Part shown: positions 1 through 64,000 of the stretch, in pieces
Layout: the number at the start of each line of letters is the position of its first letter
Numbering within the stretch: the first letter of the stretch is position 1
Assembly: GCA_951406725.2 (NCBI GenBank)
Contig: OX597822.1
Location: 49,414,001 to 49,478,000 of the forward strand
Direction of reading: 5' to 3'
DNA length: 64,000 nucleotides
Source of the DNA: Octopus vulgaris
Taxonomy: Eukaryota
Made by a program: the position numbers and the translations under genes
The notes under the pieces: model-generated
What the model saw: the letters and a program-made list of their open reading frames with translations, nothing else
What the model was told of the DNA's origin: nothing
The model's database searches: none

Positions 1-1170
1 TCGGTGTTAATTAATGAAGAAAATATAAAATTGAAATATATCGGAAAAACATGAGGGAAATAAAACGGGAAATTTATGAGAACATTTGCTTAAATTTGGC
101 GACTAAAATTAATAAGTAAATATTTAATATCTGCTTGTATATAAATGTTTAATGTATAACTGTCTGTTTATACATTAGTACCTCCTTGTTAGATATGAAG
201 GTGTGAAGGTGTATATTAGTTTATATATAACTGTGTTGCTATATATTATTTTTATAATCATATTACACGTATTCTGCATTGTGTTACTGCAATAAAAAAT
301 TGTATATGGCTAGTTTAATGTGTCTAATCGTCGATTATGTATTGAATAAAGAATAATATCACGTACGAGGTAGATAACACCTGGCTGTTTCAAACACAAG
401 TACTCACAATGATGTTACACACACACACATACACACACACACACATACGTATGCACGCACACATTCATACACACAGACATGTATATAGATTTACGAACAG
501 ATCAGACGTGAATAAAATTGTTGTTTCTTTTAACACATGAAGAAAAATAAAGATTGTCAAGACATGTCTCATGGTTCGCTTGCCACTCATTATTTGTCTG
601 GCCAGGAAGACGGCTAAAATGAATAGCTAAGTACGAAGAGAAAAGCACGATACATTCATTTTTCTTTTATACTTTTATTCTTTTACTCGTCTCATTCATT
701 TGACTGCGGCCATGCTGGAGCACCGCCTTATTTAAATATTGATAGCAAATGGAAAGTTTTCTATTATACAGTTCACACAAATCCTCATATGCTAGTGTAG
801 CTTTATCTTCATATAAATTTATAACAGATATTGATTCAAATACTTTATGATATAGAATTTATGAGAAAATGTGGACAGTCATAGGTTATCCAATCGACTC
901 CAGGTAAAAGCAAAGTTGACATTGGACTTAGAATGTAAAGAGCAGAAATAAATACATTAAGGTACATTGTTTGACACTGTATCAATTCTACTCTCACTGC
1001 CAGCTTAACCTATTAAAACACATAAATATGTGAGTGTAGTTATTTGAATTAAACAAACACATACACACACACGCACATACTTATGTGCATATGTAAACCG
1101 TTTCACAATTGCTTAGTATACGATTTGCCTTATATTGCAAAACAAATATACATGGACAAAGATAACATAA

Positions 1171-1700
1171 GATGGACTACTCAAAGAAACCGGAATTTTG
1201 CAATATTATTTTATTCGCTTAGTTTTACATATTTACAATTTTATCGCCTTCAAAGTATACTTTATCTGAAGCAATGTATTGGTCCAGGAGCGTGTTCCAC
1301 TGTTCAAAGCAGTTCTGGACTTCTTGCGAGGAGATGCCTGTTAACGCCTCTGTCACATTTTTTTGTTCACCCCTTCGACATCTGCAAAACGTTTTCCCTT
1401 TAAGAACCTTTTTCAGTTGGGTGAAAAAATAGGTGATAAAAATAGCAGAGAACAGTCCTGTAGCTATGAAGGAAGACTGACTTCTAGACATGGGTCACAC
1501 GCCCACAGGTGTGTGGACATGTCTTGATGTCACGAGAATCAGCTCTTCTATATGTAGAGCCTGTGCCTCAATAATAAGCTCGGGAAACTAGCAGAATAAA
1601 TTGTAAATAAACCGGTACAATGCAACGGGAATTCACTGCTGAACCATATCAAAGAAAAATCATGAACTTCAGAGTTTGGAATGAAGGTCCAAAACTGTTG
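1171..1700 (-). mobile_element. Decayed mariner transposon, 3' part with TIR
   Basis: ORF 1225-1491 (LKKVLKGK...NVTEALTGIS...QNCFEQW...IASDKVYFEGD) resembles a mariner transposase C-terminus. A TIR-like sequence lies at ~1171-1200. Frameshifted. Confidence 0.75.
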
Positions 1701-1717
1701 ACGTTTGTAAAATAAGT

Positions 1718-1857
1718 ATCTTTTCTACACTGGGCGCAAGGCCCGAAATGTTTGTGGTGGAGTCCAGTCGACCTCCGCGGAATTTGAACTCAGAACGTTA
1801 AGACAGACGAAAAACCGCTAAGCATTTCGCCCGACTTGCTAACATTTATGTCGCCTT
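1718..1857 (-). mobile_element. SINE-B fragment (internally deleted, non-Tx1 tail)
   Basis: GGAATTTGAACTCAGAACG...AAGCATTTCGCCC matches the SINE-B head seen at 10111 and elsewhere. Confidence 0.7.
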
Positions 1858-1911
1858 TTGTAAAATAAGAATGGTATATAAATAGATAGATAGCTAGATA
1901 GGTGGATATAT

Positions 1912-2058
<147 letters not shown>

Positions 2059-2879
2059 GTAGGGCAGAGAGTAAAATAGAAACTGTAGTGCTTTGGGTTA
2101 TAGCGATACGTAATAGAATTAAGAATTCTATTCATGATCGTACTGAATTTCGTTCCAGTGTTTCATTTTCTTTTTACTTAAGTCAGGCGAGTATAATGGA
2201 GCTGAAGAATTGTCTGTAAGACCTTGCAACATTAGGCCCTGAATAGAGAACTTGTTTGCGTTGAATTGGGTATTACGCAGTAAAGCATTGACTTTCCTCT
2301 TTCAATTTCCATCTGTCCATATGACGATGAAAAAATTCTGGTAATATATTTGCGTGAAATCGATCTCGTCTTCTTTCCTGTAGGAATAGTATTTACCAGT
2401 TTTTAGATCTAGTGTCAGGTCCAAAAAGTTCACTAAGATCTATTTCTTATTTCACATACAAGACAGATTTTTGTGTTTTTCTTTGCCAAGAAATTAATCA
2501 TTATTCATTAAAACTTACTACTATCGTGATCAATCTGAGAATGAACGTTTGCCAATAAATACAGTAGCTCAACTTAAATTATCAAGTTCCTAACGATACT
2601 ATTTATTAAATATTTCACCAAATAATCTCTATCATTCCCAAGGTGGCCTCTCAATCGCCTGAAATTATGCTCAAAATTTCTGGTGTATTTTTATCATAAT
2701 CAATTATGCGAGTCAAAGCTATATATCTCTCTCTAGCAAGATAACTCTCCTTTTCCCTATTTATCAGCAGATACCTAAACACATGCGAACAAACATACAC
2801 ACATACGTAGAACCTGGCAGACGTGTTTAAATATATTCTAACGCAAACACAACCGTAGTACATAGATTCACACTCATAG

Positions 2880-2929
<50 letters not shown>

Positions 2930-3572
2930 ACACACACACACACCCATGTGCGCGTGTGTATGAGGATGCATATTGCTGCGTGTGTCTGTGCGTGCATGTG
3001 CGCGCGTATATGTAGCTATATTTAGATACCTTCATACATAAATGAACGTATATTATTTATACATAATCTACTGTCTGTCTACGTATAGATAATATACGTT
3101 CGTCCACTCACTCTTATATATACATACATAGTCCATCTGCTTATTCCAATGTTCCAAATCCTAATGTTGATATTACATTTGTGTGAGATATACGTAAGAG
3201 ATGGAAATTCTAAGAAATATATTTTACCAACAGGAAATTGGAACAAGTTTCAATATTATTTATTCACTTTTACATATGTTACATTTGCTAAGAGGAGCTA
3301 CAAAGTTTTATATGTCGGAAAAACATGTACGATGTCTCCAATTAGCAAATAAAATATATGTAATGGTGAAAAAATAATACCGAAAACTTTTATAATCTTG
3401 TGTTTTTATACATACATACCCACATACATACATATACATAGCTTCGCTTTCAGTCCCAATGTGTGACACGTAAACAAATCAATATCGGTCGTCAAGCGAT
3501 GCTGGAGACAAACACAGACATACAAATAAATGCATACATACATGTATGTATATATATATACATACATGTATG

Positions 3573-3620
<48 letters not shown>

Positions 3621-3623
<3 letters not shown>

Positions 3624-3822
3624 AGAGTTTACGAAAAAAAAACAAAGGACGAAGACAGGTGGTGTACAAAACAAACAGATGTATTAGTATAACGCCCAGG
3701 AATAGAAAAAGTATTTTACAGCTTCGAGCCTACGCTCTTCTACAAAAAGGGACACAGAAAAAACAAGGAAAGAAACAAGGAGAGAAAAAATGTGTGTAGT
3801 GGTTAACGATCTATCATAGCGA

Positions 3823-3881
<59 letters not shown>

Positions 3882-4769
3882 CAATGTATGTGTACAAATA
3901 ATACGGAAAAATAGTTACCAGGTTAGCAAAAAAAAAGTATCAAGTATGTAACATCCTACCAATAAAGGTAGAAATTCCCGTGTTTAGTGAAATGTTTTTA
4001 ATTAACATAGATAAATAAAGAAATGGAGTTAAACGGAGTTGTTATTAAAATCTTTATTCTTCCGACATATATTTCGAAGAAAACATTGGCATTATTCCAG
4101 AGTGAATAAAATGATGTAAAGCAACGCAATTTTTACATCGGGGAAAAAAAGAGAAACAAAACACTAGCCATTTTAACCGAAAGTGATTACTGCATGATAA
4201 AAGGAACGCTGGTAAGTTATTGTTTTTTTTAAACCGTTAATAGATTTAACGTCATAGGTATTTTATAGAAAGAGAAACACATTTATCGGTCGTAAAGCGA
4301 TGTTGGGGACAAACAAACATACAAATACATGCATGCATACATACATACATACATACATACAGTCTACGGAACGTGCTCTGGCATGGGCGGTGTGGATAGT
4401 GGTGATGGGATATCCACGTAGGGCGAAGTGGCGAGCAATGAGTTGAGACTGAGTCTCAAAGTCATGGTCGTCACTGCAAAGCCTACGTAGACGAGGCAAT
4501 TGGGAATAGGGGACGGAAAGCTTGGTGTGTTTAGGGTGGGAGGAAGAGAAGTTGATGTATGAGTGTGAGTCTGTGTGTTTGTAGTGGATGGAGCTGGTGA
4601 GAGTGGAGTGATGAATGCTGACTGAAATGTCAAGAAATGAGACAAAGGTATCAGAGATAGTGCAAGGCAGGATGAAAAGATTTGATAAAAGAGAGGATGG
4701 AGTCTAGATGTTCGCGGGAGAGTGAGGTCACACCGATAGTCATCAATATAACGGGCATATAGTTCGGGA

Positions 4770-4818
<49 letters not shown>

Positions 4819-5314
4819 GTGAGTGTTCCACTCACGATCTAGCGATCGTGATTTCAAATCACGTGGTAGACATTTCCCTGTTCGGACTGCCTCAATTCGG
4901 TGGAGGGAGTGAGCTAAGGCGTGGCACGAACATTTGATCAATCTAAACAAATCATACATCCGCTTCGATGAGATAGTCCTTGATATATATATATATATAG
5001 AGAGAGGGAGATACTTAAACATATTGGATGTAAGTCTACGCCTTGTTTCATGCGTAGCTGGGCTGTACGTATGTATGTATGCATGCATGTATGTATTTAT
5101 ACACATTTATATATAAATACATACATGCATTAGCCACTACGCAATCTTTTTCTCTCCTTGTTTCTCTCCCTATTTTTTCTGTGTCCCTTTCTATAGAAGA
5201 GCGTAGGCTCGAAACGTAAAATACTTTTTCTATTCCTGAGCGTTATACTAATACATCTGTTTGTTTTGTACACCATCTGTCTTCGTCTTTTGTTTTTTTT
5301 CGTAAACGCTCCCT
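3621..5314 (-). mobile_element. Penelope-like element remnants: RT fragment between two inverted ~185-bp pLTR-like copies
   Basis: Minus-strand 4364-4770 encodes PELYARYIDD...FLDISV...TDSHSYINFSSSHP...SQLPRLRRLCSDD, a PLE RT/thumb region with frameshifts. 3621-3805 and 5131-5314 are inverted copies, each abutting a TA/CA microsatellite. Confidence 0.75.
5188..5221 (+). ncRNA. Minimal variant hammerhead-ribozyme-like motif (PLE pLTR)
   Basis: ttt-CTATAGA-A-GAGC gtag GCTC-GAAA-CG-TA-aaa. The inverted copy near 3715-3750 has core TTGTAGA. Both cores deviate from CUGANGA. Confidence 0.45.
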
Positions 5315-5418
5315 ATACACACACACACACGCACACACACGCACACACACATATATATATTATATATATATTATATATTATATATATATATATTATATAT
5401 TATATATATATATTATAG

Positions 5419-5499
<81 letters not shown>

Positions 5500-5503
<4 letters not shown>

Positions 5504-6330
5504 CTGTCTACTACAACAGAACGACCGATAACTGCTTTAGAACAACAGTAGGATTATGTCAAGGATATCTTCTCTCACCTACCCTTTTCAACATCTTCCT
5601 TGAACGAATCATGCTGGATGTACACCGAAGAACTTAAAAGCCCTTTCAGCATTCGAGGAAGAGCTGTTGCAAACTTCCGATTCGTCAACGACATCGATAG
5701 TCTCGTAGGACTAAAAATAGAACGGGAAAGTTGGTGAAACGGTTACACAGTACCTAAAAGTGTTGCGGTGTGGAAATATTTGCCGAGAAAACCAAAACCG
5801 TGGCCGAGACATAACGTGTCACAATTGATACCGTAGTCGACGGTCAAAGGTAAGAAGCTATCAGCAAGATCAAATACCAAAAGAACTGACAACCCCGACG
5901 TAGGATCCAGGCTAGAAATCCTCAAATGACTTCTACAGGCAACTGCAGCTCTCGCAAACTTCATGCCAGTCTGGAAACATTTCCTTTTTTCTATACGCTT
6001 CCGAGGCTCGGACATAGACAGCGGAGCTGGAAAGATGTGAGCTCAATGGAAGTGTGAAGCTACACCCGTATCCTCGGTATCACCCACAAAGAACACGTGA
6101 CGAATAACGAAGTGAGCTTCAAAAGTCAAAAAGAGACTGGAGTGGTAAGATCATATCACAAGAAGCTCTGTCCTAGCAAACAACCTGTAAGGCAAATTGC
6201 TAGGTGGAATAACATCAAAGAGTAGATAGGCCCTAATTTCACCAACTCACATAGAGCAGCAGAAGACCAAGTTAAGTCGCAGAGTCTGGTTGCGATATAT
6301 TCAAAAGATCCCTCAAAGACCACATGATGA
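5500..6330 (+). mobile_element. Decayed RTE-like LINE RT fragment
   Basis: Translation near 5548 gives VGLCQG.LLSPTLFNIFLERIM, followed by a degenerate NFRFVNDI (NLRFADDI-like) motif. Many stops and frameshifts. Confidence 0.65.
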
Positions 6331-8081
6331 AAGGATAGGATAGATGTATATACATATACATATATATATATATATATATATGTGTATATCTGTAGTTGGT
6401 AAAATTTACACATACACACACATACGCACAATCACACATATATGTACATACAATTATATATGTGTGTGCGTATGTGTGTGTGTGTGTGTGTGTGTGCGTG
6501 TGTGCGTGCGCTGTGCATAGGAAATTAAATGCTTTATATATCTTTCCTCAGACATTGCCACTCGCAAAATAAACCTTGAAGGCCCGAGGATGAGTCTCAA
6601 AAATCCTTTAACTTTGTTTTTATCGATCGTTTTCAAACGGTTTTTTCACAATTTGCAACATAAAATTCCTAACGTTTCAATTTAAAACGCTGTCTTCTTT
6701 GATATTAAAACTTCGTTACTTACAGACTTTATATTTTGATAGGCTTGTGCATGTTGAAATAACTATCTGCTATTTATGAGATAGATTTGATGCCTTAAAC
6801 ATTTACGTTCAATTTGTTATTCACCTATGTATATATGTTATTTCATACGTAAAGTATTTTTGATACCGTCCACTTTCAGATCCTTAATGTATTTCATAAC
6901 TTAGGTTAATGTCGTATATACAGAAACAATGTTATTTGTGACATTTTTTCCTTGTTCCAGTCTTAATTTCTTTTGTAATGAATTACTGCTTCACAAATTC
7001 TTAACAGGGATATGATATATCAATAAGGGTCCTCAACTATGGGTATGTAAAAAGATGTTGAAATAGAAATGTAGAGTATAAAAAAATAACACTAATAATA
7101 TAATTTACTATGAATTGAAGCTGAAAATTCTGAAATCGTAACCCTCAATTTACATTTTCGGATTTTCAAACGATTTATGCAAAAGTTTACCACCGTGACC
7201 TCACATAAAGATAAATATTCGCAAAGATATCTGAGTATGATATTCAACAGCAAATCGAGAATTCATTGATTTTTCCCCCAAAATAAGGTTTTAGAAACTT
7301 TCTTTCGTGCATAGATAAGAATCTTTCTTATATTGAAGATATTCCAAGTTTCTTTATTCAGCAAGAAATGTATGCGCATTTGTTTAAAATAAAACCATTA
7401 AACACAAGCCAAAATTCTTCGAAATTTACATTAGGAAATTCGTTAAGAGATGCTTTGAAGAAAGTGCAGCTAAAGATCAAAGACTCGTGTCGGAGAATAT
7501 AGAATAGCCTTTTGAATTTCTTTTAATAATAATAGTTTCTTTTAATAATAATATTAATAATAGAATTTCTTTTAATAACAATAGTTTCCTTTCAACTTTC
7601 AAATGTTTGTTTACTCATCTCCTTACAAGATAATTATTAGTATATCTTTTCTAGCACTGGTGGAGTAAGATCTAGATATTTCTTTTTTTATATTTTCGCA
7701 TTCTGAAAATATAGATTTTAAATGGTAAATGTTTGTTTGTGGTTCTACCTACACATATTACTGTATATCATAATATAACGTTATTCATGTTAAAATAACA
7801 CAATATCTTTATTTGTGTGCCCCCTTCATTTAATTTACCATATAAAAATTGTTTGACGGTAGAACAGCTGCATCAATATCATAAATCTTCAGAACAACAT
7901 TTGGGAAATTTGCTGTGTGTATATATATTATATACACGTTTGCATGTATATGTGTATTCTCTATATATCTCTCCATCTTTTCATCTCTGCATCTCTCTAT
8001 CTAACGCACTGTTAAGTAATGAACACAGTAACGAAGCAAGAAAGTAAGTAAAATAGAGAAAATAAGAATGTGAGCGAGCGA

Positions 8082-8082
8082 G

Positions 8083-8181
<99 letters not shown>

Positions 8182-8224
8182 CTACCTACCTACCTACCTA
8201 CCTACCTACCTACCTACCTACCTA

Positions 8225-8278
<54 letters not shown>

Positions 8279-8318
8279 CCTACCTACCTACCTACCTACC
8301 TACCTACCTACCTATCTA

Positions 8319-8374
<56 letters not shown>

Positions 8375-8390
8375 ATCTATGTATCTATCT
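8082..8390. repeat. (TATC)n/(TACC)n compound microsatellite
   Basis: Directly visible. Similar tracts at 16687-16890 and 63463-63575. Confidence 0.95.
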
Positions 8391-8577
8391 ATCGATATAC
8401 ACACCAATATGTATGTATATATAGCTATAATGCATTAAAATTCAGATTGAATCTTGCTTGCGTGCAATGTTACTCAGGCAAACTGGCGCATAATGGGAAA
8501 AAACTATGAATTAACGTCGCTTTTGGATTTGGTTTCCAAGAGTCATTATGTTGGTTCGTGCGTTGACGCATATTCTG

Positions 8578-8946
8578 TTGTGTCTGGGGATAGTCATTCT
8601 CCTTTAGTAACTTATTATTTAACACTCTCCCCGGTAAAGTTTTCACTCAATTACTTATTTATTTTTTCTAAACTTTTCGTTGACTCAGTCCGTTTCCCGG
8701 AGTTAGGTTCTTTTTGTTTGTTCGTGCGTATGTGTGTGGTTCAGTGTATGTGCGCATAAACATGTATGTATGTATGTATGTATGTATGTATGTATGTATG
8801 TATGTATGTATGTATGTATGTATGTATGTATGCATGCATGCAAACATTTTTAAGGATTTTAGGATTTAAGGAAATGAGTGGAAACTTTACCGGTGAGTGT
8901 GTTAAATAATAAGACACTAAAAGGGAATGGCTATCCCCAGACACAA
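8578..8946. repeat. ~72-bp inverted repeat pair around (TATG)n
   Basis: TTGTGTCTGGGGATAGTCATTC...CCGGTAAAGTTTTCACTCA (8578-8649) pairs with its reverse complement at 8875-8946. Confidence 0.85.
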
Positions 8947-10110
8947 TGAGCTATGAATTAAGTCTACCCTGAAATGTAAATACGATCGGAATGAAACAAA
9001 TTTCACGTATATGGAAAAAGTTCCCGAAATTAACTTGATCCTGAGAGGGAAATAACTTTTGCCTTTCGATTATACAGTTACTTGACCAACAAAAAATGTT
9101 TCTATTTTCGCTTTTGTTAAACACAATATTTTAATAATTTAGAAATATTTTTAGGGGAATATGATTTCAAAAATGTAAGTTGTTTGTATAATAAGTATTT
9201 ATATTTTAGCTTTAAACAGACAATATTTTAATGGTTTAAAAAATTCTTTTTGGCATAAATATTTCGTAGAAGACCCGTTTGTAACCTCAGTGTAAAATAA
9301 TTTTTTCCATAGGCTTTTTTCGAGTGCATTCAACGTATCTCACTTCTAAAGATTTGGCTGCTATTTCTAACACGCCCTGATACCACGTAACTGCTTTTTG
9401 CGATAAATGACCTGAAATACTTGTTATATGGTAGCAGGGTGTGCAAAATATAATAGCCAAATCTTTCCTTTTCTGGAGAAAGGAGCTGCTTACGCCTGAT
9501 TTCAATGTCACATTCGTTAAAAAACCCCACGAAACAAAACTCCGTTGCTGGGAAACTCAGACTTTCCCGGTGGCCCAATGGATCATGGGTAGTCTAGTGT
9601 AGTATATAAATGTATATAAGTAATGTTTATCGCCACATCAACATGGCGGTTCGACGTTACTACCGTTTTTAACGCCAGGAAGAGCCTCTAGTATAAATTG
9701 CAAGCAGGGAAGCGAACTCTACCATCTTGTAGCTGTCGGGCTATTTGTGCCCATCATCAGTGGTGAACACCCGGCCGCCAGAGATAACAGGAATTCACTC
9801 CAGCTCACAATATATAGAAAATCAAGTGACAATCAGTCACTGACCTTGCCTAACCAGCTACTTTTCCTGTTGATTTGTTGACCTTACAAAAGCTTTCGAA
9901 TTTCTGAGTATAATCTGAAATTTTTCACGATCGTTCATGCATTTGACACAGATGTGAAAAGTCTCATTCAGTGCGATGGCTCTTCCTCAGAAACTGTCAG
10001 CATTCTTATTGAAGTGAAGAGGATTCTCTGATTTTTTCCGAACTTGTTCAGCATTTTCTTCGAGGTTATGTTGAAGCAGGTTCTTAGAAATGTCAACCGA
10101 TGGTACTTAC

Positions 10111-10339
10111 GGCGAGCTGGCAGAAACGTTAGTACGCCGGGCGAAATGCTAAGCGGTATTTCGTCCGCCGCTACGTTCTGAGTTCAAATTCCGCCGAGAT
10201 CGACTTTGCCTTTCATCCTTTCTGGGTCGATACATTAAGTACCATTTACGCACTGGGGTCGATATAATCGACTTAATCCGTTTGTCTGTCCTTGTTTGTC
10301 CTCTCTGTGTTTAGCCCCTTGTGGGTAGTAAAAGAAATA
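10111..10339 (+). mobile_element. SINE-B, full-length monomer with Tx1-type tail and 9-bp TSD
   Basis: Head with A box (TGGCAGAAACG) and B box (GAGTTCAAATTCC); core GCCTTTCATCCTTT..GGGTCGATA..TTAAGTACC resembling the MetaSINE-type domain; tail ends GAAATA. TSD GGTACTTAC at 10102-10110 and 10340-10348. Confidence 0.9.
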
Positions 10340-10819
10340 GGTACTTACAAGATCAGATGGGAAACTGCTCTCAATTGATTGTTAAAATGAAAATATGCAA
10401 GTACTCAGCAAAAGTTGTTTCTAGATGATGCAACACGGGCAACATACTCGGTGGAACAATTGTAACTTATCTTGGACAGCTTTAAAGAGCCTTCTCAAGA
10501 CGTTGATTTTAACATCAGCTTCAAGAATACGAAAGTACTAGGAAAACTTATTGCGTATTGTCCTACCATTACCATCGACAACTACTGCAATCTGGAAGTA
10601 ATCCATGAATTCTCATACCTCAGCACCACCATCATAGACATCTATAGAGTGTGAGATCAAATGACATACTAAAGGGCTCTTCAGATATAGCCAGATGAAC
10701 GTCTAAGAGAGTATAAAATAACAAATGTAGTATGAAGTGCTTGCGTCCTCAGCACATGCTTTACGGTCGTGATCTACAAAGTTTCGACATCAAACATGAA
10801 CAGCATCTCAACGCCTTCC

Positions 10820-11078
10820 ACCACAAGGGGTTAAATACAGAGAGGACAGACAAGGACAGACAAACGGATTAAGTCGATTATATCGACCCCGGTGCGTAAC
10901 TGGTACTTAATTTATCGACCCCGAAAGGTTGAAAGGCAAAGTCGACCTCGGCAGAATTTGAACTCAGAACGTAGCGGCGGACGAAATACCGCTTAGCATT
11001 TCGCCCGGCGTGCTAACGTTTCTGCCAGCTCGCCGTAAGTACCATCGGTTAACATTCCTAAGAACCTGCTTCAACATA
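10820..11078 (-). repeat. Inverted duplicate of SINE-B plus ~43 bp of its upstream flank
   Basis: Reverse complement of 10068-10324, including non-SINE flank ATGTTGAAGCAGGTTCTTAG..ACCGATGGTACTTAC. Confidence 0.9.
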
Positions 11079-12444
11079 TGTGACGGGCATTTGGCGTCAA
11101 ATGAACTGACCGACTCACCACCAATAATGGTCCTGGCTCGTGCCTCTTCATTCTGCTTCAAGTAAGTCGCTGTTCCACTCAAACTCCGTGTCAAATAAAA
11201 GGATCATGCAATGCTTCCGAGAGAGACATGAATATTCTTTATATTGCTATTGAACACTGGAGAGGCATGGTTCGTGATTGATTGCACTGGAAGCTGCAAC
11301 TATATACACACACACACAAACATGCAGATAGAGACATACATACGTACGTACATACATAAATACATACATGCATACATACATACATAGATACACACATACA
11401 TACACAGATACACACACACATGCGGATGTATGTACTCAAATGGAATGTTTCATATTTCTTTCCTATCATACTTTCGGCATCGAAATACACATTAAAATCT
11501 GAAAGTGAGTCGAAGATCCTCTCAGATATTAGTGTTTTGTTGTTCTTTATTAATATTTTTTTCTATTTGATCCATTAAATAGCCAATGTATTTTATAAAT
11601 CATGTTTGCTGCAAAAAATCTTCAAGAACTTTATTCTAGGAGCTGTTTATGCATTCTTCAAACATTTTTGGCTTATTCATGTGATGCTAGATTTGATATT
11701 TCCATATTTTCGTTCAATTATTTATTTCAGATCTTGTATTATATTTCTGTAAATAATATTCAAGATTTTTTTTTTACTTAATCCACATCATTAAGTTGCT
11801 AACGTTTTCAATTAATCATGTATTTTTCTTTCATTTAAAATGTTTACTATTTAGGAATTTTATTTTTGAGCTTCTTGCACTTTTTTCCTACTGTTTTTTG
11901 TCTATTTATGTGATGCTAAACTTGATACATGTGACATTTTCGTTCAATTATTTCCACACCTTGTATTTTTTGTTACAAAATATTACTTCTTACACTTTCT
12001 TCCTGTAGATCTTGAACGTATTTCATAACTTGGATACAATCATTAAAAAAGAAACAATATTTTCCATCAGATTAAAATTTTTTCTTTGTTTATTCTCAAT
12101 TTGTTTTATAGAATATTTTTTCCTCACAAAGAATTTACAAGGATATATATCTAAGGCAACTTCATGTTATCAATGTAAAAAGACTTTGAAAAAGTTGAAT
12201 ACAATATAAAGCATGAAAATTATCTTTAACTCTTAAAGGAAAACTCACTTAACAGATCAAAAACGGAAGATATGGTGTTTACAAACATAAGTTCGATATA
12301 GTAGCTATCTAAAATTCATTTGTCATTTTTTTTGTACTCTTCTCTTTAATTCTAACTAATTTGATGGCTTAGTAATATGATTTCAAACGTTGCAAAACTA
12401 CATTTTCTAGCACTGTTCACACTATGTTCCACTTATATGAATAA

Positions 12445-12867
12445 TATAAACCTGAAAAAGTACAGGACAATTTATTACACCTATAAAGTATAGGACAAGC
12501 TATCGCCTCTAGTAAAGTAAAGAATAAGAAACGTTTTACTTAAAATATTGCAGCAAAGAATGCCAGTTCTTCTAATTTATCACTCTTTACAGTTATCATC
12601 TTTTAAATTTATTGTACAAAACTGTTCAGCTAATTTGTAAGTTTGTCTAATTAGTCACTTTTCTGTATTTAAGGCAGTAAATTAACCAACTTCTACTTAA
12701 ATAAGTATAATGTTATTTGTAAACTTTAATAAAATGAGTTTTAATACTCAAATTTTAATTTTAGTGGAAATATTTTAAGTTTCTTATTCTTTACTTTACT
12801 AGAAGTAATAGCTTGTCCTATACTTTTCCAGGTGTAATAACTTGCCCTGTACGTTTCCAGGTTTATA
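12445..12867. repeat. ~100-bp inverted repeat (MITE/foldback-like)
   Basis: 12445-12549 is the near reverse complement of 12769-12867, with a ~220-bp spacer. Confidence 0.8.
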
Positions 12868-13901
12868 ATAGTAAGAATATTACTTTTCATGCTCGCATTT
12901 TCCATGTAATCCATGATTTTTCCAGGCATTACTGTTATAAGATAATCAATAATGTCTCAATTAATAATTTAAGATTTTAACTTATAAAATACTGGAATAT
13001 AATATTTTAATTTTTCCATGTAAGTGATGATAATATTTCAATTTTTTACATGTTTAATTTAAATATATGTTGTGATTGAATTATTTGATATTAGCCATCC
13101 CCACCAAATTAATGGTAGGGATTTTTATCATGTTGTTGGATGCACCATAGCTCATCAAAAGTTACAAGCAACAAAACCCCAAAACCATCAGTTACCAGAC
13201 TCACCTTAAGTAACCTAATTTTGCAATATTAGAAGGTCACATGAATTCATTCAACGAAAACAATCCAGTGATTCTGAGATTGGTGCCCCCCCCCACTTAA
13301 TTTTTTTCCAAACCAAAATAGGGGATTTGCATCATATTAGGAGGTCAGGGTACTTGATTCCAGGCTAAAAATCATTTTTTTTTTTTTTCTTTTCTGAGTG
13401 AAAATCGTATGGTGTTAATATAGAAATTTACCATAATCTTGTTATTTAGCCTCAAATCAACCCTGATAATGTAAACCTATCATCAAAGACATTCCAGCCT
13501 TCAGCAAACCGATTAAGGGTAATCTAGGATATTACATACAATGGGTGAGTGATTTAGGTAGTGGATAATTTGGCTGCTATTTTTAGCGTATCGATCAACC
13601 AAGTAGAAGATCTTTCATTGGTTCGATTGCATGATGAAACTTTTTTGACCCATATATGTCATATGTATATATATCATCGGCAGAAGTTAGAGAGTAAACC
13701 GAAAGCTGAGAGTTTCGTGTATTGGCATTTTATCAAACACGAATTTATCCATTGTCACTCTGTATCTTCTGACAAAATAACTTTTAAATTACAACATTTT
13801 GTCAAAAACGGCAAGAGTAAACCCTGTTCTATGTGACACATTCTACCAGTATCTGAAGTTTGAAAGTATTTAGTTAAAAAATTAATTACATAATATGTAC
13901 G

Positions 13902-14007
13902 TCAAAGTCGACCTCGGTGAAATTTGAACTCAAAATGGAATAATAGACGAAATAACGCGAAGCATTTCATCCGGCGAAATAACGTTTCTGCCAGCTCGCT
14001 GCCTTAG
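13902..14007 (-). mobile_element. SINE-B head fragment
   Basis: CAAAGTCGACCTCGG...AACGTTTCTGCCAGCTCGC. Confidence 0.75.
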
Positions 14008-15444
14008 GATGCAGATATTAACTTTAGAAATATATTCTTATCTTTGTTGCTTAGGCGTTACCTCTTACTTCCTCATTTACTGATATTACATATCGTAACA
14101 TTTTTACCTCATAACTGTCTTTGTACTAATTTCTGTTCAATGCGACCAACGATTCTGAATTCTTCATGCATTTTTCTATCATTTAAACCCATGAAAAGTA
14201 TACTTTTAATTTAAAATTTAAAATTTCATGTTAGTTGAAGATGAATATCTGCCTTACAGCCCACTTGAGGTCTGATATATTTTGATGTAACTTTTTTTCT
14301 ACTGAACCAAATCTCAAACTATTTATGCCAAAGTGTAGGTGGGAAGGTGACCTCTTTAACAGCTTGCAATTTAGATGAGAAGTGAATTAGCGGCCAAGCT
14401 TCGAAGCTGCTGCGATTGACGAAATGGTGGACTTAAGAATACATTCAACCACTTGGTTGAATGATTAGTTTAGTTGAGCGTTCACATCTCTTGCTTGTAT
14501 ATTTTCTATACATTTAAGAAATAAAAAAAAATAACTCGAGGTGATGTAAAGAGTATTAAACGTGTTCTTGCCAGGTTGTACAAAATCAAATCCACAGACA
14601 TAGTATTGATGATCTAACAGTTTTAATAATAACTTGTTACATTGGTTCAAGGTTATACATTATAGAGGAAGACATTGTCAAATATTTTCCTCATTATATT
14701 GAGATGGTAGTTATTTCACCAAATTCAGCAGAATAAAGCATTAAGTAGTCTAGACATCTACAGCGTTTAAAGATAGAATATAAAAGGTAATTAAATACCT
14801 CAAGAGACTATCCTTGTACTCTGCTTAATTGTAGGTCTAAAATGTTTAGAAGGTGCAAACACATGGACAGGTTTCTTTTGTTGAATTTGAGGACACCTAC
14901 CGCTCTGGATTGCTTTACAGTTTCGCAGACTTTGACGCATTTTCTCTTATTTTGTTCTATACCAGCTGCATTAATTGTGGTGTCTGCATTCACAGAAGAC
15001 AGGGATTTTAGTTTTCTTGCTTTCGTTTCTTTCTTCTCGTTCCATTATTTGCATCAACCTTCTTCGCGTTTTCCTTCTCGTTTCTTCATATTTTCTCACT
15101 TTCCAGTGTCCTTGTTTTGAAAACATATATAACGCATAAACAGAGCCTACAAATTTGCTTGAAGATAATATGCCTAGTTTAAGTATCATAAAAGCATGAA
15201 ACTATTAGTAATGCCTTCAGTTGTGTATTAAATGGATATTTATCTCTTAGTGAGTGGAGTACAATTACTGCTGATTCTACCTACGTTAGATCTATAAACT
15301 ACATACACACACGCACAAACACACACACACAAATATATCTCTATATATAAAGAATATATATATGTATATATGCATATATATATATACATATATACATACA
15401 TACATACATACACACATATATATATCTATATATATACATATACT

Positions 15445-15499
<55 letters not shown>

Positions 15500-15505
15500 G
15501 CATAT

Positions 15506-15925
15506 ATGGGTACAGGACGTCGAAAACCGTAAATAACATGAAATACGAAAACAAACGAGTTGATTACATAAACAAGAAGAGAAACAAATGAACAATAATA
15601 TGGGTCTTCGAAGGGCAGTTGCTCCTGTAAACGAAAATAAAATTTAGGATTTGCAAGCGTCAAAGTTCGTTACAAAAAACATGACAGTGGAGACATACAA
15701 AGAAACCGAACGAAAACAATCAGGGAGAGTCGTTAGACCAGGCGAAGGTAAAAACTGTTTTTGTTACCAACTTTGACCCTCCGCAATCCCAATTATTATT
15801 TTGGTTTGTGGGGGCAACTGCCTTTCGAAGACTCATATTATCGTTCAGTGCTAGAAATGAGAAGATGGACGACCGACCTCTGATGAAGGGTCGTTCTTTA
15901 CATTCAAACACAAGACAAAAGCCAA

Positions 15926-15928
<3 letters not shown>
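15506..15928. mobile_element. Probable PLE-derived repeat with internal 35-bp inverted repeat
   Basis: 15591-15625 and 15811-15845 are inverted with 4 mismatches. It starts at a TA tract with ATATGGGTACAGGAC, also seen reversed near 39600-39615, and carries CTGATGAAGGG near 15880. Confidence 0.45.
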
Positions 15929-16011
<83 letters not shown>

Positions 16012-16173
16012 TGCATAAAGATATTTCATTACTGTCCCTGCCACTTCCCCTCCCAAAGCTTTCATTCATACTGTAACATCTCTTATTCTTCGCTCGCCCT
16101 AGGGCGCTTGGTATCTTAGTAAGTGATTGCAACAAACATGCAGATTAGCAGCAAATAACAACAACAACAACAA

Positions 16174-16247
<74 letters not shown>

Positions 16248-16265
16248 ATAATAATAATAATAATG

Positions 16266-16319
<54 letters not shown>

Positions 16320-16345
16320 TTAATAATAATAATAATAATAATAAT
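15929..16345. repeat. (TAA)n, (CAA)n and (CTA)n trinucleotide microsatellites
   Basis: Directly visible. Confidence 0.95.
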
Positions 16346-16801
16346 TATGAATCGCTGTGCATTTAAAAGAAATAATTCCATATTTAGACTATTTCCTTTA
16401 AATGTTTCACTTTCTGTCTTCATGTGAGGAAGGCGAGTTTGTGTCAACCTGATTAATGTTTAAGTCATTTAATTTTTTTCTCTTTGAATTTCTGTTTCTA
16501 TTAGTGTGTTGCACTTGCTTGTGCATGCGCGCCCGAGTGTGTACTGCCAGTGCTAATATTTCTGTCCCAAGACTGGCTTGGCGCCTAAAAGTTTGCGGAC
16601 AGTCATCACATTCCTTTTGTAGTGATCATCTGACACATTAAATAAAATGTCTTCTGTTGCTCGGATTATGGTATTACAACGTTGATTATCTATCTACCTA
16701 CCTACCTACCTACCTACCTACCTACCTACCTACCTACCTACCTACCTACCTACCTACCTATCTACCTACCTACCTACCTATCTACCTACCTACCTACCTA
16801 C

Positions 16802-16853
<52 letters not shown>

Positions 16854-17847
16854 TTATATATCTATCTATCTATATATCTATCTATCTACTTGTATGTATG
16901 TGTGTGTGTCAGGCTCTTTGTGTGTGCGCATGTGTGTAGGGAGATGTGCTCATACAATTTAGTTGTTTATCGAAGCGCAAATCTCAAAGGAGTCTGATTC
17001 AGAAGATACTTATAAGAGAAGCAATCATTCTAATTTTACTGAATAGCTGTTTTAATTATTTCTTTATATTGTTGCAGTATTATGGCATAATTTTCTCCAA
17101 GAAAGGCATTCATTTTTTAAGTGTTACTATGTATACGTACATGAATGATATCGTCAAATTATTTACAAAAGAATAAAAATCGATTACATTCTTGTCCTCT
17201 GGGCCATCGGCTAATTTATACTAATAACTTCTGTTATAAATTATGAACTCAAGAAACCATTTCTTTCTAAACTAAACTGATGTATGTATGAAGAAACACT
17301 AGATTATTGCTTCTCTGCCCATCCTTACTTCAGGTGGAACGTTGTCTAATTCTCAGAAAAAATGTATTGCTAGTTCTATACATGCGACTTGTAACGAGTA
17401 AGCTCAACGAATAGACTCAACTTTGAATTCTAATTATAACTACTTACATTTATTTCGCAAACGACGAGATGAACACTAAGACTTCTTAGTTCATTTCATT
17501 TGAAGCTTATGAAGAACCGACAACTTTACATACATATAATTATATATTGCACAACTGAATTTCCCTTTCAGTCACGACATTCTGTTTAATTACAAATTAT
17601 TGATTATGTGAACTGAACTACATTTGCACTATAATAATTGTTTCTCCAACCAATCCTGTTTCTCTTTAATATATTTAACCAGGCTAGGGTTTCCAGGCTG
17701 GACTACAAGTAAAGTATTAGTACTACCTTTGAACACTGCACACTACTATCGAATTTTGGGCTACTTTAAATTATTAATTTTTTAAAAATCAGAGTCCTAT
17801 TGAATATCATTAAATAATCAACTAAATATGTTAGAGCTGACCTGCAA

Positions 17848-17883
<36 letters not shown>

Positions 17884-18183
17884 ACAACATTTATTTATGT
17901 TTAACAACTGAATGAATTTAATAAAAACATCTAAATATGAATATCATGAAAATTTTTGAAACTGAAGTCCTTCCTAAGCGACACATTTTTCCCTTCGAGT
18001 CAATACAGATAGTTACAGATAGTATTAATGACATTTTTGATTTACTCTCGGATGACCTTTGGCCAACCCTGTATATATATATATATATATATTTACCGGA
18101 GTAAACAGATAAATGTGAAACAAGGTGGAAAATAGAGTACACAAATACCAGAGGTAGAGTAATATGCTTTTAAATAAAGTATA

Positions 18184-18238
<55 letters not shown>

Positions 18239-18566
18239 TGTATATATGTATGTATCCATATATTTGTATGTATGTACGTATATTAATATTTTGCTTAGGC
18301 ATAGTGATAGTAACCCAGTATTAGAATTGAATGTACATATGTTTCAGAATAAAGCGTTAGGTGAGTACAGAACATGAAAGTAATTAAAAGACAAACGAAC
18401 TAGAAACACCGGGGAAATTATAGATGATGCACAGCTATTGAGGTCTGAGTGCACCACACCTACTACCAGAAACAGATGTAAGCTGAAGTTTATTGCATAA
18501 TTTCCCGTTCCTTTGTCATTTTTCTACTTTCATGTACAAGTGCATAAACATACGCGCGCAAGTGTA

Positions 18567-18637
<71 letters not shown>

Positions 18638-18742
18638 CAAGATGTAACCACATATGAACACAAGCACAAAATATATGTATATATATCTCTTCAATTGTGC
18701 ACATTCAAAGAATAAAATTCATTTTCAGCATTAAATAATATT

Positions 18743-19328
18743 TATTTCTTTATTGCTCTCAGTGGGGCTAAACATAGAGGGAACAAACAAGGACAGACAA
18801 AGGGATTAAGTCGATTATATTCATCCCAGTGCGTGACTGGTACTTATTTATCGAACTCGAAATCATGAAAGGCCAAGTCTACGGAATTTGAACTCAGAAC
18901 GTAGCGGCAGACGAAATACCTATTTCTTTACTACCCACAAGGGGATAAACACAGAGAGGACAAACAATGACAGACAAACAGATTAAGTCGATTATATCGA
19001 AACCAGTGTGTAACTAGTACGTATTTAATCGACCCCGGAAGGATGAAAGGCAAAGTCGACCTCGGCGGAATTTGATCTCAGAACGTAGCGGCAGATGAAA
19101 AACCTATTTCTATACTACCCACAAGGGGCTAAACACAGAGAGGACAAACGGACTAAGTCGAGTATATCGACCCCAGTGCATAACTGGTACTTATTTAATC
19201 GACCCCGAAAGGATGAAAGGCAAAGTCGACCTCGACGGAATTTGAACTCAGAACGTAGCGACAGATGAAATACGGCTACGCATTTCGCCCGGCGTGCTAA
19301 CGTTTCTGCCAGCCCACCGCCTTACCAG
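18743..19328 (-). mobile_element. SINE-B head-to-tail trimer (single head) with 11-bp TSD
   Basis: Tail ends at 18743, 18921 and 19105. Internal junctions read GAAATA|GGTATTTC and GAAATA|GGTTTTTC. TSD TAAATAATATT at 18732-18742 and 19329-19339. Confidence 0.9.
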
Positions 19329-19413
19329 TAAATAATATTAAATGTGTTCTTATTTATTATATCTCTTTATTATTATAAGATGGGAGTACTGAAGGGGGAG
19401 AAAAACGAAAAGG

Positions 19414-19415
<2 letters not shown>

Positions 19416-19493
<78 letters not shown>

Positions 19494-19555
19494 GTATAAA
19501 TCATATATATATATATATATAATTTATATATATATGTATGTATATATATATAATT

Positions 19556-19648
<93 letters not shown>

Positions 19649-19687
19649 TTTATATATATATAATTTTTTTTTTTTGTTATCTGTTTC

Positions 19688-19735
<48 letters not shown>
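19416..19735. repeat. (TA)n-rich tract
   Basis: Directly visible. Similar tracts at 23940-24300, 28570-28700 and 34200-34760. Confidence 0.95.
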
Positions 19736-19739
<4 letters not shown>

Positions 19740-20699
19740 CATAACAACAAATTTCCAATATTCCAGTAATAGAAAAAAGGTAGGTAGTTAATTAGAAATA
19801 AAATTGGAAGTCTCTGAATTGATCAAGGTATTAAAATACTTCTATTATTTCTATTTTACATTTATGTGGTTTTTTTATATAGTTATTTTCTTTTGAAATT
19901 TTATATCTCAATTGGTCAATAACAACGTCGTTGGCTAAAGGTTTCTAACGAAATCAATTACTGGTTCATTGCATTTCTGATTGTGATAAGAACAAGCGAG
20001 TTTATTTAATTCGATGCAAAATAAATATCTGAAGGATTTTCACTTGTAAGACACTGGATTTTTCGATGACGTTTATATCCTTCACTGATATATACCAAAA
20101 ACCACACACATTTTGTTCAACAGACTTCTTCAATTTCCCTTTACAAAATTCCACTAAATAAGTATTGATAATAATGAGAATTGAGATCGAATCTAGAACC
20201 ATGAGGTTGCAAAGCAAACTTCTTACCTACACATCTATACTAGAAATCATTTTATCTATTTATTTATTGAAATTTTAAATTTTCTTATTTGAAAGTATAT
20301 TTCTTTTCAAAGTCTCTCTTTGAGGTTTTGAATGAAAAACGATATACTGAAACGAACTTCTGAATTACCTTCTTTGTTTTTCTTTTTAAGATTCAATTTC
20401 ATTTATAAGTAAATCAGTTTATTTAAATTTGCTTCAGAATTACATTAAATAAATTGTTTTCCGTATGAGTAAATAAATACAGTAAAATAAACATGAGATA
20501 AAAAGTAAGTTATATAAATTTAAGTAAACCAAATAATAAAAATCCGATATTTATTCAGTAAACAGATTTTCGAAACTTTATTTTCATCATATTACAATTC
20601 CAGTTTCAATATTTGGGCTACGGCCATACTGTTGCACCTCTATCAAGAGTATTTATCGATTATATTGACTCCCATCTCTCGTGCTACATATTCATTGGT

Positions 20700-21060
20700 G
20701 TCAGTGAAGGTATGTCACTTAGTGGTTAGGACATTCGGCTCATAATTATGAGACTATGAGATCAATTCCTGCATCAGTTGTTGATCTATATCTTGCATCA
20801 TTGAGCAACGTTTTTTTTTAAAATTCATGTTCCTTCAGTCTACCCAGGTATAATGAGTACTAACAGTTTGCTGATGCTGGTTTCCGTCCTCCATCTGTCG
20901 CATTCTGTATGCGACCTCTTGAATCAAGGGTGACAAAAACAAGAGTGTGTCCTCATCGGTGGCTACATAGGAACATCATGAAATTAACTCAACCTAGGGT
21001 GATGTTATTAAGCCATTGTCACTCGTGAGTGACAGGCGCTGTACTTGCGAATCTGGTGTA
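20700..21060 (+). mobile_element. Old tRNA-derived SINE-like remnant
   Basis: A-box-like CACTTAGTGGTTAGG and B-box-like GAGATCAATTCC; highly diverged. Confidence 0.35.
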
Positions 21061-21229
21061 GTATGCATAGTAAAAAACAACAATGAAGCATTATATAATA
21101 GTACTTAACTTACAAGACTAATAAGGTGTGGCTTCATAACATGCCACTGGAAGACGAGGAACCGCGTCATATGAACACACACACACACACATATATATAT
21201 ATGTATATATATTTATATATATATATAAT

Positions 21230-22630
21230 CAAAGCAATCAACAAGATATCAAGAAGTGATGCAGTACGACCATTTTAAGCGACTCCATTGAATTGAACAA
21301 GGCAAACATTACTTCAATTTAAATGCAGTGCTATCATCAGCTGCACAAATGAATAGAATTTTAATGAGTTGGACACATTAATATATTTTTCTCAAATACT
21401 TTAACAGCGGAAGAAGATTGAAGAAATTCATGTTGTCGCTATTGTAGCTAAGAATAAACTACACTTCCAAGAATGGCATGAATCCCACAGGGGTCATAGC
21501 TTGTAAAGGATTGTGGTTAGTTTCTAATTTATTTGTCTTTTAATCAACTACTAAATCTAAGCCTAGAGGACTGTGTCTGTTTAGAATGAAGGGCAAGAGT
21601 GAGTTGACAGCTCAAGACAAGGTATGGTCATAAATATTATCATATGTATCCCTTTTTTCAGGGAAAGAAGAACACATTAGGAGTAATAAATTGGATATAG
21701 AGTAACTGTCTATTAAATGAGGCTGGATAGGGGAACACTCTAAATCATGATGTTAATAACCACTTAAAGGGGTAAGACGCTAATAAAACCTAGGATGTTA
21801 ATACAGGGGACATCAACTTAGAAATTAAAAAAATATGATGGGATATGACCTAGCGGATAGAACCGAACTCTTACAACTAAATGAACCAAAGATTAACCTC
21901 AAGGACCATAAAAAGAACTTTTAGGATAATCCTGCTGTTAGACAGATTTGCCCGACTAAGTCCGATATAGGTTGGATACTTTACTACCCCTAATAATCCC
22001 TAACCTATCTCTCAAATTATGGGTTGATACGGATGAAATGATATATTGGTTCAAATACATTGAAATACGTAATTATTCGTTTATTCAGTTTGATTATTAA
22101 CAGTTCGTATTCTAGTATATTTCTTATTCTTCTTAACAAATCCCTAATTTTCGCAAAATCCTCTCTCTTTTAACTAGGGATAAAATTGACATTCTTTTAG
22201 CCCGGAAGACTATCATAGAATTTGAGGGTAAGCTAGGGATGAGTTCCGATACCCTTGATAATTTCGATATAGCTATGGGCTCTAATGATTCGGTGGAAAT
22301 TACTAACCTAGTTAGTGCGTATCTCTTAAAGTGCCTTAATAGCAAAATCCCTGAGTTGCAGGGAGGTTTATATATAGACGATGCTCTCTTTATTATCCCT
22401 AGTGATGATAAAAAATCGGTCATAGAAAGAATGTGAAAAAGAATTAGAATTTTTTTAAGAGCTTCAACTTAGGAATTATGTTTGAATATGGCACACACGT
22501 GGAAAATTTCTCGGACACTACATTAGACATTAATTCAATATTGTACCACCCCTGAAGGAAACCGGCTGAAGTTACGAGGTATTGAACAAATCATCAAATT
22601 ACCCCGCTAATATATTAAAATCAGTAGTGA
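21230..22630 (+). mobile_element. Penelope-like element remnant (Naiad-like RT) with inverted pLTR
   Basis: Plus strand gives KDHKKNF*DNPAVRQICPTKSDIG (~21900) and FDIAMGSNDSVEITNLV...GLYIDD (22239-22436). 21230-21740 is an oppositely oriented 3' repeat that recurs at 35600-36120. Confidence 0.75.
21260..21345 (-). ncRNA. Type I hammerhead-ribozyme-like motif with long stem II
   Basis: Minus strand: TGCAG-CTGATGA-long hairpin-TAAAA(degenerate GAAA)-TGGTCG-TA-CTGCA. Stem I is perfect. Confidence 0.55.
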
Positions 22631-22639
22631 TGTGTTTGT

Positions 22640-23274
22640 AGGGGCTAAACACAGAGGACAAACAAGGACAGACAAACGGATTAAGTCGATTATATCGACC
22701 CCAGTGCGTAACTGGTACTTAATTTATCGATCACGAAAGGATGAAAGGCAAAGTCGACCTCGGCAGAATTTGAACTCACAACGTAGCGGCAGACGAAATA
22801 CCGCTAAGCACTTCGCCCGGCATTCTAACGATTCTGCCAGCTCGCCACCTTCAAAATATATTTCTTTACTGCCAACACGGGGCTAAACATAGAGGGAACA
22901 AACAATGACAGACTAAGAGATTAAGTCGATTACATCGACCCCAGTGTGAAACTGTTACTTTATTTATCGACCCCGAAAGGATGAAAGGTAAAGTCGACCT
23001 CGGCAGAATTTGAATTTAGAACGTAACGGTAGACGAAATACCTATTTCTTTATTACCCACAAGGGGCTAAACACAGAGGGGACAAACAAGGACAGACATA
23101 GGTATTAAGTCGATTACATCGACCCCAGTTCGTAACTGGTACTTAATTTATCGACCCCGAAAGGATGAAAGGCAAAGTCGACCTCGGCGGAATTTGAACT
23201 CACAACGTAACGCAGACGAAATACCGCTAAGCATTTCGCCCGGCGTGCTAACGTTTCTGCCAGCTCGCCGCCTT
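22640..23274 (-). mobile_element. SINE-B monomer (22640-22850) plus head-to-tail dimer (22859-23274)
   Basis: Tail ends at 22859 and 23043, 184 bp apart. The internal junction is GAAATA|GGTATTTCG. Confidence 0.9.
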
Positions 23275-23942
23275 AAATGAGGAGTATATTGACGTAGGTT
23301 AATGTGGGGCTGAGGTTTTAGTACGTGTAATCGTATTGTGTACGTGAGAAAAGTGTGGGAGTGAGGAGTTGGGAGCACACGCACACACAGACTCTCTCTC
23401 ATGTACACACATGCACATACCCACACACACACACACTTTCACAGACATGCACAAACGCACACACGCACACACACACACATACACATAGACACATACAGAC
23501 CCCCTACACATACACATGCGATTCAGTTCCGCAGTTTTCGCCTATAAATTTTCATTTAGAGAGTACGTGATTTTAGCAGAAAAAGCTGAAGACATAGTGT
23601 AGTACAAATGAACTCGAATTTATGTGGTTGCAAAGCAAAGTATAGGATGTTGTGACAAAGGTAGCGCCTACTCTACTATTCGAAATAATCACTGTTGACA
23701 TAGAAACACACTCAGAAAGGATGAAAACGAAATCGAATGAACACTTTGCTGAAGGAAACGAAAACCATCATTGTCAATTTAGAAATAAAAGTTACAACTC
23801 TTGATTTCGCAACAAATATTTTGGGCATATGATTATGAAACCATCCTACTTTTCTGTACTTAGTCATGCCTACTCTGATATTTACACACACACACACACA
23901 CACAAAATACGTACATATAGTATACATAAACATATGTACATT

Positions 23943-23974
<32 letters not shown>

Positions 23975-23992
23975 TATATGTATATACATATG

Positions 23993-24041
<49 letters not shown>

Positions 24042-24127
24042 ATGTTTGTATATATAGATATATATACATATATATATGTATATATATATATACGTATATA
24101 TATATATGTTTATATATATCTACTTAC

Positions 24128-24167
<40 letters not shown>

Positions 24168-24249
24168 TTGTATATATAGATATATATACATATATATATG
24201 TATATATATATATACGTATATATATATATGTTTATATATATCTACTTAC

Positions 24250-24307
<58 letters not shown>

Positions 24308-25134
24308 GTAAGTACCAAGTTATATGCGCTTACACACACATGTTCACTACAGCTGTGAACAGCCAAGGGCGAATCTTAGAGACGACTGTCTATTTTTGAT
24401 ATATTAAAATTTATCCATCAACTCTATTGAACATATCGAGTTCCATATCAGTTACTGTTTGCAAAGCGTATAATGTTTACTCTACTATATGCGAGAACTT
24501 TACACCAGAACTGCAAGAAAAGCCGTATGCTGCTGCAAGCAATGTTGGTACTCCAGCATGGTTACATCCTTTGGCTAAAACAAATAAAAGTATTTTTCAA
24601 AACTCATACATTATGATATACAAGAAACATACACGTGTGTGCACACTCACTTACCCCACCTCGCATATATGTAATGGTTTAAAGGATAGATATACATAAT
24701 TTTAAGTACGTACATGTGGTCAGTGAAAGTATGCTAATCAAATTAGAAAGAACGTTCTGCGTTCGATGTGACATTGCGGTGCCTTAATCATGTGCCTTAA
24801 GACCAATAATGTTCCTAAGATTGACCTTGTCCAGTGTTTTCATTGTGAATGAAATTTTGTAATCGAGTGGATCTATAGATGACCATCGAGTATGTGAGTG
24901 TGTACGTCTGTACATCTGCTCAATATCTTTTGAAAATATAAGAGTGTGAAAAACATTAAATGATATATATTTCCAATAAAAATAAGTTATGATATTTTTT
25001 TCCGCTCGAGTTATACAAATAATCCCTCGTTAATCTCCCGTCCTAGACAGTTACTCAAAATAATACATAGTTGCGACATACAGCAATAGCTTGTACGATG
25101 AAACAACTTCTTCATATATATATACACACACACG

Positions 25135-25240
<106 letters not shown>

Positions 25241-26242
25241 TGTGTGTGTGTGTACGTGTGGGTGAGTGGGGGTGGAAATACGTTCAAAGGAGACCAATTC
25301 AAACTTTTTGAGAGGTCCAAAAAGAGAGAAAGAATGATTTCTAATAAAGATTCATCATATTCATAAAAAAACAGCCAGAGCAAGTAATAAGTATATAAAA
25401 ATAGTAGTTGAAAAATATCGCTATAGGTATAAAAATGCCATAAACGATTATAGGAAAATGAAGGAGAAAAAGAAGTAGAATGAAAATTAGATTTAATACA
25501 AAATAGGATTCAATACATAAGCGCGTTTCAAAGGACAATACAAATATGTAAGAAAAAAATAATAATCATTGTAATTATAATTGAATTTATGCATTGTCAT
25601 TTACATGAGTGTGAGGAATTTTTGTAAGGTCATCAAAAAAGTTTAATAAAGTAAAGTAAATTAAATAAGATACAAATGAGGTAATAGGGAAAAAATCGGA
25701 TATTTATAAGCAAGTTGTAAAAGGAAAAAATAACAGTAGTAACAATAGTAAGAGAGAGGAAACAGAAAAAAAAAAGACATATCAATGTGTATGCACGTCT
25801 ATAAGTGCGGAAAACTATAACATTAAGAATAAAAATCTAACGGATATATTTATAAAAATGGTAACAGGTCGAGACATAGTATAATAAACAGGGCCATGTG
25901 TGTATAGTAGAATATAACGTAACAGGTGGACTAGTAGAAAAGAATCATAGAGAGTTAGATATTTACATATTAATATTATTGAAAAATGAAAAAAATATAT
26001 ATATTTTACACGAGGCTAAAAGTTGATAGGCAAGACTATGTTTGAAAAAAGTTACCATATTTAAGTAAAAATCTACATACATGCTGAGAAAAAAAAACCC
26101 AAAGCGAACTTAAGGAAAAATACGTCGATTGTGAGAGTTCATGTATGTATCTATAAACAAGCATGAAATCTAATTGTATTTGCTGGTTCAAATCTCGACA
26201 TGCACTGCAAGAAAGAGCAATGCTACCATGACTACTTCAATA

Positions 26243-26832
26243 ATCCTTTCTACTATAGGCACAAGGCCTGGATTTTTGTGGGGAGGGGGGACAATCGATT
26301 ACATCGACCCCAGTAATTGACTGGTACTTAATTTATCGACCCCCGAAAGGATGAAAGGCAAAGTCGAACTTGGCGGAATTTGAATTCAGAACGTAACGAC
26401 AGACAAAATACCTATTTCTTTACTACCCACAAGGAGCTAAACACAGAGAGGACAAACAAGGACAGCCAAACGGATTAAGTCGATTACATCGACCCCAGTG
26501 CATAACTGGTACTTAATTTATCGACCCCGAAAGGATGAAAGGCAAAGTCGACCTTGGCGGAATTTGAATTCAGAACGTAACGACAGACGAAATACCTATT
26601 TCTTTACTACCCACAAGGGGCTAAACACAGAGAGGACAAACAAGGACAGACAAACGGATTAAGTCGATTATATTGGCCCCAGTGCATAACTGGTACTTAA
26701 TTTATCGACCCCGAAAGTATGAAAGGCAAAGTCGACCTTTGCGGAATTTGAACTCAGAACGTAACGGCAGACAAAATACCGCTAAGAATTTCGGCCGGCG
26801 TGCTAACGTTTCTGCCAGCTCGCCGCCTTACC
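26243..26832 (-). mobile_element. SINE-B trimer: two Tx1-tailed units nested in a SINE-B with a different tail; 12-bp TSD
   Basis: Tx1-type tails end at 26413 and 26597 (184-bp period). The 3'-most unit ends CAGGCCTTGTGCCTATAGTAGAAAGG. TSD ACTACTTCAATA at 26231-26242 and 26833-26844. Confidence 0.9.
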
Positions 26833-26854
26833 ACTACTTCAATATTGATCATCC

Positions 26855-27750
<896 letters not shown>

Positions 27751-28567
27751 TTTATTAACTTTTTCAATTATTTGAGTGATTTGTAGTGGATTCGTTGAAG
27801 TGTAGGACTTGATCGTGTTGCAATATTTTGTTCATACCTTCAACGAACTCATGTTTTAATCAGCTTGGCGTTTACTTTGACTTTCAGCATTTAAATTTGA
27901 TAAAATGAATCCACCTTAATTTTCTTGCATTGTTTTTTTATTTGTTCTGTATCTGCTTGAAACCGTAGCACAGAATCCAGCATGGGATAGTTCACACATT
28001 GCATTCCTTCCCACTCACTAGGATTATTTTTACGACCGGAGATTCATTTGTTGGCCACAGTGAGCTAGAGAAAATGTCTCGGACATAGTTTAGGAAGTAA
28101 GAAACACCAGGGAAAGCTGAACAACACAAGATCTTCAGAGTAGAAGAGATCCATTCAACCGCATTCAAATGCTTCGGACCTTAATTCCTTACTCCCTAAG
28201 CAGGCTGGGCTACATCAAAGTCATAGGAATTGTTTCAAGGGAAAAGACGAATAATTTTTAGAGAAGTATTCTTGCTCATAAACACAAGAAAGTAATATGT
28301 GTGCATGTCTTTGTGTGCTTAGTAGTTTGAGTGCGTGTATATATGTGATGTGTTTGTATGAATGTGTTTGGGGGCATCAGCCTGCTGCAATTTCAAATAG
28401 GATTCTTATGATTTCACTGACATGACTAGAAACTATTGGAGCAATGATAAACAACCCAACCTATTGTTTCGCTTGCTCTTAAATCATATCAGCTTGTCAG
28501 ATTTAATAACTCCGCGCTAGAAATAATATGAATTTAATATTTACATGTAGTCACACACATAATGACT

Positions 28568-28702
<135 letters not shown>

Positions 28703-29056
28703 GTATGTGTGTGCGTGTGAGCAGGAATGTATGCAGGTGATTTCGTACATGTATACAAAGGAACATATATGAACTGTTTATGAATATACTCATACATAGT
28801 TATATACTTAGACACACACACACACACATGCACACACATATTTTGAAAGATGTACCTGTTTGGCAAGTAAAATGATCTGAAACCACGTGGAAAGCAAGTA
28901 TTAACCATTCTAAAATTCAGCAGCAGAACAGTGACAGTAACTATGTTTCACGTATTGCTACGGGAATTTCATCGTGAAAAACAATTGAAAGAAATTAGCA
29001 GCAATATGTAACTTCTACTTGGCAATTACATATACATATATGTATATATATATACG

Positions 29057-29112
<56 letters not shown>

Positions 29113-29118
29113 TGTATA

Positions 29119-30295
29119 TAGGCATACCTCACCCTATGTCATTAATCGGTTCCAGGAGACACGTCTTAAGTCGAATTAACTTCTCTCTAGGCTAGGCTAG
29201 GCAAGGCCAAATTTAATTGTCTCTAGGCTAAACCGATCATAACCATTCCCAGTTCTGTACTTCATTTATGAATGTATTTTCAATCATACATGGTTGATAA
29301 AAACATATTTGAAGCTTACAACATATATATATTTATTTATTTTTTAATACACTACAATAAAAAAAGAGAAGTAATCTAAATTTACGAATACAGTTTGGCA
29401 GTGTTTACCTTACATTGCCGATGCTTTATTTATGAACGCGTTTTGCAAAAATGCATGGTAAAATGAAAGCTTTTTTAAGCTTAAAAAACAAATTCAGCAA
29501 CTATTATTATTTTGCAATAGCAGAAAAAAAAAAACTAAATTATTTAAAATTTACCAATACGTACATACAATTTCGTGCTTTACATAGCAAATGTAGATGG
29601 CTGTGGATCGACAATATCAACAGCTGACTCTGGTTGTTCTTGTCGTTCTTGGCGCTTAAAAAAACGGTTGAGAGTTCCTTGAACTGTCTTCCTCTTCTTT
29701 TCCTCAAGGATAACATTGTAAGGAGCAAAAGCTTCGTAACACGCCCCCATAACATTGGAAAAGCGTTTGGATCCATATCTTCGAACATAGAAAAACCTTT
29801 TCCGATCTATGCAAATGTTTGCTGCATTTTCTTAATAGCAAAGTGACGTGGCTCAGGCTCGACTTCCTCTTCTTCCTTATTTTGTTGTTCATGAAGCCCT
29901 ATCAAATCCTCGTTCGTCAGGGGCTTCTTGTCTTTTTCAAATCCATTTCCAGTTCTTTTCTCATAGTCACCAACGTTTTGTTGATGGCAACATTATCAAA
30001 TCCCTTTAAGTCATTCACGAATTGCTTGCATAGCGTCTTCCATACACCGTTTATAACCGTGCTCTGCACATCATTCCATGCCGCTGCTATGTTCTGTACA
30101 GCCTTGTAGATATCGCATCTCTTCGAAAAGTCACGAAGTGTGATGGACTCATCAAGATCAGTTGCAACTATTGCTTGCTACAGCGTACGCTTCATATATT
30201 AACGCTTGAAGATAGCAATTATTCACTGATCCATCGGCTGCAGAAGAGACGTAGTGTTATGAGGGAGATATACGACGGTAACGTTGGGGTTAAAA
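29119..30295 (-). mobile_element. Decayed pogo/Tigger-like DNA transposon
   Basis: Minus strand gives VTVVYLPHNTTSLLQPMDQ*IIAIFKR...NIAAAWNDVQ...INGVWKTL (DDE_1-type). TIR-like AGGCATACCTC near 29120 after a TA tract. Confidence 0.8.
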
Positions 30296-33200
30296 GATAG
30301 GAATATACAGAACGGTTTGAAATGAGAAATTAATTCACACCTTCCTATCAAATTAATATGAAAAAATGTCATTTATGCTAAGATGAAAAATTTCTTTATT
30401 CTTTCTGCAAAATACCCTATTCTTAACCTCAGAGATGAACGCAATTCCTCTTGCATACACAAAACCAAATCTGTATTTTCAAAATATGGATAAAATATTA
30501 TTTAGTTACTTTTATTCCTAATAGTAGCATGCATGCTTAAATTATCTAATAGCTTACTAATCTCTTTCCCTTAATGTTTTATGGTATGTAAACCACTCTT
30601 AAATTTTCCCATTTTATGTTTACTTTTTAACATGTATATATATTTATATACATAGTTTGTGTATATCTATATATACTTATCGATATCTGCATTTATATTT
30701 TTTACCTTTTATGAGATGAAAGCAATGGCTCGCCTATATTCATGACCAGATTTGTGATTTTAATTTTAATACACGGATATAGTATTTTTTAGTAATTTTT
30801 AGTTTTTCTTATTCCTTATACTTACATGTATGTTTAAATTGTTTAATAGCTTATTTACGCCTTTCCCTTGCACTATACTCTCTTTAGCCCTTTTATGGTT
30901 CTCCCATTATATTTATTCCTTATGTCTTTATTCATTTATTTATCTTTTTCTTTGTATATTTTTACTCTTTACTCTATCTATTTTGTTTTATTTATTCTTG
31001 ATTTTATTTTATAATTTTTATATTTTATCAGTATTTATATTTTTACACTCTCTTATTCATATTACTTGGCTTATTAATTTAATAACAATATGATTATAAA
31101 CTCCATATCTATTACAACCTTTTCAATAGTCTTGACTGTCCGTTATTTACACTGCGTTCCTTTGTGTTCGCGCGCATGAGTGGGGTCAGTATGTGTTTGT
31201 TTGTGTGTGTATGTGTGTGTGTGTATGTGTGTGTGTGCCTGTGCATGTATGTATGTATGTATGCATGCTATGTGTATGTACGTATATGTGTGAGTGTGCG
31301 TGTGTTTGCATATGTATGCACCTCTGTTTCCTTTTGTGTGCATTTCTGAGTGTGTGTGTGTGTGTGTTTGCAACTATGTACCATGTTTGTATGTATGGAT
31401 GTGCATCTCTATATGTGTGGACACGTGTTTCCATATGCGCCCTTGTGTGAAGTAAAGTGTGTGTGTATATATGGTCATGTGTTTCAGTTTCCATTTGCGT
31501 ATGTGTGCTTGTCTGTTCATATAAACTATGTACTTATTCGTTTGTATGTTGATCTGTTTATTTTCATATACATATGTTTACATACATGTGCATGTACACA
31601 TATATACCCCACCACACACACACATACATGCAACTATCTACATAACATATGTATATATATATATATATTATAATTACAGTTTTCTAGTACCTACCTCCTA
31701 ATTTAATCATTATTTCCACTATCTTTCAGACTTTAATTAAATATTTTACTTTCTTTTTTCTTCTTAGTCTTGGTAGAATGCTTTAATATGTTTAATTATA
31801 AACCAACTTAACTTACAGTTTGTATCGTATTTTTACTTCATAGCTTGCACACCTCTCTAAGACTATAATCTACACATTTTCTATTTTGCTCAGTTTATTT
31901 GTTTTGCTTTATAGTAATTTACCTATTACCTTCCATTGACTGTTTCTTTATTTTGGCTTTTTATATTTGGTCTTATCTCCATCTATATATACATACTATA
32001 ATTACAGTGTACTTTTACCTATCTCGTAGCAAGAATAATAATTTATAATTCTACTGTATACCCATCTCTCTATTTCAACGTATTTCTATCTCATGTTCAA
32101 TAATTTTTTTTACAATTTTTTTTTATCTCATTGCATGAATGATTATATCTGCTGGCTCTCATTTTCTGTATATCCCTAATTTAGATTATTCACAGTTAGC
32201 TCTTCACCTCTATATTAAATGCCTGCTTTCGGTTTTGAGGACTTTATATTTAACTGCTTAAATAATATATTAATTAGTTTTAATTTAACTTGTTGAATGG
32301 TCCATATTTAATCCCTTATTACTTTTATTAGCATATGTTTATTCCCTATAATTCTTACTATATCTACTTACCTGATCCTCGTAGAATATTTACATCTAGT
32401 ATCTCACCAAGGGAACACTATACATCTGAAATTTAAAAAAAATTGTGAATAGTTCTTTATCTTTATTCGTCTACCTCAATAATAAGTTTTGTAAGGGGTG
32501 AAAGGTAATGTTTTGTGAGTCTTTATTCATTTATTTATCTTTTTCTTTATATATCTTTACTCTATTTGGTTTTATTTATTCTTGTTTTTATTTTATAATT
32601 TTTATGTAACCTAACATTAAGTTATTATTCTTATTAGTCCTTTAACCCTTTGGATATTTATAATAGTAATAGATTGCCTGAATTGTCTTCCACCTTAAAT
32701 ATATATTAATAATACTCGCTTGTATTAAACTCTACATATTAATATTTCATTGGTGTAATACCTATGGACATATCACAATATGACAATTTTACCAATTGAG
32801 TTTTTCTTTTACTTAACACTCTAGATGAATATATTGTTATATTCTTGCTTTACAACTCCAGTATACATAACAATACTCCCCCTTCGAAGGTTTATACCAT
32901 GTTTTATACTACGTACTTTATGTATGAATTTTATCAGTTAACGGTTTGCAGCTGTTTACTCAACCTGCTGGAATCGAACAGCTATTTTGTATATCTTAAA
33001 CCACCTCTGAAGAGAATTGACTTTCAGATAATTTTTAATTTTATTAATTTTCTGATGGTCTGAAATAAGCAAAAGAATGAATGAAAGAGAAAGGAGGAAT
33101 TCCAACCACGTTTCGTGGTTTGCTACCTCAACAGCTACAGCTCATTCATAGGATCCAGTGGCTAAAGACATCATCAGAAGCAACCACGTCCGGTTTCGGC

Positions 33201-33663
33201 CCCTAGTTCCCCTTCCGTTTTCGACATGGCACTTTTAGAAGTGTTTCAGCTCTTGTGTTGAGTGCACTTCTTTTCCCTACAGCCAGCAGCAGCTAGTTGT
33301 CATGTGACACTGTCTAAACTTCAACTGACCAATGGAGGGGTGGTGCGCGTAATCTTAACCCGCGGACTCTCTAAACCCGCATTCCAACAGTGTCGTGTTA
33401 GTTTCAGTTCCAGTAGCCAGAGCCGACCAGCTGTTTGGTAGTACAAGCCTTCGAACCATGAGGGGGAACCATGAACGAGGCCTCTACCTGTCAATCAGCG
33501 ATGCTGCTTAAGTGTCAGCTAGTCTCACCTATGAAATCATATGATTTGCAGCTGAAGGCGCATTTCGAGAGCTGCATTCCATCACGTTCGACACAAAATG
33601 TGTTTATATGGTAGTTTTCACTTTAAGAGTCCCTCCTAGCGTGAGGCATATATGTATAGTAGT

Positions 33664-33727
<64 letters not shown>

Positions 33728-33753
33728 TATTTATGTGTATATATATATATCTT

Positions 33754-33792
<39 letters not shown>

Positions 33793-34203
33793 ATACACAC
33801 AAACACACACACACACATATATATATATGCTTGTATATTCATGTCTGTAAGGTCATATTCGTGTGACCTTGTGTGATATCGACACTACCTGTTGGAAACG
33901 TCGTTTATTGCATCAGCATTATCGCAAAACGATGACTTAAATTACTTTACAAAAATATCTGGCTTACACTGTAATAAAACATGAAAAAGGAGACAATTAT
34001 GCAGCAAAATACACTTAAACTTCCCCACAAACGATTAATAAATCTAAATAGATGTATTTCGTGAAATCTGGGATTATTAAAGTAGAGAATCGTAATTGTA
34101 TAACACGTTTCCCAAAATCGAATTGCGCTAACGTTGACCGGGTCAGTTAATATATATGTAAAATTAGATGAAATATGAAGATTGAGCAGCAACGCTGATT
34201 ATG

Positions 34204-34245
<42 letters not shown>

Positions 34246-34262
34246 CATACATACATGCATAC

Positions 34263-34308
<46 letters not shown>

Positions 34309-34578
34309 AATACATATATATATATACATATATGCATATATATATATATACATATATATATATATGTATATATATGTATATATGCGTATATAAATATATA
34401 TATGTATATAAATATATATATATATATATATATACATATATACGTATATAAATATATATATATACGTATATAAATATATATATATATGTATATAAATATA
34501 TATATATATACGTATATAAATATATATATATATATGCATCTAAATATATATATATATACATGTATATATATATGTATC

Positions 34579-34639
<61 letters not shown>

Positions 34640-34640
34640 C

Positions 34641-34711
<71 letters not shown>

Positions 34712-34965
34712 CTGTATCTAAATATATATACATATATCTAAATATATATATATATATATATATTCCATAATTATAAACATAATTATACATTATTTGTATA
34801 ATTTTACCTATAATATTTATTTTAACGTACCGATCTACTTGTTAAAATTATTAATTGATTGATTGATTAATAAATTAATTCATTTAATTAATTTTACTCT
34901 TTTATTATAAATTCTGAATTTTGTATACATACATACATACACACCACTCATATATATACCTATAT

Positions 34966-35137
34966 GGGCGCAGGGATGGCTGTGCGGTAAGTTGCTTGCT
35001 TATCAACCACATAGTACCGTGTTCAGTTCGACTGCGTGGCACCTTGGGTATGTGTCTTCTACTATAGTCCCGGGTTGACCAAAGCCTTGTGTGTAGTTTT
35101 CGTAGATAGAAACTGAAAGAAGCACTTTTTGTATATA

Positions 35138-35185
<48 letters not shown>

Positions 35186-35402
35186 TGTGTGTGTGTGTTT
35201 TCTTTCTGTCCCTCGAACATCGTTTGGCAACCGATGCTGGTGTGTTTACATTCACGTAACTTAGTAGTTCGGCAAAAGACAATGACACAATAAGCACCAG
35301 GCTTACAAAGAATAAGTCCTCGGGTCGATTTGCTCGACTAAAGGCGGTGCTCCCGTGTGGCCGCAGTCAAAATACTGAAATAAATAAATGAATAAAAGAA
35401 TA
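34966..35402 (+). mobile_element. SINE-A, full-length and uninterrupted
   Basis: GGCGCAGGGATGGCTGTGCGGTAAG head, internal TA/TG microsatellite, tail GGCGGTGCTCC..GGCCGCAGTCAAA. Confidence 0.85.
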
Positions 35403-35599
35403 CATATGTATATATATCTATATATACATACATATGTACACACACGGAAACACACACACACACAAACACACACACAGGCACACACACACACGTATTTATA
35501 TATATATATATATAATTGAAATTCAGTTGAATTAGGTACTTAAGTTGAAGCACCAAGTCAGTCCAGAATTATCAGAACATCTCGAAAGAAGGTGAATAA

Positions 35600-36120
35600 A
35601 ATCAAAATAACCAACAAGATATCAAGTAGTGATGCAGTACGACCATTTGAAGCAACTCCATTTAATTGAACAAGGAAATCATTACATCAATTTAAAGGGA
35701 GTGCCATCTCCAGCTGCACAAATGAAGAAAGAGAATCTTATCCAGTCGGACACAATATAATTTTACCAAAATATTTTAACAGAGCAAAATGGAAGAAATT
35801 CATGTTGTCGCTATTGAAGTTAAGAATAGACTACACTTCCAAGGATCGAATGAAGGCTATTGTGGTTAGGTTATCGGATTGTAATTCATTTCTAATTCAT
35901 TTTGTAATTCATTTCTAAATCATTTATCTCTTTATCAACTACTAAATCTAAGACTCGAAGACTGTCTATTTTGAACGGACAAAAGTGAGTTGACAGCTCA
36001 TGGTTAGGAATAGTCACAAATATTGTCATATGTATCGCTTTTCCTCAAAGAGGAAAGAAGTCATTAGAAGTAGTCAACTGGACAAAAAGTAGCTGTCTAT
36101 AAAAAGAGGCTGGGTAGGTG
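35600..36120 (-). mobile_element. Second copy of the PLE 3' repeat with HHR-like motif (35633-35718)
   Basis: Homologous to 21230-21740. Minus strand: TGCAG-CTGGAGA...TCAAA-TGGTCG-TA-CTGCA. Confidence 0.7.
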
Positions 36121-36959
36121 AAAGGGATAGGATGCTAAGTAGCTAAGATATTAATACAGAGGAAATTTTATTTTGGGGCATTATGGGTGATTGTTTAAAA
36201 GTAATATTTTTATGTTGTGTAGAAAAAAATAAAATTTAAGATTTTCAAAGATGATATCATAACCAAAATAGGTAAAACGTGTGTATATATCAATTGTACA
36301 CATTAAAAAAGAAAAACTGCATTGAATCAGTTTAATATTCATTCATGTACTTAATTATATATAAGTTGGTTTCTATAAAGGCTGCCCCGGGCATTTACTT
36401 ATGGAATAACTGGAAATATAACCATGCTATCTATATATTAATTTTAAGCCATGAATCAGAAGAAATAAAGATGTGTACAGATACACACACATGCACACAT
36501 ACACATACGCAAATATTTATACTTTTATAATAATCTCGCATAGAATTAACTGAAAATATCTAAGAACAGGAAAATTTATAAGGGATAAGAGTGTAATAGG
36601 TTATGCGCATGTATGCATATATACACCTGCACAAATATATGTGTATATATGCATATATGCACATAACCTATTAATCTCCTATCTCTTATAAATTATTTTA
36701 CTTCTTCTTGTTGCTTATTTTAATTTATATCTATATACTATATATGTATATATGTATGTATATATATATATGAGTGTGTGCCTATGTGTGTATATGTAGG
36801 TATTTATATATACATACATTTATATATATACATACAAATATATACGTACACATACATACACACACCACACACGCGCTCACACATACACACATATTAATTA
36901 AAACAATTTGATACGATTCCATGCAAATGAAAGTATCGGAGACCTCTTAAAGAAGCCCG

Positions 36960-36996
<37 letters not shown>

Positions 36997-37157
36997 AAGT
37001 ACAAGGAAAGGAAAAATTCTAAGTGTAGACTATCTTTAGTGTATGCTGGTTTTGAATTATCTGACGTTCTAATTATCTTTCATTCTATTATTATTTGTCC
37101 ATTCCCGTCTGGACTCTGATAGATCTTTGCATATTTTTTGGGTCGTAATTATTCATA

Positions 37158-37255
37158 CCAATATGTACTCTCTGACGAAGAATCTAATTTTTAATTCAAG
37201 AAGAGTTTTTCGTTTTTGTCTCTAGACTCCGAAATAATTTGTAAAATTATATTGG
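37158..37255 (+). ncRNA. Degenerate minimal hammerhead-like motif in a PLE-like repeat
   Basis: CCAATAT..-CTGACGA-A-GAATCTA...TAGACTC-CGAAA-TAATTTG-TA-..ATATTGG. The repeat ends in a TA microsatellite. Confidence 0.45.
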
Positions 37256-37401
37256 TTCTGTACCAACCTGGATTGTGAATTAAAGATCATCTACACCTAT
37301 AATTTTTCCTTTACTTATACCTCATTTATTGTTTTTTAAATACTGAATATATATTTTTATGTATATTCTTTACTTGGACTGTACCGACGGACATGAATGT
37401 T

Positions 37402-37469
<68 letters not shown>

Positions 37470-37704
37470 ATGTGTGTGTGCGTGTGTGTGCGGACAATTG
37501 TATAAACGTTTGATTATATAGAAGAATGAATGTATATAGATAATTATTATCTATGCTATTACTTCTAAATTTATATTTTTGCCATCGCTTCTGTTTTACA
37601 GCACTCAGTTAAAATTAAACCTTCTTAGCAATAATCTTATTTCTATATATTTGTGTCATATAAAGTGATATAAAGTTACGTTTTACATATATATAGCACG
37701 TGTG

Positions 37705-37739
<35 letters not shown>

Positions 37740-38287
37740 CATACACACACAGCACATAGACACCTAGATTTGACTAATGACAACTTGTGGAGCTACCAAA
37801 TAACTAATTGTCAAAAGAACATTATGTAAGTCTAACAAGGTAATTAGGTCTGAAGGATCTGTTCAGTAACGAAGTTTCAATCAGTTGCACTGTAATCAAG
37901 TCATTGTATGATCACATTAGTAGGACGAAAACATTAATTCTTCACACGAAAAATCAGTGATAATTAAATGAAATGGTTTGTGTCTTTATAGATGGCTAAA
38001 TGACTCACGATAAAATACATTCTTTTCCGACACAGGATCTCACATCACGTCACATGCCACTAAGAACCGCAGACTGAAATTCCTGATCTGTGGGAAGATT
38101 TAAAAAGCGCGTGTAAAACAGCACCTAAAGTGTGTCTATCCGCTAATGTAAGTCAATATTGATCAGAAAATTCCAGCTGCAAACGTTCGATTAAGAAAAA
38201 ATGATATTAATTTGAAAACTGTATATGCATATACATTGTATATGCATATACACTGTATATGCATATACACTGTATATGCAGCAGTGT

Positions 38288-38783
38288 GGAGGCGCAATGG
38301 CCCAGCGGTTAAGGCAGCGGACACGCGGTCGTAGGATCGCGGTTTCGATTGTGAGTGTTTATTGAGCGAAAACACCTAAAGCTCCACGAGGCTCCGGCAG
38401 TGTGTGGTATTGAACCCTGCTGTACTCTTTCACCACAACTTTCTCCTCTCACTCTTTCTTCCTGTTTCTGTTGCACCTGTATTTCAAAGGGCCAGCCTTG
38501 TCACACCCTGTGTCACGCTGAATCTCCCCGAGAACTACGTTAAGGGTACACGTATCTGTGGAGTGCTCAGCCACTTGCACGTTAATAAATGAGCTGCGAC
38601 GTCACTGGTGCCAAGCTTTATCTGCTGTTGCCTTTCCCTTGGATAACACTGGTGGTGTGGAGAGGGGAGGCTGGTATGCGTGGGCAACTGCTGGTCTTGC
38701 ATAAATTACCTTGCCCAGACTTGTACCTCGGAAGGTAACTTTCTAGGTGCAATCCCATGGTCATTTATGACTGAAGGGGGTCA
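38288..38783 (+). mobile_element. SINE-C (tRNA-derived, resembles octopus OR-type), long-tail variant
   Basis: tRNA-like head GGAGGCGCAATGGCCCAGCGGTTAAGGCAGCGG...GGTTTCGATT; shares head and core with 44105-44383. Confidence 0.8.
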
Positions 38784-39683
38784 CAACAATATGCATCAGT
38801 CACTTAGTGGATAAGTGTAAGAGAACGGTATAGAAGGCTTAGATTATTGTTGCTGCTGCTGTTGTTTAACCCAAACTCTATTCCAACAGAGCAGATCTAT
38901 GATCAAATACATTCCAGTTGTGATCATGACTTGTACTTAGGCAGAGTAAACCATGGACAACTATATTAAATAGTTCTTTATTGAGACGGTAGAGTTAACT
39001 TTTTAGCAGATAGAAGATCTGGGACATTGCTTCCTCTAGGAATTATTCAATGTGTTATCGTCAATTTTTAGAGCATCTTATGAAATATCTGGAAGTATTT
39101 GCCCCGAAGATCTGAGTTCAAGTCTCAGCAAGGTCACCTTTGACTTTATCCCTTCGTGGGTCGATAAATAATGTACTAATCCAGTGTGGTGAATTAATGG
39201 AATTGGTATAGCACTGGATGAAATAATTTGTCTTTTACTTCGAAATTCCACCAACCAGACTCTTTCGTGTTTAACGTGAATGTGACTATAATTGCTGGAA
39301 AACTTATCAGTGATTGGCTCTGTCATTGTTAGCCTAGACCTAAGTAACACCAACAATATGAACAGACAACGAATTCTAATGAGATAGCTGAACAGCGGTC
39401 AATGCAGGAAGTAGTGTTACCTTTCAGAGAATCCATTTTCATTGCTACTAATATTTAATGTTTACGAGTCATACATACATATTGACAAACATATATATAT
39501 ATATATATTGTACTCTATTTTTCGTTGATTAAAAGAAATGTCCATTTCCTTGGTTTTGTTTTTATGCTTTCATTTCTCATTATGTTCGACGTTTTTTTGG
39601 TGTCCTGTACCCATATATGCATGTAGAGGTAGGTACGTACATATATGTATGTATATATGCATATGTTTTATTTATTAATTTAT

Positions 39684-39735
<52 letters not shown>

Positions 39736-39815
39736 TGTCTGTGTGTGTGTGTTTGTGTGTGTATATATGTATGTATATACACACATATATATGTAATATG
39801 TTATTTTATTATATA

Positions 39816-39989
39816 TATATGTAATATTTGCAGCGTGGAAGGTGTTTGTAAGCCATTTAAGAAACACACAAAAGCCGTTCGATTCACTTCAACATCTAAG
39901 TTTAATTTGTCAAAATATTTTCGTCGCTAAAATCCGCGACCTGTTCACTGACAAAAATCACTTGCTATGCGAGTACATCTCCGTAAAAC
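39816..39989 (-). mobile_element. Short insert with hammerhead-shaped motif, flanked by 28-bp direct repeats
   Basis: TATATGTAATATGTTATTTTATTATATA at 39788-39815 and 39990-40017. Motif at 39907-39954. Confidence 0.6.
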
Positions 39990-41000
39990 TATATGTAATA
40001 TGTTATTTTATTATATAAAGTCATAAATTCTAATATCACGACAAATTATTTTGTTACTTCAAAACATGTGAATTTATATTATTATATTTGATAATAATAT
40101 ATCACTTACATGCCTGCAGTAACGCAAAATACAGAAAATCCTCCATAATAATACAGAATTTATGCTACATCGTCAGGTGAAAGGAAGTCTTTGTTAAATA
40201 GTAGGTTCTCGACGTAACTTTATAGGAACAGAATAACAGTAGAGTATGATTTCAAGGAGGTTTGAACAGATGTTGCTGGCTGGTCATTATTTGTGGTTTT
40301 CTTTACAGGCATTAAAAAATACATGTTCAGTCTAATTATAAATCATATCGAGGGACTAGAAGTAATGGACATTCATATGTCACTGTTTAATACGACAAAA
40401 TGTATTGTCGTAGCTATTCCCACCTAATAGGCATAAAGCTATCATGGGAAGGAGAAAAATATTAAAAGTGATTCGAGTAATAATACACGTGTTTACGTGT
40501 CGAAGTCGTAAAGTTATAGAGTCAATATTTATTTTCAATTTTTGGATAACAGTATTATAGTGATATTTCTAAAATAGAAAAACGATGTTTCTGCGTGGTA
40601 ACCTGCTTTTCGGTGGATTACATGAATATATAACTTTGTACATATAATTTCGCAAACAGTAAAGATATTTGATCGCCTCACTTTCCACCACATTCTCCGC
40701 TCCCACGCACATACAGGCATCCTAATACTATCTAAACCAAAACTTTTACAAAATAAAATCAATGCAGTAAACAGCCAACTTTTTCTTTGAAGTTTGGTGG
40801 TGAAACCAATCGACAATTTTAAGATTTGTTACATCTTATTAGCAAATTATATGAACATAGTTCGCTTCAATGACAAGATCGTCTCCAAACTGCATTCACT
40901 TTATTTTCCACAAGATTGCTTTAGTGGATATTTACAGAGTTATAACCCTTGATTTTATTTTTACATTGTATAACCCACTTGAGGGATATATATATATATA

Positions 41001-41758
41001 CTAGCAGTATCGCCCGGCGTTGCTCAGGTTTGTAAGGGAAATAACTATAAAGCATTTTTAGAGAGTTATAGCCAAAAAATAGAAAAAAAATGATGGTAAA
41101 TTTTTTTGAGAGTTAAAACAGGTGGAGTTGCGTCCCCTAGACGGTCTGTGGTTTGGGTTTCTCATTCTCGACCCCATGTCGAATTTATCGTTTTTTTTCA
41201 GAACTGGGGGAACTTTTCAAATTTTTCGCTGCGTTAGTTTTGAATTATGACATTGGGCTATGTGTGTGTTAAGTTTCATCAGAATCGGTTGAAAGCCGTG
41301 GTCAGAGTGAGGGTACGAGAAAACAGACACACAGAAACACGCACAGACAAACTGCCGTTTATATAGAGAGAGATAGCAGTATCGCCCGGCGTTGCTCAGG
41401 TTTGTAAGGGAAATAACTATAAAGCATTTTTAGAGAGTTATAGCCAAAAAATAGCAAAAAAATGGAAAAAAAATGATGGTAAATTTTTTTTGAGAGTTAA
41501 AACAGGTGGAGTTGCGTCCCCTAGACGATCTGTGGTTTGGGTTTCTCATTCTCGACCCCATGTCGAATTTATCGATTTTTTTTCAGAACTGGGGGAACTT
41601 TTCAAAATTTTCGCTGCGTTAGTTTTGAATTATGACATTGGGCTATGTGTGTGTCAAGTTTCATCAGAATCGGTTGAAAGCCGTGGTCAGAGTGAGGGTA
41701 CGAGAAAACAGACACACAGAAACACGCACAGACAAACTGCCGTTTATATAGAGAGAGA
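41001..41758 (-). mobile_element. Non-autonomous Helitron, head-to-tail dimer
   Basis: Near-identical units 41001-41373 and 41374-41758. The minus strand begins TCTCTCTCTATATAAACGGC and ends GAGCAACGCCGGGCGATACTGCTAG. It sits between A and T in a TA tract. Confidence 0.85.
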
Positions 41759-41919
41759 TATATATATATATCTTTAAAAATGTATAGAGGTAGAATGTTA
41801 ATTTTATTAATAGCTCTTTTCTATCTACATATTCCATTTTAGTAATATTTTTGATAAGTTGTCTCAAAAACCGAAACATGTAGAACAGAACCAAAATATT
41901 CTTCTTTTAACGTATACTA

Positions 41920-42110
41920 TTTTACTTGTTTCAGTCACTTGACTGCGGCCATGCAGGAGCACCACCCTTAGTCGAGCAAATCGACCTCAGGACTTATTCT
42001 TTGTAAGCCTAGTACTTATTCTATCGATCCCTTTCGCCGAACCGCTAATTGCGGGGACGTAAACTTACCAGCATCGGTTGTCAAGCGATGTTGGGGGGGG
42101 GGGGGTACAA
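41920..42110 (-). mobile_element. SINE-A 3' half
   Basis: CTTGTTTCAGTCACTTGACTGCGGCCATGCAGGAGCACC tail. Confidence 0.8.
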
Positions 42111-42137
42111 ACACACACACACACACACACACACACG

Positions 42138-42170
<33 letters not shown>

Positions 42171-42929
42171 AGGTGTGCACCTTTATATACGCGTATATAC
42201 ACGTTTGTATAGGTGTGTACGCAGGTACGTATATGAATGCGTTTATATATGTGTGTGTGTGTGTGTGTGTGTACGTATACTTATACGTGTGTAGGTACGT
42301 GCTCTTGTGCGCGTGTACGCGTGTAGTTATATGTGTATGCGTATGTACACTTGTATGCGCATTTCTAATTCCACCTTGTCCGAGTGCATGGAGGTGCGCA
42401 TGCACGGGCGTAGGCATGCGAATAGATATACCTGTTTCTGTGCATATACATATATGCATAGGAACTTACTCCCTCATGTGTGTGAGTGTGGGTGTATGCA
42501 TATTTTTGTGCATAAGCATAGGGATTTACTTCCTCATGTGTGTGAGTGTGTGTGTGAGTGTGTGTGTATGTGCGTATGTACGTGTATGTGTATACGTACG
42601 TATGCGCGTCAGTTCTTGTACCCAACTACATGCGCTTTCTTCCGTATGTGTATGTATGTGTATATTGAGATATTTGTGTATGTGCGCATATACGTATATA
42701 AGTGGGTAGATGTGCGGGCTTAATATATGTACGTGTGAGTATGTATTTGTATGTATACGAGTGCGTCTCCAGAGACGTGTTAATGTATATGCTTTTATGT
42801 ATTTAGTTTGTGCGGGTTTAGGTATCTGTACGTAGCGGGACGTATGTATATGCGTATCTCTGTCGGTATTTTTACATGAGAGTACGTATGTAATATATAC
42901 GTGTGGATGTGTATGTGTATGCATGCGTT

Positions 42930-43800
42930 GACCGTTAGTAACACAGACAATTTACGAGAAAGTAGATAACTTGTGCCACAAACCAGACAACCTACATTGA
43001 CCATCCACTTGGTCTCCAGACAATTAACCTAATTTATGACACCCCCAATTACAACCTTAGGCTTCAACAACCGAATATGTCCTTTTTCTGTACCTTACGT
43101 TATCTTCTGACCACCCTTGTAGTACTTCACCCCTTTATATTTCTTTATCCCTTTATATTTTCTTTAATTTCCTTATCCTTGTTTTTTTCGTCTTTATTTT
43201 TCGCTTTTTTATCTTTATCTCTATTTATTTATATTCCCATGTTTTTTTCACGTCTGTGTGTATTTATGTATTTATATATTTATATACTTAGATAATTTTT
43301 TATATTCTTATATTTTTATATATTTAAAAATTTTTTACTCCTTTGTAATTTTTCGCTCTTTTACTACTTTTTGCACCCACTACTCTCCATCTTTGTGATC
43401 CCTAACTCAATAAAGATTCACCTCAACTCCGCCCCTCTCTATCTCAACATCCAACTTCCTCATTCTACATCGAGTGAAAAACGGGATGCACGCTTTGATT
43501 TTGTTTTGGTGCCTCGCTCTGTCGTACGCGACTATGAGGATTTGCATCCCCAACGTAAAACTTATAATGTAATACATGTCCTTGAAGTAGTAATTGTACG
43601 CAGCTGAAGAAGGCTATAGACACACATTTACATCAATTATGCATTGTTATAAACCGTCTAATAAAGACCCGAAACATATGTACCGCTAAATCCTTTGCAT
43701 CATGTTTTTATTTTGATAAATATACTCTATCACCTACACCACTAAATGTCATATACAGGTGCTTACAATTATCAAGTATTCACCCTGAATTTTTTGTACC
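42930..43800 (+). mobile_element. Probable PLE 3' end/pLTR with minimal hammerhead (43600-43686)
   Basis: GCAG-CTGAAGA-AGG...CCC-GAAA-CATATG(palindromic stem III)-TA-CCGC. Ends at a microsatellite. Confidence 0.55.
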
Positions 43801-43812
43801 TATCTATCTATC

Positions 43813-43854
<42 letters not shown>

Positions 43855-43855
<1 letters not shown>

Positions 43856-44003
43856 GACGGGCGTCTTTCAGTTTCCGTCTACCAAATGCACTCACAAGGC
43901 TTTGGTCGACCCAAGGTTATAGTAGAAGACACTTGCCCAAGATGCCACGTAGAGGAGATTGAACCTGGAACCATGTGGTTGGTAAGCAAGCTACTTACCA
44001 CAC
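43855..44003 (-). mobile_element. SINE-A 5' half
   Basis: CTTTCAGTTTCCGTCTACCAAAT...AAGCAAGCTACTTACCACACAG. Confidence 0.8.
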
Positions 44004-44067
44004 AGTATTTATATAAAGAAAATTAAAATGTACCGAATTTTACGAAAATAGCATTTTTATTTTTGTT

Positions 44068-44104
<37 letters not shown>

Positions 44105-44105
<1 letters not shown>

Positions 44106-44383
44106 CACGTGATCACGTGACCGACCAGACCATCAGATGTTGTTACACATCGCTGGTCACAATGCGTTCGCATTGTTTTAGCCTTCGAATGACGCCACCC
44201 CGATGGCTAAGCGAGCAGGCCAACAGAAGAAAGAGTGAGAGAAAGTGTGGTGAAAGAGTACAGCAGCGATCACCACCCCCTGCCGGAGCCTCGTGGAGCT
44301 CTTTAGGAGTTTTCGCTCAATAAACACTCACAACGCCCGGTATAGGAATCGAAACCGCGAGACCACTGGGCCATTGCGCCTCC
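44105..44383 (-). mobile_element. SINE-C, alternative-tail variant
   Basis: Head and core shared with 38288. The tail differs and ends GGTCACGTGATCACGTGA. Confidence 0.8.
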
Positions 44384-44559
44384 ATATATATATATATATA
44401 AACATACACACACATATATATGTGTGTGCGTTTGTGTGCAACTATTGTAACATCGTTACTCGTTGCCAATTATTGTAGTATCGCCACTATTTATGACGAT
44501 ACTTTTTTACACTATAACAATAATAATAATAATAATAATAATAAACATATAACGAAACA

Positions 44560-45780
44560 GGGTACCATCAACTCTCCACAAACTATACGTGAAACAACAA
44601 ACGATATTCCTACAAACTACCAAAACGACACCTTACGACTTCCTGCGATTAACGCCTAACCTCTCCCGTCTCTCAATGAGACCGCTACTATTTATAGTCC
44701 TTACCAACATGAAGCATTTTTGATTTTTATAAGGACAGTCGAATCTGTAGTGTAATTCTCCACATCCAAAATATGGGTTAATTTTCTGTTTTTCATTACT
44801 TTCGGACGCACCGATTTATATGAGAGCAGTTGCTCACTTCAATTTGTTCCGTATCGTGCCTCGGGTATTTTATTCTCTGCATTCCTCAGATATTGTAGTA
44901 TTATCTTCTTTATTCTGCTCTAATTTTGTCGGAATTCGGGTACGAATTTTTTACGTCTTTCTTTACCGTTAAACTGCGCACGGAAACTAAACATTTAAGC
45001 ATCTCCCGCATTCCTCCTTAACGATTCCAGCGTATATAATAAAAACTTCGTATTTTTTGTTTTGTAATACTCATGTGTTGCCAGTGCGTATTAAATAAAA
45101 GCATTTTTCGCTGAAAATCTTAGATAGAATATCCACAGTTTCTTCAAAGCAAACTTCACCTGGTCTCTTTAGTAATATGCAATTTCAATATTTCTCATAC
45201 TCGGCTGGTGCCAACTTTCTAAACAAAAGACGGTTTTGTTTTCTTCTTGGCAGGCGGAGCATTCTTGGCTAAAATTTCCTCATACTTTCTGAAGTAAGCA
45301 ATGAAGGTTGAATCCTCCTCTGGGTTATATGGGAACTATCTGATCGAGTTTGTATCAGCATCAGGGCTGAACGAACTAGATGTGTTTTCTTTCATCTTCT
45401 GTATCAGTTGAACCAACAGTTGCTGTTGCTTCTGAAATTACAACAACTGCTTCAGCTGTTGTAATTAAATTAGCGAAGCTATTAAATCATCCATGTTATA
45501 AAAAATCGGTCCAGTGTGAGTTTCGAATATTCTCGTCGCCAAAATTGTTATAACGTGCGTGTAAACGTTGGGTGTAAGAATAGTATTACCAAAATGAATA
45601 TTTGGATATGGTTATCTACAATAACCTATCGCAGAATTATTATGTTCACACAGAACACAATCCGTACTACTCTAACGTAGTTACGATATTTTAAAGTGAC
45701 ACAGTAACTAATACGGACGATCGGCGCTGTCAACTGCCACTGACACTTCACGCAGTTCTTCATCTATTCAAATCCTTTAG
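44560..45780 (-). mobile_element. Gypsy (Mag-like) LTR retrotransposon remnant: LTR, PBS and decayed gag
   Basis: Minus strand ..ATAACA followed by PBS-like TGGCGACGAG (45532-45541). Downstream translation gives FPYNPEEDSTF and FEETVDILSKIFSEK..LFN, resembling Mag-type gag. The LTR outer end is uncertain. Confidence 0.65.
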
Positions 45781-46992
45781 TCCATTTTCATTCACGTGGG
45801 CGTGTGCAGGATCTTCCATAACAGATACTGACGTGTCAACCTCTACACCCTCCCTATTAGCATACCTCTATTCAATTTCATACACCTCTGTATTCCATGG
45901 AACACCCCTACAATACCAACCCAATTCCTTTGTTCCACTAACAACTGCTATATTGACCATCAACTCACTCACCCAACTCTATTCCCACTCTATCCTCTTT
46001 CATACCTCTCTGCATACCTTAGTAATCTCACTCAGCGACTGAACCAGTCAACTTATTTCCGTCAAATAACGGCCATTCCTTTTCTCACAATTTCAGCCAT
46101 TAATTCTAAAGCATTCAGGCAAAATAACACTATAGGCTATTATTCAAATACTACCAACACCACCCTTCCCTCTTCCTCCTCCCTTCCACCTTTACTACTC
46201 TAACTCCCTAATAGCGTACTTATTAACCCCTAACCCTTGAAAGTTATTTTCTCCTCTCACTATTCTCTATCTGAATACTCTCCAATCCCCCCCTTCTCAT
46301 ACACTCTCCACAAAATCATTCCATCTTTGAACTTCTTTCTTTCAACACATCAAGTGTAAGATCTCTTCCCTGGAGGCTTGTCGCACGAGATGATGGAATC
46401 AATCTACATACACTATTTTGGACCACCTCCCGCCCAGAAACACTTGTTGGATTTGTAATACTTTTCTTCAACCCCTTTAAGTTCTTCAACCCCTTTCTTT
46501 TCTTTTCTTCAACCCCTTTAAGTTCTTTTCTGCGTAAGTCAGATATTTTTGTATGTAAACATATACATTTTTTTTTGTAATTTATGTATTTAATCTACTT
46601 TATATATTGACCTGTCTAATTTGCTTATCCCTATATTTACTTACACACACACACACACACACACACATACACACACTCATACACACGCATTCACACACAG
46701 ACACACGTGCACACACACACATATATACAGGTATGCTTGTGTGTGAATATATTTGGTAACGTAATATACTCAAAGTATAAATATATCACCTTAAATATAC
46801 TCAAAAGAACCAAATAATAAAGAAAGGCAACCTGTTCGTGCTTAAAGCTATTTATTTTGCTATGTCATTCTAGAAGCTTTAGAACTTCTCAGAAGTCATT
46901 TTAGATTAAGTATCGTTCTTATCTGCTGCAGTTTTCTCGATAAGGTTTTCATTTTCCTAATTTTTCCTCTTAAAATACCATATTACTCCTGT

Positions 46993-47395
46993 AGGCGTAG
47001 TAAGTAGCTTGCTTATCAACCACATGGTCCTGGGTTCAGTCCCACTGCGTGGCACCTTGGGAAAGTGTCCTACTATAGCCTCGGGCCGACCAAAGCCTTG
47101 TGAGTGGATTTGGTAGACGGAAACTGAAAGAAGCCCGTCGTATATATGTATATATATATACATGTGTGTGTGTGTGTGTGTGTGTAGGTGTGTGTGTGTA
47201 TTTGTGTGTCTGTGCCCCCAACATCGATTGATAATTGATTCTGCTGTGTTTACGTCCCCGTGACCTAGCGGATCGGCAAAAGAGACCGATAGAATAAGTA
47301 CTAGGCTTACAAAGGGGTCGATTTGCTCGACTAAGGGCGGTGCTCCAGGATGGCCGCAGTCAAATGACTGAAACAAGTAAAAGAGTAAAAGAGTA
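46993..47395 (+). mobile_element. SINE-A (head partly deleted)
   Basis: High similarity to 53360-53752; tail ends AAGTAAAAGAGTAAAAGAGTA. Confidence 0.85.
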
Positions 47396-47469
47396 TTAAT
47401 CATTCTTCAAATATGACTTTTGTGCAGTGATACACACTCAGAATTACAAGACAATATAAATGCTGAGAG

Positions 47470-47720
47470 TGGTGGATTGGCAGAATCGTTAGAGCTTCGG
47501 AATAAAACTTTTTGCTGCATTTGTTTCTACCGTTTACTTTCTGAGTTCAAATCCTGCGAATCTTAACTATTATTTAATATATAGTGAGGAGGGTGTACTG
47601 GTAGAATAGTTAGAGCTTCCAATAAAATGCATTGCAATATTGTGTGACTCTTTATATTTTGAGTTCAAATCCTGCTGAGGTCATCTTTGCCTTCCATCCT
47701 TTCGGGGTCGATATAATCGA
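47470..47720 (+). mobile_element. Two old SINE-B head fragments
   Basis: TGGCAGAATCGTTAG...GAGTTCAAATCC occurs twice; core GCCTTCCATCCTTTCGGGGTCGATA. Confidence 0.65.
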
Positions 47721-47826
47721 TTATTCTTTTCTCTTTATATTCCTGGCTTACTTTTTATGTACGAAATTATCATTTAGTGAAACCTAACCATAGCAGGGAT
47801 CAATAAAATAATGACTGATCGATGAT

Positions 47827-47902
47827 GCGCAGGAGTGGCTGTATAGGCGCAGGAGTGGCTGTATAGGCGCAGGGGTGGCTGTATAGGCGCAGGAGTGGCT
47901 GT
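47827..47902 (+). repeat. 20-bp tandem repeat of the SINE-A 5' end
   Basis: (GCGCAGGAGTGGCTGTATAG)x3 runs directly into the SINE-A head. Confidence 0.95.
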
Positions 47903-48312
47903 GTGGTAAGTAGCTTGCTAACCTCACTGACAGAAGAGTGACTTTGCCTACCGTACTACGGTTTGGACGCGTTTTCTTCCCGGTAAGAGTTTTGCTGTGT
48001 TGTTAATTGTTGAATTCCTACTACTGAAAATTTGCCTTTAAACGTTGCTGAACTGTCTTGTTCTCCGGTTTTACCGGGAAATAATTGAATAATTTCTTAC
48101 CGTTGAACTGTTAGCCACTGTGGCTTTTTATTTACGTGACTATATATAGTCCCGCCAGACTATTTTCGTGCCCCTCCCCCGAATGGGGGTGGGAATTGGA
48201 ATTTTTGAACTGCTTTTTTGAACTACTTTGGAAGAAAAACTTTCTATAGGTTTCCCAGTTTTGTGGGAAACCAATATTCGTAATTTTTGTGTTGTCTAAT
48301 TTCAACAGAATA

Positions 48313-49713
48313 ATGTCTGTTGAAATTATTCACGAAAGTAGTGCTCTTGAGGAGAGCAATGTTAAAAAATTTTCTGAGGTAGCCGCAGTGGCTACCGAGA
48401 AGATTGACATCGATGTCAACCAGCTCGTCGAGCTATTTAAAAGAATGCAAGAGGAGGGTGGTGATGTTAAAATATCACCCTCCGCCAGTATCGTGGAGAC
48501 CGAGAAGCGGACCGTAGTGTTTAAAACTTTCTGTCCACAAAGCAGAAGGTTCAAACACTTTGAAAAAAGCACCATCGAGAAATGCCTGTCCCCGATTTGG
48601 AAGGACATCGTGTACGTCGCCAGGGGACGGGCATATGGCACTGTGGATGTCCGCTTCTCGGGGAAGAAATGGCCCGCGGGCATTCTGTGAACCCCCTAAA
48701 AACCAAGGAGGTGGTACTTTTTCCAAGCTATAGGGGACGCAGGTCGTCCCGGGTCAGGATTGTAGAAGCCCCGCCGGACGTAGATCCGGTAGAGGTAGTG
48801 GCCGCCCTGTTATATAAAAGGGCGGACAAAATAAAAATACTAGAAGTAACATGCTCTACCCCTCGATTTTGGCTCGGGCGTAACATTAATATATTAATTC
48901 AAGGAACAGCGGAGGACCTGCAGCTCCTTCCTGAGAGGGTGCTCGTGGGCGAGAACGTAGCCCTCAGGGTACAGGTCGAAGGCCGAAAACCCACCTGTTA
49001 CGCCTGCAACAAAAAGGGCCACATTCGTGTAGACTGTCCAGACAAGCAAAAGAAACCGCAGACACCAGGCCCCTCAGATAATAAAAAAGTCCCTACCCTT
49101 GCAAACACACCTACCCCTACAAAAACAAAAAATCCCACTCCTGCTGTTACGGTGCCAACCCCAAAACAGACTGAAGAAAAAACCCAGCCCTCGCACTCAC
49201 AAACCCCTACACTATTAAAACCTCCCACCCCCTAAAAACTGCGGCGCCTACCGAACAAACTATTGCTACCACAGACGATACCATGGAGGTATCAGAGGGG
49301 GATTTACACCAGTTCGTAAAAGAATTCGTGCAGCATCCCCGTCCACATCCCCTACAAAAAATAATAAAAACAAAGACACACCACAGACACGGAAAAAAAA
49401 ATCCCGCTCAACTGGCCCAGAAAAAGAAGACAAAAAAGAAAATGAACTCATATTAATTGAATTCGACACACAAGACAAATACATAAACGATATTGTGGTT
49501 CAGCATCAGTCAGCAAGACTGTACAACAAATACAAAGATCGAAATAGACACGCGTGGATTGCGGAAACAACGTTCAAACAATTAAAAGACAGACACCCAA
49601 ACGCCATCCGGCATATCGCGAACTTGCCGGACTATCTGAAGAAAGAGGAGAAAGAAGGGGCCCACAAACGTGTGGTGAGGTCGGCCCCCACCTCTCCAAC
49701 GAAATGTAAGTAG
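48313..49713 (+). pseudogene. Tx1 ORF1 (gag-like zinc knuckle), split by three apparent 1-bp deletions
   Basis: CX2CX4HX4C motif CYACNKKGHIRVDC and a P/T/K-rich linker. Frames connect by -1 shifts plausibly at G4 (48660), C5 (49228) and G5 (49297). Restored length ~467 aa. Confidence 0.8.
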
Positions 49714-49729
49714 AACCTTTACTTTTGTA

Positions 49730-52700
49730 ATGGCTTCGCTTAACCTTGGTTGTTTAAATGTGCGTGGTCTGAGTTCGAAGTGGAAGCAGGCTTGTTTCCT
49801 CGACGACCTCAGATCACATGATATACATGTGATGGTTGCTACAGAGACCAAGCTGGACAGCCTACAAACCTTCTCGCCTCTCCTGAATGGCTACGAGAAA
49901 ATCATGTCTCCTGGCCAGACCGGAGGGCGAGGGGGCGTAGTGGTACTGATCCGTAAAGACTTGGCTCTACAGACAAGTACAGTCTATGTAGACCCAGAAG
50001 GTGGGCTGGTCGTCCTTGATGTGACATACAGCAGTAAGGCCTTCAGGTTAATCGGACTCTATGCACCTTGTGCTAGAGGTTTCCAAACTGATTTTTATCG
50101 GCGCCTAGAGGGCTTTCTCGTGACGTCGAAGACTTTAGTGATATTAGGGGACTTTAATGCTATCGTTGACGTACACATCGATAGCGTTGGCTCGATCTAT
50201 AGGAAAGTGAACTCACGTCTCGTGGATCTGCTTAAGCGGTTTCAGCTAGCAGATCGTTACAGACTTGACCATCCGAACGTCCCAGAGTGGACCTGGATGA
50301 GTGGCGACGGAAGGTTCAAGTCTTATCTAGACAGGATAGTGATAAGAACTAGAGATAAGTCTAGTTTTAGTTGTCCACAGCTCGTCCAGGTGCCCTATAC
50401 TGACCATAGAATGGTCACGTGTAGACTGGACATAGATAGCACACTTAAGATAGGAACCGGCTACTGGAAGCTGAACAAGTCTATTTTGACACGCGAGGCA
50501 TACCGTAGCCGGATTAAGGTGTTAGTGCAGAGGGCGTTAACCGGAGCCGTGGTTAATAACCGGTGGTGGTTCACCCTCAAAAGAGCCATTCGATTCGAGT
50601 CCATTAGATTTAGTAAACAACTAAGACTAGATAGGGCTAGAATAGAAGGGCAACTAGTTAAGAACTTAGAGGAGGCGTTGAGGTTGGGCTCTGCATCTCA
50701 CATTTTAGCGGCGAGAACGGCATTAGACCGTCACCTCAAAACCAAACATGAGGGATGTAGAGTCCGGGCTAAAGTACGAGCATTGGGCCGTGAGGGAATT
50801 AATGTTGCCGGATGGGCCCGTACGATAGAAACACAGCGTGGAAACGATGCCACAATTGGGTCTCTTGTTGATGAAAATGGATGCACGATCAAGAAGCGGG
50901 ACGAGATGTGTGAGGCACTCCACAAGCACTTCGCCGAGTTGTTCGGGAGGTGCGGGACGCTGGATCATGGTGAGGCCCTTAGGGACTTCCTGTCTGGTGG
51001 CCCGCGCCTCTCGACACGAGAGGCTGAGTGCTGTGAAGGGCCAATCACAGCCGAGGAAGTAATCGAGGTGTTGGGCAAGTGCCCCGGGGAGAAGTCGCCG
51101 GGTCTCGATGGTCTGCCCTATGAATTTTATAGAAGTATGCCAAACTTGTTCGGGCACCTGCTGGCTAGCGTCTACGCCAACTGGCAGCAGAATGGGAGAA
51201 TTCCCAAGTCTGCGAGCCGGGAGGCGGTGACCTTGATCAGGAAGGACCCGAACAAGGGGGACGAGATAGGGAACTTCAGGCCCATAACTCTGTTAAACAC
51301 AGAGTTAAAGATTCTGGCCAAGGTGCTAGCAAAAAGGTTGGCGCGGGTCGTGGACAAACTTGTCGGGGAAGCGCAAACGTGCGCTATCCCCGGCAGAACG
51401 ATCCACGACAATCTCCACCTTATACGCTACTCCTTAGAGAGGGTGGGGAAGCTTTCTGGCGCAGGGGGAGCACTGGTACATTTAGACCAGTCCAAAGCAT
51501 TTGATAGGGTCGACCATCGGTACCTGGCGGCGGTCCTCGGAGAGGCTGGCCTAGGCCCGACCTTTCGAGGTTGGATCGCTGCTTTGTATAGCGACATCGA
51601 GTCTGTAGTCAAGGTGAACGGTTCCTTTTCGAAGCCGTTCAGGATCGAGCGTTCAGTTCGTCAAGGGTGTCCCCTGTCCTCGCTCCTATACGTATTGGCT
51701 CTTGAGCCTTTGCTGCGGAAGTTGGAGGCACTAGGGGGCGCGCCGCATGATCTATGGTGTGGAAGAGGAGCTACGGCGTATGCGGATGACACCTCCATCA
51801 TCGTGGCAGACGAAGGCCAGCTTCCAGTGGTGGAAGAGGCCATAAAAAGCTACGAGGCGGTGGCAGGAGCAAAGGTTAACAAGGACAAGTCGGTCGGTTT
51901 GCAACTCGGCACCTGGAGGGGCAAGCCGATGCCGTCCAATAACGTCGTAGGGCGTTGGACGGAAGGTCCTGTTAAGCTGCTCGGAGTCTGGTTCGGGCCA
52001 GACCTCCAGATTGAGAAAAATTGGAGTGAGGTGGCCAACAAGGTGACCGCTCTAACCCAGACCTGGTCTGGGCGGGCGTTATCCCTGCTAGGGAAGGCGG
52101 AGGTGGTGCAGATGTTTATAGCATCAGTAATCACCTACCGTCTGACCGTGGTGCCTTGCCCCGATTTGTGGCTGAACAAGTTGGAGAGAATCCTTTTCCG
52201 ATTTTTGTGGAAAGGAGGAAAGCCACTTGTAAAGCGCTCTGTCTGCTGCCAGAAACCGCTAAAGGGTGGGCTAGGGATGCCTTGGCTGAGGATGCGAAAA
52301 CTCGCGTTAAGGTTGAGGCACCTCTGGCTTTACCTGGATGGAGAGCAGGTGTGGTCGCCGCACGTCCGGTTCTACCTTCCCCAGTTAACATCCCTAACGG
52401 ACATCGGTGCATGGATCAAGCGGAGACCTAAACTGAGCGAATGGCATTTGGAGTGCCGTCAGGCGCTCCAGCTACTATCTCGGGTGGGCAACGCCGGCAA
52501 CAGGAGTTCCACCACGGATTTCTATAGCGGGTTAGTGGAGATTAAGTCCGAAGACGCCTTGGGGGAGACCCTGGGCTACGATGAAAATCAGTTGATCAAC
52601 CTGTTCCGGAGGACGTTCGGGCCGGGGTATCTGGATAATTACCAGAAATCCCTAGCCTGGCAGTGTTTCCGTGCGGCTTTACCTGTTCGCGACAAGCTGT

Positions 52701-53131
52701 CAAGGCACGGTAGTGCCGTCTCGCCGACATGCCCGCGATGTGAGCAGGATAGGGAGACCGTCTTGCACGCATTCGTGGAGTGTCCGGAGTTATCGGGACT
52801 GATAGCTTTTGTAGAACAACTGTTGTCAGTGATGGGAAGAGTACAGCTATCAGCTGAGTCTATCATCGAGATTGTGCCGCCCCCTTTCCTTAACAGGGAA
52901 AGAAAGGCTTGTTTTTTCTGTGTAGTAGCCATACTGAAAGAAACAGTATGGAAGACGCGTACGAAAGGTATAGTGACAGGCACCTTTGTCTCCGGCCAGG
53001 GGTTGATTAACTTTTTTAGTTACCACCTCAGTAGCAAAATCAGGCTGGAGAAGAGGTGTCTGTCACGAGATATGTTTGTGAAAAGATGGAAGCCTGTGGC
53101 ATACAAGATGGGTATGTTTGGCACCAGGTAA
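49730..53131 (+). CDS. ORF2: APE endonuclease, reverse transcriptase and C-terminal zinc finger (1133 aa)
   Basis: APE motifs LNVRGL, ETK, YAP, GDFN, LDR, TDH; linker YWKLN; RT motifs KSPGLDG, RPITLLN, LDQSKAFDRV, VRQGCPLS, YADD; zinc finger CPRC..ETVLHAFVEC. Uninterrupted. Confidence 0.97.
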   Translation: MASLNLGCLNVRGLSSKWKQACFLDDLRSHDIHVMVATETKLDSLQTFSPLLNGYEKIMSPGQTGGRGGVVVLIRKDLALQTSTVYVDPEGGLVVLDVTYSSKAFRLIGLYAPCARGFQTDFYRRLEGFLVTSKTLVILGDFNAIVDVHIDSVGSIYRKVNSRLVDLLKRFQLADRYRLDHPNVPEWTWMSGDGRFKSYLDRIVIRTRDKSSFSCPQLVQVPYTDHRMVTCRLDIDSTLKIGTGYWKLNKSILTREAYRSRIKVLVQRALTGAVVNNRWWFTLKRAIRFESIRFSKQLRLDRARIEGQLVKNLEEALRLGSASHILAARTALDRHLKTKHEGCRVRAKVRALGREGINVAGWARTIETQRGNDATIGSLVDENGCTIKKRDEMCEALHKHFAELFGRCGTLDHGEALRDFLSGGPRLSTREAECCEGPITAEEVIEVLGKCPGEKSPGLDGLPYEFYRSMPNLFGHLLASVYANWQQNGRIPKSASREAVTLIRKDPNKGDEIGNFRPITLLNTELKILAKVLAKRLARVVDKLVGEAQTCAIPGRTIHDNLHLIRYSLERVGKLSGAGGALVHLDQSKAFDRVDHRYLAAVLGEAGLGPTFRGWIAALYSDIESVVKVNGSFSKPFRIERSVRQGCPLSSLLYVLALEPLLRKLEALGGAPHDLWCGRGATAYADDTSIIVADEGQLPVVEEAIKSYEAVAGAKVNKDKSVGLQLGTWRGKPMPSNNVVGRWTEGPVKLLGVWFGPDLQIEKNWSEVANKVTALTQTWSGRALSLLGKAEVVQMFIASVITYRLTVVPCPDLWLNKLERILFRFLWKGGKPLVKRSVCCQKPLKGGLGMPWLRMRKLALRLRHLWLYLDGEQVWSPHVRFYLPQLTSLTDIGAWIKRRPKLSEWHLECRQALQLLSRVGNAGNRSSTTDFYSGLVEIKSEDALGETLGYDENQLINLFRRTFGPGYLDNYQKSLAWQCFRAALPVRDKLSRHGSAVSPTCPRCEQDRETVLHAFVECPELSGLIAFVEQLLSVMGRVQLSAESIIEIVPPPFLNRERKACFFCVVAILKETVWKTRTKGIVTGTFVSGQGLINFFSYHLSSKIRLEKRCLSRDMFVKRWKPVAYKMGMFGTR

Positions 53132-55100
53132 GTGTGACCGGATCAGAAAGTAAAGGTTCTACCCGGATGGCTGGGTGTCCGTCCTTCGACATGATCATTA
53201 ATATTTTTAAACATTGCCTTCGTAAAATTCATTGTTTATAATCTTATCCGTAATTTCATTCGAAAATTGTAACTGTGTTAAGCTACTTCACCCTTTATAT
53301 TTGTCTGTCCTTGTTTGTCCCCTCTTTGTAAATGCCTAAATGGCAAATTATATGAAATAAAGTAGCTTGCTAACCAACCACATGGTTCCGGGTTCAGTCC
53401 CACTGCGTGGCATCTTGGGCAAGTGTCTTCTGCTATAGCCCCGGGTCGACCAATGCCTTGTGAGTGGATTTGGTAGACGGAAACTGAAAGAAGCCTGTCG
53501 TATATATGTATATATATATAAGTGTGTGTGTATATGTTTGTGTGTCTGTGTTTGTCCCCCTAGCATTGCTTGGCAACCGATGCTGGTGTGTTTATGTCCC
53601 CGTAACTTAGTGGTTCGGCAAAAGAGACCGATAGAATAAGTACTGGGCTTACAAAGAATAAGTCCCGGGGTCGATTTGCTCGACTAAAGGCGGTGCTCCA
53701 GCATGGCCGCAGTCAAATGACTGAAACAAGTAAAAGAGTAAAGAGTAAGAGTATTCGATTCGTTCACCCATATGAATTATGTCTCTTAACGCATTTTAAA
53801 TTATTTCTTCAGATATAAATTATACTGGCCAGATATTATTCCTAACTTTTTCTCTCTATATAAAAATGTTTGTGACTTGATGAAGCAAGCTCCAGTTGAC
53901 TATTTTCTGCTGATGAGGCTTAATATAGGTTTTCTATTGCTTACAAAGATGAGCGTTTTATCTCTCTAAAGATTAAATACGATAGATTAATTCTTAAGTT
54001 CTTGAAAATGTTCCACCTTTTCTTTGCGAGTCGGGGTGGGGGGGTTCTGTGTATTCTTGCCAAATCAAAGCGAAATTTCAGTGTTTGAGTATGTCATTCA
54101 GTATATTACATTTTAAACATTTATATTAAATTACACATCTTCCCCCTTTTTTTTCTCCTCCTACAGCAACAATAGCAACTGTTGCTGCTGCTGCTGTAGC
54201 TTCTCCTCCTTCTCCTCCTCCTCCTCCTCCTCCTCCTCCTCCTCCTACTACTACTACTACTACTACTACTAGATAATATTCTCTTAGATACGCTATGTTA
54301 AAAAGCCTGTAATGCGCTGTTGGAACATTCTTGATGGGGGTCCTGTTAAATAAGATTTGAACAGGGGTTAAATAAGTCTTTACTCCCTCTGCCTCACATT
54401 CTCTATCGTTTGTCCCTTCATTCCCCCATTTCCCTATCCCTCTTTCCATTTTATCTCCTCTTCCTTTCCCTATTCACTCCAGTATATTCATTTTATCGCT
54501 CTGTTCTTTTCGCCCCTCCTTCTCTTTCCTTCCTTCCTCATCTACGCATTTCCCTGCCTCCTTGTCCCTTTCTATGTCACACAGAAACATGCATATAACT
54601 TAAACATATTCATTATTACTCTGCAATTTTTACATGTATATAATGAAAGTTTTTTAAAATCTAAATTAAACGGAGATGAAAAGTAATTTCGACATACGTG
54701 CTAAAACAAAGATAATACATCTTTACACACATGCTTTTTTTTCTTTTGGTTACACTTATGTAAACGTTCTAAATTATCGATCTTCTCTCTGTCCCACTTT
54801 TCTCCTCTCCTATCCTAAAATCTCGTCTATTTTATAGCAGAAAACTACTCATGCAGTTTCTTTTAATTCTTTTCATATGATCATTGTATAGCTTTTGCGT
54901 GATCGATACAGCGAGAAACAAGCTTTGAAATTGCTAGGACACATTTTTCATTAGTAAGCATAATTAGTCAGGCTTTAATTTTCTCATTTAAAAGAGAATG
55001 AAAAAATCTAATAAAACTAATAAAATGATCAATTTACACCATCAGTCAGTTAAAAGAAGTACCATAAAATGAAGATCTAACTGTAATTAGCTAATTTTAC

Positions 55101-55148
<48 letters not shown>

Positions 55149-55150
55149 CA

Positions 55151-55195
<45 letters not shown>

Positions 55196-55223
55196 GTTAT
55201 TATTGTTATTATTATTATTATTG

Positions 55224-55420
55224 AGTCGACGAACTGGCATAACCGTTAGCACGCCGGGTAAAATGTTAAGTTGCATTTCATGTATCTTTACGTTCTGAGA
55301 TCAAATTCTGCTGAGATTAACTTTTCTTATCGTCGTCGATCGAATAAATACCAGTTGAGTTCTGGGGTCAATGTAATCGACTTATCCCCTTCCCCAACAT
55401 TCCTGACCTTATTATCACTA
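55224..55420 (+). mobile_element. Diverged SINE-B following (TTA)n (55100-55222)
   Basis: GAACTGGCATAACCGTTAGCACGCCGGG...GTTCTGAGATCAAATTC. Confidence 0.7.
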
Positions 55421-55623
55421 TATATTTTAATTTACAGAGAAAACGTCTTCCTTATATCTCTTGCCCGCGCGGAGCCTTGCATTTATGTGATTAAAATCAC
55501 CAAATAGAATTAGGAACCAGGTCTCTTTCAAATTACTCTTCCTACAAAACTTAAGGGATCGAATAGATTAATTCTTACTATTTGTGTTCCTAGAGTATAT
55601 TTTCTTTTACCAGACAGTAGAAT

Positions 55624-55985
55624 GCTGGGGCACCATCTTGAACTTTTAACCGAATGAATCAATTCCAGTACGTGTTTTAAGCCTGACACTATTTATACTG
55701 AACCGCTAGGTTACGGGGACGTAAATGCACCAACACCGATTATCAAGTCTTGGGGGGGGGTACAAACACAGACACAAACACACACAAACACACAGACACA
55801 CATACGCATACATACACATATATACGATGGGCTTCTTTCAGTTTCCGTCTACCATATCCACTCACAAGGATTAGGTCATCCCGAGGCTTTACTAGAAGAC
55901 ACTTGCCCAAGGTGCCACACAGTGGGGCTGAATCAGGAACAATGTCGTTGGGAAGCAAGCTTCTTACCACACATCCAAGCCTATG
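55624..55985 (-). mobile_element. Diverged SINE-A
   Basis: CTTCTTTCAGTTTCCGTCTACC...GACACTTGCCCAAGGTGCCAC. Confidence 0.8.
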
Positions 55986-57990
55986 GTGATTACCTCATTT
56001 CGTCAGAAGATAACCGTTCACATTCACCCTGATTGTTTTATTTATTTCTTAAAAGTTTAATTCATTCTCTAAGACTTCAGATATACTCTTTGAAACCAAA
56101 GTTTTTTCCATGGGCCTCCGTATATGGACTCTAATGTATAAGGGGTCCACTTGCCATCAGGAACTCTGGCAACCATGTCAGTCCACCACTATTAGTGGTT
56201 CCCATATAAAATTTAACAGTGTATTCTCCTTCAAACTAAACGCTGATATGAAGTGCAAGGTTGTTTGATGTTTTGAAGTGCATTCAAAATTTTAGTAATT
56301 GTAATTTCGGTAGCTTATGTATTATCTTTGTTCAGTTTTGGTGTGTATTTATGAATAAAATACTCTTATTTGGTTTTTCACAAATGTCCATTTTCCGTAT
56401 ATATATTTAAAAATTGGAATATTTTGAATTTTCTTTTGTCATATTTTTCAAAATATTCACTACATGTGTTTTAAATGGAGTGTCCATGAATTCGTTGCTA
56501 AAGTATCCTTATTCTCTCATATAATTCAATGCCCTTTTCTCCAATGGAGTGTTCTTAGCATTATGGGTAATGTTTCCTATTTAAATTTATTTAAAAAATA
56601 TTTTCGCAACGAGGGTCACCATATTTTTGTATTATCTTTGTTGCTTCTTTTGTTGTAAATCTTGTTTTAGTTAAAAACTTTTTCAGGCTGGGTACTTGGG
56701 ACCCGCTGATAAATTATTTCTGATTCTGTTATTATTTTGTTTATTTTCGAGGACTGTTGAAGAATTGGTAGGTAACTTTACTATTATTGAAAATGTCGTG
56801 GTTTCTTGAGTTGTGGGTAATGACAAAGGTAATTAATGTTTCTGTTCATTTCTATTTTTATGTGTTTTTCTTCTGAGTTCTGTGGTTAAGATATTTTTCG
56901 ATTTAATAATAACGAAATAGTGAGTGTATGTTCGTAGTTCAACAGCATTAACTACACACACACACATACACACACATATATATATTACAAGAATTCCTGG
57001 AATAAGTGGTACCAATTTAATTCTGTTAGTTAAACACAGAATTAAAATGGCACTACGTATTCCAGTCTTTTTGTCTTAATATCTATTTAGTCTACCAACC
57101 TTATAATTCACCAGAAATTTCAACTTACATGTATGATATGATTTTATATAAACGATATACATCAATTCTAAAAGAGAACACCTGCTCTTGGATAATTTTG
57201 AGTTACTCATTTCAAAACAATTGAAAAATTGTAGAAATGCTTCTTACATTAAAGACACTGAATGCTATTTACAGCTTTCTAGATTTTCATCAAAACTAGA
57301 TAGATTCACCGCGATTGAAATCGAAGAGAAGAATATAGCGTGTCGATACTTGTTAAACTTTTCCTACTGTACAACTCGACAGTCATTCATTTTCACTTTT
57401 CTTGTTTAATGTGGATAGCGATTTCTTTTTGTTATAATTTCAAATCTTGTCTTGTTGGAAACAATTGAAATGAGAATATGTTAACTGAAATGAGACTATT
57501 GTTCTAAGAGAAATGTAAATTTGTTTCCCCGCGCAGCAGTAGTAATCTATGTTTAGTTAAATGGTTGAGCTTATTCCAAGCAAGCAATGCTGTAATAAAA
57601 TAAAACGTCGAATTGACTATATGTATAACTGAGTCATTTACACACGTTTGTATAGCCTATATGCAATTATCTTTTTCTATTCTATAGCAGGAAATCTTTG
57701 CCAAATTTCCTTAATACTCAATTAGAAAAAGCGAGTTAGAAATGAGCGGAAAAGTAGTGAATACTTCAAGGTTAAATAGTAAAAAAATGAATAAACATCC
57801 GAGAGAATCCAACTAAATTACTTCTCTATCTGTAATTGGAGTTTTCATGTTGATTCTGTAATACTATTGGTGATAAATGTAGAGATAAAGATGTGACTTA
57901 TCTTCAAAGTTTTCAGGCTATGACACAAGGACATGAATATCTAAACGATATTTCCTACACAATCAAATAGATTGCTATTCTCAACACAAG

Positions 57991-58051
<61 letters not shown>

Positions 58052-59219
58052 GGACCGAGAAGATACATAGTAAATAGGTTGGATAACTAGAATTAGAGTT
58101 TTCAAAAGAAGTGAGTTGGTAATACAAATCATCACAAATCAAATTAGGGAACGTTCTGCCTCTCTTCATGAAATTCAATTCAGTTTTATTGCTAGCGGTG
58201 TTTCCATGTTTTTATGTGTGGAGCGTGAAAGATATGGCAGCATGTCTCGGGGTTCAGCCATAAAAAAAATCATTGGAAAGATTAAATAGGTTTTTAAAGT
58301 TTTTATGGAATAAATATCGTTTATTTATACAACACACAAGTTTATTCAGTACTAAATACTCCGTTACTTGACTATTTATTATTTATCTCGAATGTGCTGG
58401 CAGCCAAACAGTTATGAGAAGATGCTACTCAAGTGTCTCAGCGTCGTTTTGAACGAATTGCAGTTGGAATTGTAAATTACTAATAAATACACGGTGGTAA
58501 TTCTTTCATAGTATAAAATAACACGTTCTTTTAACAGTGATTGTATTATATGCTCGAACAATTGAATTCATTCTCTCTTTGCATTAACGGGTAAGGGCCT
58601 GAGTTTTCCACACACATACATACCTAACATAAATCTGAAGGAAGAACTGGGTGACGTAATGCGTGAGAAGACAACCTTTGAATTTCACGTTCAGTCCCCC
58701 CACTATGTTTCTACATAATTCTCCTGTATTCAGTTTCATTCAGCTCGTCTCACTTCTAAAATATGATTAAATTCACTTGCCCAAGATTCTGAAATTTCAT
58801 GATTGTAAAATGTATTTATTTCTTAGCCATTCAAAGATGGCTGTTCTCTTACTTTCATAGTACATTAACACGAACACACATTGATCTGATGCACACATTT
58901 TCAAAAAGTTTGTCATTGATTGCTTCAACCTGGAAAGGATTAAAGACTAACTGATCTTAATTGGCTTAGAACTAAGAAACTAAAGGGACGTGATTAAATT
59001 TCGTGACACTTCGTTCTGCGTCCTATCGATTCTGCTAATTGATCTCCCTTGTACACAATTGCTAAACTTAGCCCTCTTTTCTTAACAGGATGAGAAACGA
59101 CAAAACAAATTAGAATTTCTTCGGTCGGCTAAACCCTGGGTAGCTGTATTTCACAAAGTTTTACGTTTTTTATAATAATAATAATAATAGCAGCAACAAC
59201 AACAACAACAACAATAATG

Positions 59220-59271
<52 letters not shown>

Positions 59272-59329
59272 GGAGGAGGAGGAGGAGATGAAGAAGAAGA
59301 AGAAGAAAAAGAACACGTAAATTAATGAC

Positions 59330-60262
59330 AATGAACAAGGAACTGGACCCCAAAATTGATGAGGAAGACGGAGATTGGTATGTCGTGAAGGCTGTGTTAG
59401 GGATGAGGAGAATAGTCTGGTTTGGTATGTCAAGGGGAGTAAAGAAGAAATGATTGAAGTAGTGAAAATGCAGGGAACCTTAAAAGTGAACGAAGCCGTA
59501 GATTCGGTACAATTTAAGAAAGACCAGACAGAGTAGATGAAAAAAATTTGGCAGGACAAGAAAATGCACTGTCAATTCTTGAAGAATAAAGAGGAGATTG
59601 ATTGGAATAGAACCTGGTAATGGCTGTAGAAAGGAGACTTAAAAGGGCTCACTGAGGCATTAGTGTGCAGCGCTCAAGAACAAGCTCTCAGAACAAACGG
59701 CTCGACATATCACATTGATAAAAGCACTGATTCGCCACAGTGTAGGTTGTGCTGTGAGAAGGGAGAAAGTAGAAACCATATTGTTAGTGAGTTCTGTAAG
59801 CTAGCACAACGCGAATGCAAAAGGAGACACGGCAATGTTGCTAGATATGTCCACTGGCTGTTGTGCGGTAAAGCAAACTGGAGGGAACCGAACAATGGTA
59901 TGAACACAAGCCAAAGGGAATAGAGGAAAACGAACATTACAAAATACTCTGAGATTTTAACACACAGTGCGGCCAAGTCATACAAGCGAGGCGGCCTGAT
60001 ATTGGGATCATCCATAAAGATGAAAAAGTTGCAAAGATAATAGATGCTGCAATAACAGGCAATTCGAGGGTAAAATGTAAGGAAAAGAAAAGACTGAGAA
60101 ATACCAGCCACTGCGGGACGAGATAGGAAAGTTATGGGGCACGGGGTAAGTAATGGTGGTGATGGAGCATTAGGTGCAGTTTCCAAGAGCTTTGAAAAAC
60201 ATATTAAGAATTGATCCAGAAGACAACATTGATGGCTACAGCACGCATTCTAAGGAGAGGGT
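59330..60262 (+). mobile_element. R4/Dong-like (RLE) LINE 3' fragment 1
   Basis: AQEQALRTN..CRLC..GES..HIVS..C..LAQ..RRH..VA..VHW (CCHC finger and RH motif), then RRPDI (restriction-like endonuclease). Flanked by (TAA)n. Confidence 0.8.
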
Positions 60263-60277
60263 AACAACAACAACAAC

Positions 60278-60343
<66 letters not shown>

Positions 60344-60367
60344 GTAGTAGTAATAATATTAATAATA

Positions 60368-60779
60368 ATAAAGTATAGAGATCTTGAAATAGAAATTAGC
60401 AAAATGTGGAACCTGAAGACTAAAACAAGACCTGTTGTCATAGGTGCCCTGGGAATGATAGCAAAGGGGGCTGATTGCTACCTAGCTCAGACACCAGGAA
60501 ACCCCAAAATGGCAGAAATTCAAAAGATAGTATTCATGGGAACTGCCCATATCCTACGCAAAATATTTTCTATGTAATCTCAAGTTTATAACAAACATAA
60601 TTTTCTCATGGTTTCTTAAACATTCTCTAGAACAACTCTATGTACAAAACCAAATATATGGCACCCTAGACACAATACCATATAACTTGCACTAACATGA
60701 ACATCTAACTTGTCTCTTGAGGCCTCTGGGTGAGACTTGGAGCTAACTTGTACAAATGTAAAGCAAAAGTCAAACATAA

Positions 60780-60780
<1 letters not shown>
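60368..60780 (+). mobile_element. R4/Dong-like LINE 3' fragment 2
   Basis: KYRDLEIEISKMWNLKTKTRPVVIGALGMI..., then a 3' UTR ending in (TAA)n. Confidence 0.75.
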
Positions 60781-60850
<70 letters not shown>

Positions 60851-60879
60851 CAACATCTGACAAATACAAAAAGAAGTCA

Positions 60880-61828
60880 TAGTATCTAACAACTATGAAG
60901 GAAAAGAAGAAACAACAAAAGACGTAAAACAGATGAAATTCAAACAAGAACTGGAACAGCAACGGACCATGATGAAACGATAGCAAGAAAATCTCCTTCA
61001 AGGCAAATATTGGATTAAACTAAACAGAAAATAAATAGACAAAGCAAAATCCCAACAATGGCTGAAAAGTTCAGGACTCAAAGAAGAGAAAAAAGTATTT
61101 GTAGTTGTGGAACAAGACCAAAGCCTTACCACCAGAAATTACCAAAAAACATGTTATGAAAAGAAATAGAAGTAACTGCAGAATATGTGGTGATGAAGAA
61201 GGAACAATAAATCGATTTATGTCTCGTTGTCCAGTCATGGCTGTAAAGGAATATACTCAAAGACACGACAGAGTTGGGACCTATATACACTGGAAGCTAT
61301 GCTAATACTATGGAATAACAACAGAAAAAAGATGGTGTATGCACACACCAGAAAAGGTCACAGAAAAAAAGAAAGCAACCATACCAAAACGCACAGATAG
61401 AGAAATTAAAGCCAATAAGCCGGATATAGTTGTCAAAGATCAGCAAGAAAAAATCTACTTTCTAATCGATGTATCAATACCAACAAATGGCAATGTTTCT
61501 CTAAAAGAAATGGAGAGACTTTCAAGATACAAAGATCTGGAAATAGAGGTAACTCGAATGCGGAGTCTAAAAACAAACAATTCTTATCATAGTAGGCGCA
61601 TTAGGTATGATAAAAAATTCAGTCAAATACATAACAAAAACACCAGCACTAAGAAGTATATATAACGTACAGAAAATTGCACTACCAGGCACTGCACACG
61701 TCCTACATAAAACACCTTCAATATAGTAAAAATAAGAGCATCACAACAAACCACAGCACATACCCAAGGTACACAGAGCTGCGTTCCGTAGTGCAGTGAA
61801 AGCACGTGATAAAAATAAGACTCCTGAA
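60880..61828 (+). mobile_element. R4/Dong-like LINE 3' fragment 3
   Basis: CRICGDEEGTINRFMSRC..YTQRHDRV..IHWKLC and NKPDIVVKD..LIDVSIP..KE...SRYKDLEIE. Ends in a short ATAATA run. Confidence 0.8.
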
Positions 61829-61960
61829 TAATAAAAATAATATGTCTAAGTACATATTTGTGTGTGTAGTGGGTAGGTAAACTTTTTCCTGCTAAGAACA
61901 ATAGTTTTCATAACGTAGCCATAAACCTTCTGTGAAGTTACCGCATTTGTCACTGACATA

Positions 61961-63221
61961 CAGGGGTTGGATAAAATAATGGAAACACCTAGCATCATAA
62001 CATCATAATTTTGATATATCTATAAAACTGTCAAAAGCTCGTTTATTTTCCTGTTTTTTAAAATTTATTATTAGTGTTGCTTCATACGTTTTGCTAAAAT
62101 TGCTACTCCTTTTCAGATATCATCAGAAAAAAGGTAATTAAAATTCATTAATATGACAGATCTATCGGATTTTCAAAGAGGACAAATTGTTGGTGCTCGT
62201 ATGGCAGGCGCTAGTGTAACGAAAGCAGCCGAAATATTTGGTGTATCAAGAAATACTGTCTCGAAAGTAATGACAGCTTTGGGAAGGAAGGAAAAAAATC
62301 CTCGTTGAAACAAAACTCCGGAAGAAAGCCAAAACTTTCAGATAGGGGCCGGCAGGTGCTTACGCGAATTGTTAGAAAGGATCACAAAATTACAGCTCCC
62401 AAAATTACCGCAGAAGTTCATGACCTCCTCGAGAACCGGGTTTCCACAAAAAACTGTTCGCCGGGAGCTGCACAAAGCCGGATTTGACGGGAGGGATGCA
62501 ATCAGAAAACCACAAATTTCAAAAACAAACGTTTCTAAGCATTTAGAGTGGAGTAAAAACAAACAGAATTGGTCCCTAGAGCGGTGGAAGGATATTATTT
62601 TCTCGGACGAGTCATCATTCACCTTATTTCCGACAACCGGCCGAGTATACGTATGGAGACAGCCAAAAGAAGCATTTGATCCAGACTGACTTCTTCCGAC
62701 TGTTAAAAATGGAGGAGAATCTTTGATGATCTTGGGGTTTATATCTTAGAAATTCGCCGCCCCAATGGTTTCCCTTCATGGCAGAATTAATAGTCAAGAC
62801 TAGTTAAGCAGTTTTTCTAAGGGAATTCATCCTATGTTTGCAGAACTGTTTCCGGAGGGAAACGCAATCTTTCAGGATGATAATGCCCCAATTCACACAG
62901 CTAAATTTGTTACTGAATGGAACGAGGAACATTCTAGTGAAGTTGAACATCTTATCTGGCCACCACAGTCCCTCGATATCAATATTATTGAAAATTTATG
63001 GTGCCTTTTAGAAAAACAAGTAAGGTGTCGATATCCTCCACCATCATCACTACAAGAGCTGGAGACCTTTTTAGCTAAAGAATGGACAAAAATTCCTTTG
63101 GACACAATTCAAACTTTGTACGAGTCTATAGTTCGTAGAATTCAAGCTGTAATTACTGCCAAAAGTGGTCCTACTCCATATTAAAATAAATTTGTGTTTC
63201 CATTGTTTTGTCCAGCCCCTA
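61961..63221 (+). mobile_element. Full-length Tc1-like DNA transposon (DD36E) with 28-bp TIRs and TA TSD
   Basis: TIR CAGGGGTTGGATAAAATAATGGAAACAC at 61961-61988 and its inverse at 63194-63221. TA on both sides. Confidence 0.92.
62153..63184 (+). pseudogene. Tc1 transposase pseudogene
   Basis: MTDLSDFQRGQIVG...SGRKPKL...IFSDES...FQDDNAPIH...WPPQSLDINIIENLW. Contains frameshifts and stops. Confidence 0.9.
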
Positions 63222-63462
63222 TAAATCTGAGAAACAGAAATCATTTCTGATTGTGGAACAATCGAGAACTTTTAGGATGGCTTTATCCTGTTGTGATATG
63301 TGACATTGTTGCGTAAAGACGATTATTAGCAACCAGAAATATATAATTAATTATTGGCTTACATTTAAGTAACCTCGGTCACTTTGTATTGAATTTAAAG
63401 ATGTAATTATGGTCATTAAAAACATAGCTGACATCGTTATTTCTTGCAAACTCTTTGGACAG

Positions 63463-63577
<115 letters not shown>

Positions 63578-63779
63578 CGTCTGTCTGCCTGCCTGTCTAT
63601 TTATTTAACTATCTATGCAATCACCCTCCCCACCAAAAAACAGGTACAAAACCACAAACATCAATTAAACGTACACATTGGGGGAGAATGGAAGGAGTGG
63701 AAGGAGAAAACGTCGTAGTAGAGGTAGGTGTCAGTTTCTTTGAAGAAGTGGTGAGAGAGCGATAGAGGGGATCAATAGA

Positions 63780-64000
63780 GAAAGAGAGAAAGAAACATAG
63801 ACAGGGATATCCAGAATGTTGACAGAGTTGCCAGAGGTGACAGAAGTGAATGCAAGAAAGGGATTAAAGGTAGAAATGAAAGAGATGGAATTATTGAGTT
63901 TTTCACGGGGGAAAGAGATCGCGCCAATACAGTTGTCTATATACCGACAGTATAGTTCTGGGTTCGGTCTGGTAAACGAAGAGGATTTGGACCTCGACAT
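63780..64000 (-). mobile_element. Penelope-like RT fragment (runs off the window)
   Basis: PELYCRYIDNCIG...FISTFNP.LAFT......VNILDI, homologous to the fragment at 4364-4770. Confidence 0.7.

Follow-up and report, generated by a model that had tools for sequence, protein, structure and literature searches.

A SINE of Octopus vulgaris in short single-headed arrays joined at one fixed site in its own head

The SINE and its arrays in the window

The window, the whole 64,000-nt stretch of Octopus vulgaris DNA that was analysed, is AT-rich and dense in microsatellites. It holds a SINE-like element of about 235 nt, which gives 21 BLAST hits within the window and forms three arrays, all on the minus strand (Table 1). 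Loci 1 and 3 consist of a head followed by three bodies and locus 2 of a head followed by two. Units are labelled by locus and order, L1u1 being the first unit of locus 1 and L3u3 the third unit of locus 3, and whole-array readings draw on these three arrays, all of them in the window.

Table 1. Coordinates of the SINE arrays, the lone copy and the candidate partner LINE (positions in the window)
Feature	Position	Strand	Remarks
Lone full-length copy	10111..10339	+	9-bp TSD GGTACTTAC at 10102-10110 / 10340-10348
Locus 1 head (A-box-like)	19275..19324	-	young haplotype, from haplotype frequencies: T>G in hairpin 5' arm and G>C at first body base
L1u1 body	19105..19274	-	170 nt, 14-nt deletion
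L1u2, headless	18921..19104	-	184 nt; GAAATA/GGTTTTT junction upstream
L1u3, headless	18743..18920	-	older subfamily states, 19/177 vs consensus
Locus 1 outer TSD	5' copy 19329..19339; 3' copy 18732-18742		11 bp
Locus 2 head	23226..23275	-	0/49 vs consensus
Hairpin over the fixed site	23214..23241	-	12 bp, 4-nt loop; 3' arm begins at the junction base 23225
L2u1 body	23043..23225	-	183 nt, 9/183 vs consensus
L2u2, headless	22859..23042	-	older subfamily, 21/184 vs consensus
Separate headed copy	22640..22851	-	3'-truncated, 7 nt behind the locus 2 tail
Locus 3 head	26781..26830	-	2/49 vs consensus
L3u1 body	26597..26780	-	184 nt
L3u2, headless	26413..26596	-	184 nt
L3u3, headless	26243..26412	-	type-2 tail not ending in GAAATA
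Locus 3 outer TSD	5' copy 26833..26844; 3' copy 26231-26242		12 bp
Full-length L1/Tx1-type LINE, candidate partner	47923..53359	+	ORF1 in three frames with CCHC knuckle; open ORF2 49679-53131, 1150 aa
LINE TSD	47908-47922 / 53360-53374		15 bp (16 with one shared C)
LINE 3' end common to the SINE type-1 tail	53300..53359	+	pyrimidine tract, small stem-loop, terminal GAAATA

All five internal junctions lead from a tail ending in GAAATA into GGT at one single base. The junction motif GAAATAGGTWTTT has five matches in the window (18914-18926, 19098-19110, 23036-23048, 26406-26418 and 26590-26602, the second being the GGTTTTT variant), where 0.02 are expected, and five were reached in none of 100 shuffles. 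With one headed unit as BLAST query all five internal units begin at the identical query base, and the junction follows nt 47 counted from GGCGG, or nt 50 counted from the TAAGG start. In the window, this site follows five of the eight complete type-1 tail ends. An A-box-like TGGCAGAAACGTT is confined to the headed unit and a B-box-like GTTCAAATTC region is present in every body, both judged by eye. Within one locus the units with type-1 tails are 5-18% apart, and L3u3 carries a different, type-2 tail and is therefore not a copy of the type-1-tail unit. The outer TSD lies 4 nt outside the TAAGG start at locus 1 and 2 nt outside it at locus 3, and no clear outer TSD was found at locus 2. The first-pass annotation had described single-headed 184-bp arrays at three loci, joined about 45 nt into the head, with an A box in the 5'-most unit alone, diverged units and an outer TSD around two arrays. 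This description agrees with the present results once the position is narrowed to a single base and the unit length is relaxed, as 184 nt applies to four of the eight bodies, the remainder measuring 183, 178, 170 and 170 nt.

The letters GG stand directly before the TAAGG start (TGGTAAGG) at 19325-19328 and 26831-26832, in both TSD-bracketed arrays, and are missing from the other copies; they represent a subfamily 5' extension or chance.

The TSD of the lone full-length copy equals the self-target at six of seven bases. The chance of such a target-like TSD is 0.0024 per site and, calculated post hoc, 0.007 for one in three non-array tail ends, of which the other two (loci 1 and 2) are unlike the target. 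The lone copy and its 5' flank belong to a 258-nt inverted duplication (95%; 10067-10324 and 10821-11078, with 496 nt between). The copy at 10821-11078 was considered as a second case of a target-like TSD and dismissed, being a 3'-truncated inverted duplicate of the 10111 copy and its flank and no independent insertion.

Old relatives of the SINE with 71-83% identity are found at 26940-27715 and 55221-55384; the latter continues into an L3u3-like tail, so that the head and core are common to at least two tail types. Elsewhere in the window, a 385-bp unit forms a head-to-tail dimer (95% alike) within (AT)n at 41002-41760. Microsatellite-interrupted ORF fragments on the minus strand at 4263-4831 presumably resemble a Penelope-like RT/GIY-YIG element, and one piece of them scanned against Pfam gave no match.

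In size and copy number (under 1 kb, interspersed, at least 100 copies) the element agrees with a tRNA-derived SINE, as judged from its length, its hits in the window and the contig counts given below; so do its LINE-shared 3' end, as at 53300-53359, and TSDs of 9, 11 and 12 bp. For a tRNA head at least 60% identity to a tRNA together with A and B boxes was asked for, the box-like motifs being those called by eye; ARAGORN returned no tRNA genes, and Rfam returned no match to the SINE head at E<=10. A self-cleaving ribozyme, as in retrozyme-like elements, was not indicated, since the 73 Rfam matches in 18500-27200 at E<=5, all under the gathering scores, included no ribozyme and nothing on the arrays. 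We take the SINE to resemble one of the octopus tRNA-derived SINE families of Ohshima and Okada 1994 (OK/OR families). These octopus SINEs are cited in passages of PMC3531059 and PMC4758252. The passages of PMC9795677 and PMC3747384 that were covered hold nothing about the SINE family, and its 17-nt core motif occurs in no paper text searched. A scan for the core motif gave no locus in viral contigs, none in genome contigs and one in metagenome contigs (L001), which at 1350-1570 holds a different tRNA-like element with the same 25-nt core as the SINE.

The junction in public contigs and the hairpin at the fixed site

Contigs from four of 24 public runs were aligned to the lone copy at 10111-10339: X1 (organism A), X3 (organism B), X13 (organism E) and X15 (organism A, guessed to be RNA and, as contigs, mute on expression, RNA ends and circles). 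At least 319,283 contigs aligned in X1, 311,067 in X3, 129,572 in X13 and 62,368 in X15, all being counts of contigs and not of copies. Loose ends before the junction base, 10155 in this copy, had the SINE tail as their consensus and amounted to at least 717 contigs in X1, 922 in X3 and 401 in X15; loose ends at 10110, the true 5' ends, amounted to at least 877, 1227 and 109, respectively. Conversely, the consensus behind the tail was GAAATAGGTATTTCGTC (at least 825, 1156 and 215 contigs). The junction is thus both the consensus continuation of the tail and a top loose-end site in the head in two of three organisms. By our own arithmetic, the letters G and C win a consensus at about 33% GC when roughly 15% or more of the ends are junction ends; the corresponding mark for a target of the SINEU type is more than 20% of flanks in one sequence, as given in passages of PMC4494074.

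Joints in which the alignment goes back from the tail end gave a similar picture. Among the best 15 of 515 joints, those to the unit start were seen in at least 15, 16, 2 and 6 contigs (X1, X3, X13 and X15), those to the junction base 10155 in at least 13+4, 19+9, 2 and 11, and those to 10175, 20 nt behind the junction base, in at least 7, 8, 0 and 1; the last group probably represents the same junction with the alignment restarted past private changes. Two-headed self-insertions were not among the best 15 of 515 joints. In X13 the junction site was not among the best six loose-end positions, and the type-1 tail itself is rare in that run (tail/core depth 0.08 vs 0.58 and 0.50). At the site of the 10111 copy, one contig of organism E ends at 10110 and a second begins at 10380, and the joints listed include none between them. 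A frequent opposite-strand joint of the element start 10110 with body position 18 (10172) was also seen, in at least 30, 41 and 19 contigs of the three DNA runs.

The junction accordingly recurs genome-wide and is not a local feature. Contig counts give no distinction between separate insertion events and the copying of a multimeric master, and the high frequency of the junction would be readily accounted for if it had formed once or a few times, head-body-body loci then being transcribed by Pol III and retrotransposed whole. The unit ages discussed below bear on this explanation.

The SINE head forms a hairpin (12-bp stem, 4-nt loop) whose 3' arm begins with the junction base. Two variants would turn the loop-closing pair from U-G to G-C, and they occur at near-equal depth (8.5/8.4% in X1, 8.1/9.1% in X3, 12.8/14.1% in X15 and 0.3/0.6% in X13). 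The head of locus 1 carries both. From these observations we infer linkage of the two variants and a hairpin that is real at the RNA level; with linkage taken from frequencies, the variant is apparently compensatory. Predicted folding is not unusual for the whole unit (z -1.58) and modestly unusual for the 106-nt 5' part (z -2.20). A hairpin across the junction as such was also considered and found unsupported, the fold of the 51-nt junction region being not unusual (z 0.57).

A junction placed precisely at the border of hairpin loop and arm, with an apparently compensatory variant, is what joining at the RNA level could produce. SINE RNA would be cut, or reverse transcription would stop, at the loop, and the reverse transcriptase would jump to a second SINE RNA at its 3' end, or a circular RNA would be copied, so that an array would arise in one event with one young head and one outer TSD and no added step. 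The R2 enzyme is capable of template jumping, as passages of PMC2718515 state. The hairpin could likewise act as a breakpoint for tandem duplication or unequal recombination of DNA. The tail and the 5' arm share a microhomology (GAAAT) that was examined in this connection and rejected; it is 6 nt out of register, would retain 6 nt that are absent at the junction and cannot yield it.

Unit age, the single head and the origin of the arrays

The 3'-most type-1 units, L1u3 and L2u2, differ from the window consensus at 40 of 361 positions, as compared to 49 of 905 in the five upstream units (Fisher p=0.0006). They have thus diverged twice as much, and the polarity holds in both type-1 arrays. Three states found in both units have a higher frequency in organism E than in A (53 vs 21%, 91 vs 52% and 61 vs 19%), which marks the units as members of an older subfamily; part of the units' divergence is this subfamily difference from the window consensus. 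L1u3 and L2u2 are 16% apart and hence different old copies. Together with L3u3 and its other tail, they indicate that one junction originated independently at least three times, on different hosts.

This polarity is difficult to reconcile with joining at the RNA level, which predicts units of a single age and, for a circle, identical units. Furthermore, L1u2 resembles the subfamily with C as first body base (linkage from frequencies only) and has G at its junction, as a host overhang would give, and the target-like TSD at 10102-10110 is left unexplained. Array formation from joined RNA therefore appears highly improbable to us.

Duplication at the DNA level meets a different difficulty. Adjacent units at the primary junctions are 12% and 17.5% apart and the third pair differs in tail; neighbours of different subfamilies or tails exclude plain duplication for the first junctions, and the breakpoint is always the 3' terminus defined by retrotransposition. 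Later additions are another matter. L3u2 and L3u3 are 5% apart over their first 117 nt and L3u1 and L3u2 5.4%, a CpG variant that is found in about 10% of copies and lies outside a 15-bp TSD is common to the three units of locus 3, and L1u1 groups with L1u2 (support 82/88) by three shared states, one of which parallels the young haplotype in frequency. Passages of PMC10702118 explain the same architecture, as seen in squamates, by unequal recombination. As the source of the arrays, duplication or recombination of DNA has very little probability in our judgement, and it may account for some third units.

The explanation by multimeric masters introduced above is in line with outer TSDs that bracket two entire arrays, with heads that match their 5' units and with the five states shared by L1u3 and L2u2, which group weakly by position (56/75). 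Against it, three of these five states are those of the older subfamily, the two units are 16% apart and locus 3 ends in another tail. Such unlike 3' units would call for a separate master for each array, and each master would need the same junction anew. Nor would such masters account for the target-like TSD found at the lone copy. Multimeric masters are consequently an unlikely origin for the arrays, while being compatible with self-insertion.

Unit trees were built from 10 full bodies without L3u3 and from 11 rows over the first 118 columns, and strongly supported branches numbered none of seven and none of eight, respectively. The first-pass annotation had named clustering by locus or by position as grounds for giving up self-insertion. 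Such clustering is present in part, in L1u1 with L1u2, in the shared variant of locus 3 and in the 3'-most pair, with no branch being strong; local conversion, recombination or multimer copying probably contributes.

The single head of each array raises the question of whose head it is. At locus 2 it has no difference from the consensus in 49 positions, which fits its own 5' unit (9/183, p=0.21) and not the 3' unit (21/184, p=0.009). The head of locus 1 shows the young haplotype over an old 3' unit, and by count it is not distinguishably younger (3/49 vs 19/177, p=0.42). Judged from these two heads, the incoming copy often appears to supply the single head, in which case the cDNA must pair with and overwrite the resident head, beyond annealing to a short overhang. 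The original proposal that the host head is kept, with cDNA annealing just to the overhang, is on this account not supported in that form, nor is the seeding of satellites, since no array seen exceeds three units. Its central idea of repeated target-primed insertion at one site in the element's own head was strengthened by the junction lying at the 3' terminus, by the older or other-tailed 3' units, by the genome-wide recurrence and by a candidate LINE.

A candidate partner LINE, probable self-insertion and related systems

The ORF2 of the LINE at 47923-53359 comprises endonuclease (APE), RT and zf-RVT domains, which places the element in the L1 group. Its best solved match is human L1 ORF2p (E=9e-67; R2 gave E=1e-19), and the best of its 31 homologs are without a family name. 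A search of viral contigs with ORF2 found no relative. We take the CCHC-bearing ORF1 to fit Tx1. The target-choice loop of the endonuclease has the L1 length and is shorter than that of the Tx1-graft entry, so that strict specificity of the Tx1L type is not supported. The last 60 nt of the LINE align to all four SINE tails tested, with scores of 52.5-65 compared to best scores of 34-41.5 in 1000 shuffles each, and the two kinds of tail differ in the stem-loop. These tails suggest that the SINE is probably moved by the enzyme of the nearby LINE. The LINE is present as a single copy, which interrupts the head of a second SINE family at GGT/AAGTAGC, not at GGTATTT, and the three sites of LINE and SINE share just a loose R-GTA core; the true partner may be a sister family of the window LINE. 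L1-Tx1 families are recorded as recently active in Octopus vulgaris in passages of PMC13282606.

The second SINE family, whose head is split by the LINE (47887-47922 and 53360-53745), contains an internal (AT)/(GT) microsatellite and has several copies in the window. About four 20-nt repeats of the family's 5' end lie head to tail at 47827-47902, immediately upstream of the inserted LINE.

We consider it likely, on balance, that the arrays arise by repeated target-primed reverse transcription of the SINE into one site of the heads of its own family. The junction is fixed and recurrent and lies exactly at the 3' terminus of the element and at the border of hairpin loop and 3' arm, the type-1 arrays show age polarity and the tail is shared with a LINE; beyond this we infer that the partner enzyme nicks the resident head, that reverse transcription is primed there on SINE RNA and that the 5' end is captured by homology. 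An L1/Tx1-type LINE protein would recognise the 3' end common to LINE and SINE, nick the bottom strand of a resident head at the border of loop and 3' arm, and copy SINE RNA there. Because the new cDNA matches its host, its far end would pair with the host overhang and head instead of being joined end-on. The outcome would be one head, often with the sequence of the newcomer, and an old body displaced downstream. Repeated rounds would yield a head followed by n bodies, with the oldest unit 3' and all within the original TSD of the host, and some third units may stem from later local recombination or conversion, just as some arrays may have been copied as multimers.

The three separate origins of the junction, the presence of the LINE itself in a SINE head and the target-like TSD of the lone copy make self-insertion the explanation that we favour, with reservations. 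Points against it are that the LINE of the window is one copy at the GGT/AAGTAGC site of another family, that the locus 3 units share a variant and L1u1 groups with L1u2, and that replacement of the head is an additional step.

One may further speculate that the RNA itself takes part in the choice of target. A run of four to five T, which is a Pol III stop, stands right behind the tail at two of the five junctions (19110 and 26418), and arrays could for this reason act as masters that read through the tail into GGTATTT. CpG decay or one substitution would make the T run, the transcript would end in a piece of its own head, and this piece would guide priming by pairing with the nicked strand of any resident head, thereby fixing the junction. 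Every self-insertion would add masters, array seeding would be self-reinforcing and the SINE would program its own target. An RNA ending in a head piece would also explain the G at which the junction of L1u2 starts. We rate this extension as doubtful.

The fixed junction in the element's own head is real and recurrent. If own-head targeting is true, it offers a path from dispersed SINEs to tandem arrays by retrotransposition rather than recombination, and the origin of SINE-derived satellites becomes testable, since junction position, age polarity and monomer/dimer alleles can be counted in assemblies. It would also amount to a safe-haven strategy: insertions of the mobile element go into dead relatives, whose promoter head may be overwritten. 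A candidate L1/Tx1-type partner is hereby named for a very abundant SINE family. For annotation, a large share of SINE tail ends would not mark independent genomic insertions flanked by regular TSDs, with consequences for copy counts and age profiles.

A literature search, covering the top-ranked hits in sources other than subscription papers and Repbase, turned up no description of a SINE that targets one fixed position within its own head, and the passages on octopus SINEs that were covered mention no such arrays. Added here are the site at the border of hairpin loop and 3' arm, the older or other-tailed 3' units, the LINE sharing the last 60 nt or so and GAAATA, and the target-like TSD in a lone copy. 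The closest architecture is that of the SINE-derived satellites (sSat) of squamates, e.g. sSat3Gja1 and sSat3Ati2 (Vassetzky, Kosushkin and Ryskov 2023, PMC10702118, in passages); the 179-nt unit of sSat3Ati2 consists of part of a head, a body and a LINE-derived region. In both systems tandem units below SINE length are accompanied by one longer terminal unit that reaches the SINE end, as in all three octopus arrays. The sSat are described in these passages as having from four to hundreds of homogenised, subtelomeric units, formed mainly by unequal recombination and with variable junctions in short loci. In contrast, the octopus SINE has two to three heterogeneous, dispersed units, one fixed 3'-terminal junction, age polarity and a candidate partner LINE; compared with four or more homogenised middle monomers, the longest array in the window has three units, 5-18% apart.

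A target preference of a SINE inside another repeat is documented for SINEU with Tx1-Mar in crocodilians and attributed there to a Tx1-clade LINE (Kojima 2015, PMC4494074, in passages). According to the same passages many Tx1-clade LINEs have a target preference and SINEU shares such a target. SINEU resembles the octopus SINE in having its target within a repeat and in forming tandem copies by sequential insertion. Its target is a foreign Mariner and its tandem copies are separated by TSDs, whereas the octopus SINE uses its own head and a second head is absent in the arrays seen. For the far end of the cDNA, R1 and R2 of Drosophila provide a parallel, as cDNA homologous to the upstream target anneals to it and yields precise 5' junctions (Stage and Eickbush 2009, PMC2718515, in passages). 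R1 also forms arrays through repeated insertion into a regenerated target, as described in that source. R1 and R2 are autonomous LINEs in 28S rDNA and depend on a host-gene target, whereas in the octopus SINE the element itself is the target.

Follow-up and report, generated by a model that had tools for sequence, protein, structure and literature searches.

The array under study lies on the minus strand of a 64-kb stretch of Octopus vulgaris DNA (hereafter the window) and spans positions 26832-26243. It consists of one SINE head followed by three units that start with GGTATTT (starts at 26780, 26596, and 26412). Units 1 and 2 have 3' ends reading ...AGTAAAGAAATA, with GGTATTT directly after, and unit 3 ends in ...CCAGGCCTTGTGCCTATAGTAGAAAGG plus AT; these ends are referred to as tail 1 and tail 2, respectively. 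The TSD, TATTGAAGTAGT, is a 12-bp direct repeat at 26844-26833 and 26242-26231 that adjoins both ends of the array. Exact sharing of at least 12 bases was seen in 12 of 158,754 random pairs of non-low-complexity 20-mers from the window. Of the aligned tail columns, 23 distinguish tail 2 from units 1 and 2, compared with two that separate units 1 and 2 from each other, and tail 2 is therefore neither a decayed nor a truncated tail 1. No ORF of at least 120 aa overlapping the array was found. A sequence-only reading of this DNA had described two units with a Tx1-type tail and a differently tailed 3'-most unit under a single 12-bp TSD, which the coordinates, tails, and TSD bear out. It had also argued that tandem duplication of one monomer cannot give such an array, and this held as well, with two different tails lying within one TSD. 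An assembly chimera of units from different loci is hardly credible: short similar repeats are generally prone to mis-joins, but the exact TSD adjoins both array ends, the units differ from one another at 7-13 of 119 body columns, and the same architecture occurs twice more in the window (Table 1).

Table 1. Features of the focal array and of related elements, in positions of the window.
Feature	Position	Strand	Remarks
Solo tail-1 copy outside any SINE	10102..10348 (copy 10110-10339)	+	9-bp TSD GGTACTTAC
Second trimer	18732..19339	-	11-bp TSD; same junction register; 3'-most unit is an older tail-1 variant
Dimer	22859..23275	-	same junction register; 3'-most unit is an older tail-1 variant; TSD searched, none found
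3' TSD copy of focal array	26231..26242	-	12 bp
Unit 3 (host)	26243..26412	-	headless body and tail 2
Tail 2 of unit 3	about 26294-26243	-	terminal ATT-like bases run into TSD
Unit 2	26413..26596	-	headless body and tail 1, 184 bp; mosaic of alleles
Tail-1 block homologous to LINE 3' UTR, unit 2	26441-26470	-	30 bp
Unit 1	26597..26780	-	headless body starting GGTATTT and tail 1, 184 bp
Tail-1 block homologous to LINE 3' UTR, unit 1	26625..26654	-	30 bp
B-box-like motif of unit 1	26744-26753	-	likeness to Pol III consensus
SINE head	26781..26832	-	52 bp, A-box-like stretch; single, only at 5' end of array
5' TSD copy, whole focal array	26833..26844	-	12 bp, identical to 26231-26242
Three decayed tail-2 copies	26855..27530	-	head-to-tail chain directly upstream of focal array
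16-bp TSD of LINE	47908-47923, 53360-53375		inside head of second SINE family, just after A-box-like stretch
Full-length L1/Tx1-type LINE	47924..53359	+	5.4 kb; ORFs, Pfam domains, 3' end related to tail 1

With one head, head-truncated repeats, and a single outer TSD, the focal array fits the form TSD-(SINE)n-TSD. Its units do not all duplicate parts of one monomer, as at least two different monomers contributed. Simple tandem duplication of a single monomer was ruled out as its origin, since the two tails are not related to each other; unequal exchange acting on a dimer, by contrast, can yield the trimer.

The surrounding window is AT-rich and dense in microsatellites. Besides the elements in Table 1, it holds a frameshifted Tc1/mariner-type transposase (62138-63184; Pfam HTH_Tnp_Tc3_2 and DDE_3) and a tandem repeat with two copies of 385 bp that are 95% identical (41002-41760). 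A short frame (4263-4831, minus) looks by eye like the end of a Penelope-like reverse transcriptase, and a Pfam search of this frame gave no match.

Copies of the SINE, which the sequence-only reading had labelled SINE-B, were collected by a profile search of the 64-kb window, and all conclusions refer to this one window with its three arrays and one informative solo site. Among the 24 matches, 22 represent this SINE family and two a segment in common with a second SINE family. The 3' part of the second family (41972-42031 and 47286-47330) weakly matches the last 45-50 body bases of the first (E 4e-4 to 8e-4). Tail 1 is carried by ten units (two of them truncated, including a duplicate) and tail 2 by six (one assigned by eye). 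The repeat has the features of a SINE: it is short, dispersed, and non-coding (24 profile matches, no ORF of at least 120 aa), three of five loci examined have TSDs (12, 11, and 9 bp), and tail 1 resembles a LINE 3' end (28 of 30 bases; 0 of 3000 shuffles). A B-box-like motif, searched with the Pol III consensus, occurs ten times in the window versus 0.5 expected, and all ten occurrences lie inside copies of this family. The A-box-like stretch in the head was read by eye from the Pol III consensus; ARAGORN and Rfam runs on the head returned no tRNA and no match to another RNA family. We propose a tRNA-type SINE family with two interchangeable tails. The body presumably resembles the Nin/Deu domain, and membership in a named family is at most a lead; octopus SINEs of the tRNA-Deu/Nin type (OR1, OR2, and OK) were reportedly described by Ohshima and Okada in 1994.

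Comparing the divergence of the subfamilies, as the sequence-only reading had suggested, we found within the window that the tail-2 copies are the more decayed group, with a mean pairwise identity of 0.68 versus 0.91 for tail-1 copies (five copies each). In the tail-2 chain upstream of the focal array, one pair is held apart by a run of 43 ATT copies, and two tail-2 copies start straight after long ATT runs (chain and ATT-associated copies lie at 26855-27530, minus, and 55097-55400), hinting that the partner of tail 2 may insert at ATT-rich tails or microsatellites. Another tail-2 copy (1720-1852, minus) has an internal body deletion between two similar short motifs, and its tail is closest to that of unit 3. 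On the tail-1 side, the copies at 10067-10339 (plus) and 10821-11078 (minus) are inverted relative to each other and have the same private alleles and the same 43 bp at their 5' flanks, which suggests either a local inverted duplication or a 5' transduction. The tail-1 copy at 10821-11035 is cut off in its tail and duplicates the solo copy at 10 kb, and was thus not counted as a target site.

The ORF1 of the full-length LINE is frameshifted and spread over three frames, and contains a CCHC knuckle. Its ORF2 is open (1150 aa) and comprises Pfam domains Exo_endo_phos (AP endonuclease), RVT_1 (reverse transcriptase, RT), and zf-RVT, i.e., the L1-like order of AP endonuclease, RT, and C-terminal zinc motif found in the Tx1 clade. 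The best solved relative of ORF2 is L1 ORF2p (E 2e-66 versus 1e-19 for R2), and the best named homologue among the matches listed is from Argonauta hians (63% identity), with a cuttlefish protein at 51%. None of the 240 matches listed was named Tx1, and no clade name emerged from the protein atlas or the cluster tables. The excerpted text of PMC13282606 has L1-Tx1 as the sole L1-group class in its table of recent insertions in O. vulgaris, and tRNA-Deu and L1-Tx1 both appear as large classes in this species in the excerpts of PMC13282606 and PMC8967140. The LINE likely belongs to Tx1, which fits its domain order and the class table.

Tail 1 and the 3' end of the LINE match at 28 of 30 bases (53300-53329). 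The block lies about 60 bases from the end in both elements, and both terminate in GAAATA. Aligned with the last 100 bases of the LINE, tail 1 scored 50, which none of 3000 shuffles reached (best 43), and tail 2 scored 17, which 248 of 3000 shuffles reached and which thus amounts to no match. The match is confined to the 30-base block, the last 30 bases aligning poorly, and for this reason the LINE is best taken, from its sequence, as a sister of the true tail-1 partner, i.e., a relative and not provably the partner itself. The shortness of the match counts against the targeted insertion favoured below, and so do the LINE's own target, AAGTAGCTT, which differs from the GGTATTT junction, and the composition of the common block, which is T/G-rich and has a weak likeness to the second SINE family too (53533-53559). 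A fold with a 4-bp stem and a 5-base loop occupies corresponding positions of the LINE and of three of six tail-1 copies; these 3' hairpins were not more stable than shuffles (z -1.84 to 0.97 for seven tail-1/LINE folds) and were not used as evidence. AAGTA follows the GAAATA end of the LINE. Its TSD repeats an allele that is absent from the four other copies of the second family's head that were compared. That the LINE lies inside the head of a SINE and is flanked by a 16-bp TSD (one of one copy) suggests that it may target SINE or tRNA-like heads, a single copy being unable to show specificity. The first 20 bases of the SINE head that hosts the LINE are repeated in tandem 3.8 times upstream of it (47827-47902).

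For tail 2, identification of the matching LINE, as envisaged in the sequence-only reading, gave no candidate in the window. Outside the big LINE, the window has 217 complex stop-to-stop frames of at least 55 aa; 150 of these were scanned with Pfam and yielded no RT or endonuclease, the other 67 mostly overlapping SINEs, microsatellites, or the Tc1 element. A tail-2 profile search of the window recovered just the five source copies and one weak match (E 0.31). LINE groups that have ATT-repeat ends, namely RTE, CR1, L2, and Dong/R4, would be candidates for the partner. An exchange of tails on a common head and body is evident, as had been claimed; the accompanying claim that the SINE switched its LINE partner is not supported, as both tails may have been active together. 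Leaving subfamily alleles aside, unit 3 shows no clear excess of decay over units 1 and 2, and the search for a tail-2 LINE was negative. An age gradient along the arrays is present at the subfamily level, and absent or weak in the private changes of the focal array and the 18.7-kb trimer.

All five internal junctions in the three arrays of the window join tail 1 to the same head position. The prediction that non-Tx1 tails are never internal agreed with the window (0 of 5 internal junctions; hypergeometric P 0.03-0.06, with junctions that are not independent). The junction pattern occurs six times versus 0.04 expected, the sixth occurrence being the solo copy, and five of the 24 profile matches begin at the junction head position, every one directly after a tail 1. 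The hosts of the 18.7-kb trimer and the dimer carry an older tail-1 variant with common changes at columns 147, 149, and 154. The view that Tx1-tailed units invade other-tailed relatives thus applies to the focal host with its tail 2, but not to the other two arrays; the target is the head site in any relative, regardless of tail. As hosts differ between arrays (tail 2 once, older tail 1 twice), the register originated on more than one occasion.

Recombination could pass on a fixed register, which makes the solo copy the key evidence for targeting. Its 9-bp TSD begins with GGTACTT, one mismatch from the junction motif, and sites within one mismatch make up 263 of 119,804 non-SINE sites (0.22%). 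Among complete tail-1 ends, six of eight are followed by the motif with at most one mismatch. The two exceptions are of the older variant: next to these two hosts lies AT-rich sequence and not GGTA, which counts against targeting, as do the number of independent non-SINE target sites, namely the solo copy at 10 kb alone, and the lack of a TSD at the dimer. Derived alleles in the first nine bases are common to array mates more often than expected (2 versus 0.31, P=0.024), as copying of a 9-bp TSD predicts; both are CpG changes, one in units 1 and 3 of the focal array and one in units 1 and 2 of the 18.7-kb trimer. The former is a C>T at column 8 (26773 and 26405, minus) that creates a run of four T and is expected of a copied TSD. 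In unit 1, the four-T run separates the two promoter boxes and would be likely to terminate Pol III transcription, which makes the focal array an unlikely source element. On balance, we lean slightly towards insertion that is directed by sequence to SINE heads, with a 5' join that is seamless and primed by homology.

Independent insertion alone is insufficient, given that array mates share alleles beyond the TSD and that a column-42 CpG change is present in all three focal units. With the 11-kb duplicate copy left out, 13 common alleles beyond the TSD were observed versus 5.0 expected (P=0.002), and the column-42 change, found in none of eight other units, would have a probability of about 0.007 if independent. 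Unit 2 matches unit 3 at columns 14, 17, 28, 42, and 111, and unit 1 at columns 17, 42, and 96 and in the tail; its unit-3-like alleles lie in the 5' part and its unit-1-like alleles in the 3' part. As some of these alleles also segregate in other copies, they may be subfamily haplotypes. Both the allele sharing and the mosaic unit 2 are what would follow from rare founding and subsequent spread at the DNA level, in which the junction had one or a few origins, unequal exchange or ectopic gene conversion from existing arrays into monomers adds units, and the register is inherited without targeting. Unequal recombination has been proposed for SINE arrays of bivalves and reptiles in the excerpts of PMC11481361 and PMC10702118. 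Such spread leaves unexplained the TSD motif of the solo copy (0.22% of sites) and the position of the LINE in a SINE head, and in the 18.7-kb trimer 12 of 119 body columns and a 14-bp deletion distinguish unit 1 from unit 2; as a replacement for targeted insertion, we consider it unlikely. Local exchange probably acts on top of insertion, and the explanations weighed here are not mutually exclusive. Comparing two insertions with one insertion plus local exchange gave a rough likelihood ratio of 1.5 to 84 favouring local copying, a range that varies with linkage and in which several terms are assumed. With respect to invasion of the focal host, at least one insertion into a tail-2 host is retained, whereas a second is not required: a single insertion combined with local exchange accounts for the trimer no less well than two, and the middle unit may have been copied locally.

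Spread of the arrays could also have started from composite masters, i.e., dimers or trimers whose one head would drive transcription of the entire array and which would be retrotransposed as one unit by the partner of their last tail. In that case, the focal TSD would date from the insertion of the composite. That one TSD brackets the whole array in two of three arrays and that the focal units are of similar age agrees with such masters, and dimeric SINEs are known (PMC10702118, in part). They would account for spread but not for origin: last units and allele sets differ in all three arrays, so that at least two or three foundings at the same base are still needed, and we therefore rate composite masters as improbable. 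A single event of template jumping would likewise give one head, one TSD, and age-matched units, if RT copied an RNA with its 5' end at GGTATTT and jumped to the 3' end of the next SINE RNA until a full-length RNA supplied the head; such jumping is described for R2 in the excerpted PMC2718515. It predicts solo copies starting at the junction base, but none of the 24 profile matches does so without a preceding tail 1, which argues against both pre-cut RNAs and template jumping. Furthermore, the enzyme of the tail-2 partner would have to jump onto tail 1, and the solo TSD is left unexplained. Template jumping is accordingly very improbable.

Returning to targeted insertion, we infer from the anatomy, TSDs, fixed register, tail homology, and solo-site motif a course of events in which the identity of the tail-1-mobilising LINE, the source of specificity, and the annealing step are suppositions. 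The tail-1 SINE would bear the 3' end of an L1/Tx1-type LINE and be copied by the proteins of that LINE. A Tx1-type ORF2 protein would nick DNA with a preference for sites that read about GGTA(T/C)TT just 3' of the nick. As such a motif begins at base 53 of the SINE's own head, relatives with either tail would be targets. After target-primed reverse transcription, the cDNA would be homologous to the upstream head and staggered end of the host, anneal there in register, and prime second-strand synthesis without adding a second head. The predicted product is head + [body + tail 1]n + host body + host tail within the original TSD of the host, and each insertion would regenerate the target for further rounds. 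At the focal locus, a tail-2 host would have taken up at least one tail-1 insertion, and the extra unit may stem from a second insertion with local conversion or, slightly favoured, from unequal exchange in a dimer. Specificity may lie in the endonuclease or, equally, in base pairing between read-through RNA and the primer strand.

The components of this scheme are known from other animals, and what follows refers to the excerpts of the papers cited. Target preference is described for the Tx1 clade, and Tx1-Mar mobilises SINEU in crocodilians (PMC4494074). As proposed here, SINEU adopts the preference of a Tx1-clade LINE for another repeat, and its tandem copies arise by sequential insertion, with a TSD between copies (PMC4494074). 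However, SINEU has snRNA heads, poly(A) tails, and a Mariner transposon as target, whereas the octopus SINE has a LINE-derived tail, its own head as target, and headless inserted units; for SINEU-1, the excerpt reports that no LINE with the same 3' end was found (PMC4494074). In 28S rDNA, R2 forms precise 5' junctions by annealing of cDNA to the homologous upstream target (PMC3774820), and R1 forms tandem arrays by re-insertion into the regenerated TSD, with pairing of read-through 3' sequence (PMC2718515). R1 and R2 thus resemble the octopus case in site-specific insertion, tandem arrays, precise 5' junctions, and 3' read-through pairing, but they are autonomous, target rRNA genes, and derive their homology from co-transcribed target, while in octopus the element and its target belong to the same family (PMC2718515, PMC3774820).

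Arrays of the form TSD1-(SINE)n-TSD1 in blood clam are alike in having one complete head, repeated units with a truncated head, a last unit that ends differently, and a single outer TSD (PMC11481361). Their inner units carry the same tail in truncated form, and recombination was proposed, whereas the inner units in octopus have a complete, unrelated, LINE-derived tail (PMC11481361). Squamate SINE-derived satellites also consist of tandem units (130-215 bp) that represent a portion of a SINE, and their ends retain original SINE sequence; they differ in that duplication is invoked, neither tail heterogeneity nor LINE targeting is described in the excerpt, and arrays can be far longer (PMC10702118). 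Tail exchange is common in mollusc SINEs (PMC4758252), and mollusc superfamilies combine one head and body with tails of different LINEs, but the partners named in the excerpts are CR1, CR1-Zenon, L2, and Nimb (PMC11481361, PMC4758252); the term Tx1 has no occurrence in PMC11481361. Our literature search, with Repbase and Dfam entries and subscription papers outside its range, returned no report of an octopus SINE with a Tx1 tail or self-targeting, and the arrangement is not described in the accessible parts of PMC13282606, PMC8967140, PMC5804259, and PMC10886601. The self-aiming combination thus seems to be new to the literature.

Taken further, the observations can be joined in a tentative and rather doubtful reading, in which a cephalopod lineage of Tx1-type LINEs would have specialised on SINE heads as safe-harbour targets, with one LINE family per SINE family. 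One SINE family would have captured such a tail and become self-homing, inserting seamlessly behind the promoter head of its relatives, taking over that head, and regenerating the target in each round, so that older subfamilies would be converted genome-wide to the new partner.

No host function is evident, and the interest of the finding lies mainly with transposon specialists. If true, it would join in one picture three subjects that are mostly considered separately, namely the target specificity of Tx1, the exchange of tails among SINEs, and the origin of SINE tandem arrays. Seamless insertion would place the body and tail of the invader behind the Pol III head of the host and would thereby offer a route to tail exchange, and the nesting would give a polarised record for dating subfamilies. 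According to PMC13282606, SINEs account for 11.6% of the O. vulgaris genome, and 893 of its 900 SINE families with recent activity have no classification. A subfamily that targets itself would thus influence how repeats cluster in this genome and confuse their annotation.
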